IMG/VR virus record: IMGVR_UViG_3300033072_000473
Coordinates: 1-64,000 of that record
Reading direction: 5' to 3' (one strand)
Length of the DNA stretch: 64,000 bases
From: a virus
Taxonomy: Duplodnaviria; Caudoviricetes
Part shown: piece by piece, positions 1-64,000 of the stretch
Layout: the number at the start of each line of letters is the position of its first letter
Numbering within the stretch: the first letter of the stretch is position 1
Program-made: the position numbers and the translations under genes
The notes under the pieces: model-generated
Told to the model about the DNA's origin: nothing
Seen by the model: the letters and a program-made list of their open reading frames with translations, nothing else
Databases searched by the model: none

Positions 1-1
1 T

Positions 2-382
2 GGTATTTCAGGGTACTCAGGTTTTAGTGGTATTTCAGGGTACTCAGGTTTTAGTGGTATTTCAGGGTACTCAGGTTCGGGAATTTCAGGCTACTCTGGC
101 TCAGGTATCTCTGGTTTCTCAGGGTTTAGTGGTATAAGCGGATACTCTGGTTCTGGTATTTCCGGGTATTCTGGCTTCAGCGGTATTAGTGGGTGGTCCG
201 GTATTTCTGGTTATTCTGGTTCCGGTATATCCGGATTTTCAGGGTTCAGTGGTACTTCAGGATACTCAGGATTTAGTGGTATTAGTGGATACTCTGGTTC
301 TGGTATTTCTGGATACTCCGGATTTAGTGGTTCAGGTATTTCTGGTTTTTCAGGTTGGTCCGGCATTTCCGGATACTCTGGT
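2..382 (+). repeat. Coding (Ser-Gly-X)n repeat, about 127 codons, X mostly I/Y/F/W
   Basis: Translates as GISGYSGFSGISGYSG...; an exact 27-bp unit tggtatttcagggtactcaggttttag lies at 1-27 and 28-54, with a partial copy at 55-77. Confidence 0.95.
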
Positions 383-3300
383 GCGGGTGGCGGAAATGTT
401 GTGGGCCCCGCATCTTCAACTAATAACACAGTAGCTTTATTTGATGGTACTACAGGTAAATTAATAAAGAGCTCTAATACTCTATTAGGTACAGCCGCCG
501 CAGCAAGTACTAGTGATTTTGCTACAGCAGCACAGGGGCTACTAGCCAATACTGCACTTCAACAAGGTGCACCTTTCTTAACTCAAACCGAACATACTAG
601 TGGTAACCCTTCAGATGGTTTAGTAATAGACTACCTACATCCTTATGCACGTTTATCTGTACAGGCTAATGATGGAATACGTTTCTATACTCAAGGTGTA
701 GCAGATACCTTAATTGCAGAATTTAAGAGTAATGGGGATACTGACTTAACAGGCGTACTAAGTGTAGGCGGTGGTTCACTTTTAGGCGGGGCAACAAATC
801 CACAAATTGCTGCTTCTGGTTCTGCCAATAACTATATACAATTATATATCCATAATGATAGTGCACAAGAAAGTGCTTCTTCTGATTTAATTGCATACCC
901 AAATAATGGAGCAGATCTACATGGTTATGTAGACTTAGGTATAAACTCTAGTACTTTTAGTGATGCTAACTATTCTGTTACCGGCCCTAATGAAGCTTAT
1001 CTACTGGCTTCCGCACCCTCAGGTTCTGGAAACTCAGGAAATATGGTATATGTTACTGATAGTACTGGTACCACAAATGCACATCAATGGTTTGTAGGTG
1101 GGTTTAATCAAGCAAAAACTGCTTGGAAAATGCAATTAGGTAGTACAGGTCTGGACTTTAAAACTAGTATTCTGCTTAATGGTTCCGCAGGTACTTCTGG
1201 CTATGTTTTAACTAGTGCAGGAGCAGGTGCGGTACCAACATGGCAACCGGCTGCCGGTGATATGGCAAAATCAGTTTATGATACTAATAATGATGGTAAG
1301 GTAAATAGTGCTGATACTGCTGACTCTGTACCCTGGTCTGGTATTACAAGTAAACCTACAGATTTAGTTACCTTAACAGGTGCACAAACCCTTACAAATA
1401 AACTACTAGATAGCCCAAGTGTTCAAGGTCCTCTACTTGTATATGGCCCAACAGTAACCTCTCCCTCCAATTCAATTTATTCAGTTGCAACTATACTATG
1501 CAATATGAATCAGTATAGAGAGGTATCTTTTAGAAATATTAATAATGGAACAGATGCTTCAGCAGACTTTGTTGCGTATAATGATGCTACTAATGCTGAC
1601 TCTTTCTTTATTGATATGGGTATTAACAGTTCTAACTTTAGTTCTGCTACTTATTCCATATTTACCCCTAATTCTGGTTATTTATATACTGGTGGTTCAG
1701 GTTCTTTGCAACCTTCACACCTTTATGTTGGTACAGGTACTGTGGGAAGTCACCTTTATTTCTTCTCAGGTGGTACATCTACATCAAACTTGCGTGCTTG
1801 GTTTAATGATGATACGGGTAATCTTATCATCAATAGTACTACTGATGATAATACTAATAAACTACAGGTAACAGGAAGTATCACAGCTACAGAATTACAC
1901 CTTAGTGGTTCAGCTTATGCAGCAGGAGCAGTAACTTATCCCTCACAATTAGCTACAAAAGCTTATGTTGATAATGCTGCTTCTACAGGTATTCACGTAC
2001 ATACTGCTGTAAAGGTTGAAAAGCACGGTTCCTGGACAGTTACTTATGCGGATGGTGGATCTACCCTAACTGTTACAGATATTACCTTAGGTACAACATT
2101 AACTACGTCCCAAGTACATAATCTTGTTATAAATGATGTAGTTTACTTTACTACTACAACTAATGGTGTAACCTTAAATACTCCATACTTTGTGTATTCT
2201 ACACCAACTACTACAAGTTTCCAGATAGCAGCTCAATACAATGGTGAAGAGATTGCAACTTTAATAAATGGTACTGGATTAAGTATTGTATGCAAAGCAA
2301 ATACTGGTGTAGGTGCTACTTTAACTAACGCGGGAACTCAAGCAGTATTAAACGTAGGTGGATTAGACTTAGTAGTTAATGATAGAGTTGCAGTAATTAG
2401 AACTACCGACCCACATCAAAACGGCATTTATACTGTAACCAATATTGGTTCTGCTTCTACAAATTGGGTGCTTACTCGTGCAGCAGATTCAAATAAATAT
2501 TCTCCAGATGATACTTCAGGGCTGAGTAAAGGTGACTACTTTTACGTACAACAAGGGTCTCCAGGGGCTGGAGAGTCTTATGTTATTACTACAGATTCCA
2601 CTATTTTATTTGGTATTACACCAATTACTTTCTCTTTATTTAATGCTGCAGTTACTTGGACAGTAAATGCTCCATTAAACTTAACTGGAACTACACTAAG
2701 CTTAACTGGACAAGTTGCCGCCACAAATGGCGGAACTGGTCAAGCTAACGTAACTACTGGTGATATACTATACGGTTCTGGAACAGATACATGGTCGCGT
2801 TTAGCTAAGGGTACAGCGTATAAAGCCTTAGTAATGAACGCCAGTGGTACTAATATAGAGTGGAACGCTATAGCCTTAAACCAGTCTGCAGCAGTTAGTG
2901 GTCAATTAGCAATTGCTAACGGTGGTACAGGTGCTAGTACGGATGTAGCCGCCAGAACAGCTTTAGGTTTAGCTATTGGTACAAATGTACAAGCTTGGAG
3001 TACAAACTTAGACTCTTGGTCTGGTTTAGCTACTTCTTCAAAGCAGGACACTTTAGTATCTGGTACAAGTATTAAAACTATTAATAGTACCTCTATATTA
3101 GGTTCAGGAGATATTGCAGTTCAAGCGACTCTAGTTTCTGGTACTAATATAAAAACCATAAATGGTACCACTATATTAGGCTCTGGTAACATAACTACTA
3201 CAGATACTAATACTACATACTCTGTAAGTGCAGAAACTACTACAGGTGGTGCACTACTAAGACTAACAGATTCTAGTGCAGTTACTGATGATGTTAAATT

Positions 3301-4300
3301 AGCAGCAGGTACAAACGTAACTATTACTAGAACGGATGCTAATACTATTACTATTGATGCAACAGCTACCGGAGGCTCTGGTAGTCCCGGTGGTAATAGC
3401 GGCGAAATTCAGTATAATAATGCGGGTTCTTTTGCAGGTGCTGCAAACGTTGAAGTTGAAAATGGTCAACTTCGTTTGATCTCAGGTGCTATTCCAGCAA
3501 CCCCGGCAGCTGGCGGTATTAATATCTTCTCTCGTAGCAGAGCAGGGCGCCATCTGGCACATATCATCGGGCCTTCCGGTATCGACGTGGCTTTGCAGCC
3601 GGCACTATTCGGCAACTCGATTTATATGTGGTTACCCGGCACTGGCACGACTGTAGCCATCAACTTCGGCACCAGCTTCACCGCTCGTAATAGTGGCACA
3701 TCTGCTGCGCAGGCCACACCGACCAAGGCCAGTACCAACGCCATGTCTTCGCTTAACCGAGCGACGTTTGGTACAGGAACGACAGCTACAGGTGCTTCTG
3801 GTATTCAATCGGCAGCTACGGTCGCATGGCGCGGTAATGCGGCTAACCTTGGAGGATTCTTTTTCTTCGCTCGTTTTGGTATAGAGACTTTAGCTGCCGA
3901 TATGAGAGCTTTTGTTGGCTTGTCGGCGAACAACGCAGCAATGGCTGCTGACGGTTCAACATGGGCAAATACTATTGGTATTGAAAAAGGAACTGCCGAT
4001 TCCTTATGGTATCTAGTACAACGAAATGCAACTACAGTAACTCGTACAAGTTCAACATGTACAGTAACTGCCGGGCAAATTCTTGATTTAATGATGTTTG
4101 CTGCACCTAACGGTTCTGATGTTACAATGAGGCTAGTAGATGCAGTTACAGGTACAGTTTATGTAGATAATGTAGTATTAAATACTACTTTACCTGTAAA
4201 TACAGCCTTTTTATACATGCAAGCACATTGTCAATCAGTAACAGGTACAACTGCTAAACTATTAGCACTTAACCGTATATATTGTGAAACAGATTTATGA
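2..4300 (+). CDS. Large virion adhesin / tail-fibre-like protein, 5'-truncated by the window edge
   Basis: The frame is open from nt 2, with no stop, into the 1299-aa ORF given as 401..4300. It has an N-terminal Ser-Gly-X repeat, Thr/Ser/Gly-rich beta-type segments, a duplicated D(L/M)GINSS domain and duplicated TLVSGT.IKTIN motifs typical of fibres. Confidence 0.75.
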   Translation, partial: GISGYSGFSGISGYSGFSGISGYSGSGISGYSGSGISGFSGFSGISGYSGSGISGYSGFSGISGWSGISGYSGSGISGFSGFSGTSGYSGFSGISGYSGSGISGYSGFSGSGISGFSGWSGISGYSGAGGGNVVGPASSTNNTVALFDGTTGKLIKSSNTLLGTAAAASTSDFATAAQGLLANTALQQGAPFLTQTEHTSGNPSDGLVIDYLHPYARLSVQANDGIRFYTQGVADTLIAEFKSNGDTDLTGVLSVGGGSLLGGATNPQIAASGSANNYIQLYIHNDSAQESASSDLIAYPNNGADLHGYVDLGINSSTFSDANYSVTGPNEAYLLASAPSGSGNSGNMVYVTDSTGTTNAHQWFVGGFNQAKTAWKMQLGSTGLDFKTSILLNGSAGTSGYVLTSAGAGAVPTWQPAAGDMAKSVYDTNNDGKVNSADTADSVPWSGITSKPTDLVTLTGAQTLTNKLLDSPSVQGPLLVYGPTVTSPSNSIYSVATILCNMNQYREVSFRNINNGTDASADFVAYNDATNADSFFIDMGINSSNFSSATYSIFTPNSGYLYTGGSGSLQPSHLYVGTGTVGSHLYFFSGGTSTSNLRAWFNDDTGNLIINSTTDDNTNKLQVTGSITATELHLSGSAYAAGAVTYPSQLATKAYVDNAASTGIHVHTAVKVEKHGSWTVTYADGGSTLTVTDITLGTTLTTSQVHNLVINDVVYFTTTTNGVTLNTPYFVYSTPTTTSFQIAAQYNGEEIATLINGTGLSIVCKANTGVGATLTNAGTQAVLNVGGLDLVVNDRVAVIRTTDPHQNGIYTVTNIGSASTNWVLTRAADSNKYSPDDTSGLSKGDYFYVQQGSPGAGESYVITTDSTILFGITPITFSLFNAAVTWTVNAPLNLTGTTLSLTGQVAATNGGTGQANVTTGDILYGSGTDTWSRLAKGTAYKALVMNASGTNIEWNAIALNQSAAVSGQLAIANGGTGASTDVAARTALGLAIGTNVQAWSTNLDSWSGLATSSKQDTLVSGTSIKTINSTSILGSGDIAVQATLVSGTNIKTINGTTILGSGNITTTDTNTTYSVSAETTTGGALLRLTDSSAVTDDVKLAAGTNVTITRTDANTITIDATATGGSGSPGGNSGEIQYNNAGSFAGAANVEVENGQLRLISGAIPATPAAGGINIFSRSRAGRHLAHIIGPSGIDVALQPALFGNSIYMWLPGTGTTVAINFGTSFTARNSGTSAAQATPTKASTNAMSSLNRATFGTGTTATGASGIQSAATVAWRGNAANLGGFFFFARFGIETLAADMRAFVGLSANNAAMAADGSTWANTIGIEKGTADSLWYLVQRNATTVTRTSSTCTVTAGQILDLMMFAAPNGSDVTMRLVDAVTGTVYVDNVVLNTTLPVNTAFLYMQAHCQSVTGTTAKLLALNRIYCETDL

Positions 4301-4434
4301 TTTTTGATGTAATTCAAGACCAAAATGGAACTTTGCAGTTAATAGAGCATGGAACTACAGTACCAGAAGGTTGGACTATAGTTGTAACTACCTCTGATGC
4401 AAATTACCTTGACTATCTGGCTACCTTAGCCTAA
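4297..4434 (+). CDS. 45-aa protein (MIFDVIQDQNG...), possible fibre chaperone; not in ORF track
   Basis: ATGA overlap with the upstream stop; ends TAA at 4432-4434, just before a hairpin. Confidence 0.55.
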   Translation: MIFDVIQDQNGTLQLIEHGTTVPEGWTIVVTTSDANYLDYLATLA

Positions 4435-4438
4435 GAAA

Positions 4439-4464
4439 TAGCTAGGAGGTTCGCCTCCTAGCTA
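4439..4464 (+). terminator. 11-bp hairpin with UUCG loop (terminator or processing site)
   Basis: tagctaggagg-ttcg-cctcctagcta; no clear U-tract. Confidence 0.5.
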
Positions 4465-4489
4465 CCATTAATTAAATTAATAAAATAGA

Positions 4490-5764
4490 ATGAAATATAG
4501 TATTGTAATACCAACCTATAACCACTGTAATACCCTACTAAAGCCTTGCTTAGAATCTATATTTAAGTATACTGATATGGCTGATGTAGAATTAGTTATC
4601 TCTGCTAATGGTTGTACAGATAATACACAAGATTATTTAAATAATCTACAACGTAATTTTACAGAGTTAGGGTTTGAACAGCACTTAAAAGTAGTGTATT
4701 CTGAGCAGCCTCTTGGTTTTGCCAAAGCTATTAATTTAGGTATCATGGCAACTACTACAGAAAAAATAGTATTGTTAAATAATGATATTATTTTACTAGA
4801 GCAGTTTAAAAATCAGTGGTTAGATATGCTCAATGCTCCTTTTAATCAAGATACTAATTGTGGTATTTCATGCCCAATTATACAGTACTCTCCAGAAGCA
4901 AATCATAACTTTGCAGTATTTTTCTGTGTAATGGTAGATAAAAGGGTATTTAATACTATTGGTTTATTAAACGAAGAATATGGTATTGGTAGTGGTGAAG
5001 ATGTAGAGTTTTGCATAGAGGCTTTAAAAGCTGGATTCAATATTCTAGAGTGTGTTCCAAAACAGTATTTAAATGATGTAATGTACACGGGAAGTTTCCC
5101 TATATATCATAAAGGTGAACAAACAGTTTTAGATAGTAGTTTAGTTTCAGATTATAAAAGTGTATATTACCAAAATGGTCTAAAACTAGCTAGAAAGTAT
5201 AATATTGAGCATTACAGAAAACTTTTAAATAATAATTATGAGCGTCATCTGTCTATTAATGGAGAACAGGTTCCTCCGCGCGAGCAAGCTAGGTATTTAT
5301 GGGCTTCTAGTAGTACTATAGGTGCCAAAGTACTAGAACTTGGCTGTTCTAACGGGTATGGGTCACAATATTTTAAAAATGTTGAGTATACTGGTATAGA
5401 TTATGATCCTCAAATTATTGAGTGTGCTAAACAAGAAAATTGGGGTACTAATAAACAGTTTATTCATGGAGATATTAATACTCTAGAACTAGAGTACTAT
5501 GATACTATTGTTGCTATGGAAGTAATCGAGCATCTAGACAATGGTCTGGAAATTGTAGAAAAGCTCAAAAAATACTGTAAACGATTACTAGTAACTGTTC
5601 CTTATAAAGAACCGCCCGGTTTATGGGGAGAACACCATAAGCTACACTGGTTAGAAGAATCCCATCTACCTGGGTTTACATACAAGTTCTGTGATGAATT
5701 TGGTAATATTCATGACTCACCACATGGTGAAATTAATTTAATGCTTTGTCAGTATGACCACTAA
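4490..5764 (+). CDS. GT2 glycosyltransferase fused to a class I SAM methyltransferase
   Basis: N-terminal YSIVIPTYN, LLNNDI and EDVEFC (GT-A fold); C-terminal VLELGCSNGYG, GIDYD and MEVIEHL (SAM-binding fold). Confidence 0.85.
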   Translation: MKYSIVIPTYNHCNTLLKPCLESIFKYTDMADVELVISANGCTDNTQDYLNNLQRNFTELGFEQHLKVVYSEQPLGFAKAINLGIMATTTEKIVLLNNDIILLEQFKNQWLDMLNAPFNQDTNCGISCPIIQYSPEANHNFAVFFCVMVDKRVFNTIGLLNEEYGIGSGEDVEFCIEALKAGFNILECVPKQYLNDVMYTGSFPIYHKGEQTVLDSSLVSDYKSVYYQNGLKLARKYNIEHYRKLLNNNYERHLSINGEQVPPREQARYLWASSSTIGAKVLELGCSNGYGSQYFKNVEYTGIDYDPQIIECAKQENWGTNKQFIHGDINTLELEYYDTIVAMEVIEHLDNGLEIVEKLKKYCKRLLVTVPYKEPPGLWGEHHKLHWLEESHLPGFTYKFCDEFGNIHDSPHGEINLMLCQYDH

Positions 5765-6728
5765 AATACTTTGTTCAATCTCTACTAGAGGTAGGTACTA
5801 TACTACCTTACCTCTTGCTATTGCTTCCGTTATTAATCAAACTAGAAAAGTAGATAAGCTTGTAATATTTGATGATAATGATAATCCAGAGGACATGCGC
5901 CAAGTATTACAGTACCAACATCTTTTTAAAATGATGGAATTAAAAGGTATTGAGTGGGAATGGTTATTTGCAGCTAAAAAAGGCCAACACTATAACCATC
6001 AAGTAGCTAATACTATGGGATATGACTTCGTATGGCGAGTAGATGATGATAATATTGCAGAAGCTAATGTGCTCGAAACACTTTGTAGCTACATTACTGA
6101 TAAAATTGGAGCAATAGGTGGAGAAGTTTTAACAACTAACTGGGATTGTAATCCAAATTTTGCAACAGGCAAACTAGAGAATATTGATTTAGAACCTAAT
6201 ATTCAATGGGGTAAGATTTTACAACTTCAAGAAGTAGACCATTTACATTGTTCTTTTTTATATAGAGCAGGAATTCATGACTATAACTTAGGATTATCTA
6301 GGGTTGCTCATAGAGAAGAAACCTTATTTACTTGGGGGTTAAAGCAAAAAGGTTATGATATTATGGTTGTACCTAACTGCACCACTTGGCACTTAAAAGC
6401 GCCAGAAGGTGGAATTAGGTCTGAAACTAAAGCTCAATTATACGAGCATGACGAGCAGATATTTAGAAATATAGTAGGTATGCAAGACTCTACTATAGTT
6501 GTATTAAACTGTGGCATGGGGGATCATATTGTATTCAAAAAAGTTCTGCCGCTTATTAAAAATCCTGTAGTATTTACCTGTTATCCAGAAATAGTTCCAG
6601 GTCGGCCTATTTATGAAGCTGAGCAGTTATTTGGTAATATTGAGTGCTTTAATGTATATGGTAAAATGGCTCAATGGAAATGGAAAGACTCTTTAGAGTC
6701 TGCATTTAAGAAACTATACATAAAATGA
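5754..6728 (+). CDS. GT2-type glycosyltransferase with a C-terminal GT9-like N-half
   Basis: VWRVDDD (DxD) and HREET in the N-domain; C-terminal VVLNCGMGDHI resembles the GT9 GxGD motif. Confidence 0.7.
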   Translation: MTTKILCSISTRGRYYTTLPLAIASVINQTRKVDKLVIFDDNDNPEDMRQVLQYQHLFKMMELKGIEWEWLFAAKKGQHYNHQVANTMGYDFVWRVDDDNIAEANVLETLCSYITDKIGAIGGEVLTTNWDCNPNFATGKLENIDLEPNIQWGKILQLQEVDHLHCSFLYRAGIHDYNLGLSRVAHREETLFTWGLKQKGYDIMVVPNCTTWHLKAPEGGIRSETKAQLYEHDEQIFRNIVGMQDSTIVVLNCGMGDHIVFKKVLPLIKNPVVFTCYPEIVPGRPIYEAEQLFGNIECFNVYGKMAQWKWKDSLESAFKKLYIK

Positions 6729-7180
6729 TTATTATATCTCCTTTTGCTCAGAAACTACGTAATGGGGCTGTAAACCCAAAAAATTATCCTTACTGGAAAG
6801 AACTTATTAGTTTAATTAATGAGCCTATTATTCAAATAGGTATTGAAGGCGAAGAACCTTTAGTAGAGGACTTTAGAAAGAATTTATCCTTAAAAGAATT
6901 AAAACTACTAGTTAATGAAGCTAAAACCTGGATAGGTGTAGATAGTTTTTTCCAGCATTTTTGCTGGGATATTAATAAGCCAGGAATAGTACTATGGGGT
7001 CAATCAGATCCACTAATTTTTGGTCATCCTGAGAATATAAACTTATTAAAGTCTAGAGAATATTTACGTGAAGACCAATTTTTAATATGGGAGCAAGCAG
7101 AATATATTAAAGATTGTTTTATAGAACCAGAAGTAGTTATTGACTACTTAAATAAGGAGCTAAATAAATGGCAACATTAA
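6725..7180 (+). CDS. GT9 (heptosyltransferase)-like C-terminal half
   Basis: KNYPYWKELI...IIQIG...LSLKEL...WIGVDSFFQH matches GT9 C-domain motifs. Confidence 0.65.
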   Translation: MIIISPFAQKLRNGAVNPKNYPYWKELISLINEPIIQIGIEGEEPLVEDFRKNLSLKELKLLVNEAKTWIGVDSFFQHFCWDINKPGIVLWGQSDPLIFGHPENINLLKSREYLREDQFLIWEQAEYIKDCFIEPEVVIDYLNKELNKWQH

Positions 7181-7722
7181 TAACCCTAGATGACTATAAA
7201 GAGTATGCAGGTATTACAAGCATAGACTTTGATGATAAATTACAGAGTATTGTTACTAGAATTAGTGAACTAGTAAAAACATATTGTGGTAGAAAATTTA
7301 TTGATAGCTATAATAAAGCTACACAACAGTTTACTAACTTAGTAGAGTATAGTAATGTAGACGGTACTTTTTATCCAACAGAATTTCCTCTACAGAGTTT
7401 AGTATCTGTAGAGTATAGTATAGATCTAGGTGAAACTTATACTACTTTAGCAGGTTGTGCCATAGATAAGTCAAGGGATGCTATCTATATTCCTGAGGAG
7501 GGCAGAGAGGGTATAAATATGTTTAAGATTACTTATACTGGTGGGTATCAAAAAACTCCAGAAGACCTTAAACTTGCCTGTTTAGACTTAGTAGATTACT
7601 ACTATAAAAATGAGGCAGTACCTCGTCGTACTACAATGAATAATACTGTTGAATATATTACTAGTGCTGATATGCCCTCACATATTAAGCGAGTACTAGA
7701 CCTTTATAGAGTTTTATTATAA
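7168..7722 (+). CDS. Head completion / head-tail connector protein
   Basis: LITLDDYKEY...VKTYCGR...YTGGY..TPEDLKLACLDLV pattern; position as in T5-like phages. Confidence 0.7.
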   Translation: MATLITLDDYKEYAGITSIDFDDKLQSIVTRISELVKTYCGRKFIDSYNKATQQFTNLVEYSNVDGTFYPTEFPLQSLVSVEYSIDLGETYTTLAGCAIDKSRDAIYIPEEGREGINMFKITYTGGYQKTPEDLKLACLDLVDYYYKNEAVPRRTTMNNTVEYITSADMPSHIKRVLDLYRVLL

Positions 7723-9308
7723 TGGCTAATACTAGAGCCCGAATTAGTGCTACTTCTTTTGTTACTTCTTTATTAGATAATACTAAGTCGCTAAGAACCG
7801 CTTTAGAAAAATATGTACACTTTGTACCCATTAGTTATGGTGTAGTAAGTGAGTTATTAAACAGTATTTTACCAGAAGAAGAGCATAGAAAGTACTATAA
7901 TGAAGTTTATAGTAAGTTGGTAAGTTTATATCCTAACACTCCTGGTACTGCAATAGATATAAATAATATAGCAAGTATTATAACTAATTCCAATTCAAAA
8001 AGATTAAGTGGTAAAACAGCAGTAGGTATATATAAAGATAATTCCCTTATAGGTGTGCTTACTAGTAACTATGGAAATGCTTCAAAACTAGTAGTAAAGG
8101 TAATACAAGATACTATAGGTGTAGATCTAGCAGTCGGCCACGTAGTTGGTAATATACAGGTATTACAGTCTAGTAAACTGGGTGGACACTTATGGATAAA
8201 AAATAATTTATCTATGAGAAGCCCTCTGTCTATGAAACTAGCGGTAATACAAGAGTTATTCATGTTAGCGGAACACATTGCTAATGATCAATTTGATGAC
8301 ATAATATCTTGGTACTTTAATCAACAAGGTACATATTATACTGCTAAGCATAGTTTTTTAATACTAAAGGATGCTTTAACTAGTACTGGTAAAGTATTTA
8401 CAGGAGATCTTAATAAGTTATCCGATGATACTACAGTTATTAGTAAAACAGCTATAGTATCAGGTATTAAATCTTTCTATACTAAGTATTTTAAACCTGT
8501 AAATGAAAAGTTAAAGAAAGCTGGCGATGACTTATCCGCTAGCCAGGTTACCTCTTATATTAAAACAGGTCTAGATGCTCTTGCTGAAAAGCACATGGAA
8601 TATTATAATAAGGTAATAGATACTTCTGTTATAACAAAAGAGTTTACTAGTACCTTATCCTCTTTAAAAATAATATTTGTTTTACCTCAAACTTCTTTAT
8701 TTAATAGTGGAGAACTAGCAGCACTAGAAAAAACTATAGCTAGAGAAGCTATTGCTTTTGGTAATACAGCGGAAAATTTTAAAAGTTCCCCTTCATTAAA
8801 AGAGTATGTTATTGATACTATAATAGATACTATTAAAGAGGGATCTAGTAAAGAGTTCTCTAATAAAGTAACTGCTGTTACTGGTAAAGTTAACGGCCTA
8901 AAATTAAAGGCACCAAAAGTATCTAAAGTTACTCAAAAGGTATATGAACGTAAAAGTACTCCTACTACAAGACTACGTAATTTGCATGGCCAATTTACTT
9001 CACTTACTAAATTAGAAACCTTGATGCGGTCTTTATTACTGGAAACTGTACAAAAGAATATGCAGCGCCCAAACCTACGGAATCAAACCGGAAGATTTGC
9101 TAGTTCTATTAAACTTGATCGATTACAACGTGAACGTGATGGAGCTATTACTGCCTTTCTTTCCTATATGAAGTACCCATACGCTACTTTTGAAAGGGGT
9201 GGAAAACAAGGATTTAGAGGGTATTACCCGTCAAGATTAATTGATCAATCTGTACGAGAACTTGCTGTAAAACTAGTAACTGCACGTATGAAAACTGTAA
9301 TAGTATAG
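7722..9308 (+). CDS. Tail completion (neck) protein, T5 p143-like C-terminus with long N-terminal extension
   Basis: C-terminal QTGRFASS...YMKYPYATFE...PSRLIDQSVRELA; lies between head-completion and tail-terminator genes. Confidence 0.5.
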   Translation: MANTRARISATSFVTSLLDNTKSLRTALEKYVHFVPISYGVVSELLNSILPEEEHRKYYNEVYSKLVSLYPNTPGTAIDINNIASIITNSNSKRLSGKTAVGIYKDNSLIGVLTSNYGNASKLVVKVIQDTIGVDLAVGHVVGNIQVLQSSKLGGHLWIKNNLSMRSPLSMKLAVIQELFMLAEHIANDQFDDIISWYFNQQGTYYTAKHSFLILKDALTSTGKVFTGDLNKLSDDTTVISKTAIVSGIKSFYTKYFKPVNEKLKKAGDDLSASQVTSYIKTGLDALAEKHMEYYNKVIDTSVITKEFTSTLSSLKIIFVLPQTSLFNSGELAALEKTIAREAIAFGNTAENFKSSPSLKEYVIDTIIDTIKEGSSKEFSNKVTAVTGKVNGLKLKAPKVSKVTQKVYERKSTPTTRLRNLHGQFTSLTKLETLMRSLLLETVQKNMQRPNLRNQTGRFASSIKLDRLQRERDGAITAFLSYMKYPYATFERGGKQGFRGYYPSRLIDQSVRELAVKLVTARMKTVIV

Positions 9309-9318
9309 TAAAAATTGG

Positions 9319-9347
9319 TTGAAATTATTTTTTGTTTATACTATAAT
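9319..9347 (+). promoter_or_regulatory. sigma70-type promoter
   Basis: TTGAAA-17 nt-TATAAT upstream of 9371. Confidence 0.75.
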
Positions 9348-9370
9348 TTGGGCATAGAGGTGTAGAAAAT

Positions 9371-9799
9371 ATGTCACAAAGATCAAAGATAACGAATGCT
9401 CTAGTTGAAAAACTAAAGCAAATAAACGGAATCACACCCTATAAATCAAATTTATATGGTAAAAATGTAATCAATAAACTGCGCTTTTGGGATGAAGTGA
9501 GTGATTTCCCTACTATATGCGTCGTCGCTGGAAACGAAACGCGGGAGTATCACCCTAGCAATTTTAAGTGGGGCTTTTTAAACATTGCCCTTAAACTATA
9601 TGTTTATGGCGAAAATAGCCATGAATTACTGGAAAATCTTATTTCTGATGTTGAACTAGTAATAGATACTAATGAAAATTTAAGTATTGATACAGGTACA
9701 ACAACTGAAATATTAATTACCTCTATAGTAACGGATGAAGGCTTACTTTCGCCATATGGCGTTGGAGAAGTAAATCTACAAGTTCGTTATCAGGTTTAA
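9371..9799 (+). CDS. Tail terminator protein
   Basis: RSKITNALVEKLK...FWDEVSDFP...ETREY...GVGEVNL.VRY; immediately upstream of the tail tube gene. Confidence 0.75.
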   Translation: MSQRSKITNALVEKLKQINGITPYKSNLYGKNVINKLRFWDEVSDFPTICVVAGNETREYHPSNFKWGFLNIALKLYVYGENSHELLENLISDVELVIDTNENLSIDTGTTTEILITSIVTDEGLLSPYGVGEVNLQVRYQV

Positions 9800-9851
9800 T
9801 AGTAGGCAAGTTATATAGATAACTTAATTATTATTAACAAAAGGAGAAAAT

Positions 9852-11201
9852 ATGGCTGTTAATTTAAGTCGTAATACAAAAGTTTACTTTAGTACTGCAC
9901 AGACTCCAGCACTGGCTACTTGCCAAGAACTACAGATTTTGGATGGCTTCAGCTTTTCTCAGTCAGTAGATGCTGCAACTATTCAGGTTTCTGAAGCTGG
10001 AAGTTCTCCAGTACGTGGTCAAAGATCTTTTAATAATAAGCTAAACCCAGTTGAATGGAGCTTTAGCACATATGTACGCCCTAATAAGTCTACTAACGTA
10101 ACCGCTCCAGAAAAGTTTTTATGGAACGCCTTACTAGGTGCACAAGCTATTGATGGTACCGGCGTAGCCTTTACAGCAGCTTCTACAACTGCTCCATCAG
10201 GTGCTCAAACTACTTATTTGGCTACTGTAACAGTAGCTTCACATAACTTCTCTATTGGGGATGCTATTAGAGTAGTAGGTTTAACAGGTGGTTTACTTGA
10301 ATTAAACGGTAGTTGGACAGTTACAGCTACTACAGCTACTACTATTACTTTTGATTTAGATACTACTGTTGCACCTACTGCAGGTACTCCAGTTTATACA
10401 GCTGCAAAAGCTTATCGTGGTCAATGGTACGAAAGTACTACTTCTGCAGTAGCTTCTACAGTTGGTTCTAATGTTAATCAGCTACAAGACTTCTACTTAT
10501 TCTTTGTTGTAGATAATACTACATATAGATTAGATAAGTGTGCATTAAATCAGGCAGAACTAAGCTTTGATTTAACTGGTATTGCTACTATTGCTTGGTC
10601 TGGTATGGCTACAACTCTAACAGAAGTTGCTGCTAATACAATTAACCCAGGTACAAATGCAACTGCATTTAGTTTATCTGCTACAAGCGATACATTTATT
10701 ACCAATAAGCTGAGTACTATTGTACTTAAATCTACAATTGGTGGTAATGGTACAGGTAATAAAACCTATACAGTTCCTATTACTGGTGGTACTTTCACTT
10801 ATAGTAATAATATTGAGTATGTAACTCCAGATACCCTAAGTTCTGTAGACTCTCCAATCGGTTATTTTACAGGTACACGTTCTGTTTCTGGTAATTTAAC
10901 TGCGTACTTAAAGACTGGTACTAATGAAAGTTCAACACTATTAAGCGATATGCTTACTGCTGCTGCTACTACTGTTGAGCCTAAGTACTACTTAGAAGTT
11001 TCTGTTGGTGGTAAAACAAATACTACTCGTGTAGAGCTTTTAATGAATGGTGTTAGCTTACAGATTCCATCTGTAGACGTTCAAGATGTTGTTTCAACTA
11101 CTATTAACTTCAATGCACAAGGACACTTCAATAGCGCAACTGCTGGTGGATTTGACCTTGCCAATGCAAACGATTTACTAGTTAGCTATTATCACGCATA
11201 A
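9852..11201 (+). CDS. Major tail tube protein (T5 pb6-like)
   Basis: LSRNTKVYFST, ILDGFSFSQ, NPVEWSFSTYVRP and FTGTRSVSGNLTAYL motifs; 449 aa. Confidence 0.8.
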   Translation: MAVNLSRNTKVYFSTAQTPALATCQELQILDGFSFSQSVDAATIQVSEAGSSPVRGQRSFNNKLNPVEWSFSTYVRPNKSTNVTAPEKFLWNALLGAQAIDGTGVAFTAASTTAPSGAQTTYLATVTVASHNFSIGDAIRVVGLTGGLLELNGSWTVTATTATTITFDLDTTVAPTAGTPVYTAAKAYRGQWYESTTSAVASTVGSNVNQLQDFYLFFVVDNTTYRLDKCALNQAELSFDLTGIATIAWSGMATTLTEVAANTINPGTNATAFSLSATSDTFITNKLSTIVLKSTIGGNGTGNKTYTVPITGGTFTYSNNIEYVTPDTLSSVDSPIGYFTGTRSVSGNLTAYLKTGTNESSTLLSDMLTAAATTVEPKYYLEVSVGGKTNTTRVELLMNGVSLQIPSVDVQDVVSTTINFNAQGHFNSATAGGFDLANANDLLVSYYHA

Positions 11202-11212
11202 TTGATAAAATT

Positions 11213-11232
11213 GGGAGGGCTAGCGCCCTCCC
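11213..11232 (+). terminator. GC-rich hairpin after the tail tube gene
   Basis: gggagggc-tagc-gccctccc. Confidence 0.5.
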
Positions 11233-11251
11233 TCGTATAAATTAAAGGAAA

Positions 11252-11680
11252 ATGTCAGTAATTTCATTACAATCTCTACTAACACCTGAAAAGGTTGTAG
11301 AAGTAGACTACCCTGGCTTTGAAGGGTTTAAACTAAAAGTTGCTTTTTTATCTCGCGAAGAAATTATCAAAATTCGTAAAAAGTGTACTGTGACCAAATT
11401 TGATAAGCGTACACGCCAGCCAGTAGATGAGCTTGATGAAGAACTATTCTTAAAGACTTATGTATCTGCTATTATTAAGGGTTGGTCAGGTCTAAAATTT
11501 AAGTATTTACAAGATTTAATGCTTGTAGATTTATCAACAGTTGAAGATGTTGAAAAAGAGCTAGAGTACAATCAAGATAATGCTTTAGTTCTAATGAAAA
11601 ATTCGCAGGAATTAGACGGATTTGTAACTGACATTACAAGCAATCTAGCAAATTTTACGAAGTACAGTTCAGCGAGTTAA
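11252..11680 (+). CDS. Tail assembly chaperone (upstream ORF)
   Basis: 142 aa between tail tube and tape measure genes; SD aagga. Confidence 0.75.
   Translation: MSVISLQSLLTPEKVVEVDYPGFEGFKLKVAFLSREEIIKIRKKCTVTKFDKRTRQPVDELDEELFLKTYVSAIIKGWSGLKFKYLQDLMLVDLSTVEDVEKELEYNQDNALVLMKNSQELDGFVTDITSNLANFTKYSSAS
11650..11656 (+). promoter_or_regulatory. -1 programmed frameshift heptamer A AAT TTT
   Basis: XXXYYYZ heptamer in the correct phase near the ORF end; the -1 frame is open from 11632 through 12024. Confidence 0.65.
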
Positions 11681-11721
11681 CTGAACTGTTAAAAAATTAT
11701 ATACAAAATAGAAATATTGGT

Positions 11722-12024
11722 ATGACAAAGGAAGCCTACCTAGACATGTGTGAACAACTAGGTAGTCAACCCCAAGAAAAAGAAATACCAGTAATGCTAG
11801 AAGATATGCCTATTGATATAGAACTAGCCTACAATGTATATAATTTATTGCCAGATAAAATCGATTCCTTTAACGGTGTCTATTATGGTAAAGAATTAGA
11901 CAAGGCACCACTAATGCTAGAATTTTTGGAGATACAATCTAAAAAGGATATATTTAAAATAATTATCATAATAGACTCTCTCGAAAGAGAAGAGATAAAT
12001 AGAAGGAAAAAAGATGGCAGATAG
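11722..12024 (+). CDS. Tail assembly chaperone, downstream (-1 frame) part
   Basis: Lacks its own SD; reachable by -1 slip from the upstream ORF, as for lambda G/GT. Confidence 0.65.
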   Translation: MTKEAYLDMCEQLGSQPQEKEIPVMLEDMPIDIELAYNVYNLLPDKIDSFNGVYYGKELDKAPLMLEFLEIQSKKDIFKIIIIIDSLEREEINRRKKDGR

Positions 12025-15000
12025 AACTATTACAGTTGATGTTCAATCTAATTTAAGAGAGCAAACGCAAGAAGCTAGAAATCTTAATAGAGAATTAGAT
12101 AGGGCAGAAACCCAGCGTTCTACCTCCCGTACTGGATCAAGAGCCGCTGATGCGGCTCTTGGCGCTTCTGGAGGTGGTACTACAGGTATGGGTCGTGGTA
12201 CTACAGGAGCCGGAGGACGAGGGGATGAACGAGATTTTGCAAGACAAGCCCAGGGTTTAGGTGGATTAGTACACGTTTATGCTACATTTGCTGCTAATAT
12301 ATACGCTGTAACTGCGGCATTTAATGCACTACAAAAGGCCGCTGATACTACCGCAATGGTACAAGGTGCTGATACCCTATCAGCAAGATATGGGGTATCA
12401 TTAAAGAACGTTAGTAAAGAGTTAAAGGATATTTCTGGTCAAGCATTAAGTACTGCTGATGCATTATCCTTTGCTAACTTAGGTGCTTCTGCTGGTGTTA
12501 CTCAAGCCCAAATGGGTCAATTAGCTACTGTAGCCACCGGAGCTTCCAAGGCTTTAGGTAGAGACCTTAATGATGCAATGCAGCGCATCTATAGAGGTGC
12601 TATCAAACTAGAACCAGAACTACTTGATGAATTAGGTATTATGGTAAAGGTTGATGAAGCATCGGCTAACTATGCAAGAACTCTAGGAAAAACGTCTTTA
12701 CAATTAACTGATGTAGAAAAACGTCAAGCTTTTACCAATGCTGTTATAGAGCAGGGTATAAGAAAGTTTGGTGATGCAGCGGATATTGCAGCTAACCCCT
12801 ATACTAAATTAACAGCATCTATTAAAGATTTAGGTCAAAATTCCTTAGAAGTTGTTAATAAAGGGCTAGGCCCTATAGTTAATTTACTATCTCAAAGCCC
12901 AACAGCATTAGTAGCAGTAGCTACTGTACTAATTGGTAAATTAGCTAAAATGGCTATGCCAGATATTCTTCCTAGAGCAGAGGAGCGATTTAAAAAAGCC
13001 AGTGACCAGCTAGAGTTGGCCGCAAAAAGCTTAAAGCAAGCTAATAGGGATGTTGCAAAAGCTTTTGAAGAAACTTCGGCCTTCAAATTTATATCTAGTG
13101 AAGATCAAACCAAACTAGGTAAACGTGTAGTAGAAACTAGTAGAAAGTTACGCGATTCTTTATTATCTGATATTGAAAAGAGTGATGGTACCGGTAAAGT
13201 ACAACTTTCAGTTGATACTGAAAAGCTACGTAAAGAACTAGAAGTATCTTTAACCAAGGCTATAAAAAGTGCAGAAAATATTGCTGGCAGAAGTGGTACT
13301 ACTGAAAAAACTATTGCAAGTAAGCTAAAATTAGCTTCAGAAGCTAGCTTACAACTAGAACTTGTAAAGAGCCTAGAAGGCGGCCTAGATAAGCTTGCTG
13401 ATAAAGAGCTTATAACTGGTGAGGCTAGAAAGGCAGAAAATATCGCTACTGTAGCTGTACTTAAAGAACAGCGCGATATAAAAGTTGCTCAACTTCAGCA
13501 TGAGGGTAAACATCTACAAGCTATAAAAGCAGCTTGGGAAGGCCAAAAAGCTATTACCGCTGAGTTAAAGAAACAAGCTGAAAGCTATGGCAAAACGGGT
13601 ATGTCAGGTATACCTACTGCAGCCGCGGGTACCGTAACCCCAATTATAGCAGCAGCAAGAACAGCTGGAACAAGCATTTTAGGTTTGCTTGGCCGTCTAG
13701 GTACTTATGCAGCTATAGCTTCATTAGCGATTGAAGCTACTATGCAGGTAGCCAAATCTTTAGGCTGGATGACAGATGCTTTTGAAAAAGTTAATGACTC
13801 ATATGATAAAACACAGAGTACCCTAAAGACCTTAGAAGAAGGCTTAACAAAGCTTGGAAAAGCTAAAAGTCTTCAGGACATATTTGAGCTTAAAGAAGGA
13901 CAACTAAAACTTTTAGCAGAAGCAGCAAAACAAGTAGATGATTTAAAAACAAAACTTGATGAGGCAAATACTAAAGGAACTAGTTTAGATAAAGCCTTAG
14001 ATTGGTTAAAGGGTTTATCTTTTATACCTGGAAAAAGTGGGCAACAACAATATGCTTCAACAGTAGCAGAAACTGCTGTAAAAATGGAGAGTACTGGTCA
14101 ACTTGATCTGGCTAAACCTAGAAAAGAACTAGAAAATTTACTATTAAAGCAACTACCTGCATGGGCACAAGATAGTCAAAAACGCGCTTTCTCAAAAATG
14201 ACTTTTGAGAAGCTAGTTGAAGAAGCTCAGAAATTTACAGACGTATCACCAGAAGTACAGTCTTGGCTATCTAGTCTTTCTAAAGAGATTACAACAACTG
14301 GTAAACGTAGTGCTGAAGCTGCTGCTTATATGGAACAAGCTTCTAGCTCTCAAAAAGAATTAAATAAGCTAACAAAAGACTATATAAATAGTTTAATACC
14401 TCAAACAACTCAGACAAGACTATTAGCAGAAGCTGGAAAGGCTCTTATAGTGAGCTTAAGTAATATAGATGCTGCAGCTGAGTCTTTACAAGGGTTTAAT
14501 GAGGATATGCTTATTCTTGCCCAGTATCAAGATAGTGTAGGTAAAAAAGATCTAGACAACGCTAAAAAGAATCTAGCTTTAATCGATCAAGCCTTATCTA
14601 AAGGAGAACTTACTAAAGATGAAGCGGATAAGATGAAAGCAAGAAATATTGAAGAATATAATGTCAGATCTAGAATGGTAGATGTGGTAAATAGTCTTCG
14701 TAAGTCTACAGAAGCTACAGCTACTGCGGCTACTAATGCTGAAATAAATATTGCTAAATTAAATGCTAGATTACGCGTATTAGGTACAGAAGAAGGTGCT
14801 TTTGGTGGCGCCACCTTGCAATCTGCAAAAGCTAGACTAGACATTGAAGAACGTATTAGAAAAGAAGAAGAAACTTCTTTAAACGAGCAAAGAAAGCTAA
14901 TGCAATCTATAGTTAGTGGTAAAACTACTAGTATAGGTGCTATGATGGGTACAGGTACACTAAGTACAACTGATACTTTAGCTCAGCTATCAACTAAAAC

Positions 15001-16759
15001 TACTCAACTAGCTAGAGAAGCGGAAAATGCAGCTACACCAGAGGCTAGAGAAAAAGCTTTGGCAAGTTTAAAAGAGTATACTGCTGCATATGATAGTTTA
15101 TACACTGCAAAGATGGCAGATTATGCTTTAGAGGGTAAATTAAAAGTTGTGCAAGCTAAAAAACTTACTGAAATAGAGCGTGAAATACTATTGGGTAAAG
15201 CTGCTGAAGCACAACGTAGAAGAAATGCTGAAAATACTCTTAGTGTAAATGAAGCTGCATATAACCAAGCTAAAGACTATAATGATGCTTTAACTAAGCT
15301 TATACCTACTTTAACCGATATTAATGCTTTAGATTTGGAAAGATTTGCTATTGCTATGGACATTGGCAAAGCTTTAGAACTACAAAAACAAGCAGAAAAT
15401 GACTATATTAGGGCTGTACAAGCTCTTGGTAAACTAAAACCAGGTTCTCCAGATTATAGTGTAGTTCAACAAGGCGTACAAGATGCCACAGCAGGACTTA
15501 TAAAAGCTAATGCTGGGCTAGAGTCTCTTTCCAATAATACTCAAGCTAGGATTGCATCTGCCACTTCTAAACAGTTTAAAGCTATTCAAGATTTTACAGT
15601 TAATAATACGCAAATGCAGCTAGATGCTAATAAGCAAATAGCCGAAAGTACTGCTGCAAGTTCTGCAGATAGAGCTACTGCCGCTGCTAGCATTGTAAAA
15701 TTAACCACACAGGAATACGATTTAAAACTTAAAACTGCTCAAACTGATATAGAACTAGTAAAGACACAACTAGAACTATTAAAAGGTCAAGAAGATACAG
15801 TAACCTATAAAGCTTTAGAGGAAGAATTAAGTACGAGAATACTTAATAATAAAGTACTAGAGCTACAAAAAGAAAAAGCTATACGAGAATTAAGAATGGA
15901 TGCTGCTGAGAAAGGTATGAAAGCAGCGGAAGAGTCTGGATCTGGTATGCTGACTGCTGAGTACTGGTCTAACTTAGGAGATTATGCAAAAGAATATTAT
16001 TCTAAGCTTAAAGTACAGTCCAAAGCTATTGGAGCAACATTTGTAGAGTCTATGAGTAGTGGCATTGATACTATTAGTAATGGCTTAGCAAATATGCTCC
16101 AAAAGAATGAGTTTTCTTGGAAAAATCTAGGAACACTAATACGCAACACTTTTAGCGATATATTCAAAGATTTAGCTGCAGAATTTATGAAGATGGCACT
16201 TAAAATGGCTATGTTTGGCTCCGGAGGACCTGCTAGTGGTGGTGGACTTACTGGTTTATTAGGTATTGCAGTAAAAGGAGCTCTAGCATACTTTACAGGT
16301 GGTGCATCTGTAGCTACAGATGCGGCCAGCGCAGCAGCTATATATGGTACAAATATTGGTAGTGAGCAAACCTCTATGCTTTTAGCACAAGACCTAGCAT
16401 TTAAAGCTAATGGTGGCATAGTTGGTCCAAAGGGGGAAATACAGCTTAATAAATATGCTAAAGGAGGTATTGCCGATAGTCCTCAACTTGCTATATTCGG
16501 AGAGGGTCGTCAGAATGAGGCATACGTGCCTTTACCGGACAACCGCTCAATACCTGTTACTCTTACTGGCGGCGGAGGTTCCAATGTGGCTGTAGGTGAT
16601 ACCTATATTACCGTTAATGTTGAGTCTGGAGGCAATACTGATGTTGATATTAATAATAATGTTGAAATGGCCAAGTCTTTATCCATTGCTATTAAGAAAA
16701 CCGTTCAGGATGAATTTATTAGGGCTTCTAGACCAGGAGGTATGTTCTATGGGAAATAA
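12014..16759 (+). CDS. Tape measure protein
   Basis: 1581 aa, helical and Ala/Lys/Glu-rich; C-terminal ANGGI...YAKGGI...IFGEG..NEAYVPL motif. Confidence 0.9.
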   Translation: MADRTITVDVQSNLREQTQEARNLNRELDRAETQRSTSRTGSRAADAALGASGGGTTGMGRGTTGAGGRGDERDFARQAQGLGGLVHVYATFAANIYAVTAAFNALQKAADTTAMVQGADTLSARYGVSLKNVSKELKDISGQALSTADALSFANLGASAGVTQAQMGQLATVATGASKALGRDLNDAMQRIYRGAIKLEPELLDELGIMVKVDEASANYARTLGKTSLQLTDVEKRQAFTNAVIEQGIRKFGDAADIAANPYTKLTASIKDLGQNSLEVVNKGLGPIVNLLSQSPTALVAVATVLIGKLAKMAMPDILPRAEERFKKASDQLELAAKSLKQANRDVAKAFEETSAFKFISSEDQTKLGKRVVETSRKLRDSLLSDIEKSDGTGKVQLSVDTEKLRKELEVSLTKAIKSAENIAGRSGTTEKTIASKLKLASEASLQLELVKSLEGGLDKLADKELITGEARKAENIATVAVLKEQRDIKVAQLQHEGKHLQAIKAAWEGQKAITAELKKQAESYGKTGMSGIPTAAAGTVTPIIAAARTAGTSILGLLGRLGTYAAIASLAIEATMQVAKSLGWMTDAFEKVNDSYDKTQSTLKTLEEGLTKLGKAKSLQDIFELKEGQLKLLAEAAKQVDDLKTKLDEANTKGTSLDKALDWLKGLSFIPGKSGQQQYASTVAETAVKMESTGQLDLAKPRKELENLLLKQLPAWAQDSQKRAFSKMTFEKLVEEAQKFTDVSPEVQSWLSSLSKEITTTGKRSAEAAAYMEQASSSQKELNKLTKDYINSLIPQTTQTRLLAEAGKALIVSLSNIDAAAESLQGFNEDMLILAQYQDSVGKKDLDNAKKNLALIDQALSKGELTKDEADKMKARNIEEYNVRSRMVDVVNSLRKSTEATATAATNAEINIAKLNARLRVLGTEEGAFGGATLQSAKARLDIEERIRKEEETSLNEQRKLMQSIVSGKTTSIGAMMGTGTLSTTDTLAQLSTKTTQLAREAENAATPEAREKALASLKEYTAAYDSLYTAKMADYALEGKLKVVQAKKLTEIEREILLGKAAEAQRRRNAENTLSVNEAAYNQAKDYNDALTKLIPTLTDINALDLERFAIAMDIGKALELQKQAENDYIRAVQALGKLKPGSPDYSVVQQGVQDATAGLIKANAGLESLSNNTQARIASATSKQFKAIQDFTVNNTQMQLDANKQIAESTAASSADRATAAASIVKLTTQEYDLKLKTAQTDIELVKTQLELLKGQEDTVTYKALEEELSTRILNNKVLELQKEKAIRELRMDAAEKGMKAAEESGSGMLTAEYWSNLGDYAKEYYSKLKVQSKAIGATFVESMSSGIDTISNGLANMLQKNEFSWKNLGTLIRNTFSDIFKDLAAEFMKMALKMAMFGSGGPASGGGLTGLLGIAVKGALAYFTGGASVATDAASAAAIYGTNIGSEQTSMLLAQDLAFKANGGIVGPKGEIQLNKYAKGGIADSPQLAIFGEGRQNEAYVPLPDNRSIPVTLTGGGGSNVAVGDTYITVNVESGGNTDVDINNNVEMAKSLSIAIKKTVQDEFIRASRPGGMFYGK

Positions 16760-16762
16760 TTA

Positions 16763-17110
16763 ATGGCATATACATTTACATATGTACCATCCAAAGCATT
16801 TACAGCTACTTCAAAACCACGAGTAGCTGTATCTCAATTTGGTGATGGGTACTCACAACGTGTTGGTATGGGCATAAATAGGATTGTAAAGGAATGGAAC
16901 TTAGTATTTAAGTCTAAGTCTATATCTGATGCTAATAGTATAATTGCATTTTTTGATGCCAGAGCTGCTGTAGAAGGGTTTCTATGGCAGCCTCCTGGTG
17001 AGTCTACTACTTATTCAGTACTATGTACTGAATGGTCAAAAACGTATGACTCTAATATTAGTGCAACTGTACAAGCAAAATTTACACAAATATTTGATGC
17101 ATTAACGTAA
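16763..17110 (+). CDS. Minor tail protein M-like (distal tail)
   Basis: PRVAVSQFGDGYSQR..MGIN...WNLVF...FLWQPP; 115 aa, directly after TMP. Confidence 0.85.
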   Translation: MAYTFTYVPSKAFTATSKPRVAVSQFGDGYSQRVGMGINRIVKEWNLVFKSKSISDANSIIAFFDARAAVEGFLWQPPGESTTYSVLCTEWSKTYDSNISATVQAKFTQIFDALT

Positions 17111-17116
17111 TTTTGG

Positions 17117-17145
17117 TTGAAAATTTTCGGGCTATGTGATATAAT
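17117..17145 (+). promoter_or_regulatory. sigma70-type promoter inside a 14-bp inverted repeat
   Basis: TTGAAA-17-TATAAT; arms aattttcgggctat (17122-17135) and atagcccgaaaatt (17144-17157). Confidence 0.7.
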
Positions 17146-17168
17146 AGCCCGAAAATTAGGAGAAAAAT

Positions 17169-18374
17169 ATGTCAGTTTTACAAGATATTGCAAAATTAAA
17201 CGCAGGTACTTTAATGATTTTCTATGCACTGGACTTATCTCCATGCATAGGAAAATTTGGACAAACAACAACAGAAAAATTCCTGTGGTGTGATGGAGTT
17301 AACGAGCTTGGTAATGATGTAGTCTGGAGTGGTGCACTACCAGGAATTACAGGATATGATACAGTATCAGCAAGAACTTATACTAGGTATCCAATACAAA
17401 GCTCAGGTTTTGATAGAACTGGTGATGGTACTATTCCTCGACCAAAACTTGCCATTGCTAATACCTCAGGTATTATAGGCGCCTTAGCTAGAGATTACAA
17501 TGATTTAGTAGGCGCTAGACTGGTAAGAGTTCGTACCTTTTTAAAGTATATAGATGGTGTCAACTTTTCTAAATTAAATTTATTATTAAATAGTAACAAT
17601 ACTAATACTACATCCTACTTTACTAATCAAGTAACTAAGGGTGCTAGCAACTTAGTTACTGTTACAGCAATTACTGATCCTTATATTGGTCAGCTCGTTA
17701 CTGGGTTTAATACTATCAAAGATAGGGTATTCTCATTTGGAGTAAAAGCTTCCACAACTACGGCAGTTGGTAAATATTTAAGATTATTTATTTATTCAGG
17801 TAATACGGACGAAGTATATTCTAAAGTAGTTGGCCCCTTAACTACTACGCCTACACTATTCACTTGTTCATACAAGTTCACTACCTCTATAAACTCGGGG
17901 GTTAATTTTAGGGTAGATATGGAGGCAGGCCCAGGTACTGCATGGGCAGTTAATAATACCCTTACTATAAGTAACTGGCAGGCGAATGAGGGCGATACCT
18001 TAGGTGAGTATATAGACACTACTTCTTCTAGAAACCCTAATGCTGATCCACTACAATATTTAGATAGAGAAATTTGGACAATAGATAGAAAAGCTACAGA
18101 AAATAGTGCCATAATGGAGTGGGAGCTTACAGCTCCATATGACTTAACTGGTGTAAAACTCCCTAAACGACAGTGTATACAAAATGCCTGTGTATGGAAG
18201 TATAAGAGTGCGGAGTGTAGCTATACTGGTACTAGTTATTTTGATAAAAATGACTTACCAGTAGCTAGTGCTTCTTTAGATGTATGTGCTAAACGCTTAA
18301 CCTCATGCAAAGCACGTTTTGGTACTACAGCTATTTTACCGTTCGGAGGATTTCCTTCAGTAGGACTTAATTAA
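17169..18374 (+). CDS. Minor tail protein L-like with an internal insertion
   Basis: YTRYPIQSSGF...PRPKLAIAN, VRVRTFLKYID, and C-terminal Cys set (C..W.Y...EC.Y...C.K.L..CK.RFG). Confidence 0.85.
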   Translation: MSVLQDIAKLNAGTLMIFYALDLSPCIGKFGQTTTEKFLWCDGVNELGNDVVWSGALPGITGYDTVSARTYTRYPIQSSGFDRTGDGTIPRPKLAIANTSGIIGALARDYNDLVGARLVRVRTFLKYIDGVNFSKLNLLLNSNNTNTTSYFTNQVTKGASNLVTVTAITDPYIGQLVTGFNTIKDRVFSFGVKASTTTAVGKYLRLFIYSGNTDEVYSKVVGPLTTTPTLFTCSYKFTTSINSGVNFRVDMEAGPGTAWAVNNTLTISNWQANEGDTLGEYIDTTSSRNPNADPLQYLDREIWTIDRKATENSAIMEWELTAPYDLTGVKLPKRQCIQNACVWKYKSAECSYTGTSYFDKNDLPVASASLDVCAKRLTSCKARFGTTAILPFGGFPSVGLN

Positions 18375-18375
18375 A

Positions 18376-19074
18376 ATGTTAGAAAGTATTGTAGACGAAG
18401 TTTATGCACACGCAGAAACCACATACCCAAATGAATGTTGTGGTTTAGCTATTATTTTTAAAGGTAAACTAAAATATATACCCTGTTCAAATATGCTTTC
18501 TGGAGATGCTTTCTGTATACCCGCGGAGGAGTATGCCAAAGCCGAAGATATGGGAGAAATAGTCGGTGTGTGTCATAGCCACGTTAATATTTCTCCAAAC
18601 CCTTCCCCAGCAGATTTAGTGGCTTGTGAGGCTACTCAATTACCTTGGTTAATTATATCTTACCCATCTAAACAATATATTATACATAAGCCTACAGGAT
18701 ATAAAGCGCCCTTAATTGGTAGACCTTTTTATCACGGAGTATTAGATTGTTACTCATTAGTAAGAGACTATTATATAGAAACTATTGGGTTAGACCTTGG
18801 TGATTTCCACAGAGATAATGAATGGTGGAATCTAGGTCAAGACTTATACATGGACAACCTTGAAAAGCAAGGCTTTGTAATTGTAGAAGATTTAAAATTA
18901 CATGATGGTATTTTAATGTGTTTGGGTAGTACCGTAGTTAATCATGCTGCAGTATATATTGGTGATGGTAAAATAATGCAACATTGTACTAATCGCCTAT
19001 CTAGCAGAGACATTTATGGGGGTTACTGGAGGAAGTATACTAAGTATATAGTACGACATAAGAGCTTATTATGA
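18376..19074 (+). CDS. Tail assembly protein K-like (JAB/MPN + NlpC/P60)
   Basis: PNECCG, HSH...PSPAD (JAB); DCYSLVRDYY and NHAAVY.GDG (NlpC/P60). Confidence 0.9.
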   Translation: MLESIVDEVYAHAETTYPNECCGLAIIFKGKLKYIPCSNMLSGDAFCIPAEEYAKAEDMGEIVGVCHSHVNISPNPSPADLVACEATQLPWLIISYPSKQYIIHKPTGYKAPLIGRPFYHGVLDCYSLVRDYYIETIGLDLGDFHRDNEWWNLGQDLYMDNLEKQGFVIVEDLKLHDGILMCLGSTVVNHAAVYIGDGKIMQHCTNRLSSRDIYGGYWRKYTKYIVRHKSLL

Positions 19075-19682
19075 TAAATATTAAACTATACGGACACTTA
19101 GGTAAACAATTTGGTAAGCTACATAGTTATACTGTACGAAATCCACTAGAAGCTATAAGAGCTTTAGAAGCTAACTATAAGGGGTTTAAACAAGCTCTAC
19201 TTAATGAAGCTATAGCTGGGTATAAAATAATTGTAGATGGGCAAGATAGATCAAATAAAGACGAGCTAGCTTACCCCGCAGATACTGAAATAAAGATAGT
19301 ACCTATAGTTAAAGGTAGTGGAAGTGATAGTAGTTGGATATCTATAGTTATTGGAGTTATTTTAATTGTAATAGCCTGGTGGAACCCTTATGGCTGGGGT
19401 GAACTAGCAGTTGGTGTGGCTGGTCCTGAATTGGTAGGTGGTGGAGCGTATATATCTGCTATGTATTATGTGGGGGTTGGCTTAGTAATAAGTGGGGTTA
19501 GTAGTCTATTAATCGAAAAACCTAAATTACAGGATGCTACTAAGGTAGAGCGGAATGAGGGTAACTACTTTAACGGGGCTTCAAATATGTCTTTAGCAGG
19601 TACTCCAGTACCTTTAGCATATGGAAAAATTATTACTGGTAGCGTAGTAGTCCATGCTACCATAAACACTTCGGAAGGGTAG
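19071..19682 (+). CDS. Tail assembly protein I-like, copy 1
   Basis: IKLYGHLGKQFG...EAIRAL...IKIVP..KG...G.PVPLAYG. Confidence 0.85.
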   Translation: MINIKLYGHLGKQFGKLHSYTVRNPLEAIRALEANYKGFKQALLNEAIAGYKIIVDGQDRSNKDELAYPADTEIKIVPIVKGSGSDSSWISIVIGVILIVIAWWNPYGWGELAVGVAGPELVGGGAYISAMYYVGVGLVISGVSSLLIEKPKLQDATKVERNEGNYFNGASNMSLAGTPVPLAYGKIITGSVVVHATINTSEG

Positions 19683-19683
19683 T

Positions 19684-20382
19684 ATGATAAATGTTAGACT
19701 ATACGGACACTTAGGCAAATTATTCGGGAGAACACATAGCTTAGCTGTTAAAACACCGACAGAAGCTGTACGGGCTTTACAAGCAAATTACTCAGGATTT
19801 AGAGCAGCACTACATGATAAAGGTGTTGCGGGGTATAAGATAATTATTGATTCAAAGGATAAATCTTCAGCGGAATACTTAGGTAGAGAGGCCTCCCAAG
19901 AAATAAAATTAGTCCCAGTATTAAAAGGTGCAGGGGGAAATAATAGTGGCATACTATATATTGTATTAGCTGTAGTTATAGCTGTAGTAGCATGGTATGC
20001 CCTACCTGCGTTATTTGGTACAGGAGGTACCTTTGCAGGTACAATGAGTGCTGGAACTATGGGGGCTATACAAAGTGGTATGTATCAAATGGCCGCGTCT
20101 TTAGCTTTAAGCGGTATTTCAGCGATGTTATACTCACCACCAGATTTACAAACAGCAACACAGGTAGAGCAAAATAAAGGGTATTACTTTAACGGACCTA
20201 GTAACCTATCTAGGCAGGGTTCACCTGTGCCATTAGCCTACGGGAAAGTAGTAGCTGGTAGTGTTACTATACATGCTGCTATATCTACTACGGAAGAGTC
20301 TTCTGCTACGATTACAACTAGTACGGGTATACGAGCTGTTTGGGATAAACTATACGACTTTATGGGTAGGTTAACTAGTTAA
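19684..20382 (+). CDS. Tail assembly protein I-like, copy 2
   Basis: VRLYGHLGKLFG...EAVRAL...IKLVP..KG...G.PVPLAYG; clear paralogue of copy 1. Confidence 0.85.
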   Translation: MINVRLYGHLGKLFGRTHSLAVKTPTEAVRALQANYSGFRAALHDKGVAGYKIIIDSKDKSSAEYLGREASQEIKLVPVLKGAGGNNSGILYIVLAVVIAVVAWYALPALFGTGGTFAGTMSAGTMGAIQSGMYQMAASLALSGISAMLYSPPDLQTATQVEQNKGYYFNGPSNLSRQGSPVPLAYGKVVAGSVTIHAAISTTEESSATITTSTGIRAVWDKLYDFMGRLTS

Positions 20383-20396
20383 TTAAGGAATATTTA

Positions 20397-23300
20397 ATGT
20401 CAAAAAATATTATAGGTGCAGGAGGTTGCTTTAGAAAAGGCACACTTGTACAGCAAGAGCATGGAAAAACTATAGCAATAGAAGATTTAAGTATTGGAGA
20501 TAGTGTCCTTGCCTTTGATGATAAAAATAACACCTATTGCGCAAAAGTAGTTAAAGTACACTACCATAGTGAACCTCAACCTATTCTACATGTTAAATAT
20601 TGGGGTGGAGAGTTATTTGCTACACCTAATCACTGGGTAGTAAATCAACTAGGTACTTTTGCAGAACTAGGTACACTAACTGAAGAAGACGCTTTACAAG
20701 ATGGACTAGGGCACTTACGACCAATATTAAGTATGGAAGTAATCGGCTACGAACCTGTATATAACCTTACTGTAGAACCTTGGCATACATTTATAGCTAA
20801 TGGTATTAGAGTACATAATGGCGGACATAGAGAGTCCTACCCTACAGTTAGAGGTGCCGGTGGTGGCGGTAAAGGCGGTGGAGGTAAGCCAGCTCAAGAA
20901 GCAGCCAATACTTTAAAATCTATTCAGTATGCAGAGATTATAGATGTAATAAGTGAGGGCGAAATAGGGGGTTTAGTAAACGGTAGTAAATCTATATTTT
21001 TAGATGGAGTACCACTAGAAAATAGTGATGGTACTGCAAATTTTACTAATGTAAGCTATTCGGTAAGAACAGGTACACAAACACAAGATCCAGTGCCTTC
21101 TGCAGGTAGTGGCGTTTCTGCAACCTATGGTAATCCAGCTTCTAGTAACCCTATAAAGTACGGTTCAGCCAATGCTCAAGAAATATCTATTACTAATACT
21201 AATGTTAAATCAGTAGATGTTACTATAGCTGTACCTGCTTTAACTTATCAAGATACTTCTACTGGTGATTTAAACGGTAACAGTGTATCTTTTAAAATTT
21301 ATTATAAAACAGTCAATACTTCTTTTACTGTAGTACATGATGCTACAATAGAAGGTAAATGTACTTCTTTATACCAAAAAGCCTATACCGTAAGTTTTTT
21401 AAATGCTATAGCTGCAGATTATCCTATTACATTAAGAGTGGAGAGAACAAAAGCAGACTCTACTACTTCTAATATACAAGATAAAATGTATTGGTATTCA
21501 TATACTGAACATATACCTACAATTCTTAACTACCCCAATACTGCATTAATTAACTTTAAAATAGATGCAGAACAGTTTTCATCAATACCTACACGTGGTT
21601 ATGAGATATATGGTATAAAAGTTAGAGTACCAAGTAATTATAATCCTACTACAAGAGTATATACTGGTGAGTGGAATGGTACATTTAGTACCCCTATGTG
21701 GACTGATAATCCTGCATGGATTTTTTATGACCTGGTTACTGAAAATCGTTATGGTTTAGGTAGTGACTTATTAACAGAATCTAGTGTTGATAAATGGGCG
21801 CTCTATACTATTGCTAAGTATTGTGATGAACTAGTTCCAACAGGGTTTAAAGAGAATGGCGTAGCTACGTATGAACCACGCTTTACCTGTAATGCTTTTA
21901 TATATACACAGGATGATGCCTATAGGCTATTAGGAAATATTACTTCTGTATTTAGAGCTATGCAGTACTGGGCTTTAGGGCAGTTCAGCCTTAGTGTTGA
22001 TATGCCCAAAGATCCTATTATGCAGTTTACACCTGCTAATGTCATAGATGGACAATTTACATACTCTGGATCTTCTATGAAAACCAGGCATACTGTTGCT
22101 GCAGTAACTTGGAACGATCCTAAGGATATGTGTAAGCAAAAAATAGAGTATGTAGAAGATACTGATGGTATAAATAGATACGGAATCATACAAACAGATA
22201 TTATTGCTTTCGGTTGTACTTCTAGAGGGCAGGCACATAGACTAGGTAAGTGGCTACTATACTCTGAGCAAATGGAAACCGAAACTGTAACATTTAAAAC
22301 AGGTATTGAAAACTGTATAATGTTACCTGGAGATATAATTCAAACTACAGACCCATTTAGAGCAGGGGATAGATACGGTGGTAGAATACTATCCTTTAAT
22401 GGTACTTCTGCTATTACACTAGATACCCCTCCACCTGTAGGTACTTATAACTTAGTAGTTTATACCCCCTATAAGGATACACAAGGTAACTTACGAGGTA
22501 AACTAACTACCATTCAAGGGGAAATATCTAGTAATGTATTTACAGCTTATGTACCTATAACTGCGGAAATAACTACAGAGTCTGTATGGGTTGCTACAGC
22601 TGTAGGTACTATAGAACCTGAGTACTGGAGAGTTATAGGTATTAAAGAAGAGGATGACCATATTAGCGCTGTTATAACGGCTTTAGAGTATAGAAAAGAT
22701 AAGTTTGCATTTGTAGAAAATGACATAAAGCTAGAAGAGCGTCCAGTATCGACTATTGATTATAGTAAACCTGATACCCCATACCTTGATACAACTACTG
22801 TATTCCAAGGGCCTATTGTTATTAATGGTATTACTTATGCAACATATACTAATGCCTTAAGTTGGTGCCAAGAGTATTTATACTATGCGGGCCCCGGCAT
22901 TCTCTCTAATGGAGTAACAATTTCTTGGTCAGGGGATAGTACTAATTATAAGGTAAGGTGGAAATTAACAACAGATACGGTATGGTCAGATACTACTACT
23001 AGTTACCCTTATCTGGAAATTAAACCTATAAAGGAAGGTGCCTATAACGTAGAAATTTATGCTGTAAATACACTTAATAAACTATCTGACCCACTACAGT
23101 TAAATATGACTATTTTGGGTAAGGCAGCCCTACCGAATGAAGTTACTGGATTAACCATAGCTAAACAAGAGGGTAGTATATATATTGCGTGGAATGCTCC
23201 AGATAACCCTATATACACTAAACCTGATTTAGACTTAGCAGGTTATGAAATTAGAGAATTATATTCCACAGGATTAGACCCGTATACTAAACTAAGTGGT

Positions 23301-25376
23301 AGTACTGTAGTTTGGAAGGATAAAATAGAATTAGGGGCCTACTTAGGAACTGTTCTAACGGATGATCAGTATTACCAGAAACTAAATGATAAGTGGGATA
23401 CTTTAGCTAAAGCAGAGCAGGGGTTAATAAAAAATACCTCATATATTGATATATCTGCTTTAACCGGGTATAATACTTTTTTAGTAAAGGCAGTAGATAC
23501 TAGCGGTAATTACTCTAAAATACCAGCACTTATAGGTATTGAGTTAAAGGGCCCTTCCTCAGTTACAGTCGGCGGTATTACAGTAAGAATAGATGGTGAA
23601 GACTTAGTTGTAACTTGGCCTAGACCTTCTTCTGATACAAAAGTAGATAACTATGTGGTAGCTATTGATGGACAAACCTATACAGTTTATACTGAGGAAT
23701 TTAGACGTAAAGCCTGGTTTATTGGTACTGAAGTATTTGATGTTACACCTTATGATAAGGCCGGTAACTCTGCTGCCAAAGTATCTCTAAATATAACTAT
23801 TGAGGATAACTTAGCACCTCAAAACCTTAGCTATTCTATAGTTGACGACTTAGCTACTGTACAAGTTTTAAATGACTCTTTCAAGTTAACCTGGAATGAA
23901 ACAGCACCTAGTGGATTAAGTTTACCTATAGTAGAATACGAAATACGTATAGATGCAAACTTTGGACAAGCTATAGGACTAATAGCTAAAACAAGCTCTA
24001 AACAGTATGTTTCAAAAGTTACTTGGGGCGGCTCAAAAACTTTATATGTAGGGGCTAAAAATTCCGCAGGGTTTTATACACCTTATAGTTCAAAGACTAT
24101 TAGTATAGTATCTCCAAATGAACCCACTACCGTAACTAGTAAAGTTGTTGATAATAATGTTCTCTTATATTGGACTGCTCCTACTGCTGGAGGTAGCCTA
24201 CCTATTGACGAATACGTAATTAAAAAGGGTGCTACATTAGGTACTGCTATAGATGTAGGTACTAAGGCAGGTAACTTTACAACAGTATTTGAAACTGTTG
24301 GAGGAGACTACGTATATTGGGTAGCTGCAAAAGATACTGCAGGTAATATAGGTACGTATAAAAGTACTGCTGCAACTGTTAATCAACCCCCAGACTACGT
24401 ATTACAGTTTGATTATACTAGTGATTATAGTACAGGTACGAAAACTAATGCAGTATTAGATTCAGATAATAATTTAATTCTACCTGTATATAGTACTGAA
24501 ACATTTACAGGGCACTTCTCAGTAATTCGTATAACTACAGCTACAATTAATGCTGGGGGTACTGGGTATGCTGTAGGGGATACTGTATATATAAATACTG
24601 GTACATACACTTACAGAGCTGTATTAACTGTAACAGCAGTTTCAGCTGGTGTAGTTACTGGTATAAGTATTGAATACCCTGGTATATATAGTGTTGCTCC
24701 TACTGCTATAGGAAGTGCAACATTAAAAATAACAGGTAATGGTACTGGGTTAACTGTAAATACTACTACAGCTACTTGGACAACTCCACAAAATCAAATT
24801 GATGCAGGGTACCCTATATATATTCAACCAGAACTACCTTCTGGTAGTTATATAGAGGTTAAAGATTATGGTACTACTTTAGTAGGTAATACAGTTACAA
24901 TAACTACAGATATTGAGGAAGTAGTTACGGGAGCTATTATTACTTATAAAATAGAGTCTTCACCAGATAACTTAGTATGGACTTTAGTATCAGACGCTAA
25001 ATCAGGTTTTGCCACTAATTTTAGATACTTACGTGTCACTGTAACAGTAACTAATGGCTTAATTAAATTAAAGTTATTAAATACAAAAATTGATAGTAAA
25101 TTAAAAACACAATCTGCAAGTAAGGTAGTTAATGCTGCGGATACTAATGGCACTATAATATACTTAACCAAAGATTATACATCTACAGGTACTAAAGTAT
25201 TTAAAGATGTGCAATCAATTACTGTAACACCTAGTTTTGTAGTAGGTAGTCAACCGATAGCTATATATGATTTTACGGATATTGCCGATCCATTATATTT
25301 TAGTATTTATTTATATGATTCTTTAACAGGTAACAGACTAAGTGGTACCTGCAGTTATACCGTAAGAGGTGTTTAA
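20397..25376 (+). CDS. Central tail tip / host-specificity protein J-like
   Basis: ISEGEIGG, YPNTA, WTDNPAW, DKWALY.IAKYCDE, GCTSRGQAHRLGKW motifs followed by FN3-like repeats. Confidence 0.9.
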   Translation: MSKNIIGAGGCFRKGTLVQQEHGKTIAIEDLSIGDSVLAFDDKNNTYCAKVVKVHYHSEPQPILHVKYWGGELFATPNHWVVNQLGTFAELGTLTEEDALQDGLGHLRPILSMEVIGYEPVYNLTVEPWHTFIANGIRVHNGGHRESYPTVRGAGGGGKGGGGKPAQEAANTLKSIQYAEIIDVISEGEIGGLVNGSKSIFLDGVPLENSDGTANFTNVSYSVRTGTQTQDPVPSAGSGVSATYGNPASSNPIKYGSANAQEISITNTNVKSVDVTIAVPALTYQDTSTGDLNGNSVSFKIYYKTVNTSFTVVHDATIEGKCTSLYQKAYTVSFLNAIAADYPITLRVERTKADSTTSNIQDKMYWYSYTEHIPTILNYPNTALINFKIDAEQFSSIPTRGYEIYGIKVRVPSNYNPTTRVYTGEWNGTFSTPMWTDNPAWIFYDLVTENRYGLGSDLLTESSVDKWALYTIAKYCDELVPTGFKENGVATYEPRFTCNAFIYTQDDAYRLLGNITSVFRAMQYWALGQFSLSVDMPKDPIMQFTPANVIDGQFTYSGSSMKTRHTVAAVTWNDPKDMCKQKIEYVEDTDGINRYGIIQTDIIAFGCTSRGQAHRLGKWLLYSEQMETETVTFKTGIENCIMLPGDIIQTTDPFRAGDRYGGRILSFNGTSAITLDTPPPVGTYNLVVYTPYKDTQGNLRGKLTTIQGEISSNVFTAYVPITAEITTESVWVATAVGTIEPEYWRVIGIKEEDDHISAVITALEYRKDKFAFVENDIKLEERPVSTIDYSKPDTPYLDTTTVFQGPIVINGITYATYTNALSWCQEYLYYAGPGILSNGVTISWSGDSTNYKVRWKLTTDTVWSDTTTSYPYLEIKPIKEGAYNVEIYAVNTLNKLSDPLQLNMTILGKAALPNEVTGLTIAKQEGSIYIAWNAPDNPIYTKPDLDLAGYEIRELYSTGLDPYTKLSGSTVVWKDKIELGAYLGTVLTDDQYYQKLNDKWDTLAKAEQGLIKNTSYIDISALTGYNTFLVKAVDTSGNYSKIPALIGIELKGPSSVTVGGITVRIDGEDLVVTWPRPSSDTKVDNYVVAIDGQTYTVYTEEFRRKAWFIGTEVFDVTPYDKAGNSAAKVSLNITIEDNLAPQNLSYSIVDDLATVQVLNDSFKLTWNETAPSGLSLPIVEYEIRIDANFGQAIGLIAKTSSKQYVSKVTWGGSKTLYVGAKNSAGFYTPYSSKTISIVSPNEPTTVTSKVVDNNVLLYWTAPTAGGSLPIDEYVIKKGATLGTAIDVGTKAGNFTTVFETVGGDYVYWVAAKDTAGNIGTYKSTAATVNQPPDYVLQFDYTSDYSTGTKTNAVLDSDNNLILPVYSTETFTGHFSVIRITTATINAGGTGYAVGDTVYINTGTYTYRAVLTVTAVSAGVVTGISIEYPGIYSVAPTAIGSATLKITGNGTGLTVNTTTATWTTPQNQIDAGYPIYIQPELPSGSYIEVKDYGTTLVGNTVTITTDIEEVVTGAIITYKIESSPDNLVWTLVSDAKSGFATNFRYLRVTVTVTNGLIKLKLLNTKIDSKLKTQSASKVVNAADTNGTIIYLTKDYTSTGTKVFKDVQSITVTPSFVVGSQPIAIYDFTDIADPLYFSIYLYDSLTGNRLSGTCSYTVRGV
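20427..20819 (+). other. Hint (intein-like) domain, residues 11-141 of J
   Basis: Starts CF..GT, has block B TPNH, ends VYNLTVE..HTFIANGIRVHN; no endonuclease domain; the +1 residue is Gly. Confidence 0.85.
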
Positions 25377-26519
25377 ATGGCAACTTATGATTGGTCTTTA
25401 CCAACAACAACTACAAATTATAGTACGTTCGTAACAGAGTTACATAATAGGTTAAACGAGACTGCAAAAGGATTTCCTTCAGCAGATACCTATAGTAACC
25501 TAGTTACAGGTGCTATAAGTTTTAGAAGTAATAAATGGCAGATTTGGTCAGGTACTGCTTGGGGCGATCTAACTACTACCTATGCTATAGATATTAGTGG
25601 TAATGCTGCTAATGTAACAGGCACAGTACTAGCTACTAAAGGTGGTACTGGATATTCTACATATACTGTAGGAGACTTACTAGTCGGTGGAGCTACTAAT
25701 ACATTAACAAAACTTGCTGCGGTTGCTGTTAATAATGTATTAATTTCAGCTGGCGTAGGTACTGCACCGGCTTGGGGAAAAATAGACTTAAGTAATCATA
25801 CTAATACTACTGCTCTACCCGTTACAAAAGGTGGCTTAGGAGTAACTTCAGGCATAACTGGGTTAATTATGGGTAATGGTACTGCGTACTCTGCAGCCAT
25901 AGCAGGTACTGATTATGCTGCAGCTTCACATACTCATAATTACTTAAGTACTTCTGGTGGTATTTTAACGGGTAACTTGAGTTTGGTAAATGGCACCACG
26001 GAAATGTCTATTACCTTAGGGTCTAGTGGTGGATATTTTTATGGTAATGCTACAACTGTTGGGTTCTACAAAGCTTCCGGAGCTAGTTTTGCAATTACTA
26101 TAGCATCAGGCAACTTATCTACTAATGGATCAATAACTGCAGGTAATGGTTTAACAGTATCTGCAAGTGGTATTACCGTAACTTCAGGTAATGTAACATT
26201 AAGTAGTGGTAATTTATCCGTAACAGGTGATATAACAGCTACTGGAACAATCGCATCCACCTCAGATAGTAGACTAAAGTCTAGTATTAATACTCTAGAA
26301 AATGCACTTAATAAGGTTAATAGTCTACGCGGTGTAAGCTACACGAAAGCAGGCAAGCCTGAAATCGGTGTAATTGCACAGGAAATTGAGCTAGTAATAC
26401 CTGAAGTAGTTGAAGAAGTAGGCGAGTATAAAGCAGTGGCTTATGGTAACCTTGTAGCTCTTTTAATCGAAGCTATAAAAGAGCTAGATAGGAAAGTAGA
26501 TGCCAGAGCCAGCAATTAA
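25377..26519 (+). CDS. Tail fibre with C-terminal peptidase S74 (intramolecular chaperone)
   Basis: SDSRLKSSI...LRGVSY...GVIAQE...V.YGNLVALLIEAIKEL. Confidence 0.85.
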   Translation: MATYDWSLPTTTTNYSTFVTELHNRLNETAKGFPSADTYSNLVTGAISFRSNKWQIWSGTAWGDLTTTYAIDISGNAANVTGTVLATKGGTGYSTYTVGDLLVGGATNTLTKLAAVAVNNVLISAGVGTAPAWGKIDLSNHTNTTALPVTKGGLGVTSGITGLIMGNGTAYSAAIAGTDYAAASHTHNYLSTSGGILTGNLSLVNGTTEMSITLGSSGGYFYGNATTVGFYKASGASFAITIASGNLSTNGSITAGNGLTVSASGITVTSGNVTLSSGNLSVTGDITATGTIASTSDSRLKSSINTLENALNKVNSLRGVSYTKAGKPEIGVIAQEIELVIPEVVEEVGEYKAVAYGNLVALLIEAIKELDRKVDARASN

Positions 26520-26826
26520 CTCTACCGTAGAATGGTTGAAGTCTAACTTACCGTTCTTTTATGCAATAGCCCTCTCCTTATGGGGAGGGTTCGTGCAGTA
26601 TGTAAATAAGGTTAGAATGGGCGAAACTTGGAAGTGGAACTCTATGCTATTAGATATGATTGTATGCTCTTTTACAGGAGTATTAGCCTTTTTTATGTGT
26701 CAATCAATAGGTGTAGATGGTTGGAGAGCTGCATTAATAATAGCAATTTCCGCCCATGAAGGTACTAGAACTATTGGCATATTTATAAATTGGAGAGATA
26801 AGCTTATTGGAGTTGAAAAATCATGA
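26500..26826 (+). CDS. Holin (LydA-like)
   Basis: 108 aa, three hydrophobic segments, WGGFVQY and FTGVL motifs; in lysis cassette. Confidence 0.65.
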   Translation: MPEPAINSTVEWLKSNLPFFYAIALSLWGGFVQYVNKVRMGETWKWNSMLLDMIVCSFTGVLAFFMCQSIGVDGWRAALIIAISAHEGTRTIGIFINWRDKLIGVEKS

Positions 26827-27278
26827 TAGTAGAGTCTACAAAAGCAATTATAGCTAAACTACTAAATATTTTTATTGTATCAATTGGAGCAATCTTTCTT
26901 ATATTAATTGGGCCTTCCATTGATGAAGCCTTTCCGGTAGTATATCCCTTTAATGTAGACTATGTACAACAACTGGATAATAAGGTAGAAATATATGGAA
27001 CAGCGTTAAAGATAAGAGACTGTAAGCCAATAGATGTACAAGTACTTGCCTACGATAATAATCATGTAGCCACCCTAGGCTCTATAGAGTATAAGGATAC
27101 TCCTACAGGTATTATACCTGCAAGACCTAAATCTGATAATACTCAGAATTGGGGGCCTTGGGTTTTAACAGTACCTATAAATACTACTAATATAGAATTA
27201 AGTGCTTTGCATAAATGTCATATATTATGGGATACAAGAACTTATTTTACTAGCCTAAACTTAAAGGACTATGAATGA
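26823..27278 (+). CDS. Membrane-anchored protein of lysis cassette, unknown function
   Basis: One N-terminal TM segment; overlaps flanking genes. Confidence 0.5.
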   Translation: MIVESTKAIIAKLLNIFIVSIGAIFLILIGPSIDEAFPVVYPFNVDYVQQLDNKVEIYGTALKIRDCKPIDVQVLAYDNNHVATLGSIEYKDTPTGIIPARPKSDNTQNWGPWVLTVPINTTNIELSALHKCHILWDTRTYFTSLNLKDYE

Positions 27279-27772
27279 CAAATAAATGGATCGATGTAGT
27301 CTCCCAAGTCGCACCGTCTATCGCATCCGCGATAGGCGGGCCTCTTGCTGGAAATGCTGTAGGAGCTTTATTAAAAGTCTTTGGAGTAGAATCTGAAGCT
27401 CAACTAGATAAAGCTGTCGCTAATGCTAGCCCGGAGCAACTACTGTTATTAAAACAAGCTGATAATGAGTTTAAGCTTGCATATTTAAATGCTGAAGTAA
27501 AAGACAAATCAGATGCTAGAAATATGCAAAATAATGCTCTACAGCAAGATGATGTATTTGCAAAACGATTTGTTTACTACTTTGCTATTTTTTGGTCAGT
27601 AGTTGCTGCTGCATATATTGCATTTATTACTTTTGGTAATATACCACAAGCTAGTATTAGGTTCGCTGATACTATTTTAGGATTTTTATTAGGTACAATA
27701 GTAACAACTATTATACAGTTCTTCTATGGAAGTTCATTCGGCTCTAGACTTAAAGATGAAAGAAAACTTTGA
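27275..27772 (+). CDS. Holin-like membrane protein (3TM type)
   Basis: N-terminal amphipathic APSIASAIGGP, coiled segment and two C-terminal TM segments. Confidence 0.5.
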   Translation: MTNKWIDVVSQVAPSIASAIGGPLAGNAVGALLKVFGVESEAQLDKAVANASPEQLLLLKQADNEFKLAYLNAEVKDKSDARNMQNNALQQDDVFAKRFVYYFAIFWSVVAAAYIAFITFGNIPQASIRFADTILGFLLGTIVTTIIQFFYGSSFGSRLKDERKL

Positions 27773-28274
27773 AAAAGCATTTCAAGATGTTTTAAAATAT
27801 GAAGGTGGATATGTTAATGATCCAGACGATCCAGGTGGTATGACTAATATGGGCATTACTGCTCAAACATACGCGGAATTTACTGGACGTCGTTTATTAA
27901 CTATTACTGAAAAGGAAATGCAGGAGTTAACAAAAACTCAAGTAAAACCTATTTATAAGCGTAAATATTGGGATGCGTGTAAATGTGACCAACTACCAGC
28001 AGGACTAGATTTGCTAGTCTTTGACTTTGCAGTAAATAGTGGCCCAGCTAGGGCTATTAAAGAGCTGCAGAAGTGTTTGAGGGTTGAGGCAGATGGTATA
28101 CTAGGAGCTATAACACTAAAACATATCGCTACCTTTCCACTAGACCAAATAATCAAAGAATATGCTGAGGCTAGACGAGACTTTTTACGAGACTTAAAGA
28201 CCTTCCCTAAATTTGGAAAAGGTTGGATTGCTAGAGTTGACAAAGTAGAAAATACCGCTACAAGCTTTGCATAA
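27756..28274 (+). CDS. Endolysin, glycoside hydrolase family 108 with PG-binding domain
   Basis: EGGYVNDPDDPGG.TNMGI, FDFAVNSG, FGKGW..RV. Start chosen at MKENFEK. Confidence 0.9.
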   Translation: MKENFEKAFQDVLKYEGGYVNDPDDPGGMTNMGITAQTYAEFTGRRLLTITEKEMQELTKTQVKPIYKRKYWDACKCDQLPAGLDLLVFDFAVNSGPARAIKELQKCLRVEADGILGAITLKHIATFPLDQIIKEYAEARRDFLRDLKTFPKFGKGWIARVDKVENTATSFA

Positions 28275-28313
28275 AATAAAAGCCACTATACTTTCGTATA
28301 GTGGCTTTTTTAT
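28275..28313. terminator. Bidirectional rho-independent terminator between convergent modules
   Basis: aaaagccactatac-tttc-gtatagtggctttt with A-tract before and T-tract after. Confidence 0.85.
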
Positions 28314-29008
28314 TATCTAACAACTTTCCAACCTTTACAGGATGTATACTGACCGCGAAGTACTTTTCCTAAGTAGCTAGGGTCTAGGTTATTTTCTCTG
28401 GCAAATTGCGCTATGGAAGTAACTTCTTTAACTATACCATCCTTCTCTATTTTAGGGTATACTATACCTTTGGCTTCCGCAGAGTTACTATACTTACGTC
28501 TATCTTTATTAATAATTATACTTCTAAGTATAGGGTATTTTTCTGGATACTTTTCCTTTAACCATTGATGTGCATCTCCATTAGCAATATGTCTTACTAA
28601 GGATTCGTTAACATTTATAAGTTTAGCAATACTAGTTATATTATTTTTTGGGTCTAATAATAAAAAGAATACCTGTTCCACTATCTCAGTAGAATACTTT
28701 GAAGCAGGGTTTTTATCTCCGCATTGAAAAATATCCGAGTACTTAGCAATATTAAAGCCATTTATTATTGAGTCAAATATACACATAGCTTCCATTTCGG
28801 CATCATTCAACTCTTTTATACAGCACTCTAGTATAATTTTTAATATTGGATTACCGTATGTTGTATACGCACTCATTAACTTATAGTTAGCAGTACCATT
28901 TCTAAAAGATAGTAGGTGTTCTCTAAATCTTTTTTCTATGTTTACTGCTTGACCTACGTATACAGCGCTTGTACCAGTAAACTCTAATAAATAAATTCCT
29001 GTTGTCAT
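28313..29008 (-). CDS. Free-standing GIY-YIG homing endonuclease
   Basis: TGIYLL...VYVGQA...RFREH...L..EMEA..GFN; C-terminal helix-turn-helix-like modules. Confidence 0.85.
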   Translation of the reverse strand: MTTGIYLLEFTGTSAVYVGQAVNIEKRFREHLLSFRNGTANYKLMSAYTTYGNPILKIILECCIKELNDAEMEAMCIFDSIINGFNIAKYSDIFQCGDKNPASKYSTEIVEQVFFLLLDPKNNITSIAKLINVNESLVRHIANGDAHQWLKEKYPEKYPILRSIIINKDRRKYSNSAEAKGIVYPKIEKDGIVKEVTSIAQFARENNLDPSYLGKVLRGQYTSCKGWKVVR

Positions 29009-29026
29009 TATCCACTCCTTAAATAG

Positions 29027-29055
29027 ATAATAACATAAGGAGTGGATAAAGTCAA
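29027..29055 (-). promoter_or_regulatory. Promoter of the GIY-YIG gene
   Basis: TTGACT-17-TATTAT; the spacer is one arm of a 13-bp inverted repeat whose other arm is the SD/start region. Confidence 0.65.
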
Positions 29056-29086
29056 ATTAATTTATGGATTTTATAAGGTGATAACT

Positions 29087-30988
29087 TTAAATTTCACAGA
29101 ATCCAGCAACACAGGCTAGAGTTTGCGCTCCCTCAGTTTCATCATCAATCTCTACAATAGAGTCCCAGTTTAGACTAGTAGGTACTAGTTCCGCTACTTT
29201 ACTAAATTCATCACTAGAACACTCTTCGTAAGGGGCTTGGCGATAAGATCCTCCGTCATGCGGTAGAAAAGATACTCCGCTCATCCAATCGAAGTTTTCC
29301 CATACAAAGTTACCTACTGCAGGCCACTCATGCTCTTTAACATTAATAGTAACAGAGGGTTTATGCTCGCACCAATATTGTTGATAGATTAACCAGAGTT
29401 TTAAATGTTCAATAGCAGTAATGTCATCTCTAGTAATGCCAAATTCAGGGGCTTTTTTAGCAAATGTAAATACCACTGTTTGATCTGGTTTCATTACACA
29501 AGGCTCATTAGGTACACCTTGCTCAATCATAAATTGAGTAAGTGGATCTTTTTTATCGGCTCTAACTCTACGTAAATAGTATTTAGAATGTCTAGCATGG
29601 ATTCCACTTGCGGAATCGGTAAGCTGTGAAACAGTTCCACTAGGTTTTACGCAAGTAATTGCTGCAGCTTGAGGGATACCTAACTCATTGGCTAATTCTG
29701 CATTTGTACTAATACATACTTCTTTAAGTGTTTGAAGAGTCTCAGCTAAAAATTCAGTTTTACCATTGGTAATCTTGTTATCAAAGATACCAGTCATACT
29801 AACACCTAATAGGCGTTCTTCTTCGGTATTCTTTCTCCAAATATCACGAAGGTAAGGAAAGTTAGTAAGAGTTGACTGAAAAGTGCCAAGAATAGTTGCT
29901 AAGCGAACTTTATTGATTAAAGTATCGACTGTATCGTGTTCTCGTACAATAATCTCGCTAAGGTTACAAAACTGGTATGGGCGAAGTATTATTTCACTAC
30001 ACGGATTGGTGCCAAAGTCATGGGTTGAGTCTCTACGACCAATAGCCTCTACAACTCGCTTAGAGGCTTGGCGATTAAATATACCTCGTTCACCAGACTT
30101 AGAGTCGTATAAAGCTAACCACTCCCGCATAAAGCTACCAACATCAGGCTTTTCTGTATAGCAAACAGAGTTATTTGCTAAAGATCTATGTGGTGCAGTA
30201 TCCCACCAAGCGCCAGATTTAGCGTGACGCATGCGATCGTCCGATAAATTAGATAAAGAAATCATGGCACTTCTACGAACGCCACCAACTACAACTACCT
30301 CCCCAATCTTACACATAATATCATGGCACTCTAGAGAGTTTAGCTTACGATTTTGCGCTTGCTTGAATACTTGAATTACAAATTGAAATAGGTCTACTAG
30401 AGGTTCTGGGCCGCTTGCTCTACCGCCAAAAGTTTTAAGCCTAGCGCCTTTTTTTCGTACCTTACTAGTGTCCCATTTTGGTATTTGTCCTGAGAATAGT
30501 AAAGCGATTAACTGTCTAAAAGCGGTAGCCCAGCCCTCTTTACTATCTTCTACTACAATAATAGTAGAAGAATACGTAAGTTTAGGTACTTCAGGTAGCT
30601 TATTAATATATTGACGTTCAACAGAAAAACCTACTCCTGTACCGCATAGTAGTATATACATAGCTTCGTCAAAAGCTTTTTGATCGTCAATAGGTAAATA
30701 GGAGCAGTTATATCCTGCAGTATTATCTCTACGTAAAGCTTCTCCTGCAGTCATCATAGCGCGCATAGACGGCATAATATCTGCAGAATAAATAGCTTCA
30801 AATAGTTCGTTACGTAGTTCTTGACTAATACTATAATCACATTCCTCTAATAGATGTTCTCCGATATAGTCTAAGTACCTATCAATAGTTTCAGGCCAGT
30901 TCTCCCTACGTTGTTTGCTGTCTAAATACCTAGCATATCTAGACTTATGAATAAACTGCTCATAAGGGGTCATTATAAAATTCTGCAT
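29087..30988 (-). CDS. nrdJ: Class II (cobalamin-dependent) ribonucleotide reductase
   Basis: GYNC, VVVGGVRRSA, TNPCSEI, TCVKPSGTVSQL, C-terminal CVAGFCEI; no small-subunit gene nearby. Confidence 0.9.
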   Translation of the reverse strand: MQNFIMTPYEQFIHKSRYARYLDSKQRRENWPETIDRYLDYIGEHLLEECDYSISQELRNELFEAIYSADIMPSMRAMMTAGEALRRDNTAGYNCSYLPIDDQKAFDEAMYILLCGTGVGFSVERQYINKLPEVPKLTYSSTIIVVEDSKEGWATAFRQLIALLFSGQIPKWDTSKVRKKGARLKTFGGRASGPEPLVDLFQFVIQVFKQAQNRKLNSLECHDIMCKIGEVVVVGGVRRSAMISLSNLSDDRMRHAKSGAWWDTAPHRSLANNSVCYTEKPDVGSFMREWLALYDSKSGERGIFNRQASKRVVEAIGRRDSTHDFGTNPCSEIILRPYQFCNLSEIIVREHDTVDTLINKVRLATILGTFQSTLTNFPYLRDIWRKNTEEERLLGVSMTGIFDNKITNGKTEFLAETLQTLKEVCISTNAELANELGIPQAAAITCVKPSGTVSQLTDSASGIHARHSKYYLRRVRADKKDPLTQFMIEQGVPNEPCVMKPDQTVVFTFAKKAPEFGITRDDITAIEHLKLWLIYQQYWCEHKPSVTINVKEHEWPAVGNFVWENFDWMSGVSFLPHDGGSYRQAPYEECSSDEFSKVAELVPTSLNWDSIVEIDDETEGAQTLACVAGFCEI

Positions 30989-31455
30989 TAAACACCTGTG
31001 CTTCCAAATCCTGCGCTTCCGCGGTTAGTTTCATTAAGTTCGTCTTTTGTACTAACATTATGCCATTTGATAGTAGGTACCTGCTTTAGTACAATCTGTG
31101 CAATACGATCCCCATGTTGAATATTAATTTCATGCTCACCAATATTATCTACAATAATACAGATTTCCCCACGATAGTTACTATCAATAGTACCCGGAGA
31201 ATTTGCCACACGCATTTTAGTTTTTAAACTAAGCCCACTGCGTGGGCGCACTTGTAGTTCATAGCCAAACGGTAAAGCTACATATAATCCTGTTTTGATT
31301 GTAGTAGTTTCACCCGGATATAGAAGCTTAGTTTCCAAAGACTTAATATCTAATCCGGCATCCCCATTTTTAGCATATTCAGGGTTATCAAACCCTGAAT
31401 CGTTGAAGATGTCAACCTCTACTTGGTGCTTATAATCGTATCCAACAGTTCTCAT
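30988..31455 (-). CDS. dut: dUTPase
   Basis: AGLDI, VRPRSG, GTIDSNYRGE, RIAQ, RGSAGFGSTG motifs. Confidence 0.95.
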   Translation of the reverse strand: MRTVGYDYKHQVEVDIFNDSGFDNPEYAKNGDAGLDIKSLETKLLYPGETTTIKTGLYVALPFGYELQVRPRSGLSLKTKMRVANSPGTIDSNYRGEICIIVDNIGEHEINIQHGDRIAQIVLKQVPTIKWHNVSTKDELNETNRGSAGFGSTGV

Positions 31456-32285
31456 AAAAATAAAGCGTCAATCTTAGCTGTATTAGCTTGGTTATCCCAA
31501 TTAATAGCATCTTCACAATATGTTAAAATATCTACTAACTGCATATTAAGTTCTAGTAGTTGACCAGATTCGTTTAGTGCTTGAATATACTTTTGTTTAC
31601 CTGCTAGTGGGATACTATCCATAATATCGTATACAGAGCCGTACTTAGTAATAAGTTCTAGTCCACGTTTAGGGCCAATACCTTGTACGCCTTTAATATT
31701 ATCTCCACTATCTCCCATAATTGCTTTCAAGAAAACATAATCTTCTCGATTACAATCATGATGCTCTGACCAGTTATCTACTGTAGTTTCTTTACGAGTT
31801 ACATAGGAGAATCTATTTACTCCTGATTGTACTAAAAGATCCCAGTCTTTATCAGAGGAGGCAAGCCAAACCTGCTCAAGGTTAAACTTTTCTTTATTTC
31901 TAACTATATAACCTGCAATGTCATCAGCTTCAACACCGGGAAATCTAACAAGGGTGAATTCTTGCTCTAGAATTAGTAAGCACTCTTCCCAAGCATTAAA
32001 GAAGCGTTCAAACTTTTCACGTTCTTCTTCAGTTTGAGTTTCGTACTTTTCTTTACGATTTTGCTTATACTCAGGATAGATAGTTTTTCTATAGCTAGAA
32101 GAGCCTTGATCTGCTGCAATTATAATTTTTCCAGCTTTATAAGACTTAGCTAATGAGCGTACTACTTTAATATATTCGTTAGTAAATTCATCGAAGTCTC
32201 TCCAGCGAAATGCCAAGTTAAGACCGTCAATTACCAGAAGTGTATTTTCGTTAGTTTGTGTGAGTTCTTGAAATGTTATTGCCAT
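31452..32285 (-). CDS. 5'-3' exonuclease / flap endonuclease (T5 D15-like)
   Basis: VIDGLNLAFR, EADD, SSDKDWD, GDSGDNIKGVQGIGPKR. Confidence 0.9.
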   Translation of the reverse strand: MAITFQELTQTNENTLLVIDGLNLAFRWRDFDEFTNEYIKVVRSLAKSYKAGKIIIAADQGSSSYRKTIYPEYKQNRKEKYETQTEEEREKFERFFNAWEECLLILEQEFTLVRFPGVEADDIAGYIVRNKEKFNLEQVWLASSDKDWDLLVQSGVNRFSYVTRKETTVDNWSEHHDCNREDYVFLKAIMGDSGDNIKGVQGIGPKRGLELITKYGSVYDIMDSIPLAGKQKYIQALNESGQLLELNMQLVDILTYCEDAINWDNQANTAKIDALFL

Positions 32286-32719
32286 AGTGGTTTACAAAGA
32301 GTTATCCAATCATCTAATATCATAACATAAATATTATCTTTACTCAAGTATATAAATTTCTGAGGTGGTGGAGTGTCTTGTTGAAACGCCACAAATAACT
32401 TAGAGCGATTGAATTTAAATATTAATAAAGGTTGCCTACCTACTTCTTTAGACTCTCTAATTGTTTGAGCCCACCAAGTACTTATCTGTGGACTTACACT
32501 TGTAAGATACTTAGAGGTTAGATGGTCCTCTTCGTAGTTTTTAACTTCTACACAATATACATTTTTTGAGTCTGGGATGTATAGATCCCCTTTTAATTTA
32601 TGTTTAGCGTCTAAAGCGCCCGAACCGGGAGTTCTCTCCCAGTTCAGTCCTGTTAGTTTTCTAAGTGCATCTCTAACAACAGTCTCGCCTCTAGCACCTT
32701 TTTGTCTAGCATCAACCAA
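32276..32719 (-). CDS. PD-(D/E)XK endonuclease / resolvase (T5 D14-like)
   Basis: RQKGARGE, TPGSGA, KGDL, VEVKNY. Confidence 0.8.
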   Translation of the reverse strand: MVDARQKGARGETVVRDALRKLTGLNWERTPGSGALDAKHKLKGDLYIPDSKNVYCVEVKNYEEDHLTSKYLTSVSPQISTWWAQTIRESKEVGRQPLLIFKFNRSKLFVAFQQDTPPPQKFIYLSKDNIYVMILDDWITLCKPLWQ

Positions 32720-34517
32720 GTTCTAACCTACTAACTCCTTCCTCTTTTATAACTAAAATTTTACTAATAAGAGGGTGTGTATATCCGTGCGATATTAGGA
32801 ATGTATTCAAGTACTCTTCACTAAGTAGCACTTCTACTAATTTTTCTTTTCCGAAAGTATCCAAGTTATCAATAGTTTCATCCAAGAATAAAATATTCAG
32901 TCTACACTTAGATAGGCTAGACATTAGTTTTCGTATTGCCAGTAGTGTAGATGTTGTAACTCTTGCTAGCTCACCAGCACTTAAAGCAGTAATATCAATA
33001 GACTTACCATTATCAATAATTACTATATTTAGTTTATCATTATGTAAACTAAACTCTAATTGAAATCTTCCATCACTAAGTTCTGCTAAATAAGTATTAG
33101 TTAGTGATTCTAAGTCTTTTACAGAATTTTCAATTTTATATGCAAGTAAGCCATTAGTAGAAAAAGCCTTTTTAAGAACTTCTAGTAAGCCCATCTGCTC
33201 CTCTACTACTTCCAGTTCCTTACTATGCTCTTCTAGTTCTTTTGTAAATTGCTGTGTTTGTTCCTTAATAGAATCAACCTTAGCATTATGCAAAACAACA
33301 CTTTGATTATACTTAGTTACTGAATCTATTTCCTTACGGATAGCCTCCAAACTAGATTGAACTTCAGCCAGTTCACTAGATATTTCCTCTTTATCTAGCA
33401 ATAATTGAGGAATAGAGTCATCAATTAAATTAGAGTATTTTTCAAAGTCTTCTACTAATTGCTGGTGTTCTTCTAATTTTGAGTTATTTGATTTAGCTTC
33501 TTTAATAATAACAGATAGCTTATCTTTTTCAGTAGATAGTTCTGTTATTACTTTTTGTGCATCTTCAATTATCTTATTGATAATTGAAATGTCAATAGGT
33601 TGATAACAAGTACTACAAGTACCTTCATGTATGTGTTTATGAGAGGTAATTGTTTTCTGAGCAGAAGCTACTGCCGCATTTATTTGAGCAACCCTATCAC
33701 TATACTGACTATACTCAATATACTCATATTGTTTAGCTAGTTGGCTTTTATCAATAGTTTCTAGTAGCTTTTTATACTCATTATTCTTTACAATACTTTT
33801 ATTTGTAGCTTCAATAGTTGCTAAAGTAGATTTTAAAGAACTAACTCTATCAATAATGATAGGGTCTAGCACCGGTGAAGACTTTTCTACTAGATAGCTA
33901 TCTACTTTGCCAGTATTTTTAGCAATCCATGCTTTAATAGTATCTAGCTTTGTCTGTACTGTAAGTAGCCTATCCGCTACGCCTTTATGTACCTTTTTGA
34001 CTTCTTCAAAAATCTTTACATAACGTTCTAGAGATAGTAGCTCAATTAAAAAGTTCTTTCTAGCTGTATCAGTAGCCGTTAAAAATTGAAGAGAGCTATT
34101 AGAGTTTTGATAAACGATTTGACTAAATGTTTTGAAGTCTAAACCTATAATTGATTCTATTTGTTTAAAAGTATCTGTTGCTGTGTGAGAGGAAATATCC
34201 GAACCGTTCTTTAACAGTTTTACTTTTTGTGTTGCTCCAGTCCTACTAAGTTCAATCCTATAGTTATCATTAAATACTTTAAAAGTCAATGTAGCATTAA
34301 ACTTATTAGTATCTAAATTTCTATTTACAATATCACCTTTTTTAATACCTTTAGAATTCTTATTAAATAAAACCTCTTCTAGTATTAAGGGTACTGAACT
34401 TTTTCCATGCCCGTTTAATCCAATCAATTGAGTAATAGGTTCCGATGTAAAATTGATGCCATTATTAGCGCCATACGAGAACATATTACTCCATTCCAAC
34501 TTCTCGAATATAATCAT
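32712..34517 (-). CDS. SbcC/Rad50-like ATPase (T5 D13-like)
   Basis: GLNGHGKS Walker A, coiled coil with CxxC hook, LSAGE signature, FLDE Walker B. Confidence 0.92.
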   Translation of the reverse strand: MIIFEKLEWSNMFSYGANNGINFTSEPITQLIGLNGHGKSSVPLILEEVLFNKNSKGIKKGDIVNRNLDTNKFNATLTFKVFNDNYRIELSRTGATQKVKLLKNGSDISSHTATDTFKQIESIIGLDFKTFSQIVYQNSNSSLQFLTATDTARKNFLIELLSLERYVKIFEEVKKVHKGVADRLLTVQTKLDTIKAWIAKNTGKVDSYLVEKSSPVLDPIIIDRVSSLKSTLATIEATNKSIVKNNEYKKLLETIDKSQLAKQYEYIEYSQYSDRVAQINAAVASAQKTITSHKHIHEGTCSTCYQPIDISIINKIIEDAQKVITELSTEKDKLSVIIKEAKSNNSKLEEHQQLVEDFEKYSNLIDDSIPQLLLDKEEISSELAEVQSSLEAIRKEIDSVTKYNQSVVLHNAKVDSIKEQTQQFTKELEEHSKELEVVEEQMGLLEVLKKAFSTNGLLAYKIENSVKDLESLTNTYLAELSDGRFQLEFSLHNDKLNIVIIDNGKSIDITALSAGELARVTTSTLLAIRKLMSSLSKCRLNILFLDETIDNLDTFGKEKLVEVLLSEEYLNTFLISHGYTHPLISKILVIKEEGVSRLELG

Positions 34518-35460
34518 CGTAAATAGATTTTATCCTGATGATTTTAGTATCATCTAATTTCATTACTTCTTTTAAGTATACACCTAATTCATCCTTTATA
34601 GACATATCAGCCGTAAGTTGTAGAGAAGATTTAGACTCTTTCCTAATAATCTTTTTATCCAGTAGCTCTGAGTCTACTTTAATCGACATATCGGCAGCAT
34701 CACCTTCTAGCTCATATATAGTATGATGAAAGTCAGTTTTAATCATCTGATCTTTAGAAGTAACAGTTTTTCTAATTAACTGTGGTAAGTCTAGTTTTAT
34801 AAACTTATGAGATAGACTAGAACTATCTATAACTATAACTCCTGTAGTAGCCTCATTTCTATGAAAGCTAGTGGTCATTGGAGAACCTGGGTATAGAATA
34901 TTTCGCTGACAGTTTTCATAACTATGAAGGTCACCTGCTAGTACTACTTCCCACCTTTCAAATAGTTCAAGAGGTACTTCAGGTTGAACATGTGGAGGTA
35001 TTTCACCACGTACATGCGTACATAGGATCTTGTTATGGAAGTCAACATCTTGTGGGTGATACTCTTTAAGTTTATTGTAGGGAATAATATCTAAAAGATC
35101 ATCGCTATAGAAGTCATCAATAATAGATGCCCAAGACTCAGTAGCAGAAGCCGTAATGTCTTTAAGATTTGTCAAGAAGCTTGTATTCTTCTTAACGGCT
35201 TCATGATTTCCAGGGTATATAAGTGTATTTAGATGATACTTTTTAATAGTATTTAAGAACTCAAAGTATAGCTCTAGTTCTTCCATACTCGGCATTTTAT
35301 CAAAAATATCACCACCAATAATTAGCATACTACAATTTTCAGCTTCATATACTTCTGCAATACTGGAGAATAGTTGTCTAAATCTATTCTTTTGCCAGTC
35401 TACTGGAACATTTTTCTGCCCCAGCTTAATGTGCCAATCTGCACTAAATAGGATCTTCAT
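34486..35460 (-). CDS. SbcD/Mre11-like nuclease (T5 D12-like)
   Basis: ADWH, GGDIFD, PGNHE, AGDLH metallophosphoesterase motifs. Confidence 0.92.
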   Translation of the reverse strand: MKILFSADWHIKLGQKNVPVDWQKNRFRQLFSSIAEVYEAENCSMLIIGGDIFDKMPSMEELELYFEFLNTIKKYHLNTLIYPGNHEAVKKNTSFLTNLKDITASATESWASIIDDFYSDDLLDIIPYNKLKEYHPQDVDFHNKILCTHVRGEIPPHVQPEVPLELFERWEVVLAGDLHSYENCQRNILYPGSPMTTSFHRNEATTGVIVIDSSSLSHKFIKLDLPQLIRKTVTSKDQMIKTDFHHTIYELEGDAADMSIKVDSELLDKKIIRKESKSSLQLTADMSIKDELGVYLKEVMKLDDTKIIRIKSIYDDYIREVGME

Positions 35461-35617
35461 GCTTAGGTTTATTATAACTTGTCAGAATTCTAGTTCTGTA
35501 CTCTTTAAGTGCTCTATCAAACTCTTTTATAATACGATCAGGGCAGCCCCATTCATACTCATATATTGTTGCGAGCACCCAGCGTAATTCTGCTTCATTT
35601 AACTTATAGCTTTTCAT
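35444..35617 (-). CDS. 57-aa hypothetical protein (MKSYKLNEAE...); not in ORF track
   Basis: Fills the gap between terminator and D12-like gene, overlapping its start. Confidence 0.45.
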   Translation of the reverse strand: MKSYKLNEAELRWVLATIYEYEWGCPDRIIKEFDRALKEYRTRILTSYNKPKHEDPI

Positions 35618-35625
35618 AAAATAGA

Positions 35626-35649
35626 AAAGCCGGGAATACTCCCGGCTTT
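35626..35649 (-). terminator. Rho-independent terminator after the D11-like gene
   Basis: aaagccggg-agtatt-cccggcttt followed by T-rich run on the minus strand. Confidence 0.65.
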
Positions 35650-35653
35650 AATC

Positions 35654-36298
35654 TTAGTACGGAATATCGTCTACAGATTCCTGCATCTCTTCCGGTACTT
35701 CTTCATCAGATTTAGCACTGTCAAGAATATTTTCTTCAATAAACTTCTTCTGTTCGTCTGCTGTTAGACGCGGAACTAGTTCATCAATACTTTGAGCACT
35801 TTCTACAATCTGCAATTCTTCATCAGTAAGAGCACGCTTTTTACAACGTAGTACACTAAGAGTATATTCTACGTTGAAAGCAAGACTACCTGTTTTTTGC
35901 TTTTTGAATACAATATCCCAGCCATCTTCTACAGAGGTAGGGTCGCCAAGGTCTTCTGCTGCATTAAGAATCTGTTCAAAGAGTTTCTTTTTAAGATTAA
36001 TAACTACAGGCTTCTTTTCAGCTACATCAAACCCTTGTACAACATAAGCCCAAGAACACTTCAGGTCAGGGAAGTATTCACGCACCCAATCCTTTTCCTG
36101 ATTAGTAAACTTTTCTTTATTACGATCAAACGACAAGCACTCTACAGGAAGGTCCTTACCATTCTTACCCTTAAGCCAATAAATATAGCGTGGGAGAACT
36201 TCACCAAAGATGCGAATAGTATTTTCGCCATCTTTAAAAGCGTATGCATTAGCACCCTTTTTAGCCTTACCTGCTACTTCTCCAAATTTGATTGCCAT
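35654..36298 (-). CDS. ssDNA-binding protein (T5 D11-like)
   Basis: Acidic C-tail ending DDIPY; synteny with D10/D12. Confidence 0.7.
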   Translation of the reverse strand: MAIKFGEVAGKAKKGANAYAFKDGENTIRIFGEVLPRYIYWLKGKNGKDLPVECLSFDRNKEKFTNQEKDWVREYFPDLKCSWAYVVQGFDVAEKKPVVINLKKKLFEQILNAAEDLGDPTSVEDGWDIVFKKQKTGSLAFNVEYTLSVLRCKKRALTDEELQIVESAQSIDELVPRLTADEQKKFIEENILDSAKSDEEVPEEMQESVDDIPY

Positions 36299-36644
36299 AG
36301 TATTCCTCGTATTTAAATAATATTTCTTTGCCTACTATCTTTAGTAGTCTGTTTGATTTAAGTTTATTTAAGTCTATATCGTAAGCGTAGTATATTGATA
36401 ACTTTGCATTATGCAAGTATTCTGCATCAAAATAATTTCTTCTTGATGCTAAAGCTATATATTCAACTAACTCTGCATCATATGTATTTGGTAACTTAAA
36501 TAACTCAGTATGTTCGAGTAAAAAACTAGTTCCTGAAAACCTTTTATACTCGCCTGATTTAAAACACTTTAATATCTTAAAAATGTTAAAGTTACAATGT
36601 TTGGTTATCTTTTCCCAAGAAAAGAAAGTAGGATACTCCCTCAT
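36267..36644 (-). CDS. Hypothetical protein
   Basis: 125-aa ORF in replication operon, preceded by a promoter. Confidence 0.6.
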   Translation of the reverse strand: MREYPTFFSWEKITKHCNFNIFKILKCFKSGEYKRFSGTSFLLEHTELFKLPNTYDAELVEYIALASRRNYFDAEYLHNAKLSIYYAYDIDLNKLKSNRLLKIVGKEILFKYEEYYGNQIWRSSR

Positions 36645-36653
36645 TGTTTATAA

Positions 36654-36682
36654 ATTATAACATGATTAGATATTAAATTCAA
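36654..36682 (-). promoter_or_regulatory. sigma70-type promoter
   Basis: TTGAAT-17-TATAAT. Confidence 0.7.
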
Positions 36683-36684
36683 GA

Positions 36685-37980
36685 TTATTTATCTAGTACT
36701 CTAATCTTATAACCCTTTCTTAGATAATGATTATATCTGTTACGGGCTTGGTTAACTGTCTGTGAACCTTTTAAATTAATATCTATAATTAAAGGCTGCT
36801 TTTTTCCTTCTTTTAGTCGTACAATTCTACCTATTAACTGTGTTAGCATTGGATCGTTGTTAATAGGTGTTGCTAAAATAATACAACTCAAATCATTTTG
36901 AGATATACCTTCTGCAAAAATAGAACAAGTTCCATATATAATATGTTTATCTCCAGTAGCTACAGAATCTAAAATATCTTGTCTATCCTGCATATTTTTT
37001 ATAGCCCCAGTAATTGCGGCAGCAGGATTTTGAGAATCTCTAGCACACTTTTCTAAAAAGTCTACCCTTGAACCAACTACTAGCACTTTATGTCCTACAT
37101 TTACAGCACTATCAGCAAGTTCAACCACTAGTTTCTTATAGGGTATAGTATGATTCTCTAGGTTAGTTACTTTATCTGCCCACGTAGATCCACTAGGCAT
37201 AATAATATCTGTATTTACTATAAGTACTTCTGGAGTTAAGCAATTTTCTGGATCAGGTTTATAGATATTAAACCCAAAGTAATCATTAAATACTACGTGC
37301 TTACCGTCTTTACGTTCTAGTGTACCAGATAAACCTATTTTATATCTAGCTTTACACTTATCAATAATATTGGAAAAGGTTGTAGCAGGAGTATGGTGAC
37401 ATTCATCAACAATAATTGTACCAAATATATCACTAATTTGTGGTATACATTTAGTTAGTGTCTGTACATTACCAATTACAATAGGTGAATCTAGGTTAAA
37501 CTTACCACTACCAATAACTCCTGCTTGAATTCCAAGAGTTTTTTCTACTTCTTTTACCCATTGGTCTCTAAGCATTGTTGTATGCGTTACTACCAAGGTT
37601 TTCTGCGATAGTTTGGAGGCTATAGCAATAGCGGCAAAGGTTTTACCCCAACTTACAGGAGCGTTCACAATAGCACTATCATCAATATCATCAAATACTA
37701 CTTGTTGTGAATCTCGAAGTGGAAACTTAAACTTAGGAAACTCAACAGGAACTAATACTCGTTTATCTACTATCTCATAGTCAGCAGGTATTAAGTCCAT
37801 TCTTCCAGAGGGTATAGAAAATATTCCGTCCTTAAGCCTAGAGAACGTCTTAATAATTTCAGGGCCGGTATTTAGCTTTGCATACTTTTGTGGTATCCTA
37901 TAGGTTAGTTCTGAAATTATTCTTTCCTGTAGCTCTTTATCTACATTGAGAATTATTCTATTTGATAGTACAGCCTTCAT
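36685..37980 (-). CDS. SF2 helicase (T5 D10 / UvsW-like)
   Basis: PVSWGKT, VDECHH, LSGT, EGIS, QLIGRIVR. Confidence 0.9.
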   Translation of the reverse strand: MKAVLSNRIILNVDKELQERIISELTYRIPQKYAKLNTGPEIIKTFSRLKDGIFSIPSGRMDLIPADYEIVDKRVLVPVEFPKFKFPLRDSQQVVFDDIDDSAIVNAPVSWGKTFAAIAIASKLSQKTLVVTHTTMLRDQWVKEVEKTLGIQAGVIGSGKFNLDSPIVIGNVQTLTKCIPQISDIFGTIIVDECHHTPATTFSNIIDKCKARYKIGLSGTLERKDGKHVVFNDYFGFNIYKPDPENCLTPEVLIVNTDIIMPSGSTWADKVTNLENHTIPYKKLVVELADSAVNVGHKVLVVGSRVDFLEKCARDSQNPAAAITGAIKNMQDRQDILDSVATGDKHIIYGTCSIFAEGISQNDLSCIILATPINNDPMLTQLIGRIVRLKEGKKQPLIIDINLKGSQTVNQARNRYNHYLRKGYKIRVLDK

Positions 37981-38513
37981 AATTTTAGTCTACTAGGTTT
38001 TCTATATTCACGCTCTAGTTCATACAGTAAGTAACCCATACCCACACGTAACACTCTAGCAAACTTTTCATCCACATGCGGCGCACGATTTAAAAAGAAG
38101 CTACAATGAATTCCGTGTACTTTAATAATATACCCCTCTGAAACTTCTATAAACTCTTGTATCTTGAAGGACTCTAATTTAAAGAACTTTGATTTTGTAT
38201 AGTTAAATATTTTACCTTTGCTATCTATAAATTTAGATGCAGGGGTATGCAAAATATCTATAATACTATATAGTGGCTTAGATAGTTTAAATAATTTCTT
38301 ACTAAACATATCTGCTGAAGCTTGATGCTGTAGTCTACGTAACCCAAGGGTCTCACCGGGCATGGACATATTGTCCAGAACCCGGTGATTACCTTCTAGG
38401 TCCTCTACAATTAAACAATTATCTATAGTCTGTATGCAGTGCTCTTTAGCAATTGGGAATATAGGAAATTGGATCTGCCAAAAATTTAGCATACTCTTCA
38501 CCAAACTTATCAT
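37977..38513 (-). CDS. Conserved hypothetical protein downstream of DNA polymerase
   Basis: Contiguous ORF; position matches T5-like phages; exact start uncertain. Confidence 0.6.
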   Translation of the reverse strand: MISLVKSMLNFWQIQFPIFPIAKEHCIQTIDNCLIVEDLEGNHRVLDNMSMPGETLGLRRLQHQASADMFSKKLFKLSKPLYSIIDILHTPASKFIDSKGKIFNYTKSKFFKLESFKIQEFIEVSEGYIIKVHGIHCSFFLNRAPHVDEKFARVLRVGMGYLLYELEREYRKPSRLKL

Positions 38514-40749
38514 CGAATTTACCGAAGCTATAGTCGTCGCCTACATCTTGGTCAACTCCAATGGGAAATCCGGAAATAGAAAAACCTCTATCTTTTTGAG
38601 TACAGCTTTTAAGAATAGCCTTATACTCGTCTACTTGATCTTCACGAACTTCAGCAACAATAGAGTCGTGCACAAGCATAAATACTTTAGCATCTAGTTT
38701 GTATGCTTTGATAGCTTTTAGTACATCTACTACAGCAATCAAGTTTACATCGCTAGCCAATGCTTGTACCATAGCGTTAATACCGCTACGAACTTCGTGA
38801 GATGCAATACCCTTATCGCTAGAAAATACGTTTTTTAAACGACGTTTACGACCAAAGCTAGTATAGCAGTAACCGTCTTTCTCAATCTGAGCTTTGCAGT
38901 CATCTAGCCATTTACGCAGCTTTTTAAAAGTATTGAAATACTGTTCAATAACCTCTCGTGCTTCACCTACTGACATAGGAGTACCAGATTTAGTTACAGT
39001 ATCTGCAACTTTTTGAGGGCCAGAACCGTATAGAATACCAAAGGTAATTGCCTTAGCTGCTTGACGATCGCCCGGATATAGCTTCTTTACATCATCTACT
39101 TCACATGGAAGATTGAAAACCATCTTAGCAATAGTAGAGTGCAAGTCACCACCAGACTTAAACACATCTTGTAGTTTTGGATCCTTGCTAAGTACAGAAG
39201 CATAATAAACTTCTGCAGTTGATAAGTCTTGGGATACTATTTTATAGCCAGGTCTGGCAACAATAGATCCTTTAACTCGCGCTTCATCTCTTGGAATTTG
39301 TTGGGCGTTGAACTTACCACTACTAGACAATCTTCCAGAGGTTGTAGTAATAAGATTAAAACCTGTACGAATTCTCCCATCTTTATCTAACTCAGTAATT
39401 AGTTTATCAATATAAGTATTCTTAATCTTATTAAGTTTACGAATAGTTAATAAGCTGTTAACAATAGGATGCTGACCTTCTAGAGATTCTAGAACTTCTG
39501 CATCAGTACTTTGTACACCTGTGCTAGTAAGTTTATGTAGAGGATTCAGTCCAAGTCGATCAAATAAAAGCTCACGCAATTGTTGAACAGAATTAGGGTT
39601 AAAAGAAGCTCCACGAGAGGCTTCTAGCTCTTTGATTTCACTAAAACTATAAAGATTATTAGTAGCCTTTTCAATAGCTTCATTGATAGTTACTTGAGCA
39701 AACTTAAGTCTATCAATACTTAGTGGAATACCTGCTTCTTCAATTTCTTTAAGAGCAGTAGAGCCTGGAATCATTAGATTATAATATACATTCTTTAACT
39801 TTGGGTTCTTATCAATCAAAGGTTTAAACATATAGTATAGTTCTAGAGTTACTGCTGTATCCATTGCAGCATACTCTGAAATGATTTCAAAAGGAATTAA
39901 ATCATAAGAAAACTCTTCTTCTTTAATCTTATGAGTCTTACAATAAGACTTCTTAAATTCCTCTAGGGCTGAATCATAGTCTCCAAACTTGGTGTACTTA
40001 ATTGCTAGAGTTTTTAGACCATGAGTTCCTTGTGTTTCATCAAGGAGATAATGCATAAGAATAGTATCATCATAGTCTTCACGGAATTGAAAACCAAAGT
40101 GATACTCAAGCATTTTCAAGTCAAACTTACTGTTATGAAAAACAGTACGATGTTTCAAAAATACTCGCTGCATAATATCATATACGCGCTCACTAATTAC
40201 ATCACTGGAGATGTAAGCGGCTTTTTTAAGCTTAGAGCATAGAGAGATACCAAGAACAAAGCCATCACGCGGGTACAGTGCAGTAGTTTCCGTGTCCACT
40301 GCTGTAACACCACTTTGTTCCGTATCTTTTTCCCACTCTACAATCCAGTTGTAGGCTTCTTCTTCGTCAAGGATACCAACATAGTCTCCAGAACGGTCTA
40401 CTAGCTCTTCTCCTGAAAGAATTTTATGCAACTGTTCTAGTGAACGCTCAAAGGCAGGTTTAGCTTCCGGCTTAAAAATAACCATACTGGGATTAGTAAG
40501 TGGAATAAACTTGCCATCAATGCATGTACCTGAATGTTCAGATACACTAGCTTTTGTATATTGTTTTGTAGCTTCAGAACCTACCAAAACTACATATTCA
40601 TACTCGTCAATATTTACTTCAATATCAACGTCTTTCTTCAAAATCTTAGGTAGCTTCTTAGAGCATAGGTGATATAGATCAAATTCAAAATCAAAGTAAT
40701 TCTGATATTTGATATTACTTGGGCATTTATCAATAACAGCAATTTTCAT
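38446..40749 (-). CDS. Family A DNA polymerase
   Basis: 3'-5' exo DTETT, HNSKFD; motif A QDLSTAEVY, motif B RQAAKAITFGILYG, motif C LVHDS. Confidence 0.95.
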   Translation of the reverse strand: MKIAVIDKCPSNIKYQNYFDFEFDLYHLCSKKLPKILKKDVDIEVNIDEYEYVVLVGSEATKQYTKASVSEHSGTCIDGKFIPLTNPSMVIFKPEAKPAFERSLEQLHKILSGEELVDRSGDYVGILDEEEAYNWIVEWEKDTEQSGVTAVDTETTALYPRDGFVLGISLCSKLKKAAYISSDVISERVYDIMQRVFLKHRTVFHNSKFDLKMLEYHFGFQFREDYDDTILMHYLLDETQGTHGLKTLAIKYTKFGDYDSALEEFKKSYCKTHKIKEEEFSYDLIPFEIISEYAAMDTAVTLELYYMFKPLIDKNPKLKNVYYNLMIPGSTALKEIEEAGIPLSIDRLKFAQVTINEAIEKATNNLYSFSEIKELEASRGASFNPNSVQQLRELLFDRLGLNPLHKLTSTGVQSTDAEVLESLEGQHPIVNSLLTIRKLNKIKNTYIDKLITELDKDGRIRTGFNLITTTSGRLSSSGKFNAQQIPRDEARVKGSIVARPGYKIVSQDLSTAEVYYASVLSKDPKLQDVFKSGGDLHSTIAKMVFNLPCEVDDVKKLYPGDRQAAKAITFGILYGSGPQKVADTVTKSGTPMSVGEAREVIEQYFNTFKKLRKWLDDCKAQIEKDGYCYTSFGRKRRLKNVFSSDKGIASHEVRSGINAMVQALASDVNLIAVVDVLKAIKAYKLDAKVFMLVHDSIVAEVREDQVDEYKAILKSCTQKDRGFSISGFPIGVDQDVGDDYSFGKFDDKFGEEYAKFLADPISYIPNC

Positions 40750-41594
40750 AGTAGTGTCTTTAAGCGTCTTATATCTTCTTTTGAAAGTGATCCGGGGTCA
40801 GTATCTTCTGGCAATTCTATATTATCCACTATAAAGCCAGACTTTTCAAGATGAGGTTTTAATATCTCAACAGCTTTCTGACCTGGGGCATCTCCATCGT
40901 ATAAAAATACGATCTTATGAATACCTTGTAGCTTAAGACCTAGTATCTTTTCTTTATTTAAGCCTTTTACGGAACCTAGACCTTGAGTTCCCATTGTAGC
41001 AACAACATTTTTAATACCATTATCGTATAAGTTTAGCATATCAAATATGCCCTCTACTAGAATAACAGTACCATTATTATCTTCTATTTTGGCAGGGAAT
41101 AGTGGAACCTCTACACCACTAGGAAAGTTTAAATATCTAGGTGTTCCTGCACTAAGTATATGCCTGCCTACAAAGCAAACAATTTTATCTTTTGAGTCCC
41201 TTAGTGGGAATACTACTCTATCCTCATAGTCTTTATGTGTAAAAGCATTAAAGTACTGTAGAGTAGCAGGACTAATTCCTCGAAATTCTCTAGTGTATGG
41301 TTGAGCACCTTTAGGCATCTCTAAACCATAACTATCTGCGTATATCTTTGCAATTTTATCACGTATTTTTGTTACGTATATACTTTGAGTATCAGCAATT
41401 AACCCAAAGTATTTATAAATATTTAGTTTAAATCCACAAGAGAAGCAATGGCCGATACCCGTCAACTTATCAATCCTAAGTGACGGGTCTCGATCATTAT
41501 GCTCTGGGTTTAAGCAGCGGATAAGAAAGTCTTTACCGCTAACTTTATATTCAAGTTTATTAGATTGTATTAACTCTAAAACGGTCATTACCAC
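40746..41594 (-). CDS. DNA primase (Zn-finger + TOPRIM)
   Basis: CLNPEH...CFSCG; VEGIFD; YDGD.PG. Confidence 0.9.
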   Translation of the reverse strand: MVMTVLELIQSNKLEYKVSGKDFLIRCLNPEHNDRDPSLRIDKLTGIGHCFSCGFKLNIYKYFGLIADTQSIYVTKIRDKIAKIYADSYGLEMPKGAQPYTREFRGISPATLQYFNAFTHKDYEDRVVFPLRDSKDKIVCFVGRHILSAGTPRYLNFPSGVEVPLFPAKIEDNNGTVILVEGIFDMLNLYDNGIKNVVATMGTQGLGSVKGLNKEKILGLKLQGIHKIVFLYDGDAPGQKAVEILKPHLEKSGFIVDNIELPEDTDPGSLSKEDIRRLKTLL

Positions 41595-42970
41595 GGTAAG
41601 TCTTCCTTATCTACTGGAGTTTGCGCTTGCGCAGGTTTTTCTTTCTTTTCTTTTGCTTCTAGTTTTTTAACTGGTGTTGGTATTTCTGAAGGATCAATCT
41701 TAAGTGTATCCCAATCCATTCCACTACTAAACTTAATAGGCGAACCGCCACGAATTTTAGTAGTTTCAAAGGTTAGGGCGTTATCTTCTCTAGTATGCGC
41801 ATCTAGTAGCAGCGCAATATCCGCTGCATCTAGAATACCTTTTGCAAAGCGTGTGCCACCAGAATCATCAATCTGATATGGTGAGAAAATACAAACATCG
41901 TACTTTCTAGCAAACTCTTTCATCTTTTTAGAGATATAAATTTGTGTAGCCCAGTCATACATGCCTTCTTCACTACCAGGTACTACAATCTGATTCAAGT
42001 AGTCAATAACTGCTAGTTTCAACCCATCACCTAGTTGAGCTTTTAGCTTTTGTAAATGAAGATCAATTGCAGTTATAGTTAACTCTCTATCATCAATAAT
42101 TACTAATTGATTTTGCTTGAGAGATTTTGTACGAAGTAAATCACTTTCAAACTTGAACTTATCTTTATGCTCTAGAAATTCATTGACTAAACTATCTGCA
42201 TCTTCAAACATAGATGCTCTAGCTTTTACCAATTTAATAATATCAGTAAACTCTAGGTTATTCTGTCGTACTTTGGCGTGGGACACGCCCGACATTATAG
42301 ATAGTTGACGCTCAAAGATTTCATTACCCGTCATTTCAATAGTAAAGTACACAGCAGAATTGCCAATATCCAGTTGATTAACACATAGATTTGTACATAC
42401 AATTGATTTACCAGAACCACGTTTACCGCCTACAAGGATTAACTCTTGTCTATAGGCTCCACCAAGTGCACTATCAAAGGTATTGTTAATACCAAGGGGG
42501 AATCTAGCATGATTTTTATCTTCATCACGCTTAAACAGCGAAATAGAATTCATAGAGATAACTGTTTCACTAGTATGAGTCTTTTCATCTAGCTTCATTG
42601 CAATATTTGCAATATTATCTTTAATCTCTTGAGTGGTACAAAGTGTTATATTGTCAATAAACCTATCTATCATTCTCAATGCTTCAGTTTGCGTATAACT
42701 GTCAATTAAAGCATCAATAGCTAAGTCTATTTCTACATCCGGGACTTCTAAATCTTTTAACGAGGCAAGCGCCCTAGTTAATGGTGTATCTCTAGTAGTA
42801 AGTTCTAAGTCTTCGAAACTAGGTATAGTATTATACTTATTGTAATACTTGGTAATAGCAGTATATAAGCTACTGTATGAAGGGTCAAGAAAGGCAAGTT
42901 TAATTCTAGCCCATGCCTCTAGGCTCTTCTCTTTTAGCAGTTTATGTAAAACTATTGCCCCAATATCCAT
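41588..42970 (-). CDS. DnaB-like replicative helicase
   Basis: GKRGSGKS, FTIEM, VIDYL. Confidence 0.88.
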   Translation of the reverse strand: MDIGAIVLHKLLKEKSLEAWARIKLAFLDPSYSSLYTAITKYYNKYNTIPSFEDLELTTRDTPLTRALASLKDLEVPDVEIDLAIDALIDSYTQTEALRMIDRFIDNITLCTTQEIKDNIANIAMKLDEKTHTSETVISMNSISLFKRDEDKNHARFPLGINNTFDSALGGAYRQELILVGGKRGSGKSIVCTNLCVNQLDIGNSAVYFTIEMTGNEIFERQLSIMSGVSHAKVRQNNLEFTDIIKLVKARASMFEDADSLVNEFLEHKDKFKFESDLLRTKSLKQNQLVIIDDRELTITAIDLHLQKLKAQLGDGLKLAVIDYLNQIVVPGSEEGMYDWATQIYISKKMKEFARKYDVCIFSPYQIDDSGGTRFAKGILDAADIALLLDAHTREDNALTFETTKIRGGSPIKFSSGMDWDTLKIDPSEIPTPVKKLEAKEKKEKPAQAQTPVDKEDLPW

Positions 42971-42972
42971 GT

Positions 42973-43272
42973 TTAGGAAACTCTTGTCTCGTTATCCTTG
43001 ATAACTGTATTTAACTCATTTACTAGTCTTGATAGTACTGTTTCTTTTAATTCTTTTAACTTATCATTATATAACCCTCCAGAATCAAAAAGTATGCCTA
43101 ATTGATCATAGGTTATTGCTTGTTGTAGTCCGAAGTACACAATATCCCAAGGATCATTAGAGCTTGGAAATACTTCTACTTCGGTATATTCGCCAAATAA
43201 CTCTTTAGCTTGGCGAATTACTTCATCTTTTGTAAGAGAAGTATGGTCATAATATGTAATTCGTACTTTCAT
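42973..43272 (-). CDS. Hypothetical protein
   Basis: 99-aa ORF contiguous with helicase. Confidence 0.6.
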   Translation of the reverse strand: MKVRITYYDHTSLTKDEVIRQAKELFGEYTEVEVFPSSNDPWDIVYFGLQQAITYDQLGILFDSGGLYNDKLKELKETVLSRLVNELNTVIKDNETRVS

Positions 43273-43339
43273 AGTCTATAAACTAAAAATGGCGGCTTTG
43301 TTAAAACAAAACCGCCATTTTGCAAATAATAATTAAGAA

Positions 43340-44077
43340 TTATTCAGCGGCTTTTGCAGCAGCTTTTTCCTTACGTCCTGCACCATCATAGTCAGCACAA
43401 GTAATACCACGACGAGTAAGCGTAGTCTTAATACCGCGCTCAGTCTTACCAGTTGCTTCAGCAATTTCAGCAACAGTCATACCAGTTACATCGCCAAGAG
43501 CTTCAAGAGCATCTTCCTTCTCTTTAGCGTGAGACTCCTTCATTGCAGGAATCTTTTCAATTTCGCCAGACTTCAGTAAAGACAAAGCCTTACCACGAAC
43601 TGAATTAATGCTCTTACCAAGCTTATCAGCAATTTCTTCAACGAACTTGCCAGCCTTAACAAGTTGAACAAACGCAGTTTCTTCTTCACCAGTATAAGAG
43701 CGAGCAGCTTCAACCTTTTCAGTAGGCTTAACCAAGCTAGTCAACTCAAGAGAAAGAATCTTACCCTGAACTTGCTTTGCAGTAAACTTACCATCAGCAA
43801 AGTTTTCAGCAATTTCAGCGTAGGTATACTGGTTGGCATAACGATTAACAAAGTTACTCAAAGCATCAGCTTCTTCTTGGCTAAAAGCAGAAGTATGAAC
43901 CTTAGCCATGCTAGCAACTTCAAAACCAAGTTTACGCAACTTAGCAGCTACGGAACGAGTAGTAGTCTCAAGAGTCTCAGCAGCGGCTTCAACAGTTTTC
44001 ACAGAAACTGGGCTTTCATCGCCAACGATGCCTTGAAGTTGTTGAGTACGTTCGTCAGTCCATTTAGCAGTAGTCAT
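43340..44077 (-). CDS. DNA-binding protein (T5 D5-like)
   Basis: Repeated HTH-like units (IAENF, IADKLGKS, IAEATGKT); synteny. Confidence 0.7.
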   Translation of the reverse strand: MTTAKWTDERTQQLQGIVGDESPVSVKTVEAAAETLETTTRSVAAKLRKLGFEVASMAKVHTSAFSQEEADALSNFVNRYANQYTYAEIAENFADGKFTAKQVQGKILSLELTSLVKPTEKVEAARSYTGEEETAFVQLVKAGKFVEEIADKLGKSINSVRGKALSLLKSGEIEKIPAMKESHAKEKEDALEALGDVTGMTVAEIAEATGKTERGIKTTLTRRGITCADYDGAGRKEKAAAKAAE

Positions 44078-44078
44078 A

Positions 44079-44819
44079 TTATTTATATTCCTTAATAAGT
44101 TCTTCGATTGTAATAATCGGGATGTTTAGTTTTTCAGCTTTTTCACGCTTAGAAGAAGCTTTACCTTCTTCGTCAATAAGAATATTAGTGGTTTTAGTTA
44201 CTGAATCAGTAATAGTAAACCCTAACGATTCAAGATATTTAGCAGCATCACTTCTATTCTTGAAGTTTAGCAGCTTCCCAGTAATACATACTGAAATATT
44301 TTTAGAAGTTTCACTAGCCGTTTGTTCTTCAAAAGTTAAATTAATCGGTAATCCAACGTATTCCTGTGAGTCAATCCATTCTAAGAGATTAGCCGTTGCT
44401 TTTTCACCAAGTCCTGCTTGTTTACACGATTCTTTTGAAATATCATCAATAGTTTTACATACTGTTCCCAACTTCTTAGATGCTGTTTCACCGATTAGTG
44501 GAATACTAAAAGCGGCTAAACCAACATTAAGAGGAATAGTCTTAGATTGTTGAACTTCTTTAAACAACTTGTTGCCCATAGTATCACCAAGGGCATCGAC
44601 ATAGTAATGAACGCTAAAATCATATAGATCGTGAATTTTTTCAAAATCTAGTTTTTCTAGAGTTTTCTCACCCATGCCTTTAATCTTCATTACTTTACAG
44701 TAATGCTGAATCTTTTTCAGAGTTTGAGCAGAACATTCCTTATTCCTACAAAACAACTGCTCATTAACCATTTCCAAGTTACTATTACAAGCGGGGCAGG
44801 TCGTAGGTATTTGAATCAT
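44079..44819 (-). CDS. NAD-dependent DNA ligase, C-terminal subunit (Zn finger, HhH, BRCT)
   Basis: CPAC...FC.NKEC, IKGMGEK, IPLIGE, CITGK BRCT. Confidence 0.88.
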   Translation of the reverse strand: MIQIPTTCPACNSNLEMVNEQLFCRNKECSAQTLKKIQHYCKVMKIKGMGEKTLEKLDFEKIHDLYDFSVHYYVDALGDTMGNKLFKEVQQSKTIPLNVGLAAFSIPLIGETASKKLGTVCKTIDDISKESCKQAGLGEKATANLLEWIDSQEYVGLPINLTFEEQTASETSKNISVCITGKLLNFKNRSDAAKYLESLGFTITDSVTKTTNILIDEEGKASSKREKAEKLNIPIITIEELIKEYK

Positions 44820-44847
44820 TATTCTCTCTCAATCACTGTATGAATAC

Positions 44848-44876
44848 ATTATAGCACTATAGTTGAACATAATCAA
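44848..44876 (-). promoter_or_regulatory. sigma70-type promoter between the ligase halves
   Basis: TTGATT-17-TATAAT. Confidence 0.7.
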
Positions 44877-45842
44877 CTAGATTTTTTCTGATCTTACTAC
44901 GCATGGGATGATGCCACCAGCCCGTTCAATATATACCATATCACCAATATCTAAATCTAGGGCTTTGATGAAACCGGGATTATTAAGAGTAGCTCTACTA
45001 ATATTAGCCCCGTCAATACAGATTGGGTCAAAAATAGCCACTGGAGTAACCTTTCCAGATTTTCCTGTTTGCCAAATAACTTCCCTAAGAATGGTTCCAA
45101 GGCCACTAGTGCGATTCTTAATAGCATAAGCACCGCGAGGATGTTTAGAAGTGAACCCGAGGTCATCGTAATCTTTCTGCAAATTTACTCTAACTACTGC
45201 ACCATCGTGTGGGAAGTTATCACAAAAGTCAGTATCTTGAACAGTATTAAACCCAAGATTATGCAAAAATTCAAGTTTTTGAGTGTAGTAATCGAACTCA
45301 ATACCTGCACAGTCATATGCAACAAAGTACAGATCACGATTAGAGAACTCAACAGTATCTAGAAGCCCCAATGCTCCGGATGCGTAGTTACGAGCATTAG
45401 GAATAGACTTAGGGGCTACTACTTCGCCAGTTACTTGAATAGTACGCAAATCATCAATGTAAATAGGTAACATCTTATCAGGGCAAAGTAAGAACTTATC
45501 AGTAATTACTTCACCAGTCTCACCATCACCCCGTTTCAGTACTTGAGTAAGAAAGCCATTTACATATAGAGCCGAGATAGCTGCGCCATCTAGCTTAGGG
45601 GTTGTAATCTTTTGCTTAGTATAATCTGCCAAAGGAACTTTACCTTCACCAGCATAGTACTTTTGCAAAGAATAGAGCTTGTAGGTGTGCTTTGCAGTTA
45701 GACCCCGATCAGGGGTTGAACCCAAACGATTGTAACCTACCATATCAGCAAGATAATCAAACTGACTATCGCTGATAATAGGTTGACCTGCGTAGTAATG
45801 TTTACTAGCTGTATCAAGAAATTCAGAAATGGATTGCGTCAT
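44877..45842 (-). CDS. NAD-dependent DNA ligase, adenylation + OB subunit
   Basis: KLDG, RGDG..GE, GEV, RNYASG, DGAV, QTGKSG..TPVA. Confidence 0.9.
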   Translation of the reverse strand: MTQSISEFLDTASKHYYAGQPIISDSQFDYLADMVGYNRLGSTPDRGLTAKHTYKLYSLQKYYAGEGKVPLADYTKQKITTPKLDGAAISALYVNGFLTQVLKRGDGETGEVITDKFLLCPDKMLPIYIDDLRTIQVTGEVVAPKSIPNARNYASGALGLLDTVEFSNRDLYFVAYDCAGIEFDYYTQKLEFLHNLGFNTVQDTDFCDNFPHDGAVVRVNLQKDYDDLGFTSKHPRGAYAIKNRTSGLGTILREVIWQTGKSGKVTPVAIFDPICIDGANISRATLNNPGFIKALDLDIGDMVYIERAGGIIPCVVRSEKI

Positions 45843-46137
45843 CTTTAGTTACACTTTCATTATAAGAATTAATTATATCATATAAGGCTTCATCAATCAA
45901 GCCTTTTTCTGCTTCTGATATTAACTCAGATACAGCTAGAAATAATGCTAAGGTACTAGATATTTCTAATGGCATTGAGATTCCATCTTTAGTTGGAACC
46001 CATTCGCCTTCAAAGTCTAGAAAGTACTTTCGTATGTGTAAGTACTGTACGTTTCTAAACTCATTAATAGTAATGCGTACTTGTATTTCTTTTTCAGGAT
46101 TATAGTAGAGAGTTCTACTAAATAAATCCTCACTCAT
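45823..46137 (-). CDS. PC4-like ssDNA-binding protein
   Basis: VRITINEFR..YLHIRKYF...WVPTKDGIS. Confidence 0.75.
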   Translation of the reverse strand: MSEDLFSRTLYYNPEKEIQVRITINEFRNVQYLHIRKYFLDFEGEWVPTKDGISMPLEISSTLALFLAVSELISEAEKGLIDEALYDIINSYNESVTKDDAIHF

Positions 46138-46279
46138 CGTATGCTTTTCCGAAGCCTACTGAAATATACCAAAATAACAAAACACAACTAATAGTTAGTT
46201 GAAAAGGGAACTTATCAAAATGGATTCCTAATCCGAACCCACGTGATCGCCCATAAGTAAATCTATCTCCTGATCCCAT
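46130..46279 (-). CDS. 49-aa membrane peptide (MGSGDRFTYG...); not in ORF track
   Basis: Fills the gap between 46281 and 46137 with tight junctions. Confidence 0.45.
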   Translation of the reverse strand: MGSGDRFTYGRSRGFGLGIHFDKFPFQLTISCVLLFWYISVGFGKAYDE

Positions 46280-46280
46280 G

Positions 46281-46553
46281 TTATCGCAACATAGAGGATA
46301 GTGGGACTACTGAAACTACTTGTGAGATTTCAATATTTTTGAAGTCGTCCAAGTCCCAGCAAAAGGCCCTGACCGTTCCAGGTTTAGGAACTGACATGGC
46401 CGGTCGTTGTGAGAGTTTGTCTGTGATATATTTGCAGTTATCCAGTTCAATGGTACAAATATGATATTTTTGCTTATTAGAGATAGGACTAACGTAATAA
46501 ACGTATGCATCGCCTGCCTCATTCATTTTTTGCTTAAAAATATCAAAGTTCAT
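46281..46553 (-). CDS. Hypothetical protein
   Basis: 90-aa ORF, stop/start overlap with upstream gene. Confidence 0.65.
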   Translation of the reverse strand: MNFDIFKQKMNEAGDAYVYYVSPISNKQKYHICTIELDNCKYITDKLSQRPAMSVPKPGTVRAFCWDLDDFKNIEISQVVSVVPLSSMLR

Positions 46554-47158
46554 TATAGTGTAATTCCTTGTTGTCTCAAATGGTCTAAGCTAGCCAACTC
46601 CCAATACGGCTGATAGGCAAACTGTTGCCATTCTTCAGCATCTAGCCAAACTCTATAAACTTCTGGCTGATTGGGTACTAGTGATTTAATAATTGCCATA
46701 GAATTGTATCTTGCCGACCATACGCGCTCATTTACTTCAAACTTTTCACGCATGGCAGCTTCAGGGATTAGTTCAGGCGTCCAGTAATCTGCTCCTTGAA
46801 TACGTTTAGGGCAAGATACACGTTCTAAAATATTCTTTACAAAATTATCGCTGCGGTAAATACTATTAGCAATTTTACTAATTGGCTCACCTTCCAAATA
46901 AGAAGTAACTATCAAATCAATTTCTTCTTTGGAAGCTGCCTTATAACGCTTTTTCTCACGCTGTAGACGCTCGTGATCTTTTTTATCTTTGTAATTATTA
47001 ATAATACTATCTAATCGAGTAGTATTATAACTAATACATAAGATTTCACATGCAGCCTTCTTAGTAATAGGCTTTTCAGCAGAAAGAAGGCCAATTACTT
47101 TCTCAATATTAGAATCGGTTAGATTCTCATGTTCTGCATTAGCCCGCTTTCTAGCCAT
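46553..47158 (-). CDS. Hypothetical, possible DNA-binding protein
   Basis: KKAACEILCISYNTTRL and ISKIANSIYRS helix-turn-helix-like segments. Confidence 0.6.
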   Translation of the reverse strand: MARKRANAEHENLTDSNIEKVIGLLSAEKPITKKAACEILCISYNTTRLDSIINNYKDKKDHERLQREKKRYKAASKEEIDLIVTSYLEGEPISKIANSIYRSDNFVKNILERVSCPKRIQGADYWTPELIPEAAMREKFEVNERVWSARYNSMAIIKSLVPNQPEVYRVWLDAEEWQQFAYQPYWELASLDHLRQQGITL

Positions 47159-47169
47159 TTAACTACTCC

Positions 47170-47532
47170 TTAAAGGAACTTCTTCAAAAGTTCAGTAAAG
47201 TATACTGCTTGCTTACCCGTCAACTTATCAAGGATTTCAGCATCAGGAGTGATACCTTCAGATTCAATAAGTTGAGAAAGTGCCTGAATAGAATCAGCCT
47301 TGGAAACACGCTTCGGCTTATCTTCAGAATCCTTAGTAGTGCTAGACTTGGATGCTGACGCAGCCTGCTTAACATATACTTCAGCTTTAGAGAGGATCAT
47401 GCGAACACCATTAGTAGTTTCGCCAAGAGCCTCAGCAACTTCCTTGACAATCTCTACAGAGTTTTCAGGGGTCGGGTCAGCTTCGGTATACATCTTAACA
47501 GCTTGCGCTTTCTTTTCATCAGTCCATGCCAT
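47170..47532 (-). CDS. T5 D3-like protein
   Basis: WT.E...SVEIVKEVAE..G.T.NG.RM.L.KA.VY.K pattern; synteny. Confidence 0.6.
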   Translation of the reverse strand: MAWTDEKKAQAVKMYTEADPTPENSVEIVKEVAEALGETTNGVRMILSKAEVYVKQAASASKSSTTKDSEDKPKRVSKADSIQALSQLIESEGITPDAEILDKLTGKQAVYFTELLKKFL

Positions 47533-47571
47533 GTTTTATTTCTCCAGTTGTGTTAATCAAATTGAAATAGT

Positions 47572-47600
47572 ATTATACAGCGTTAAATCATTAAAATCAA
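47572..47600 (-). promoter_or_regulatory. sigma70-type promoter
   Basis: TTGATT-17-TATAAT. Confidence 0.7.
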
Positions 47601-47610
47601 ATGAATATTT

Positions 47611-47859
47611 TTAATGATAAACTTCGTGAAACCTACGTTGGTTTTTTGGTGATGGAATTTGTTTTTGTTCCATCATCATGTTATATAGATATAAAAATCC
47701 GTTAGATACGTTAAACAGCTTATCATACCTAACTTTAACAAAAGGATCGTTAGGGTCAAATTGCAAGTTCTGAAGCTCAGTGATAGTCTGCATTGCATCT
47801 GTAGCAATGCCATCAATGACCTTCATATGATTTTTACCTTTAACCCGCATTGGTAACAA
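47611..47859 (-). CDS. Hypothetical protein
   Basis: ORF fills gap; start may be the internal MKVIDG. Confidence 0.55.
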   Translation of the reverse strand: MLPMRVKGKNHMKVIDGIATDAMQTITELQNLQFDPNDPFVKVRYDKLFNVSNGFLYLYNMMMEQKQIPSPKNQRRFHEVYH

Positions 47860-48124
47860 TCTCTACGTCTTGAATACCTTCAGGATTAAAGTTCTTAAAG
47901 TATTTCTTAATCATACTCTGAATACCAAACTTAGCATCCAGTTCTTCTAAAAGAGTCGTTTTTTCTTCCAAGTATTGCTCATAAATATCATTAAAAGACG
48001 CTTGTTCATCTTCAGTAAGATCAGATAAATCAAGAATACTATAATGCTTGGCAGGAGAAGAAACGACAATACCAGTCCGGTTAGAAATCTCGCCATTTGC
48101 CTTCTTATATTTAAACTTAATCAT
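47840..48124 (-). CDS. Hypothetical protein
   Basis: 94-aa ORF with SD gagg, after a promoter. Confidence 0.65.
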   Translation of the reverse strand: MIKFKYKKANGEISNRTGIVVSSPAKHYSILDLSDLTEDEQASFNDIYEQYLEEKTTLLEELDAKFGIQSMIKKYFKNFNPEGIQDVEIVTNAG

Positions 48125-48151
48125 ATAGCCCTCTTATCAATTTATAAATAT

Positions 48152-48180
48152 ATTATACAGTAATAAGCATGTATACTCAA
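48152..48180 (-). promoter_or_regulatory. sigma70-type promoter
   Basis: TTGAGT-17-TATAAT. Confidence 0.7.
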
Positions 48181-48184
48181 GTTA

Positions 48185-48859
48185 TTAATTTTCAAACTCT
48201 TTATACAATGCTACTAGAATATCCTTGACAATTTTGGATCTAACAACGTCATCTAGATCAAAATGTACTACAGGAACATCTAGCCCGTATTTTTTGCTTA
48301 TTTCATCAAACCATACAAGACCGTTCTGGCCTTTAATATCGGTTTGAAATGGGTCACCTAAAAGTAGGAGCTTAGAGTACTCACCTAATCTTGTAGTTAT
48401 AGAAATTACTTCTTCTATAGATAGGTTTTGTGCCTCGTCGATAACAATAAAGCTTTGTTCAAAGCTACGCCCTCTAATTGTTTCTAGCGGTTGTAGTTGA
48501 ATTTGTTTTTTCTCCATAGCATATTGATACTTGTGATCTCCGAGGAACTTTCTCAATACATCTAATGCAGGGGTTACCCAAGGAGTTAACTTATCTTCTA
48601 CTGTGCCGGGGAAGTGACCTAAAGTCCTGCCAGTTGGCACATTAGCTCTAGAAAGCACTATCCTGTCCACGTAATCATTGTAGAAGTATTTTGCAGCCAT
48701 TGCGGCGCTAACATAAGTTTTTCCGCAGCCTGCTGGCCCAATAGCTAAAGTTATTGGGTGCTTTTCTATTGCTTTAATAAGCAACTCTTGGTTATGAGTT
48801 TTAGGAACTAGTTGTGCAGCACCTTCGTGGTACTCACTAAATTTTTTATGTCGTCCCAT
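48185..48859 (-). CDS. phoH: PhoH-family ATPase
   Basis: GPAGCGKT, RANVP, GHFPG..EDK, RGRSF, IDEAQN, GDPFQTD. Confidence 0.92.
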   Translation of the reverse strand: MGRHKKFSEYHEGAAQLVPKTHNQELLIKAIEKHPITLAIGPAGCGKTYVSAAMAAKYFYNDYVDRIVLSRANVPTGRTLGHFPGTVEDKLTPWVTPALDVLRKFLGDHKYQYAMEKKQIQLQPLETIRGRSFEQSFIVIDEAQNLSIEEVISITTRLGEYSKLLLLGDPFQTDIKGQNGLVWFDEISKKYGLDVPVVHFDLDDVVRSKIVKDILVALYKEFEN

Positions 48860-48895
48860 ATAGTTTTTTCTCTTATCGACAAGAGGGCTAATGAT

Positions 48896-49129
48896 TTAAA
48901 ATAAGTCTAGAACATCGTCTACTAAACTTCCTAAATCTGATACGATGCCGGTTTCTCTATCAAGAGCCTTTAATGTAGCATCGGCTATGTACCCTACGGC
49001 AATACCTCCACCAATACCTAGTACTGTGGTTAGCATTGTATCCCCATAAAGTTGTTTAATTGTTTTTTCTGTGATTAAACCTGCCGCTAAATCGGCGGCT
49101 AGTTCTACAGCACTTTTACCTAGTGACAT
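48896..49129 (-). CDS. Hypothetical membrane-associated protein
   Basis: 77 aa with GIGGGIAVG hydrophobic stretch. Confidence 0.6.
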   Translation of the reverse strand: MSLGKSAVELAADLAAGLITEKTIKQLYGDTMLTTVLGIGGGIAVGYIADATLKALDRETGIVSDLGSLVDDVLDLF

Positions 49130-49135
49130 TAATAA

Positions 49136-50071
49136 TTACCATTTCGATTCGTTTGCTAGTAGTTTTCTGTGTTGTACCCAACCTCGGAAATTACCAGACC
49201 ACAACTCACCATTAGCGGTCATATGTGTAGTACCTGGCTGCCAAGATTCTGGACTATCATAGTACCTAGCATCTGTATACAGCATAGGAGTAGCTTGATG
49301 CTCAACTGGAGAAGCGTGACATGGTTCAGAGAAGATTAACCTATCCCAGATCATTGCAGCTTTTTCTAGGCTAAGGTCATTTTTGCGATAGGATACTTGT
49401 GCACATGCAGAGGCTGAAATCTTCTGAGCTTCTTCTAGCGAAATATCTTCTCCGTTTTCATCAAAATACCATAGAAACTCACCAAATTGATCTCTATAAG
49501 TACTAACAAACGGTAGATGCCATTCTCCAAACTTTAGTTTTACAGGAGTGCTAGCATCAATGGCCTCTTGCATACGTTCTGCTAGAATTTTAATTTCAGG
49601 TTGAGCATCTTCGTGATTACGCAGCCAGAAAAAGTTAGTAAGCTCTGTAGCAGTCATAATCACGTTAATGTGTTGAAAAGGCTCTAGGATACGGTTTACG
49701 ATTTGCTTATGGCATCCAAACTCTTGAAGCTTTTTAGCATGTTCAACCGCTGAGTCTAGTGCAAGCATCCATTCTTGTTGTGATCGTGCACGTGCTGGAA
49801 TGTCTAGTTCATGTTTAGCTTGCATACCACTCTGGTTCTTACCCCAGTGTTCCGGCGTAGCCGGTGATTGGGTCACTTGGTCGATAACGCTAGTAATTGG
49901 GATAGCGCGAGAACTAGAGGCATTACGACTAAATAGTCGGTGAGTCATAAACTCAGCATGGATAAAGCGTGGGTAGTGCAACTGCAATGTAGTAATACGA
50001 ATACCATTACTAATGGAATCCGCAACTACTTTAGCAGAGATATTATAGTGATCCTTCATACATCCCTTCAA
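49136..50071 (-). CDS. thyX: Flavin-dependent thymidylate synthase-like protein
   Basis: PRFIHAEFMTHRLFSRNASSSRAIP, HKQ..NR.LEPF, HASPVEHQA; phage ThyX-type pattern. Confidence 0.7.
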   Translation of the reverse strand: MKGCMKDHYNISAKVVADSISNGIRITTLQLHYPRFIHAEFMTHRLFSRNASSSRAIPITSVIDQVTQSPATPEHWGKNQSGMQAKHELDIPARARSQQEWMLALDSAVEHAKKLQEFGCHKQIVNRILEPFQHINVIMTATELTNFFWLRNHEDAQPEIKILAERMQEAIDASTPVKLKFGEWHLPFVSTYRDQFGEFLWYFDENGEDISLEEAQKISASACAQVSYRKNDLSLEKAAMIWDRLIFSEPCHASPVEHQATPMLYTDARYYDSPESWQPGTTHMTANGELWSGNFRGWVQHRKLLANESKW

Positions 50072-50297
50072 TAAGAGCTTCTTTGATATTATCAGACAGA
50101 ACTACTGCAAAAAATATAGGACTTAGTAAACAAGTAAATGCCATAAAAACTAAAGAGGATAGTAAGGGCCTTTTTACATATAAGTGCTCAATATCATTAT
50201 CAATTAATTTAGCTTTTAGTGGTCGATATACCATAAACCAAGAGTAAATACTAGTAGTTAGGCTAAATAGTACATAATAGTACAGTAATTCCATCAT
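50043..50297 (-). CDS. Small membrane protein
   Basis: Two hydrophobic segments. Confidence 0.6.
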   Translation of the reverse strand: MMELLYYYVLFSLTTSIYSWFMVYRPLKAKLIDNDIEHLYVKRPLLSSLVFMAFTCLLSPIFFAVVLSDNIKEALIEGMYEGSL

Positions 50298-50458
50298 AGT
50301 TTAATATACTTAAATACTTGTCTAATAGACAGTGTGTTTGCTTTGGATATAGAGAATTCTGTAAACTCCCCTCTAAATATATAGTGTGTTTTAGTAGCTC
50401 CTGTATAGGTAGCTACGTATTTTAAACCTATTAAATAATCTTTATTTTCAATAAACAT
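50294..50458 (-). CDS. 54-aa hypothetical protein (MFIENKDYL...); not in ORF track
   Basis: SD ggag, downstream of a promoter, ATGA overlap with next gene. Confidence 0.6.
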   Translation of the reverse strand: MFIENKDYLIGLKYVATYTGATKTHYIFRGEFTEFSISKANTLSIRQVFKYIKL

Positions 50459-50478
50459 AAAATCTCCATTGAATTTAC

Positions 50479-50507
50479 ATTATATCAGTTTATCATAATA
50501 AAGTCAA
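50479..50507 (-). promoter_or_regulatory. sigma70-type promoter
   Basis: TTGACT-17-TATAAT. Confidence 0.75.
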
Positions 50508-50525
50508 TAGAGAATTTTAAAAATA

Positions 50526-50551
50526 AAAAAGGAGGCTCTTGGCCTCCTTTT
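50526..50551 (-). terminator. Rho-independent terminator after Hsp20 gene
   Basis: ggaggc-caaga-gcctcc followed by T-run on minus strand. Confidence 0.75.
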
Positions 50552-50552
50552 A

Positions 50553-50954
50553 TCAATCCTCAATAGGAATTGAATTGTCTTTTTCAGACCCTACCTTACT
50601 AACATGAATAGTAAGAATACCATTCTTCATCTGCACTTTAGTAACCTCATAAAGTTTACCAATCATAAACTCTCGGCTAAATGAACGTAGTGCGATTCCA
50701 CGATAGAAGGATACCATATTCTCAAGATAATCTGGTAGTGCTTTATTACCGTTTACGGTAACAACGCCATTGTTACTGGTTACAGAAATATCTTGTTTAT
50801 CAAAACCAGCAACAGCTAGCTCAATAATATACGTATCTTGTTCTTTATCGTGATAACCGTTCCAGAAAGGAAACTTATCAATAGTTTTATTAACAAAATC
50901 CTCGAATCCGATCATAGGAAGTTTACTAAATAGTTCAGCAATGTGATTAGGCAT
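50553..50954 (-). CDS. Small heat-shock protein (Hsp20/IbpA-like)
   Basis: YIIELAVAGF, YRGIALRSFSREF, MKNGILTI. Confidence 0.88.
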   Translation of the reverse strand: MPNHIAELFSKLPMIGFEDFVNKTIDKFPFWNGYHDKEQDTYIIELAVAGFDKQDISVTSNNGVVTVNGNKALPDYLENMVSFYRGIALRSFSREFMIGKLYEVTKVQMKNGILTIHVSKVGSEKDNSIPIED

Positions 50955-51039
50955 AATTTACTCCGTTAAGCGAGCACTTTTGTAAATGTTTTTAATACAA
51001 AACCATTTACAACTTTAGTTTCAAATGTTAAAATGTACT

Positions 51040-51441
51040 TCATAGTTTCACTCCCCTAGGGCGAGCTTTCTTCTTGTAAAAGGCATGTAGGCCAATTACT
51101 TTAGTACGTGTATACTTCTTATTCCACGTATAAGGAAGTTTTGTATTGTGGAAGTGCGTAGCTCCAAGTGTAGGATCACGACTTTCGCCATCCAAAACTT
51201 TTTGAGCTATGTGCTGTGCATCTTTCCAAGCAGGTCCTTGAGGTTTTTTCAATTTCATAGTAATCCATGAAAATTGACCTGGTTGATAAACCACCTCGCA
51301 GACCGTATCTGGGTACTCAGGTGCTTTAAGCCTATTCATTACGACATGGGCTACAGCTTCTTTTCCCACATAGCTTTCACCTCTAGCCTCATAATATACA
51401 TTAAGAGCTAAGCATAAAAGCGCGGTTGCTACAGTTGACAT
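51040..51441 (-). CDS. Cell-wall hydrolase, SleB family
   Basis: CLALNVYYEARGE...AVA.VVMNR..YP.TVC.VVYQ..QFSW...ATHFH. Confidence 0.88.
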   Translation of the reverse strand: MSTVATALLCLALNVYYEARGESYVGKEAVAHVVMNRLKAPEYPDTVCEVVYQPGQFSWITMKLKKPQGPAWKDAQHIAQKVLDGESRDPTLGATHFHNTKLPYTWNKKYTRTKVIGLHAFYKKKARPRGVKL

Positions 51442-51527
51442 AGGTACCTCCTATTAGGAATATCGGGGCGTATATTCCGTGACAGCTAAGGTTACGAGGG
51501 CTGTCAGTTTTTGCAATATTGCTCCCC

Positions 51528-51722
51528 CTACTTACCAGTACTACATTCTTGCGCACGATAGTATTGCAAGGTTTGCAGGTACAACTGATAAGGTAGTTCT
51601 TTGTATGGATACTTTAGATTAAAATAGTTATCCCATTTAGCTTCGTCAATAAACTTAAATAGTGCATCACGATGCTGTTTATTGGTGGGGTCGTAGTCTA
51701 CTCGAACAATCTTAGAAATCAT
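51528..51722 (-). CDS. Hypothetical protein
   Basis: 64 aa, SD gagga, downstream of a promoter. Confidence 0.65.
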   Translation of the reverse strand: MISKIVRVDYDPTNKQHRDALFKFIDEAKWDNYFNLKYPYKELPYQLYLQTLQYYRAQECSTGK

Positions 51723-51745
51723 GGTTTCCTCACTGTTAAAATAAT

Positions 51746-51774
51746 ATTATATCACTGAAGAACGTTAATTTCAA
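51746..51774 (-). promoter_or_regulatory. sigma70-type promoter
   Basis: TTGAAA-17-TATAAT. Confidence 0.75.
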
Positions 51775-51777
51775 ATG

Positions 51778-51806
51778 AAAAAACCCGTTGGTATTAGCAA
51801 CGGGTT
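51778..51806 (-). terminator. Rho-independent terminator at the 3' end of the tRNA region
   Basis: aacccgttg-ctaatac-caacgggtt followed by T-run. Confidence 0.8.
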
Positions 51807-51898
51807 CAAATACTTACTTTAATGAATTGTAGTGATCGTATCGTCCGTTTGTATTGCCACTATTATTTTTATATATATATATAATCTTTGATACTTTT

Positions 51899-51927
51899 AT
51901 TATATAAAAATAGACTCTTAAAGTCAA
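51899..51927 (-). promoter_or_regulatory. sigma70-type promoter facing a terminator about 110 nt away
   Basis: TTGACT-17-TATAAT. Confidence 0.7.
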
Positions 51928-51943
51928 GGATAAATACAGCTTT

Positions 51944-52017
51944 TGGAGGGGGTACTAGGGCTCGAACCTAGAACAAAAGAATCAAAATCTCATGTGTTAC
52001 CTTTACACCATACCCCT
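51944..52017 (-). tRNA. tRNA-Gln(TTG)
   Basis: Cloverleaf, loop TT-TTG-AT, GTTCGAG T-loop, encoded CCA; 1:72 mismatch. Confidence 0.85.
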
Positions 52018-52019
52018 TC

Positions 52020-52095
52020 TGGCCCGCCGTGAGGGACTCGAACCCCCAGTCAGGGAGTAGAAGTCCCTTGGTTTTTCCAATTAACCGAACGGCGG
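52020..52095 (-). tRNA. tRNA-Arg(TCT)
   Basis: aggga-CT TCT AC-tccct, encoded CCA. Confidence 0.9.
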
Positions 52096-52102
52096 AAATA
52101 AC

Positions 52103-52191
52103 TGGCGGGTGACTGTGAGCACGATTCACATACTGAAACTCAGTACGAGCTGCTTAGCAGGCAGTCCTAGCTCCTCGCTAGTTAATCACCC
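52103..52191 (-). tRNA. tRNA-Ser(GCT), atypical T-loop
   Basis: ctgc-CT GCT AA-gcag, long variable arm, G73, CCA; T-loop reads ATCGTGC. Confidence 0.8.
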
Positions 52192-52718
52192 TTAAAATAC
52201 TTTCTAACCTCTTCAAAAGCTATAGGAATATAGTTAATACTCTCTACAGAAGCATTGAAGTAAAACGGGTCTATAACTTCTTGATTATACTTATTAGTTA
52301 GCATTACACGCTTATCGTGTAGATGCCCATGTACATTACCACGAAACCTACCTTGAGATTCAGGATGAACTGGAATATGACTAAAGATTAGCTTATCCAT
52401 TACATGATAAGCTCTAATATCTCTAAAGTGCTCAGTATACTCTGTTAGCTTAAAAATATCATGGTTGCCCTTAATCAGAACTTTATCACCATTAAGACGA
52501 TAAAGTGTAGACATGGCACGACGGTTAATAACTACATCGCCCAGGTGGTAAACCTTATCACAAGGTCTAACCACACTATTCCAGTTTTCAACTAGAGCTT
52601 CATCCATTTCTTCTATAGTAGACCAAGGGCGTAGTTTTGTTACCCCATCTCTGCGTAGGAACTGCGTAACCCCTAAATGTCCAAAATGGGTATCTGATAC
52701 TATAAAAATATTAGCCAT
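52182..52718 (-). CDS. Calcineurin-like metallophosphoesterase
   Basis: SDTHFGH, HLGDV, KGNHD, SHIP, HGHLH. Confidence 0.9.
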   Translation of the reverse strand: MANIFIVSDTHFGHLGVTQFLRRDGVTKLRPWSTIEEMDEALVENWNSVVRPCDKVYHLGDVVINRRAMSTLYRLNGDKVLIKGNHDIFKLTEYTEHFRDIRAYHVMDKLIFSHIPVHPESQGRFRGNVHGHLHDKRVMLTNKYNQEVIDPFYFNASVESINYIPIAFEEVRKYFKGD

Positions 52719-52728
52719 TGTATTCTTT

Positions 52729-52794
52729 CAACAGGATCGACCTTTTACAAGTCAGATTAGCAGTCTGGTGTATTTTATTTGCTGAAACGATCCT
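52729..52794 (-). ncRNA. Y-RNA-like element E1 (CAGCAA motif) with Ser anticodon-loop mimic
   Basis: Stem aggatcg/cgatcct, then TTTCAGCAA; inner hairpin caga-CTGCTAA-tctg. Confidence 0.6.
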
Positions 52795-52804
52795 AAATAA
52801 GTAG

Positions 52805-52895
52805 TGGCGGGTCGAGAGAGAGTCGAACTCTCAAGGGCTTATTAGGCCTCGACTGTTTTCAAGACAGGTTCCATCGCCAATTGGATTGCCGACCC
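52805..52895 (-). tRNA. tRNA-Ser(TGA)
   Basis: ctgt-CT TGA AA-acag, long variable arm, CCA. Confidence 0.9.
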
Positions 52896-52901
52896 GTTAA
52901 A

Positions 52902-52943
52902 TTACTTTTTCTTTTTTCCGCCTTTTTTAGGTTTACAAGCCAT
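52902..52943 (-). CDS. 13-aa basic micro-ORF MACKPKKGGKKKK
   Basis: SD aaggaga 5 nt before ATG; the longer tracked ORF overlaps two tRNAs and is unlikely. Confidence 0.4.
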   Translation of the reverse strand: MACKPKKGGKKKK

Positions 52944-53002
52944 AATTTTCTCCTTATTGGTCTCCATGACCATAATTAAACCTACCTTAATAAGTTTAAT
53001 TA

Positions 53003-53077
53003 TGGAGCGTCCACTCGGAATCGAACCGAGATCCTCAGCTTGGAAGGCTGTGATAATAACCATTATACGATGAACGC
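53003..53077 (-). tRNA. tRNA-Gly(TCC)
   Basis: cagc-CT TCC AA-gctg, U73, CCA. Confidence 0.92.
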
Positions 53078-53078
53078 T

Positions 53079-53157
53079 TGGCTCCGCATCAGGGAATCGA
53101 ACCCTGCTAGCCATTGATTAACAGTCAAGCCCATGCACCTTGCTCGGGTTCTGCGGA
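53079..53157 (-). tRNA. tRNA-Asn(GTT)
   Basis: ttga-CT GTT AA-tcaa, G73, CCA. Confidence 0.88.
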
Positions 53158-53163
53158 ATTGAT

Positions 53164-53382
53164 TTACACTAATACTTTGCAGCGTTTAATACAGTTTTCA
53201 ATTCTAGACCATTGAACTTTTGTTAGGGCTGGATCAGAGCTTACAAATCTTTGTAAGTCATCTAGCGTGTCCTGTATTAGCTGAATTGCTTGAGTTTGAG
53301 GAATTTCTTGAAATTTCTTTTTAGCATGTTCCCAAGCTTCCTGCTCTAGCTCTTCTGCCCACGCTTTTTGTCCTGATCCCAT
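53164..53382 (-). CDS. Hypothetical protein
   Basis: 72 aa, SD-like gaga upstream. Confidence 0.6.
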   Translation of the reverse strand: MGSGQKAWAEELEQEAWEHAKKKFQEIPQTQAIQLIQDTLDDLQRFVSSDPALTKVQWSRIENCIKRCKVLV

Positions 53383-53531
53383 TGTAGTTCTCTAAATTTA
53401 GAAATAAACGAATGATATGCTACGTAGGGTGTAGTATGCACTAAAAACCATGCATAAAGTACTTGCTGTACTCTATGTTTAAGTGTTAGTGGATAAACGG
53501 TACGTAGAAACTCTTTTTTGCTTTGAAACAT
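53346..53531 (-). CDS. Hypothetical protein (start moved to MFQSKK)
   Basis: ggag SD 6 nt before the ATG at 53531. Confidence 0.55.
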   Translation of the reverse strand: MFQSKKEFLRTVYPLTLKHRVQQVLYAWFLVHTTPYVAYHSFISKFRELQWDQDKKRGQKS

Positions 53532-53540
53532 AGTATTCTC

Positions 53541-53627
53541 CATCAGGATACTGTGCCTACCATTAGGCTTATCTCGCTAAGACGAAACAATGGAATCGAA
53601 CCATTAAAAATTTTGCTGAAAGTATCC
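53541..53627 (-). ncRNA. YrlA-like RNA E2: CAGCAA stem plus circularly permuted tRNA mimic
   Basis: Stem ggatact/agtatcc + TTCAGCAA; inside, 5'->3': T arm aatgg-TTCGATT-ccatt, 7-bp acceptor-like hairpin gtttcgt-ctta-gcgagat, D-like arm gcct-aatggt-aggc. Confidence 0.75.
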
Positions 53628-53633
53628 AAAAAT

Positions 53634-53751
53634 TGGCCCCGAAACTAGGATTCGAACCTAGAACCTCTCCATTACAAGTGGAAGTTAAAGATGCGGTAAA
53701 TATTCTTACAGAATACTATTTTTAGCGCTCTACCGATTGAGCTATTTCGGG
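53634..53751 (-). tRNA. 118-nt tRNA-Thr(TGT) with a 42-nt insertion between D arm and anticodon arm
   Basis: Acceptor cccgaaa/tttcggg + G + CCA; D arm gctc/gagc; anticodon arm ttcca-CT TGT AA-tggag; T arm ctagg-TTCGAAT-cctag; insertion at 53684-53725. Confidence 0.75.
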
Positions 53752-53758
53752 ATTAAAC

Positions 53759-53836
53759 TGGTCTCAGTGGTAGGATTCGAACCTACGGTTTCCTGCTCCC
53801 AAAGCAGGCGACTTAACCAAACTAGCCTACACTGAG
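53759..53836 (-). tRNA. tRNA-Pro(TGG)
   Basis: ctgc-TT TGG GA-gcag, CCA. Confidence 0.92.
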
Positions 53837-53842
53837 TAATTC

Positions 53843-53917
53843 TGGAGTGAGTGGTAGGATTCAAACCTACATTGAGAAGATTTGCAGTCAACTGCCTAGT
53901 CTTTCGGCCACACCCAC
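53843..53917 (-). tRNA. tRNA-Cys(GCA)
   Basis: Loop CT GCA AA, U73, CCA; two mismatches in anticodon stem, T-loop TTTGAAT. Confidence 0.8.
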
Positions 53918-53924
53918 AGTAACT

Positions 53925-54000
53925 TGGTCGTGAGAACAGGATTTGAACCTATAACCAACAGCGTATGAAGCTGCAGCTCTACCACTTGAGCTATCTCACG
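53925..54000 (-). tRNA. tRNA-CAT (elongator Met or Ile2)
   Basis: cagc-TT CAT AC-gctg; paired 1:72, so not initiator. Confidence 0.85.
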
Positions 54001-54002
54001 TT

Positions 54003-54079
54003 TGGTACTCCCTCGCAGACTTGAACTGCGGACCTATCGCTTATCAAGCGATTGCTCTAACCAACTGAGCTAAGGAAGC
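54003..54079 (-). tRNA. tRNA-Ile(GAT)
   Basis: tcgc-TT GAT AA-gcga, CCA. Confidence 0.92.
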
Positions 54080-54086
54080 ATTAAAT

Positions 54087-54161
54087 TGGTGCTTAGTGTA
54101 GGGATCGAACCTACGGCCTCCGCCTTGTAAGGGCATTGCTCTACCGCTGAGCTAACCAAGC
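54087..54161 (-). tRNA. tRNA-Val(TAC)
   Basis: tgcc-CT TAC AA-ggcg, CCA. Confidence 0.92.
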
Positions 54162-54443
54162 TTAAAAGTTTGCTTCTGTATAGAATTCACTCTGAGACGG
54201 GTCTTTATAGTACTTCCAGCACTCATGTTGTTCTGTAAACTCTTCTACAGAGCAAATAGAGTAGAAAATACCTTCTTCTGTAAGACCATCCTCTTCTAGT
54301 TCATCCATATATAATTCGTAGAAGTACTCATTGGCTGAATCTTCTACTAGTTCTTCTGCCTGAGCTATGGAGTTGGCTTTTACTATAAAATGTTGTCCAT
54401 ACCCAGCATATTGAGCAGAGTCTGCGTAAATAATATATAGCAT
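54162..54443 (-). CDS. Acidic hypothetical protein (start moved to MLYIIY)
   Basis: SD gagg before the ATG at 54443; upstream part of the tracked ORF lies in a structured RNA. Confidence 0.6.
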   Translation of the reverse strand: MLYIIYADSAQYAGYGQHFIVKANSIAQAEELVEDSANEYFYELYMDELEEDGLTEEGIFYSICSVEEFTEQHECWKYYKDPSQSEFYTEANF

Positions 54444-54456
54444 ATGTACCTCTTTT

Positions 54457-54544
54457 GATTGATAAAGAACCTTCATAGTATCTAGCAACTTTGAGGAGGA
54501 TTGGCTAGCAAATCAGTAAACTGACAGAAGGCTCTTTATCAATC
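54457..54544 (-). ncRNA. 88-nt structured RNA with exposed CCUCCU loop
   Basis: 18-bp closing stem gattgataaagagccttc/gaaggttctttatcaatc; inner ctagc-caatcctcctcaaagtt-gctag. Confidence 0.5.
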
Positions 54545-54555
54545 ATTGAAATAAT

Positions 54556-54584
54556 ATTATATCAATGATTGAATAGGAAAACAA
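54556..54584 (-). promoter_or_regulatory. sigma70-type promoter, -10 box in the loop of an 11-bp inverted repeat
   Basis: TTGTTT-17-TATAAT; arms tcaatcattga (54539-54549) and tcaatgattga (54562-54572). Confidence 0.7.
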
Positions 54585-54603
54585 GTTTAAATTTCTTTTC
54601 TCC

Positions 54604-54630
54604 AAAAGAAAAGAGGGCAAATTGCCCTCT
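54604..54630 (-). terminator. Rho-independent terminator after the TROVE-like gene
   Basis: agagggca-att-tgccctct followed by T-run. Confidence 0.7.
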
Positions 54631-54633
54631 ATC

Positions 54634-56049
54634 CTACAAACTATAACGATCGCTCATTACAGCTTTCAGCATAATTGCTTCAGGAGTAAATTCTTCTAAA
54701 TCGCCACTAAGGACTGCCTTCATAATAGAAGGCGAGAATCCCGAAATAAGTGCCACGCCTTGTTGATTAAACTTAGCAGGAACATTATCATTGGCGTTTA
54801 GATTCCAAAATACAACTTTAGGCACTTGATAGCCAGCACGCTGATATTTGCTGGCAATCATTTGCATAGCATTATGGTCGTACTCAGCGCAATGATCGAA
54901 CTGCATATCCGAAAGGATAAGCAAAATTTCAGGCATTTCGCTTTGTGGTACTTGATTTTTCACTGCTACACCCAGCACTTTATCAAAGGCCACATGTAGG
55001 TTAGTATTCATATTCCACAGAGATTTAACCATTTGTTGTGCACGCTGAACTACATCACCTTTGAGGCTAAGTAGTTCAGGAGTACCAGAGAAAGTAAGGA
55101 ACAAATCCTTGAACTTACCCTGGTTCTTTTCACTAAGGTATAAGCCTAGTGAAACTGCAACATCCATGCAGGTAGTTGAACCTTTACTACCGGCTGCACA
55201 ACTCATAGAGCCTGAAACATCTACCATCGGTAGAATACTTGCAGAACCTACGTAGTTTGGCAGCGCTTTCCACTGAGCTACAATCAAATCCTTTTGAGTT
55301 TGGTTATACTCAGCAGTATAATAAAGGTTAGCAACTCCCTTTAGCACGTCATAAGGGTAAACTGCACCAGCATTAACTTTTACAGTTTTATCGCCCTCTT
55401 TAAGTTTAGCTACATATTCTGCGTACTTGGGAGTATTACGGAAAAATGCAGTCTTATAACGTGCATGTGCTAGACTAGGAACATGGGAGAAATTAATCTC
55501 TTCCCACTGCTTAGAGCACATTTGTTGTTCTACAACTTTAGTCAAATTGACTAGAGTTTTACGATAGAACTTTGGTGACCAACCAAGATACTGACGGAAT
55601 TGTTCCGCCACACGGCCTTTACGTGGAGTCCACTTAGCCGCCAGACCGTTGCCTTCGGCAAGAGCTTGGCGCACTAGTTCGAACCCTACGTCTTGCATCT
55701 TAGGGGTTTGAAACGCAAACAAATCATCAAAGCGACCAAGGTCGGGAACCTTTTTAGCTAGACGAATTGCAGACTCCATATCATTCTTTTCCAGATATTG
55801 CAAAATATCACGGAAAATCTGGCGTTCACCTACCCCTTGACGAATATCACGAACCCATTGTGCAATGCGTAGCGCAATATCCTTGTTCTCTACTAGAGCT
55901 GCGACAAAATCAGGAATAATATCCTTACCACGAGATGCACCAATCTTAAAGAAAAGATCAGTACAAGCATTTTCAGTTGCCTTAAATGCTTTCATCCCAT
56001 TCTGGGTACGAACTTCTTGATTTTGTACAGCTTGAGCAAAAGTAGTCAT
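54634..56049 (-). CDS. Ro60/TROVE-like protein with C-terminal VWA domain (DUF2828-type)
   Basis: RDIRQG.GER, AAKW.PRK, I.FSHVPS.A..RY, VNAGAVYPYDV, MIDAS-like DVSGSM, ILSDMQFD, VVFWNL, LISGFSP. Confidence 0.8.
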   Translation of the reverse strand: MTTFAQAVQNQEVRTQNGMKAFKATENACTDLFFKIGASRGKDIIPDFVAALVENKDIALRIAQWVRDIRQGVGERQIFRDILQYLEKNDMESAIRLAKKVPDLGRFDDLFAFQTPKMQDVGFELVRQALAEGNGLAAKWTPRKGRVAEQFRQYLGWSPKFYRKTLVNLTKVVEQQMCSKQWEEINFSHVPSLAHARYKTAFFRNTPKYAEYVAKLKEGDKTVKVNAGAVYPYDVLKGVANLYYTAEYNQTQKDLIVAQWKALPNYVGSASILPMVDVSGSMSCAAGSKGSTTCMDVAVSLGLYLSEKNQGKFKDLFLTFSGTPELLSLKGDVVQRAQQMVKSLWNMNTNLHVAFDKVLGVAVKNQVPQSEMPEILLILSDMQFDHCAEYDHNAMQMIASKYQRAGYQVPKVVFWNLNANDNVPAKFNQQGVALISGFSPSIMKAVLSGDLEEFTPEAIMLKAVMSDRYSL

Positions 56050-56060
56050 TTTTTAAATAT

Positions 56061-56127
56061 CTCCAGGTTAAGTTTTTGGTTTCTTGATAATTTGTAAGAA
56101 ATTTCTGTTTATTGCTGTAGTTAACCT
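56061..56127 (-). ncRNA. Y-RNA-like element E4 abutting the SD of the TROVE-like gene
   Basis: Stem aggttaa/ttaacct + CTACAGCAA; 3' arm runs directly into ggag SD. Confidence 0.6.
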
Positions 56128-56132
56128 AAAAT

Positions 56133-56264
56133 CAACGGGATGCTTTGTAACTGTTTATTAAACGAAAACCGTTACCCAAACGTTCGTCGACACCGATATC
56201 TATAAATAGATATCTGAAAGCCTCGACCATCTCCATAAGTGTATATGGTTGCTGAAGTCATCCC
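56133..56264 (-). ncRNA. Y-RNA-like element E5, multibranched
   Basis: Stem gggatg/catccc + ACTTCAGCAA; inner helices ccata/tatgg, gtcga/tcgac, gatatctat/atagatatc, gtaac/gttac. Confidence 0.6.
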
Positions 56265-56269
56265 AAAAC

Positions 56270-56343
56270 TGGTTGCGAGGCCCGGATTCGAACCGGGAAT
56301 TTTGGCTTATGAGACCAAACGGATGCCTTTTCCACACCTCGCG
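56270..56343 (-). tRNA. tRNA-Met(CAT), initiator-like
   Basis: C1:A72 mismatch, loop CT CAT AA; lacks the usual three G-C anticodon-stem pairs. Confidence 0.75.
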
Positions 56344-56556
56344 TCAAATTTTATATCGCTCTAGCAAATCTTTAGCGATTGCTAATAGCTGTTTGCGTCG
56401 TTCTAAAGAAGTTATAAGCAGCTTTTTAGCATTATCAGTGTAATGTTCAAGCTGTTCTTCACACTCAGAGATAGTACTCATTGAATCTTCGACTGCATTT
56501 TCAATGATTTGAATTAGCTCTGGTGTTACTGGAATGCTTTTCATTTGTAATCTCAC
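56344..56556 (-). CDS. Hypothetical protein
   Basis: Helical ORF after a promoter; start probably MKSIPV. Confidence 0.55.
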   Translation of the reverse strand: MRLQMKSIPVTPELIQIIENAVEDSMSTISECEEQLEHYTDNAKKLLITSLERRKQLLAIAKDLLERYKI

Positions 56557-56566
56557 TTAAAGATAT

Positions 56567-56595
56567 ATTATACAACTTTAAGTAAAAGGTTTCAA
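56567..56595 (-). promoter_or_regulatory. sigma70-type promoter driving fMet-tRNA, E5, E4 and the TROVE-like gene
   Basis: TTGAAA-17-TATAAT; no terminator seen before 54630. Confidence 0.7.
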
Positions 56596-56606
56596 ACTCA
56601 AATTTT

Positions 56607-56825
56607 TCAAACTATATCCCAAACATCTGTGCGGTATAGTTTGGGAAATTCTTGTTTATGTTGCTCAGCAAAGTCTAGAATTTCTATTAGAATTTGAAAT
56701 TCAAAACCTTGCCTGTTGGGTCTAGAAGTGGTTATTAACCCTTCTAAGTATTCTTTACACTCTTTTGTACCCCATAGTATACGTAAGTTTTTTACTATAT
56801 GAGGATGCCTAGTTGCTAAACCCAT
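56607..56825 (-). CDS. Hypothetical protein
   Basis: SD gaggag; HPHIVKNL..LWG..EC..YL..L...R..RQGF pattern. Confidence 0.65.
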   Translation of the reverse strand: MGLATRHPHIVKNLRILWGTKECKEYLEGLITTSRPNRQGFEFQILIEILDFAEQHKQEFPKLYRTDVWDIV

Positions 56826-56850
56826 AGTAAAATCTCCTCAAATTTTAGTA

Positions 56851-56926
56851 TGGCGCCCTGTAGGGGTTTCGATCCCCTTGCCTCTGCAGTGACAGTGCAG
56901 TGCTCTCCCGATTGAGCTAACAGGGC
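56851..56926 (-). tRNA. tRNA-Asp(GTC)
   Basis: ctgca-CT GTC AC-tgcag, G73, CCA; T-loop ATCGAAA. Confidence 0.88.
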
Positions 56927-57501
56927 TATGGATTAGCTAGAAAGAAAGCTTTTGCAAACCCTAGCGGAGTCATTGACCTTAATTCTTTTGTGCGTTCAGA
57001 TTTACCACCCAATTTCATAATCCACGAATTAGGATTAGGTTTAACAGGAGTTTTTACAAGTTCTTTATTGAAGTTACCCCATAATCCTGTCTTTTTTGTG
57101 TACGGATCACCAAAATCGCAAGGATTAAAGTGCCAAGGTTTTCCTAGTTGTGGACGTAGCTTTTGTAGTCTACCAACAGGGTTCTCTAGTGCCCACCAGC
57201 AAGGCTGGCATACTTCAATTATTTCTAGTACTTTGTCAATTAGTTTTAAACTAGCATCTGTACGCCCGTCTAAATCTTTTTGTTTCCAGTATTGTGCACC
57301 ACTTCCAGCAAAATCAGTACATGGAGGGGCTGCTAAAATTCCGTGAATCTTTCCCAGTGGAATAATATCATTATACACGTCTAGTTCAAGAATATCAAAT
57401 CCATTTTTTATATCTAGAGAGTATACCTCATAGCCAGCTTCACGATAGTACTTTGGCCAGTTACCACTATAGTCGAAAAACGAAAGGATTATTTTATTCA
57501 T
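56926..57501 (-). CDS. Short C5-cytosine methyltransferase (start moved to MNKIIL)
   Basis: Motif I-like SFFDYSG, catalytic PPC, ENP; the longer tracked start lies inside tRNA-Thr. Confidence 0.75.
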   Translation of the reverse strand: MNKIILSFFDYSGNWPKYYREAGYEVYSLDIKNGFDILELDVYNDIIPLGKIHGILAAPPCTDFAGSGAQYWKQKDLDGRTDASLKLIDKVLEIIEVCQPCWWALENPVGRLQKLRPQLGKPWHFNPCDFGDPYTKKTGLWGNFNKELVKTPVKPNPNSWIMKLGGKSERTKELRSMTPLGFAKAFFLANP

Positions 57502-57508
57502 ATGTTTT

Positions 57509-57583
57509 TGGTGCTCCCACTGTGAGTCGAACACAGATTCGCGGGTTACAAAGCCGCAGTAATAGCCATTATACTATAGGAGC
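57509..57583 (-). tRNA. tRNA-Thr(TGT), normal size
   Basis: G1-C72, C2-G71, loop TT TGT AA, CCA. Confidence 0.88.
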
Positions 57584-57587
57584 TTAT

Positions 57588-57663
57588 TGGTGCTACCTCT
57601 TGGAATCGAACCAAGTTCAAAGGTTCTTCAAACCTCCGCTATGACCACATCAGCTAAAGTAGC
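57588..57663 (-). tRNA. tRNA-Phe(GAA)
   Basis: aggt-TT GAA GA-acct, CCA. Confidence 0.9.
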
Positions 57664-57664
57664 A

Positions 57665-57805
57665 TTAATCTTCAACTACTTCACAGTAATTTCTAGGTTC
57701 TTGCTGTACTCGGGCCAGAATGGCCCCGATTCTTTGCTTCCAGTAGTCTGAAACGCCTGAATCTCCAGCAAGAAGTTTTAGTAATTCAAATATTTCTTTG
57801 TCCAT
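57665..57805 (-). CDS. 46-aa hypothetical protein (MDKEIFELL...); not in ORF track
   Basis: Exactly fills the tRNA-His/tRNA-Phe gap; no SD, ATG 3 nt after CCA. Confidence 0.4.
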   Translation of the reverse strand: MDKEIFELLKLLAGDSGVSDYWKQRIGAILARVQQEPRNYCEVVED

Positions 57806-57808
57806 AAT

Positions 57809-57884
57809 TGGGGTGATATGTGAGAGTCGAACTCATTCGCAAAAGGTTCACAGCCTTCGCCTGCTCCACGCAGCCTCATACCAC
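57809..57884 (-). tRNA. tRNA-His(GTG)
   Basis: aagg-CT GTG AA-cctt, C73, CCA. Confidence 0.85.
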
Positions 57885-58059
57885 GAATAAATATACTAGT
57901 CAATAGGTGCATCAAGTTTCTAGTGTCCAGTTACTAGTCTTATATCCGTCACGATTACCCTAAAGTTCCCGGATTCAGAGTAGCCTATTGCTTAATATAG
58001 CTATTTTCTGTAATTCATACTATATTAAATTAGGACTTCACCAGTATATTTATTCGTGG
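57881..58059 (-). ncRNA. 179-nt structured RNA between tRNA-Arg and tRNA-His
   Basis: Perfect 17-bp terminal inverted repeat; inner helices aatatag/ctatatt, caatagg/cctattg, tccg/cgga, ctagt/actag. Confidence 0.5.
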
Positions 58060-58132
58060 CACCCTCGGTAGGATTCGAACCTACAGTCATGACTTCGTAG
58101 GCCATTGGTTTATTCCATTAACCGACAAGGGT
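58057..58132 (-). tRNA. tRNA-Arg(ACG)
   Basis: atggc-CT ACG AA-gtcat, CCA. Confidence 0.9.
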
Positions 58133-58140
58133 ACTGTATT

Positions 58141-58216
58141 TGGTACGAGTAGCGGGGTTCGAACCCACGACCTTAGGATTAAAAGTCCTCTGCTCTACCA
58201 ACTGAGCTATACTCGC
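58141..58216 (-). tRNA. tRNA-Lys(TTT)
   Basis: agga-CT TTT AA-tcct, CCA. Confidence 0.93.
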
Positions 58217-58220
58217 ATTA

Positions 58221-58295
58221 TGGTGGACAGTGGGGGATTCGAACCCCCGACTCCTGCGTGCAAGGCAAGTGTGTTCCCAATTATACCAACCGCCC
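58221..58295 (-). tRNA. tRNA-Ala(TGC)
   Basis: G3:U70 pair, loop CT TGC AC, CCA. Confidence 0.92.
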
Positions 58296-58359
58296 AGTTT
58301 ATGAATTCTTTTAATTAAACTCAGAAATAGTATTTTATAAGTTTAATTAAAGTAATTCA

Positions 58360-58660
58360 AGTTTATTTTTCTGTTACTAGGAAAATAAACAAACCCTAAG
58401 CAGTATTTAGGCTGCTAAAGCAAAGGTATTATCGTTTGCGTTTACTTTATTTGCTTTTTACGTCTACTCCTGACGTGTTGCCCTATCAACTATCTCACGC
58501 TGTCGAAACCAGGTCAGGCCCATCAAAAGCATACTAGGGAATCGAACCCCATTTCTAGAATAGTTCCAAACGACCAGAGCGACTGGCAGTATGCTTTTGG
58601 TGGACCTGGGCGGAATCGAACCGCCGTCCAACGCGCCTTTATATCAAAGGTTATACAACA
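58360..58660 (-). ncRNA. ssrA: Circularly permuted (two-piece) tmRNA
   Basis: Acceptor piece (about 58660-58598) ends ggcggTTCGATTccgcc-caggtcc-A-CCA. After a 76-nt spacer, the coding piece starts GGGCCTGACCTGGTTTCGAC at 58521 (G3:U70). Tag GCA AAC GAT AAT ACC TTT GCT TTA GCA GCC TAA = ANDNTFALAA at 58439-58407. Outer ends approximate. Confidence 0.9.
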
Positions 58661-58661
58661 A

Positions 58662-58907
58662 TTACTTACAAGTAGCAAGCCACTTTCTGATTTCTTCTAC
58701 AGTCTTAACACCGCTAATAGAATGTTTACTAGGGAGATGTAGTAGTGTTGGTACTCCGCGGATCATATATTCATCTACAAGATCTGGGTGTACATCAATA
58801 TCTACTACTTCTACATCAATACCTAAATCTGCACTTTCCAAGTTTTTGGCAAGTGCCTTACATGGTTGACACCAACTAGCAGTAAATCTGAGAACTTTTT
58901 CTTGCAT
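58662..58907 (-). CDS. Thioredoxin-like protein (start moved to MQEKVL)
   Basis: WCQPC active site, cis-Pro GVPTL; SD ggag. Confidence 0.88.
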   Translation of the reverse strand: MQEKVLRFTASWCQPCKALAKNLESADLGIDVEVVDIDVHPDLVDEYMIRGVPTLLHLPSKHSISGVKTVEEIRKWLATCK

Positions 58908-59022
58908 ATTATCTCCGTTCTTAGGGCTAGAACCGCGATGCAACCGACAGTGCCTAGGTATCTTCTATTTAATCGCTCGAACGTTTAAGACTTGTTCAGT
59001 CTGCGAACCCTGTTCTTTAATT

Positions 59023-59343
59023 TGGTACCCGTGGCCGGAATCGAACCGGCATGCTTGCGCGAGGGATTTTAAGCGGTTATGTCCTAAAGTTTCCTAAAGG
59101 CCCGGACTATCTCTTTACCTTCAACACTACTTGTTAAGGTAGTGGGCGTTCTTGCTGGTTATTAAGAGGGCTAAACCTCTCCAGTAGTCTCTACACCTTC
59201 CAATACTGTAGTATTGGCTTGGCTCGCGATTGCCATTTTACAGACTCTCCCGAATTAACCCACAGTTTATCTAACTATTTCTAATTAGAGGGGACTATCA
59301 GTTTCTGCTGATCCCTTGTGTCTTCCTATTTCACCACACGGGC
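59023..59343 (-). tRNA. tRNA-Leu(TAA) interrupted by a group I intron
   Basis: 5' exon gcccgtg...cacaaggga(t); 3' exon (c)ttaaaatccct...gccggTTCGATTccggc-cacgggt-A-CCA. Confidence 0.88.
59074..59310 (-). mobile_element. ORF-less group I intron, about 237 nt, IC3-like core
   Basis: P1 gggaU pairs with Gtccc (U.G); Q ggcaatcgcgagcc, R gtgtagagactac, S aagagatagtcc; GAAA-capped P9; terminal G. Confidence 0.85.
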
Positions 59344-59344
59344 A

Positions 59345-60061
59345 TTATGTTCCATAATGCTTTAAGTTATACTCTTCTAGATCTATTCTGTTTCCTTTTG
59401 CAATATTCTCTTCTGGAGTTAAATATTGCAGATTGGCAACAACGTGTAGCCCAGATACTAGCTCACCTTTTAATGGTAATATATGATCTACATGTAACCC
59501 TTTAGGGCAGTTCCTATAAAATTCTTGTAAACCTTTTATATCTTCCCAATTAACGCACCGTAAAGAACGTTCACCTTTATAGTGCTGATTTCGCTCTAGA
59601 ATTTTAGTATAATTCTTTTCATAAGACCGTTTATGTGCTTCTTTAGTACTGTCTTTTGAATACGCAATTTTATTTAATTCTTTTCTACAACTTTTACAAT
59701 AATGGTGTCTACCACAAGTTGCACTATTGTCTATATCAAATTCTTTGAAGGTCTTTATCTCTCTACAGGAGATACAAAGTTTATACTCAATAAATATTAG
59801 TAATTTCCACTTCCAAGTTTCGTTGCCGCCGTTTAGCTTTCCAAATTTTGGAACAAAGTATTCATCTAATACTCTATTAATGGTTTGCGCACCTCTATTC
59901 AATAGTTTAGCAGCTTTTGGTATTGTACCTTGCTCAAGTATGGCTAAAATCATATCACCGGCCAATACTTCGGCAGTATTGGATCTAGCCTTTCTTAGCA
60001 CTGTATTATACTCTAAATTAAGTTTATTAAGTATTAAAGTTGTTAATTCTTGATTTGTCAT
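59345..60061 (-). CDS. Free-standing HNH endonuclease (start moved to MTNQEL)
   Basis: CxxC pairs; HVDHILPL...GLHVVANLQYL...N..K.N; SD ggagg. Confidence 0.88.
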   Translation of the reverse strand: MTNQELTTLILNKLNLEYNTVLRKARSNTAEVLAGDMILAILEQGTIPKAAKLLNRGAQTINRVLDEYFVPKFGKLNGGNETWKWKLLIFIEYKLCISCREIKTFKEFDIDNSATCGRHHYCKSCRKELNKIAYSKDSTKEAHKRSYEKNYTKILERNQHYKGERSLRCVNWEDIKGLQEFYRNCPKGLHVDHILPLKGELVSGLHVVANLQYLTPEENIAKGNRIDLEEYNLKHYGT

Positions 60062-60080
60062 TTGTGTCCTCCATTTAAAT

Positions 60081-60109
60081 ATTATAAATTTAGAAGACAT
60101 AAAAGTCAA
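60081..60109 (-). promoter_or_regulatory. Promoter of the HNH gene
   Basis: TTGACT-17-TATAAT; spacer tgtcttc can pair with SD ggaggaca. Confidence 0.75.
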
Positions 60110-60119
60110 ATTTAATTTT

Positions 60120-60203
60120 TGGTACCCTCGGTCGGACTCGAACCGACACGCAACTAAGCCCAGGGCCTAAACCTGGTGGATATACCAATTCTCCTACGAG
60201 GGT
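60120..60203 (-). tRNA. tRNA-Leu(TAG)
   Basis: ccagg-TT TAG GC-cctgg, variable arm, A73, CCA. Confidence 0.9.
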
Positions 60204-60205
60204 AT

Positions 60206-60934
60206 AGTATAGGAAATTGTTCTTCGTCTACTTCACATGCACTTCTTGAAACCTACAAGTACTAGCGTGTGCCATGTTTTTCGATCTCGCTCAGAAGTAG
60301 GTTCTAGCGTTATCTCTCCGAGATCTATTTAGACTAGATATACTAAGGGCATGACTCCCGTTCTACTATTAGAATAAATAAACTCTGCGTTAAGAACAAT
60401 TTACTATACTGACAGGCACTCCATACTGTCATTAGGGGACGGGTATCGCAATCCACACGGGGTTCATTTGTCATGGTAACTACCTAGTATCACGGGAACT
60501 CCTACCCGAGTCTAGACTAATTGGGAATACTAGTAACGGCTTTCTGTTATCTCATAATTCAGTAGCTCACCAAACCCATTGGCCTTGTCACATAAGTCGC
60601 CCAAATATGAGTCGGGTCGAAACAGAGTACTTGGTCTACGGCTTGTTACCAGTATAGTTAAGAAGCATCTTTGGCTGTCCCGAAGTTCGAAAACAAGGTA
60701 AAGTCCTACAAGTTGCTTCTTGACTATACCGCCTCCGCCGAGGCATTGTGGTATAGTGTTAGTGATACCTAAGGTAATCCGCACTCCTTTGTATCCCCTA
60801 AAAGGGCTGAGACTCGAACTCAGTCGGTATTAAGTATCTTTTAAAGGTCTTGCTAACTTCCGACCCCCTAGTCTAACTGTCGACAAGTTACTAGGATTTA
60901 GTCTGATTCTTTGTTTATCTTTCGCCGAATCAGA
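60206..60934 (-). ncRNA. Large (about 730 nt) highly structured ncRNA candidate, GOLLD/ROOL-like by size and context
   Basis: Runs from a promoter to tRNA-Leu with no credible ORF; many helices, a T-arm (60807-60823) and repeated AGTA/GAA loop-E-like words. Confidence 0.55.
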
Positions 60935-60940
60935 AATAAT

Positions 60941-60969
60941 ATTATACGCTAATAGTTAGCGATAAACAA
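60941..60969 (-). promoter_or_regulatory. sigma70-type promoter of the large ncRNA
   Basis: TTGTTT-17-TATAAT; palindrome cgctaa-tag-ttagcg in spacer. Confidence 0.7.
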
Positions 60970-60977
60970 GTCAAAAT

Positions 60978-61979
60978 TTACTTATTCATTAGCATCATCA
61001 TCATGAGCATATTTTGATCCATCTGCTTTCCGCCCATCATGCTCATCATAGCAAAAGTTTTCATATCAAACTCTTTGCCGTCGCCCATCATCATAGCCAT
61101 CATCATAGGATTGGTATTTTCACCAAACATATTCTTAACGGCTAGAACAGTATTCTTACCGAAGAATAGGTTGGTTACTTGCCCAACCTGCTTTACTTCG
61201 CCGTTAAGCGTAACTACTTCATAGCCACTTTCAGTTTTCTGCTTGAAGAAATAGGCATCTTGCCCGCTAATGATAATGTCCCCTTCTTCTAGCGTTTCTA
61301 CAGCCACTCGCATAGCAAAAGCTGGTACTTTAACACCAAAATCAGTAATAGGATTAACGGAAACGCCACCATCAACGTAGACAGAAATCCCGTCTTGGGA
61401 CTGTACACCGAACTTTCCTGATTGGATGTCGATTGCAACATTCTTGACCTCACGAAAGAAAGAGTCACGCATATTAGATTGAATGTTCATTTGTGTATCC
61501 TTAGATTTATTAAGCTGTTCGTTAACGTATTTTTTAGTTGCTACTTCTTCACCATTTACTACTAAGTTTCCAGTAGTGTTGCTAGTTAAATTAGCAAAGC
61601 GCTTAGAGGTTCCTGAAGCTGCAAAAGTATATGCCGCAGTATTTTGTAGTGAAGAAGGAAGTCGTTGAAGAATTAAGTAGTTAGGAGTATATTTAGTGAT
61701 AGTGTATTTAGCACCGTAACCGGCGAGTGTTTGTGCTGCTGCTACCTCATATTGAGGTATATCAGCATTGCGAATATACGCAACATGTACACCCTTAATC
61801 AACACTGCGTAGGCCTGCCCATTAACTCCATTAGTATTATACTCATGTTTAATCTCAACCTCAGGTTTAATACTACCTGGATCATTAATTTGAGGAATAA
61901 AACTTTTTAGGTATTCTTGATCTTGCGTAGGTCTAAACCGCATACCTACTGCAATTAATTTATCTGGATATGAGGACAT
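60978..61979 (-). CDS. Hypothetical protein: HIRAN-like N-domain and Met-rich C-terminus
   Basis: VGMRFR...E..N.....A.AV......VAYI; ends with Met-rich helices. Confidence 0.6.
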   Translation of the reverse strand: MSSYPDKLIAVGMRFRPTQDQEYLKSFIPQINDPGSIKPEVEIKHEYNTNGVNGQAYAVLIKGVHVAYIRNADIPQYEVAAAQTLAGYGAKYTITKYTPNYLILQRLPSSLQNTAAYTFAASGTSKRFANLTSNTTGNLVVNGEEVATKKYVNEQLNKSKDTQMNIQSNMRDSFFREVKNVAIDIQSGKFGVQSQDGISVYVDGGVSVNPITDFGVKVPAFAMRVAVETLEEGDIIISGQDAYFFKQKTESGYEVVTLNGEVKQVGQVTNLFFGKNTVLAVKNMFGENTNPMMMAMMMGDGKEFDMKTFAMMSMMGGKQMDQNMLMMMMLMNK

Positions 61980-61994
61980 TTTTATCTCTTAAAA

Positions 61995-62086
61995 TGGTAG
62001 AAGCGGCAGGAATCGAACCTGCATTGGCCAATTATCTATTGCACACGGGATATAAGTCCGCTGTTTTACCGTTAAACTACGCTTCC
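61995..62086 (-). tRNA. Atypical 92-nt tRNA with TAT anticodon and long variable arm
   Basis: Acceptor ggaagcg/cgcttct, loop CT TAT AT, 22-nt variable region, T arm gcagg-TTCGATT-cctgc, CCA. Confidence 0.75.
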
Positions 62087-62101
62087 CAAACTGTAAATAA
62101 T

Positions 62102-62130
62102 ATTATACAGAGATTAACTACTAAAAACAA
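62102..62130 (-). promoter_or_regulatory. sigma70-type promoter of the TAT tRNA
   Basis: TTGTTT-17-TATAAT. Confidence 0.7.
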
Positions 62131-62132
62131 GT

Positions 62133-62309
62133 TTAAATTTCTAGATATGAAATAAACGCATCACAGTTTGCACAGTAATCGTATATATCTTCTTCAGTAT
62201 CAAAGTCACCACCTAGAAAATTATTCATAGCCTCTAAGGGTGAACAGTCGTAGTATGCTGCTTGTTTAATTTCACCATCAAATAGTGAAAGATATGCAAT
62301 TATAATCAT
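62133..62309 (-). CDS. 58-aa acidic hypothetical protein (MIIIAYLS...); not in ORF track
   Basis: TAATG overlap with the UV-endonuclease stop. Confidence 0.55.
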   Translation of the reverse strand: MIIIAYLSLFDGEIKQAAYYDCSPLEAMNNFLGGDFDTEEDIYDYCANCDAFISYLEI

Positions 62310-63307
62310 TAAATAACTCCCTGTGCAAATTGAAAACTAGCTAAATTCTTTTCTTTAGCCTCACACATAATATCAACATATGGTAAAAACTCTTTAGCCC
62401 ACTGATTACACCAAGTATTATGATAGTAATCACTATGTGCGCGAAGTTTAGCTTTAGTTAGACCACTAGCCAATAGTTGCTTAAGATCGTATGGTTGATC
62501 TCGGTCAAGATTGCCTACATGCTCTATACGGCTAACTGCATAGTGCAGTGTGGGTCGCACACCTCGCCAAGATTCAATAACCTGCTGTACTCGTGGATCA
62601 CTAGGTTTAATATACTCACCGGTAGCAATCCAGTGATGATGAATATCAAGCACTAAAGCGCAACGGTCTTTAAGCTCTAGTGAGTGTTCAAGATGCCAAG
62701 AGAACTCAGCATTTTCAATAGTTAAACAGTTTCTAGCTTCGCGACTGAGTTTTTTAAGAACTTGCTTAATGCCTTCAGGCCCGCGCTTACCGCCAATGTG
62801 TACATTAATTTTAAAGTCTTGAAACTCTTGACCATAGCCCATCCAACGAGCAATGTCTGTATGATATTCAAACTCATAAATTGAGTTTTCTACGATTTGA
62901 TCGTTATCACTGGCAAGAACGCAGAACTGCCCAGGGTGAAATGAAAGTCGAATATCGTGTTTACGTGCTAGATCGCCGCACTCTTTAAAGCCGCGTTCTA
63001 GTAAGTTTTGCATATCTAGTTCTTGATAACACCACATATAGTCTTCATGCGTATATGCAGTAAGCAAGTCGCTAGTCATGCGAAACATACGCAAATGTTC
63101 AGGCTGCTTAGCTAAGAACAAGATTTGCTTTTTAAGTGCTTCAATATTAAACTTAGCAAGAGCGTATAATCGCTCATATGCTTTTTGTTTAGTTTGTTTA
63201 GATAGCCAAGCAATAGTAGTTGAACTAGTATTCAAGGCTTTATCTGCCGTTCCCGGACTTTGTTGAATCTTACACGCAAAACCAATTCTAGGAATTTGTT
63301 TGAACAT
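62309..63307 (-). CDS. uvsE: UV damage endonuclease (UvsE/UvdE family)
   Basis: RIGFACK, FRMTSD, RLSFHPGQF.VL, NVHIG, LTIEN, LDIHHH, LRAHSD, MCEAKEK. Confidence 0.9.
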   Translation of the reverse strand: MFKQIPRIGFACKIQQSPGTADKALNTSSTTIAWLSKQTKQKAYERLYALAKFNIEALKKQILFLAKQPEHLRMFRMTSDLLTAYTHEDYMWCYQELDMQNLLERGFKECGDLARKHDIRLSFHPGQFCVLASDNDQIVENSIYEFEYHTDIARWMGYGQEFQDFKINVHIGGKRGPEGIKQVLKKLSREARNCLTIENAEFSWHLEHSLELKDRCALVLDIHHHWIATGEYIKPSDPRVQQVIESWRGVRPTLHYAVSRIEHVGNLDRDQPYDLKQLLASGLTKAKLRAHSDYYHNTWCNQWAKEFLPYVDIMCEAKEKNLASFQFAQGVI

Positions 63308-63332
63308 TTTTATACTTTCAAATAATATAAAA

Positions 63333-63370
63333 AATTATACCCGCTTGATAACAAAGTATCAAGCGGGTAT
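63333..63370 (-). promoter_or_regulatory. Promoter overlapping a perfect 14-bp palindrome
   Basis: TTGATA-17-TATAAT overlapping atacccgcttgata-N6-tatcaagcgggtat (63337-63370). Confidence 0.65.
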
Positions 63371-63372
63371 TT

Positions 63373-63969
63373 TTATACTTCAAATTTATTATGTTTTGAA
63401 CAATTATCTTGTGCAGGTAAATATTGTAAATTAATTTCTACATGAAGCCCCGATACTAATTCTCCCTGTAGTGGGATTATATGGTCTACATGATAACCTT
63501 CGGGACAGTTTTTATATATTTCTTTTATTCTTGAAATATTAGCCCAATTTGGAGTTCTTTGTAACTTGCTACACTTATAAGTAGCTGTACGTTCTGTTTG
63601 TGTCTTTTTAGTTGTAGTATAATGACAGGTTTTACACATTGTTTGTAGCCCGTCTTTCCTACTAGCGTTTTTTCTAAAATTATCTATACTATGTACTTTA
63701 TTGCAGTGACTACAGTATTTTAGTTCAAATAAAGGCAGTATATACGAATGTATTTTTGTAGCAGACTTTGTTCTATTAGGAAATAGTTCTGATAGAAACT
63801 TTGAAATAGTTTTAGCATCTTTATTTAAAAGATATGCTAAGTTATAATTTTTAAACTTAGAAAAAGTATCTATTACTAATTCCGGGCATAAGTTATAGTT
63901 TTTACATATAGTAAAATACTGAGGTTGTAGCACTAGTATGCAATTAAGCAAAATTTCTTTATCTGTCAT
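63373..63969 (-). CDS. Free-standing HNH endonuclease, second copy
   Basis: CSHC, CKTC; HVDHIIPLQGELVSGLHVEINLQYL..N.SK.N; same family as 59345-60061. Confidence 0.88.
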   Translation of the reverse strand: MTDKEILLNCILVLQPQYFTICKNYNLCPELVIDTFSKFKNYNLAYLLNKDAKTISKFLSELFPNRTKSATKIHSYILPLFELKYCSHCNKVHSIDNFRKNASRKDGLQTMCKTCHYTTTKKTQTERTATYKCSKLQRTPNWANISRIKEIYKNCPEGYHVDHIIPLQGELVSGLHVEINLQYLPAQDNCSKHNKFEV

Positions 63970-64000
63970 AATAAATGTATTATAGCAGCTGACTCAGAAA

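Follow-up and report, generated by a model that had tools for sequence, protein, structure and literature searches.

A group I intron without an ORF, which interrupts a phage tRNA-Leu(UAA) gene, and a free-standing HNH endonuclease gene, which ends next to the same tRNA, are probably travelling companions rather than an obligate pair. The favored explanation, to which we give a probability of about 55%, is that the HNH gene spreads by intron-less homing and that the intron is mobilized in trans by the nuclease next to it. Collaborative homing and trans homing have been proposed to account for the persistence and spread of ORF-less group I introns, a long-standing question.

The DNA analyzed, referred to here as the window, is a stretch of 64,000 nucleotides that forms part of an 87-kb virus record (IMG/VR IMGVR_UViG_3300033072_000473), and DNA near-identical to it is contained in wastewater and activated-sludge runs. 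Judged by its DNA polymerase, which is 47% identical to those of Demerecviridae (T5-like), the phage is T5-related. ARAGORN with its default settings finds 20 tRNA genes on the minus strand between 51.9 and 62.1 kb and misses the interrupted tRNA-Leu(UAA), which is added when introns are allowed. The window total is 21 tRNA genes in 12 kb together with two HNH genes of the same family, and a two-piece tmRNA lies inside the same tRNA region. The features of concern are as follows.

59343..59023, minus strand: tRNA-Leu(UAA) with a 238-nt intron (ARAGORN, introns allowed)
59312..59343, minus strand: 5' exon of tRNA-Leu(UAA), 32 nt, ending in ...AGGGA (tRNA positions 27-31; ARAGORN -i and P1)
59074..59311, minus strand: ORF-less group I intron, 238 nt, P1-P9 plus a P7.1-like hairpin (Rfam RF00028; 5' boundary predicted from homologues)
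59296..59291, minus strand: internal guide AGUCCC (intron structure)
59184..59155, minus strand: P7.1-like hairpin between P7 and P3' (intron structure)
59023..59073, minus strand: 3' exon of tRNA-Leu(UAA), 51 nt, starting with the full loop CUUAAAA and with CCA encoded (ARAGORN)
59345..60061, minus strand: free-standing HNH (His-Me finger) endonuclease gene, 238 aa plus stop (phrog_1035 and invariant residues)
60068..60072, minus strand: GGAGG, putative RBS, 6 nt before ATG 60061 (sequence reading)
60081..60109, minus strand: putative sigma-70-type promoter, TTGACT-17-TATAAT (11/12 consensus; both hexamers identical in the relative L001)
60120..60203, minus strand: tRNA-Leu(UAG), 84 nt, the upstream border of the HNH slot, kept in L001 (ARAGORN)
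63373..63969, minus strand: paralogous HNH cassette, 198 aa, 31% identical (tblastn E 7e-29; PHROG matches)

The earlier note had described an HNH gene with its own promoter between two tRNA-Leu genes, its stop codon abutting the 5' end of tRNA-Leu(UAA), and an intron that is of group I and ORF-less. All of this was borne out, the promoter as a prediction. The 58-nt spacer between tRNA-Leu(UAG) and the HNH start holds both the promoter and the GGAGG, and at the other end the TAA stop (59347..59345) is separated by one base (59344) from G1 of the tRNA at 59343. TTG 60109, given as the start in the ORF listing, is the first triplet of the -35 box, and ATG 60061 was therefore taken as the likely start. 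There is no terminator-like site within 58600..61000, and so the HNH mRNA and the pre-tRNA-Leu(UAA) probably share one transcript. An 88%-identical relative (L001) keeps the promoter, the RBS, the HNH ORF, the 1-nt junction and the intron.

The predicted HNH protein consists of an HTH-like region (residues 1-93), a four-Cys zinc ribbon (94-126), a helical linker (127-183) and the HNH motif (~185-225). The window protein gave no Pfam match at E≤0.01; it matches PHROG phrog_1035 (3.5e-22) and, more weakly, other HNH PHROGs including phrog_144 (1.7e-4), and among 34 members of the family 14 are matched by Pfam PF01844 (best E 9e-5). An alignment of 34 relatives shows that D192-H193, N210 and N219 are invariant, as are the zinc-ribbon residues C96/C99/C122/C125. 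The AF2 model (mean pLDDT 88.5) gave no Foldseek match at E≤0.001 when searched whole, and the weak rows include the Cas9 HNH domains, Hpy99I and the Gme HNH nickase. The N-terminal domain (1-93) has a weak resemblance (Z 4-5) to winged-HTH DNA binders, which fill its VIA structure list, and the sole match of the family profile in a PDB sequence search was the zinc ribbon of Hpy99I (E 0.15). Membership of the DHHRN/Endo VII group of F-CphI, prompted by the PHROG label, was considered and rejected because the central Asn of HNH is present in the family and the DHDH...CX2C pattern is not. By its motif the window enzyme is an HNH proper, with nuclease activity and a target that are predicted. Compared with L001, dN/dS is 0.06 at a dS of 0.80, and by this measure the gene is intact and under purifying selection.

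The intron matches Rfam RF00028 over 59310..59083 with 59.6 bits (E 1e-12; gathering score 50) and contains no ORF of at least 50 aa. Its counterpart in L001 is 97.5% identical, next to an HNH gene whose silent sites stand at dS 0.80, and a core-pattern scan of viral contigs provided three remoter homologues at the same site of the same tRNA (L218, L233, and L246). A hand-drawn P1-P10 structure of 69 pairs has 94.7% of cells paired over the five homologues, compared to 31-46% in a control with slid partners, and 25 of the pairs show changes on both sides, which supports P2-P9. Judged by this covariation, the intron is a constrained ribozyme and not a relic. One further candidate locus (L064), with an nhmmer match of 79 nt that Rfam did not confirm, was discarded.

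The splice-site register of this intron family is unusual. The terminal (omega) G, at 59074, is invariant in the window, L001, L218, L233 and L246, with CUUAAAA after it each time. On the 5' side, the P1 pairing GGGA/UCCC is kept in 5/5 homologues with one compensatory change (G-C to C-G, in L233), the guide AGUCCC is complementary to the joined exons (GGGA followed by CU), and C(+1) pairs with G49 (P10), again in 5/5. The base that follows GGGA is U in the window and L001, and G, A and G in L218, L233 and L246, respectively. The U(-1)·G wobble at the 5' splice site is hence absent as a family feature and the conserved pair is A(-1):U50. The family thus appears to sit between tRNA positions 31 and 32, with A(-1):U replacing the U·G wobble, a register that yields a 7-nt anticodon loop as found in the intron-less phage tRNA-Leu(UAA) genes. 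A register with an 8-nt loop (splicing after U 59311, as U·G with G49) is possible in the window and L001 only, and as a rule for the family it was rejected, the three other homologues having G, A and G at that position. In the Williams survey of 5292 bacterial tRNA introns there are U(-1) types only, plus one C(-1) type. No intron-skipping contigs were found in one RNA run and three DNA/mixed runs, the RNA run being uninformative on splicing. The ability of a group I intron to splice with A:U in place of U·G at the 5' splice site could be tested cheaply and decisively on this locus.

Relatives of the HNH gene are numerous, and their location is highly specific. Metagenomes contain 147 homologues of the window protein and two collections each yielded over 500 loci to the family profile, and there is no full-length homologue (≥80% coverage) among about 50,000 deposited phage genomes. 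In the 160 family-profile loci that were mapped for tRNAs, 51 have a full ORF. These ORFs begin 35-79 nt past the upstream tRNA, and TTGAYN-17-TATAAT precedes at least 20 of the 51. At the downstream end, the stop codon lies 1-2 nt before tRNA-Leu(UAA) in the window, L001, L083, L004, L087 and L006, while elsewhere the ORF overlaps the 5' end of the next tRNA by 10-39 nt, this tRNA being specific for Leu (L088), Met (L097, L111), Cys (L014), Val (L094), Asp (L107) or Ile (L135). The slot is filled in the window, L001, L083, L084, L004, L006, L007, L087, and L088, and it is empty in L010, L005/L090, L098 and L052, where the gap from tRNA-Leu(UAG) to tRNA-Leu(UAA) is 10-42 nt and lacks an HNH gene, a comparison made across distant relatives (HNH 30-52% identical) and not near-isogenic genomes. 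Such presence and absence at a tRNA gap is, from these maps, the pattern of a free-standing homing endonuclease gene, and the family as mapped is a large, mostly unannotated set of nuclease cassettes, free-standing and located in the gaps of phage tRNA clusters. The paralogous cassette in the window has tRNA-Met 47 nt before it and precedes a UvdE gene (PF03851), and no intron adjoins it.

Searches were also made for alleles of the window locus itself. Exact-flank scans for a near-isogenic HNH-less or intron-less allele returned only the contig of L001 from the viral contigs and none from the genome contigs. One DNA contig of 336 nt from a wastewater run joins 59030 to 60208 via 179 other bases, which take the place of the whole tRNA-HNH-tRNA/intron module, the flanks being near-identical, and apart from this contig no clean HNH-minus allele was present in one RNA and three DNA/mixed runs. 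A second joint, from 59050 to 60153, was rejected as one of its sides has only 22 bases and it is probably the tRNA of another organism. A comparison of tRNA-Leu(UAA) between HNH-plus and HNH-minus genomes gave no pattern of protective substitutions.

The earlier note had proposed that the intron and the HNH gene form a collaborative pair. The part of this that stands is the ORF-less intron beside an intact free-standing HNH gene, but the co-distribution that it called for fails, since across relatives the two elements are distributed independently. Among the nine closest full-length relatives with loci (35-52% identity), seven lie directly upstream of an intron-less tRNA-Leu(UAA) (L083, L084, L004, L006, L007, L087, and L088); these nine exclude the window/L001 lineage, and the closest homologues outside it, P0002 (68%) and P0003 (63%), were compared as proteins only. 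In a quick maximum-likelihood tree, L083 is sister to the window plus L001 (SH-aLRT 97), and it has an intron-less tRNA with the HNH stop 1 nt before it. All three belong to a five-member clade (SH-aLRT 99) located downstream of a tRNA(UAG) gene, at a distance from that gene to the HNH of 45-71 nt in four members and about 370 nt in L083. As the sister is intron-less in the same slot, the juxtaposition of HNH and tRNA is older than the intron.

The intron also occurs without the nuclease. The 92.9-kb record of L233, with the same intron at the same site, has no member of the HNH family, and the 5.3-kb fragment L246, which also has it, is devoid of ORFs over the 485 nt that precede the tRNA. 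The complete 158.5-kb record of L218 has the same intron and only a 20-bit zinc-ribbon match to the family, located elsewhere, together with an unrelated HNH gene (phrog_10822, PF01844) 135 nt downstream of the intron-bearing tRNA. The pattern scan of viral contigs gave at least 117 loci, of which 56 (43 non-redundant) are in tRNA genes, and phage tRNA introns are by this count common without the family HNH. A family HNH occurs at 65 nt from the intron of L279, and a weak match to the family at 2.1 kb from that of L278. On this distribution an obligate partnership of intron and HNH fails. Because the relatives persist beside intron-less tRNA-Leu(UAA), the nuclease family needs no intron for self-protection, and the window enzyme may have another specificity than its relatives, to which it is 35-52% identical.

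The mechanism that we favor assumes that two separate selfish elements share one tRNA gene. The HNH cassette (promoter, RBS, and ORF) would spread via intron-less homing into the gap between tRNA(UAG) and tRNA-Leu(UAA), where the enzyme would nick or cut rival genomes that are without the HNH gene, in or near the tRNA junction, and repair would then copy the cassette into them. For such homing, T4 SegE at its intergenic site and SegB in the T4 tRNA cluster are models. The intron would have no part in self-protection, which the insertion itself or sequence differences would provide. An independent ORF-less ribozyme would have entered tRNA-Leu(UAA) in the window/L001 lineage with the HNH gene already in the slot, and repair tracts started by the HNH would then carry the intron along by co-conversion, that is, by trans homing or hitch-hiking, in the manner of T4 MobE and the nrdB intron. 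The intron begins 34 nt past the HNH stop (33 nt between them), and any homing event would for that reason carry it.

There are statistical signs of a closer connection. A tRNA-intron profile run over the HNH-centered loci (661 kb) detects full introns only in L001, L087 and L024 (Rfam 46.8, 46.3 bits), each of them in a tRNA adjoining the HNH gene. Introns are thus present in 3/63 HNH-adjacent tRNAs and in 0/125 others (one-sided Fisher p = 0.036), a value that depends on three events. Taken from the side of the introns, Pfam HNH matches at least 7/58 of the ORFs that lie within 600 nt of ORF-less tRNA introns, compared with 4/130 of those at a distance of 1.5 kb or more (p = 0.02), an enrichment of about four times that comes from ORFs of the same contigs, is confounded by tRNA-cluster location, and has in 7/58 a lower bound to which PF01844 and PF13392 can contribute the same protein. 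These adjacency statistics hint at a link tighter than hitch-hiking, and given the 33-nt spacing a link in the mobility of intron and HNH is plausible. In addition, six ORFs inside long phage tRNA introns were tested, and five of them are HNH genes that belong to other families.

Strict collaborative homing would tie the two elements most closely. According to this explanation, which we consider unlikely, the HNH cuts the uninterrupted anticodon arm at or next to the insertion site, a site that the intron splits and so protects in its own genome, intron and HNH gene both being copied into the recipient. It has in its favor that all of the needed parts are present and have been kept in two lineages, that 33 bp separate the HNH gene from the site of insertion, and that introns at three independent loci (window/L001, L087, and L024) are each in a tRNA adjoining a family HNH. 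L218 moreover pairs the same intron with a different HNH, and the HNH genes found inside long tRNA introns fit a pathway by which a neighbor becomes a resident. The psbA intron of S-PM2 with F-CphI serves as a precedent (PMC6083498). However, the seven HNH relatives beside an intron-less tRNA-Leu(UAA), one of them the sister lineage, have evidently not destroyed that gene, the anticodon arms of their tRNAs differ widely, and the same intron is found without the family HNH. An elaboration of this reading, similarly doubtful, is that the HNH cuts the anticodon arm, that the intron, a new group I type at position 31/32 that splices after an A:U pair without the U·G wobble, protects its own allele, and that the pair overwrites the two-tRNA module of rivals as a unit. 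If this were true, the locus would be the first collaborative-homing system on a tRNA gene, and the 336-nt wastewater contig with its 179 other bases would represent the susceptible allele.

It is just as improbable, in our view, that intron and HNH are neighbors by coincidence, without a functional link, the HNH perhaps no longer promoting homing and being domesticated or having some other nuclease role. In phage tRNA clusters an HNH cassette is a frequent finding, and so is a group I intron, as is illustrated by the two family HNH genes and the crowded tRNA genes of the window, and in the 43 non-redundant tRNA introns the family turns up in the manner described for L279 and L278. The association tests, as noted above, depend on three events or are confounded by tRNA-cluster location. 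On the other hand, with a spacing of 33 nt, the intron must be drawn into any recombination that the HNH starts, the tests of adjacency, weak as they are, agree in both directions, and the strong purifying selection speaks against a decaying gene. Least probable by far is a decayed mobile intron whose former endonuclease gene moved out or was lost by it to become the HNH gene, for HNH ORFs of about 160 aa do occur inside long phage tRNA introns, but these intron-encoded HNHs have no detectable relation to the family (tblastn 1e-6), the family is free-standing at all loci examined (51 with full ORF) and mostly beside intron-less tRNAs, and the tree puts the gain of the intron after the HNH had occupied the slot.

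Trans-mobilization of the intron by a separately homing HNH therefore remains the preferred reading, and related phages would allow its proposed stages to be compared: an empty slot, the nuclease only, nuclease plus intron, the intron only, and an intron with an internal nuclease. If the two elements are indeed only loosely linked, a neighboring HNH gene and intron should be taken for partners only when distribution data support it.

Much of what is combined at this locus is already known, namely tRNA-Leu(UAA) group I introns, free-standing nucleases in tRNA clusters, and collaborative and trans homing. We found no paper on the pairing of an intron with a free-standing HNH gene on a phage tRNA gene, and no description in the literature of a rule by which a stop codon abuts or overlaps the next tRNA. 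Two things are new, an HNH family of tRNA gaps that follows a strict rule of abutment, and an intron type inserted at position 31/32 with A(-1). According to a 2014 review, phage group I introns are mostly located in protein-coding genes. The known tRNA-Leu(UAA) introns resemble that of the window in being small, ORF-less group I introns of the anticodon region with a terminal G. They differ in that they are located between positions 34 and 35, and the window intron between 31 and 32 (site 0), and in that they have U·G at the 5' splice site, where the window intron has A paired with U as well as an extra P7.1-like hairpin. The window intron also differs by this hairpin from tRNA introns of the L087/L024 type, which lack it.

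Nucleases of tRNA genes provide the second comparison. In phage T4, SegB (GIY-YIG) recognizes the T-loop region of tRNA genes in the tRNA cluster and SegE homes into its intergenic site (PMC2330249), and F-TflI/II/IV of phage T5 are, in the account of Akulenko 2004 given in PMC2330249, H-N-H homologues and nucleases of the tRNA cluster; like SegB they cut tRNA genes. Like the window HNH, SegB and the F-Tfl enzymes are encoded by nuclease ORFs in the tRNA cluster of a large lytic phage and are present or absent among relatives. Unlike it, they are without an intron, and the window HNH has no full-length homologue in cultured phages. The endonuclease of the cyanobacterial tRNA-fMet intron (Bonocora & Shub 2001, as reported in PMC3984707) is specific for the anticodon region and shows that homing endonucleases can have this part of a tRNA gene as their target. 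That enzyme, however, is intron-encoded, of another family and on a bacterial chromosome, whereas the window HNH is free-standing in a phage.

The closest parallels are those that involve a nuclease acting on behalf of an intron. In cyanophage S-PM2, collaborative homing is known for the psbA group I intron, which is ORF-less, with F-CphI as the free-standing nuclease, and a further case is the DNA polymerase intron of T3/T7-like phages (PMC6083498; review PMC3984707). The psbA system differs from that of the window in that its host gene is protein-coding and not a tRNA gene, and F-CphI has the DHHRN/Endo VII signature in place of the HNH type (D-H...N...N). In addition, relatives of the window nuclease lie beside intron-less alleles, where the collaborative model predicts otherwise. 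In trans homing, the free-standing HNH enzyme MobE of T4 mobilizes the nrdB intron, which has a defunct I-TevIII, and this requires proximity and co-conversion and not cutting at the insertion site (PMC2790892). The window has the same combination of a free-standing HNH beside a non-autonomous group I intron, and it differs from MobE/nrdB in its tRNA setting and in an intron without an endonuclease remnant. The experimental basis of both collaborative and trans homing consists of a few phage protein-coding genes, and here the same ingredients are found on a tRNA gene.

The window intron and its three distant homologues, L218, L233 and L246, are all inserted between positions 31 and 32 of the host tRNA.

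Window 59074-59312 (minus strand); L218 2485-2793; L233 7400-7745; L246 4465-4783: window-type group I introns.

At the 5′ splice site of these introns the preceding conserved base is an A paired with U, with no U·G wobble, and the ligated exons, GGGA|CU, are complementary to the guide AGUCCC. Within this family, only the window and L001, its 88%-identical relative, would allow the alternative register with an 8-nt loop.

The tRNA upstream of the HNH gene in five other loci is labelled tRNA-Leu(UAG), a name that ARAGORN assigned there from the anticodon alone; these genes are just 77-78 nt long with a short variable arm, unlike the window gene of 84 nt.

L003 2343-2420; L083 (intron-less sister lineage) 1229-1306; L085 2349-2426; L007 2275-2351; L088 2372-2449: genes named tRNA-Leu(UAG), upstream of HNH.

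A 336-nt DNA contig from the wastewater metagenome run X4 joins window positions 59030 and 60208 with near-identical flanks, and in it 179 unrelated bases replace the whole module of tRNA-Leu(UAG), HNH gene and intron-containing tRNA-Leu(UAA). The complete module is also present in this run, at greater depth than the module-replaced contig.

Several other features occur in the window and in other loci.

Window 58662-58907 (minus strand): small thioredoxin/glutaredoxin-like ORF (PF00085, 6e-11).
Window 58353-58713 (minus strand); L001 5033-5300; L014 (an HNH-family locus) 891-1262: phage-encoded, circularly permuted (two-piece) tmRNA.
Window 63373-63969 (minus strand): another cassette from the family of the module's HNH gene, with which it shares 31% identity.

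The thioredoxin/glutaredoxin-like ORF directly follows the intron-containing tRNA, and the equivalent stretch of L001 (about 4142-4860) gave no alignment with it. The window tmRNA scores 139.6 bits against Rfam tmRNA_permuted and encodes the tag ANDNTFALAA; in L001 a shorter segment separates the two pieces. The second HNH cassette lies 47 nt past tRNA-Met and immediately upstream of a UvdE UV-endonuclease gene. UvdE (63% amino acid identity) likewise comes after HNH in L003, whose HNH is nearer in sequence to the first window copy despite this neighbor. In L218, a sub-threshold RAGATH-27 RNA match (2048-2133; 59.5 bits, gathering score 76.1) is flanked by a tail-fiber gene and the intron-containing tRNA-Leu.

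Group I introns of two further kinds occur in phage tRNA genes.

L087 752-1036; L024 1990-2261 (the same as L279 4304-4575): ORF-less introns (Rfam, 46.8 and 46.3 bits).
L222 105-883; L230 2763-3539; L243 9246-10024; L255 1826-2667; L269 2056-2840: long introns with an internal HNH ORF.

In L087 and L024 the tRNA gene that hosts the intron is followed, 64-65 nt downstream, by a family HNH gene. One intron of this pair sits behind U34 of a tRNA whose anticodon is UAG; the host of the second is probably a tRNA(CAU), which would allow either of two neighboring U·G registers. The long introns measure 690-750 nt, and their HNH ORFs (~150-170 aa, PF01844/PF13392) are the intron-encoded counterparts of the free-standing arrangement.

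What the first reader, a model, noticed from the sequence alone, without database searches (positions are those of the whole stretch)
60206..60934. About 730-nt ornate non-coding RNA candidate
Seen: begins about 6 nt after a TATAAT box and ends 2 nt before tRNA-Leu(TAG). Helices include ctgattc/gaatcag, cctagt/actagg, a T arm ctgag-TTCGAGT-ctcag, actatacc/ggtatagt, aagaagca/tgcttctt, ctagtat/atactag and gacag/ctgtc, and a 205-nt 3' domain is closed by 18 bp with one mismatch (60206-60224 with 60392-60410). The only ORF (84 aa) has no SD. Established: GOLLD and ROOL RNAs are of this size and lie among phage tRNA genes; their function is unresolved. I cannot assign the class by eye.
Basis: partly seen in the sequence, partly recalled or inferred. 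Interest (0 to 1): 0.7.

Follow-up and report, generated by a model that had tools for sequence, protein, structure and literature searches.

The report
New large phage tRNA-island RNA
A 730-base gene-free stretch of an uncultured T5-like phage encodes a heavily folded non-coding RNA of a family absent from Rfam, with a conserved pseudoknotted core and swappable side domains, lying directly upstream of a leucine tRNA gene; its job is unknown.

Summary
The RNA lies on the minus strand, window 60934 to 60206. It starts just after a TATAAT box and ends 2 nt before tRNA-Leu(TAG).

Rfam 15 gives no match at E<=10. The GOLLD and ROOL models find nothing in the whole 87-kb record.

I found 13 distinct homologues of a roughly 260-nt core, plus two partial forms. 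All come from metagenomic contigs, and the longer ones are T5-like phages. The core has seven nested helices (P1-P3, P5-P8) and a pseudoknot. On 13 sequences, 95.6% of cells pair against 82.4% in shuffles. 24 of 44 pairs show compensatory change, and 0 of 500 shuffles reach this.

The three 3' domains (D2, D3, D4) also recur in other phages with compensated helices. There they sit in other orders, and one occurs as a separate small promoter unit.

The 84-aa ORF is broken in two homologues. A covariance model scores 100.7 bits on the minus strand and 17 bits on the plus strand.

T5, three other cultured T5-like phages and the three GenBank phages with the closest Ro60-like proteins lack the core.

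Verdict: this is a new family of large modular phage RNA. It resembles GOLLD and ROOL in size and setting but is not a member of either. Function and expression are untested. Other reports in this scan describe further uncatalogued RNAs in phage tRNA islands on other DNA.

The parts
60941..60974 (-). Promoter-like region: TTGACT (60974-60969), a 22-nt spacer and TATAAT (60946-60941). The conserved start of the transcript, ATTATTTCTGA, follows.
   Evidence: Read from the sequence. The same TATAAT-ATTATTTCTGA motif precedes other RNA and tRNA units in the window and in L009, L011, L060 and L062, where the spacing is 17 nt. The consensus scan did not list it because of the 22-nt spacer.
60903..60933 (-). 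5' leader hairpin, CUGAUUC ... GAAUCAG.
   Evidence: Present in the MFE fold and in the consensus fold. Invariant in the four full-length homologues, so no covariation is available.
60867..60895 (-). P1 hairpin of the core, CCUAGU ... ACUAGG.
   Evidence: Compensatory A-U to C-G and G-C changes; 98% of cells paired.
60846..60865 (-). P2 hairpin, GGUC / GACC, with a near-invariant 12-nt loop GGAAGUUAGCAA. Loop bases GUUAG (60857-60853) are the 5' strand of pseudoknot PK1.
   Evidence: The closing pair switches between G-C and C-G (7 and 4 sequences). The loop is near-invariant.
60807..60823 (-). P3, a T-loop hairpin: CUGAG, UUCGAGU, CUCAG.
   Evidence: All five pairs show compensatory change. 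In L024 and L062 a different three-way junction takes its place, so P3 is not universal.
60771..60806 (-). P4, the variable region between P3 and the pseudoknot strand.
   Evidence: It differs in length and sequence between lineages.
60756..60764 (-). Conserved strand CACUAACAC. Bases CUAAC (60762-60758) are the 3' strand of pseudoknot PK1.
   Evidence: PK1 is 96.9% paired. U-A changes to G-C at two different positions (L024; L032 and L025), and A-U changes to G-U in L002. L026 keeps the pairing as GUUGA with UCAAC, one column off in the alignment.
60723..60757 (-). P5 hairpin, ACUAUACC ... GGUAUAGU, with an inner GCCUC/GAGGC hairpin.
   Evidence: 100% paired. Three pairs show compensatory change.
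60659..60722 (-). Long irregular arm, P6-P7-P8. It carries the invariant strands UUGUAGGACUUUA and GACAGCCAAA.
   Evidence: Six P6 pairs and both P8 pairs show compensatory change. P7 is invariant, so its pairing is untested. The covariance model R1, built on P5-P8, scores 100.7 bits on the minus strand and 17 bits on the plus strand.
60527..60655 (-). Domain D2, closed by an 11-bp helix: AUACUGGUAAC with GUUACUAGUAU.
   Evidence: Homologous modules lie in L003:2409-2562 (nhmmer E about 5e-6) and in L022. In L003 the closing helix has a wholly different sequence and still pairs.
60410..60516 (-). Domain D3: UCUAG/CUAGG helix, CGGG/CCCG hairpin, a mini-hairpin, a near-invariant 25-nt motif (60458-60434) and the UGACAG/CUGUCA hairpin.
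   Evidence: Homologue in L022:1094-1008 (E = 1.8e-12) with compensated helices. The 25-nt motif also forms a separate small promoter-to-hairpin unit in L009:7147-7290 and in L060.
60206..60410 (-). Domain D4, closed by a 19-position helix with one mismatch (60410-60392 with 60224-60206).
   Evidence: Present in the MFE and consensus folds. L036:5335-5532 has a similar domain in the same position in front of a tRNA, with a compensated closing helix and shared GGCGAGAUCGAAA and AAGUAGACG blocks.
60120..60203 (-). tRNA-Leu(TAG), 2 nt downstream. It is probably on the same transcript. RNase P cutting at its 5' end would then make the RNA's 3' end.
   Evidence: ARAGORN and Rfam at 53 bits. No terminator-like site lies between the RNA and the tRNA. 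Cleavage by RNase P is inferred.
60530..60784 (-). The 84-aa ORF, judged not coding.
   Evidence: No Pfam or PHROG hit. Frameshifted in L002; no start and internal stops in L062.

Best explanation
The stretch encodes a member of a previously uncatalogued family of large, modular, structured non-coding RNAs. The family is found in the tRNA islands of an uncultured clade of T5-like phages.

Shown:
- A conserved core of about 260 nt (window 60895-60657). It consists of hairpin P1; hairpin P2, whose 12-nt loop forms a 5-bp pseudoknot with the strand CACUAACAC about 90 nt downstream; a variable insert that is usually a T-loop hairpin; hairpin P5; and a long irregular arm (P6-P8) with two invariant internal-loop strands.
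- Three further domains (D2, D3, D4), each closed by its own helix. Each recurs in other phages, in other combinations.

Inferred:
- The RNA is transcribed from its own phage promoter as one unit with tRNA-Leu(TAG).
- Host RNase P cutting at the tRNA 5' end releases its 3' end.
- The 5' leader hairpin and the 19-position D4 closing helix protect the two ends, giving a stable RNA of about 730 nt.

Most likely mode of action (inference by analogy): a self-contained folded RNA made during infection. The invariant core would be the working centre, either a binding platform or a catalytic or assembly centre tied to the tRNA and translation apparatus. The side domains would be exchangeable add-ons, as in GOLLD RNAs.
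For: Not a known family: no Rfam 15 match at E<=10; GOLLD and ROOL models are negative on the whole record and on relatives.

Homologues: nhmmer, one pattern scan and the neighbourhoods of a flanking gene gave 13 distinct cores and 2 partial forms.

Covariation: 95.6% of cells paired against 82.4% in shuffles; 24 of 44 pairs with compensatory change; 0 of 500 shuffles as high; slid controls 32-44% (likewise). The pseudoknot has three pairs with a change on both sides.

Strand: model R1 scores 100.7 bits on the minus strand and 17 bits on the plus strand. There is one copy in the genome.

Not coding: the ORF is broken in homologues.

Full length is kept: L062 carries the whole RNA at 84% identity, again ending at tRNA-Leu(TAG), although it sits elsewhere in the island and the reference protein is only about 51% identical.

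Side domains: D2, D3 and D4 have compensated helices in L003, L022 and L036.

Setting: always in a tRNA island, in the tRNA orientation, usually directly in front of a tRNA.
Against: - There are no expression data.
- The minus-strand MFE is no lower than that of shuffles (z = -0.66).
- The -35 spacing is 22 nt in this lineage.
- The modules occur apart in other phages. The D3 motif is a separate promoter unit in L009 and L060, and D2 stands alone in L003. The 730 nt may therefore be cut into pieces.
- Only 13 sequences are in hand, four of them close relatives. The shuffle test does not correct for relatedness.
- The T-loop hairpin is not universal.
- Nothing tested here bears on function.
Confidence: 0.62

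Rival explanations
1. The 730 nt are a precursor and not one working RNA. The core, D2, D3 and D4 would be separate small stable RNAs that happen to be fused in one transcription unit with tRNA-Leu. Host RNases would cut them apart, like the small stable RNAs in T4 and T5 tRNA clusters.
For: The modules recur on their own. The D3 25-nt motif is a small unit of about 110 nt with its own promoter and hairpin in L009:7147-7290 and in L060. D2 stands alone after tRNA-Ala in L003, whose 51-kb record has no core. In L060 and L032 the core has no D2-D4. Each domain is closed by its own helix, and the linkers are 0-10 nt.
Against: No processing signal was identified between the modules. The whole arrangement is kept at 84% identity in L062, in a different genomic position. 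GOLLD also combines a conserved part with variable parts and is still one RNA (bioRxiv 10.1101/2024.12.08.627333).
Confidence: 0.25
2. It is a divergent GOLLD or ROOL RNA that the Rfam models miss.
For: Similar size. Phage origin. Next to tRNA genes. A conserved part plus variable parts, as described for GOLLD (bioRxiv 10.1101/2024.12.08.627333, read).
Against: No match to RF02032 or RF03087 at E<=10 in the window, in the whole record or in three divergent relatives. The control genomes gave no ROOL hit either, so that negative is weaker than the GOLLD one.
Confidence: 0.03
3. It is a giant Y-RNA-like partner of the phage's Ro60-like (TROVE, DUF2828) protein. The P2 sequence GGUCGGAAG would serve as the binding site and the T-loop hairpin as the tRNA-like part.
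For: A DUF2828 gene lies 4.6 kb downstream (54634-56049). Every long locus that has the core also has DUF2828: L009, L011, L060 and L062. Bacterial Y RNAs carry GNCGAA(N)G near the 5' end plus T-like and D-like arms (PMC4201824). The two loci without a core, L059 and L061, show no DUF2828 within 21 kb.
Against: The Rfam YrlA model does not match. The motif differs by an extra G, and it sits in a hairpin whose loop is used by the pseudoknot. L003's record has DUF2828 but no core. Three complete phages with the closest DUF2828 proteins lack the core. The co-occurrence is among related phages and is therefore confounded by descent.
Confidence: 0.07
4. It is only a long structured leader of the tRNA-Leu operon. 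It would act in cis on transcription, processing or stability of the tRNA and have no role of its own.
For: It shares a promoter-like start with the tRNA and abuts it. Another report in this scan (e1-5391557) read a 450-nt stretch in another phage in this way.
Against: About 50 invariant nucleotides and a pseudoknot are kept across lineages in which the downstream tRNA differs (Leu, Tyr, Pro, Gly-like). In L032 and L034 an ORF follows and not a tRNA.
Confidence: 0.03

Closest known systems
GOLLD RNA (Rfam RF02032)
   Same: A large (over 700 nt) phage-encoded structured RNA of unknown function, next to or inside tRNA islands. It has a conserved part plus a less conserved, variable part, and tRNAs can lie in or beside it (bioRxiv 10.1101/2024.12.08.627333).
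   Different: No model match at E<=10. Here the conserved core is at the 5' side and the variable domains are 3' in this phage. Whether it forms multimers is unknown.
ROOL RNA (Rfam RF03087)
   Same: A large, pseudoknotted RNA of phages and prophages, often near tRNA islands, with no known protein partner or function.
   Different: No model match. The hosts and environments differ: this family comes from metagenome contigs, one of them labelled activated sludge. Assembly state is unknown.
Bacterial and phage Y RNAs (YrlA, Rfam RF02553) with Ro60
   Same: A T-loop hairpin. A short GGUCGGAAG motif that resembles the Ro60-contact motifs GNCGAA(N)G and GGUCCGA (PMC4201824). A Ro60-like gene in the same genome.
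   Different: Six to seven times larger than a Y RNA. No YrlA model match. Not adjacent to the Ro60-like gene. The motif lies in a hairpin and pseudoknot. Other phages with a Ro60-like gene lack the core.
Small stable RNAs in the tRNA clusters of T4 and T5 (from my own knowledge, not checked here)
   Same: Non-tRNA stable RNAs that are co-transcribed and processed with phage tRNAs.
   Different: Those RNAs are about 100-140 nt. Phage T5 itself has no match to the core arm model.

Membership tests
GOLLD (RF02032) | Match to the Rfam covariance model (gathering score 150 bits). | tested here: not met
   No match at E<=10 in 59900-61300, in the whole 87-kb record, or in L009, L011 and L060.
GOLLD (RF02032) | Phage or prophage location near tRNA genes, and size of about 800 nt. 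| tested here: met
   About 730 nt, inside a 21-gene tRNA and tmRNA island, 2 nt from tRNA-Leu.
GOLLD (RF02032) | Self-assembly into a 14-mer RNA nanocage. | not testable with these tools
   This needs cryo-EM or mass photometry of the transcribed RNA.
ROOL (RF03087) | Match to the Rfam covariance model (gathering score 99.1 bits). | tested here: not met
   No match at E<=10. The tool's control genomes also gave no ROOL hit, so the whole-record negative is weak. The cmscan over the region itself is the better test.
ROOL (RF03087) | Self-assembly into an RNA-only multimeric nanocage. | not testable with these tools
   This needs a structural experiment.
YrlA / Y RNA (RF02553) | Match to the Rfam model. 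| tested here: not met
   No YrlA hit at E<=10 in 59900-61300. A weak YrlA hit lies elsewhere, next to the DUF2828 gene of L009.
YrlA / Y RNA (RF02553) | Encoded next to the Ro60 gene. | tested here: not met
   The DUF2828 gene is at 54634-56049, 4.6 kb away, with tRNAs, tmRNA and other genes in between.
YrlA / Y RNA (RF02553) | A 5' GNCGAA(N)G motif plus T-like and D-like stem-loops that form a tRNA-like domain. | tested here: inconclusive
   GGUCGGAAG has one extra G relative to the motif. A T-loop hairpin is present in 11 of 13 members. The D-like hairpin loop is engaged in pseudoknot PK1.
tRNA or tRNA pseudogene array | A cloverleaf detectable by ARAGORN or by Rfam RF00005. | tested here: not met
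   No tRNA call inside 60206-60934.
Protein-coding gene or pseudogene | A conserved open frame or a protein-family match. | tested here: not met
   The 84-aa ORF has no Pfam or PHROG hit and is broken in L002 and L062.

The most novel reading that the evidence does not exclude
The conserved pseudoknotted core, with about 50 invariant and mostly unpaired nucleotides, is the active centre of a new RNA-only machine. It would be either a ribozyme that acts on tRNA or another RNA, or a unit that self-assembles into a multimeric particle as GOLLD and ROOL do. The exchangeable domains D2-D4 would tune or decorate it.
Probability: 0.18. Interest if true: 0.9.

Novelty: new variant of a known kind. Interest (0 to 1): 0.72.

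Why it matters
Large, intricately folded bacterial and phage RNAs are rare. Each new class has so far led to new biology or new RNA architecture; GOLLD, ROOL and OLE were recently shown to form RNA-only assemblies.

This family adds an independent example from a different phage group, the T5-like phages. It has a compact, highly conserved pseudoknotted core that suits structure determination. Its modular build, with the same domains fused in one phage and separate in another, gives a natural experiment on which parts work together.

It also strengthens the pattern that phage tRNA islands carry uncatalogued structured RNAs. Together with the nearby tmRNA, the Ro60-like gene and the intron-bearing tRNA, it points to a phage toolkit aimed at the host's RNA and translation machinery.

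Tried and rejected
1. Thermodynamic stability. The minus strand gives z = -0.66 and the plus strand z = -3.18. This is uninformative, and the strand was settled by the covariance model instead.

2. BLAST against 50,697 phage records. Only the tRNA matched.

3. Exact 18-nt P2 block in viral contigs: 0 hits. The relaxed version gave five matches, four of them chance matches in coding DNA.

4. Arm pattern in the collection of 185,579 reference prokaryote genomes: 8 matches, none confirmed by nhmmer. About half of the 26 metagenome matches were also chance.

5. 'The RNA is absent from the close relative L004.' Rejected. L004 has a 100-N scaffold gap exactly at that place, with the last bases of D4 visible after it.

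6. Alternative pairing of GUAUAG with the downstream CUAUAC, proposed by RNAalifold. Rejected, because the two covarying P5 positions fit the upstream partner only.

7. Long-range duplex between the P1/P2 region and the D3 25-nt motif, predicted. It is strong in the window (-21.1 kcal/mol, the best of 612 windows) but unremarkable in L060 and L022. It is therefore not a conserved interaction.

8. Antisense targets of the two invariant arm strands within the window: none beyond chance.

9. Obligate coupling to the Ro60-like protein: not supported.

10. Presence in cultured relatives (T5, Serratia phage Slocum, Erwinia phage KEY, Klebsiella phage SEL21): no match to R1. The same tool did find the model in the own record and in L002's record.

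12. My first guess at the GOLLD accession (RF01998) turned out to be a group II intron domain model. I repeated the search with RF02032.

Full report
**Observation.** The stretch 60206-60934 is ORF-poor and lies on the strand of the surrounding genes. On the minus strand a 333-aa gene ends at 60978. TATAAT lies at 60946-60941, and tRNA-Leu(TAG) occupies 60203-60120. The window holds 19 tRNA genes and a permuted tmRNA on this strand. Rfam also finds a group I intron at 59083-59310. G+C is 42-46% in the stretch and about 31-39% in the flanking genes. The 60206-60224 / 60392-60410 helix is 19 positions with one mismatch.

**Known families.** cmscan against Rfam 15 gave nothing in the stretch at the gathering thresholds. 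It also gave nothing at E<=10 over 59900-61300. The GOLLD (RF02032) and ROOL (RF03087) models found nothing at E<=10 in the whole 87-kb virus record. The related loci L009, L011 and L060 also have no GOLLD, ROOL or other large-RNA match. BLAST against 50,697 phage records matched only the tRNA.

**Homologues.**
- The flanking 333-aa protein has no family annotation but many metagenomic relatives.
- DNA around those relatives gave near-identical copies of the RNA: L002 and L005, at 93%.
- nhmmer then found distant copies of a core segment in L006 and L009.
- Two blocks shared by all of these gave a pattern, TTGTAGGNCTTTA, then 12-42 nt, then GACAGCCA. One scan of metagenome contigs with it returned 26 stretches.
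- Profile and covariance-model searches confirmed about half of the 26 as true (L022, L024, L025, L026, L032, L036 and its copies, L034/L038). They rejected the rest.
- The same pattern in 185,579 reference prokaryote genomes gave 8 matches. None was confirmed.
- Two more members came from further protein neighbourhoods: L060 and L062.
- In all there are 13 distinct cores and 2 partial forms.
- The long contigs carry T5 marker domains (Phage_T5_A2). The window's DNA polymerase is 47% identical to those of cultured Demerecviridae.

**Core structure.** The 13-sequence alignment (A8) supports these elements:
- P1.
- P2, with a near-invariant 12-nt loop.
- A variable insert. It is a T-loop hairpin (P3) in 11 members and a different three-way junction in L024 and L062.
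- The strand CACUAACAC.
- P5.
- A long arm, P6-P7-P8. It carries the invariant strands UUGUAGGACUUUA and GACAGCCAAA.

The P2 loop bases GUUAG pair with CUAAC of the conserved strand and form a pseudoknot.
- In L024 the loop reads GGUAG and the partner CUACU (U-A becomes G-C).
- In L032 and L025 the loop reads GUGAG and the partner CUCAC (U-A becomes G-C at another position).
- In L002 an A-to-G change gives G-U.
- L026 has GUUGA with UCAAC.

Counted on the alignment, 95.6% of cells pair against 82.4% in shuffles. 24 of 44 pairs carry a change on both sides. No shuffle out of 500 reaches any of the five measures. Sliding the partners by 1-3 columns drops pairing to 32-44%. An 11-sequence version without the pseudoknot gave the same picture. 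P7 never varies, so its pairing is untested.

RNAalifold's alternative pairing of the 3' strand of P5 with a downstream repeat is contradicted by the two covarying P5 positions.

**Strand and copy number.** A covariance model of P5-P8 (R1) scores 100.7 bits on the minus strand and 17 bits on the plus strand. It finds one copy in the 87-kb record.

**The 3' half is modular.**
- D2 (60655-60527) is closed by an 11-bp helix. L003 has a homologous module (E about 5e-6) directly after tRNA-Ala. Its closing helix has a different sequence and still pairs. L003's 51-kb record has no core.
- D3 (60516-60410) matches L022 (E = 1.8e-12), about 650 nt upstream of that phage's core. Two helices are compensated there: UCUAG/CUAGG becomes UCUGA/UCAGG, and CGGG/CCCG becomes UGGA/UCCG. 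A mini-hairpin also covaries among the close copies.
- The near-invariant 25-nt motif of D3 forms a separate small unit with its own promoter and terminal hairpin in L009 and L060.
- D4 (60410-60206) has a counterpart in L036, in the same position in front of a tRNA. The closing helix there is compensated and two sequence blocks are shared.
- L062 keeps the whole promoter-to-D4 arrangement at 84% identity and again ends at tRNA-Leu(TAG). It lies 5 kb upstream of the 333-aa homologue instead of just downstream.
- Other members have an extra 5' domain (L009, L036, L060), or end right after the core at a tRNA (L060) or at an ORF (L032).

**Not coding.** The 84-aa ORF has no family match. It is frameshifted in L002, and it lacks a start and carries stops in L062.

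**Transcription (inferred).** The motif TATAAT followed by ATTATTTCTGA recurs in front of several RNA and tRNA units, both in the window and in relatives. In relatives the -35 spacing is 17 nt, and it is 22 nt in the window's lineage. No terminator-like site separates the RNA from tRNA-Leu. The next promoter-like site, at 60109-60081, serves the HNH gene. One transcript that RNase P cuts at the tRNA 5' end is therefore the simplest reading.

**Function.** Nothing tested here bears on function.
- A link to the phage's Ro60-like DUF2828 protein (54634-56049) was considered for three reasons. GGUCGGAAG resembles the Ro60-contact motifs described in PMC4201824. A T-loop hairpin is present. Every long locus with a core also has DUF2828.
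- That link is weak. The motif lies in a hairpin whose loop is used by the pseudoknot. L003's record has DUF2828 without a core. Three complete phages with the closest DUF2828 proteins lack the core.
- A predicted duplex between the P1/P2 region and the D3 motif is strong in this phage but not in L060 or L022.
- No antisense targets were found in the window.
- By analogy with GOLLD and ROOL, I favour a self-contained stable RNA made during infection, with the invariant core as its working centre. The main rival is a precursor that is cut into separate small RNAs.

**Distribution and novelty.** Phage T5 and three other cultured T5-like phages have no match to R1. The family is so far known only from metagenomic contigs, one of them labelled activated sludge. 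Literature searches turned up no description of it. Other reports of this scan describe further uncatalogued structured RNAs in phage tRNA islands on other DNA. None shares sequence words with this one.

**Correction made on the way.** I first read L004 (flanking protein 91% identical) as lacking the RNA. It has a 100-N scaffold gap exactly there, followed by the last bases of D4. It is no evidence of absence.

Noticed in passing
L009:7320-8180; L011:6570-7490; L060:4960-5560; L062:4260-4560: A second large structured RNA family lies just upstream of the core in relatives. It has its own promoter, a T-loop hairpin (GUGGGUUGGAAUCCCAC type) and shared blocks such as ACCAAGAGUUAA..CUCAGAAA. It has no Rfam match and is not found in the window.
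   Followed up: partly
L011:8204-8259: A type I hammerhead ribozyme (RF00163, 38.1 bits, above the gathering score of 34) sits inside the tRNA/RNA island of a related phage.
   Followed up: no
window 54547-54561, 60932-60946, 62093-62107 (minus strand); L009, L011, L060, L062: A conserved promoter plus start-of-transcript motif, TGnTATAAT followed by ATTATTTCTGAGTCGG, precedes many RNA and tRNA units. This suggests a shared 5' leader or regulatory element.
   Followed up: partly
window 59083-59310 and 59345-60109 (minus strand): A group I intron (Rfam, 59.6 bits) lies just downstream of an HNH/endonuclease VII-like gene that follows tRNA-Leu(TAG). Another note of this scan reads it as an intron in tRNA-Leu(UAA).
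   Followed up: no
window 58353-58713 (minus strand): A phage-encoded permuted (two-piece) tmRNA of the betaproteobacterial type, with tag ANDNTFALAA, is shared with relatives L002, L003 and L004. It hints at a betaproteobacterial host.
   Followed up: no
window 54634-56049 (minus strand): A 471-aa DUF2828/TROVE (Ro60-like) gene. Its closest GenBank phage homologues are 43-48% identical and are found in Synechococcus, Citrobacter, Cronobacter, Aeromonas and Vibrio phages.
   Followed up: partly
L004:5026-5125: A run of 100 N (a scaffold gap) lies exactly where the RNA should be in the closest long relative. The structured, repeat-like region may be hard to assemble.
   Followed up: yes
L060:6044-6131: ARAGORN calls an 88-nt tRNA-Pro(TGG) with a long extra arm directly after the core. 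Rfam's tRNA model did not list it at E<=10.
   Followed up: no
L011:7490-7690: In the L011 lineage a genuine tRNA-Tyr sits where P1-P4 of the core sit in other members, directly in front of the P5-P8 arm (71 bits to R1). The 5' half of the core appears to have been swapped for a tRNA.
   Followed up: partly
window 62309-63307 and 63373-63969 (minus strand): A UvdE-type UV endonuclease gene and a second HNH/endonuclease VII-like gene lie upstream within the same island.
   Followed up: no
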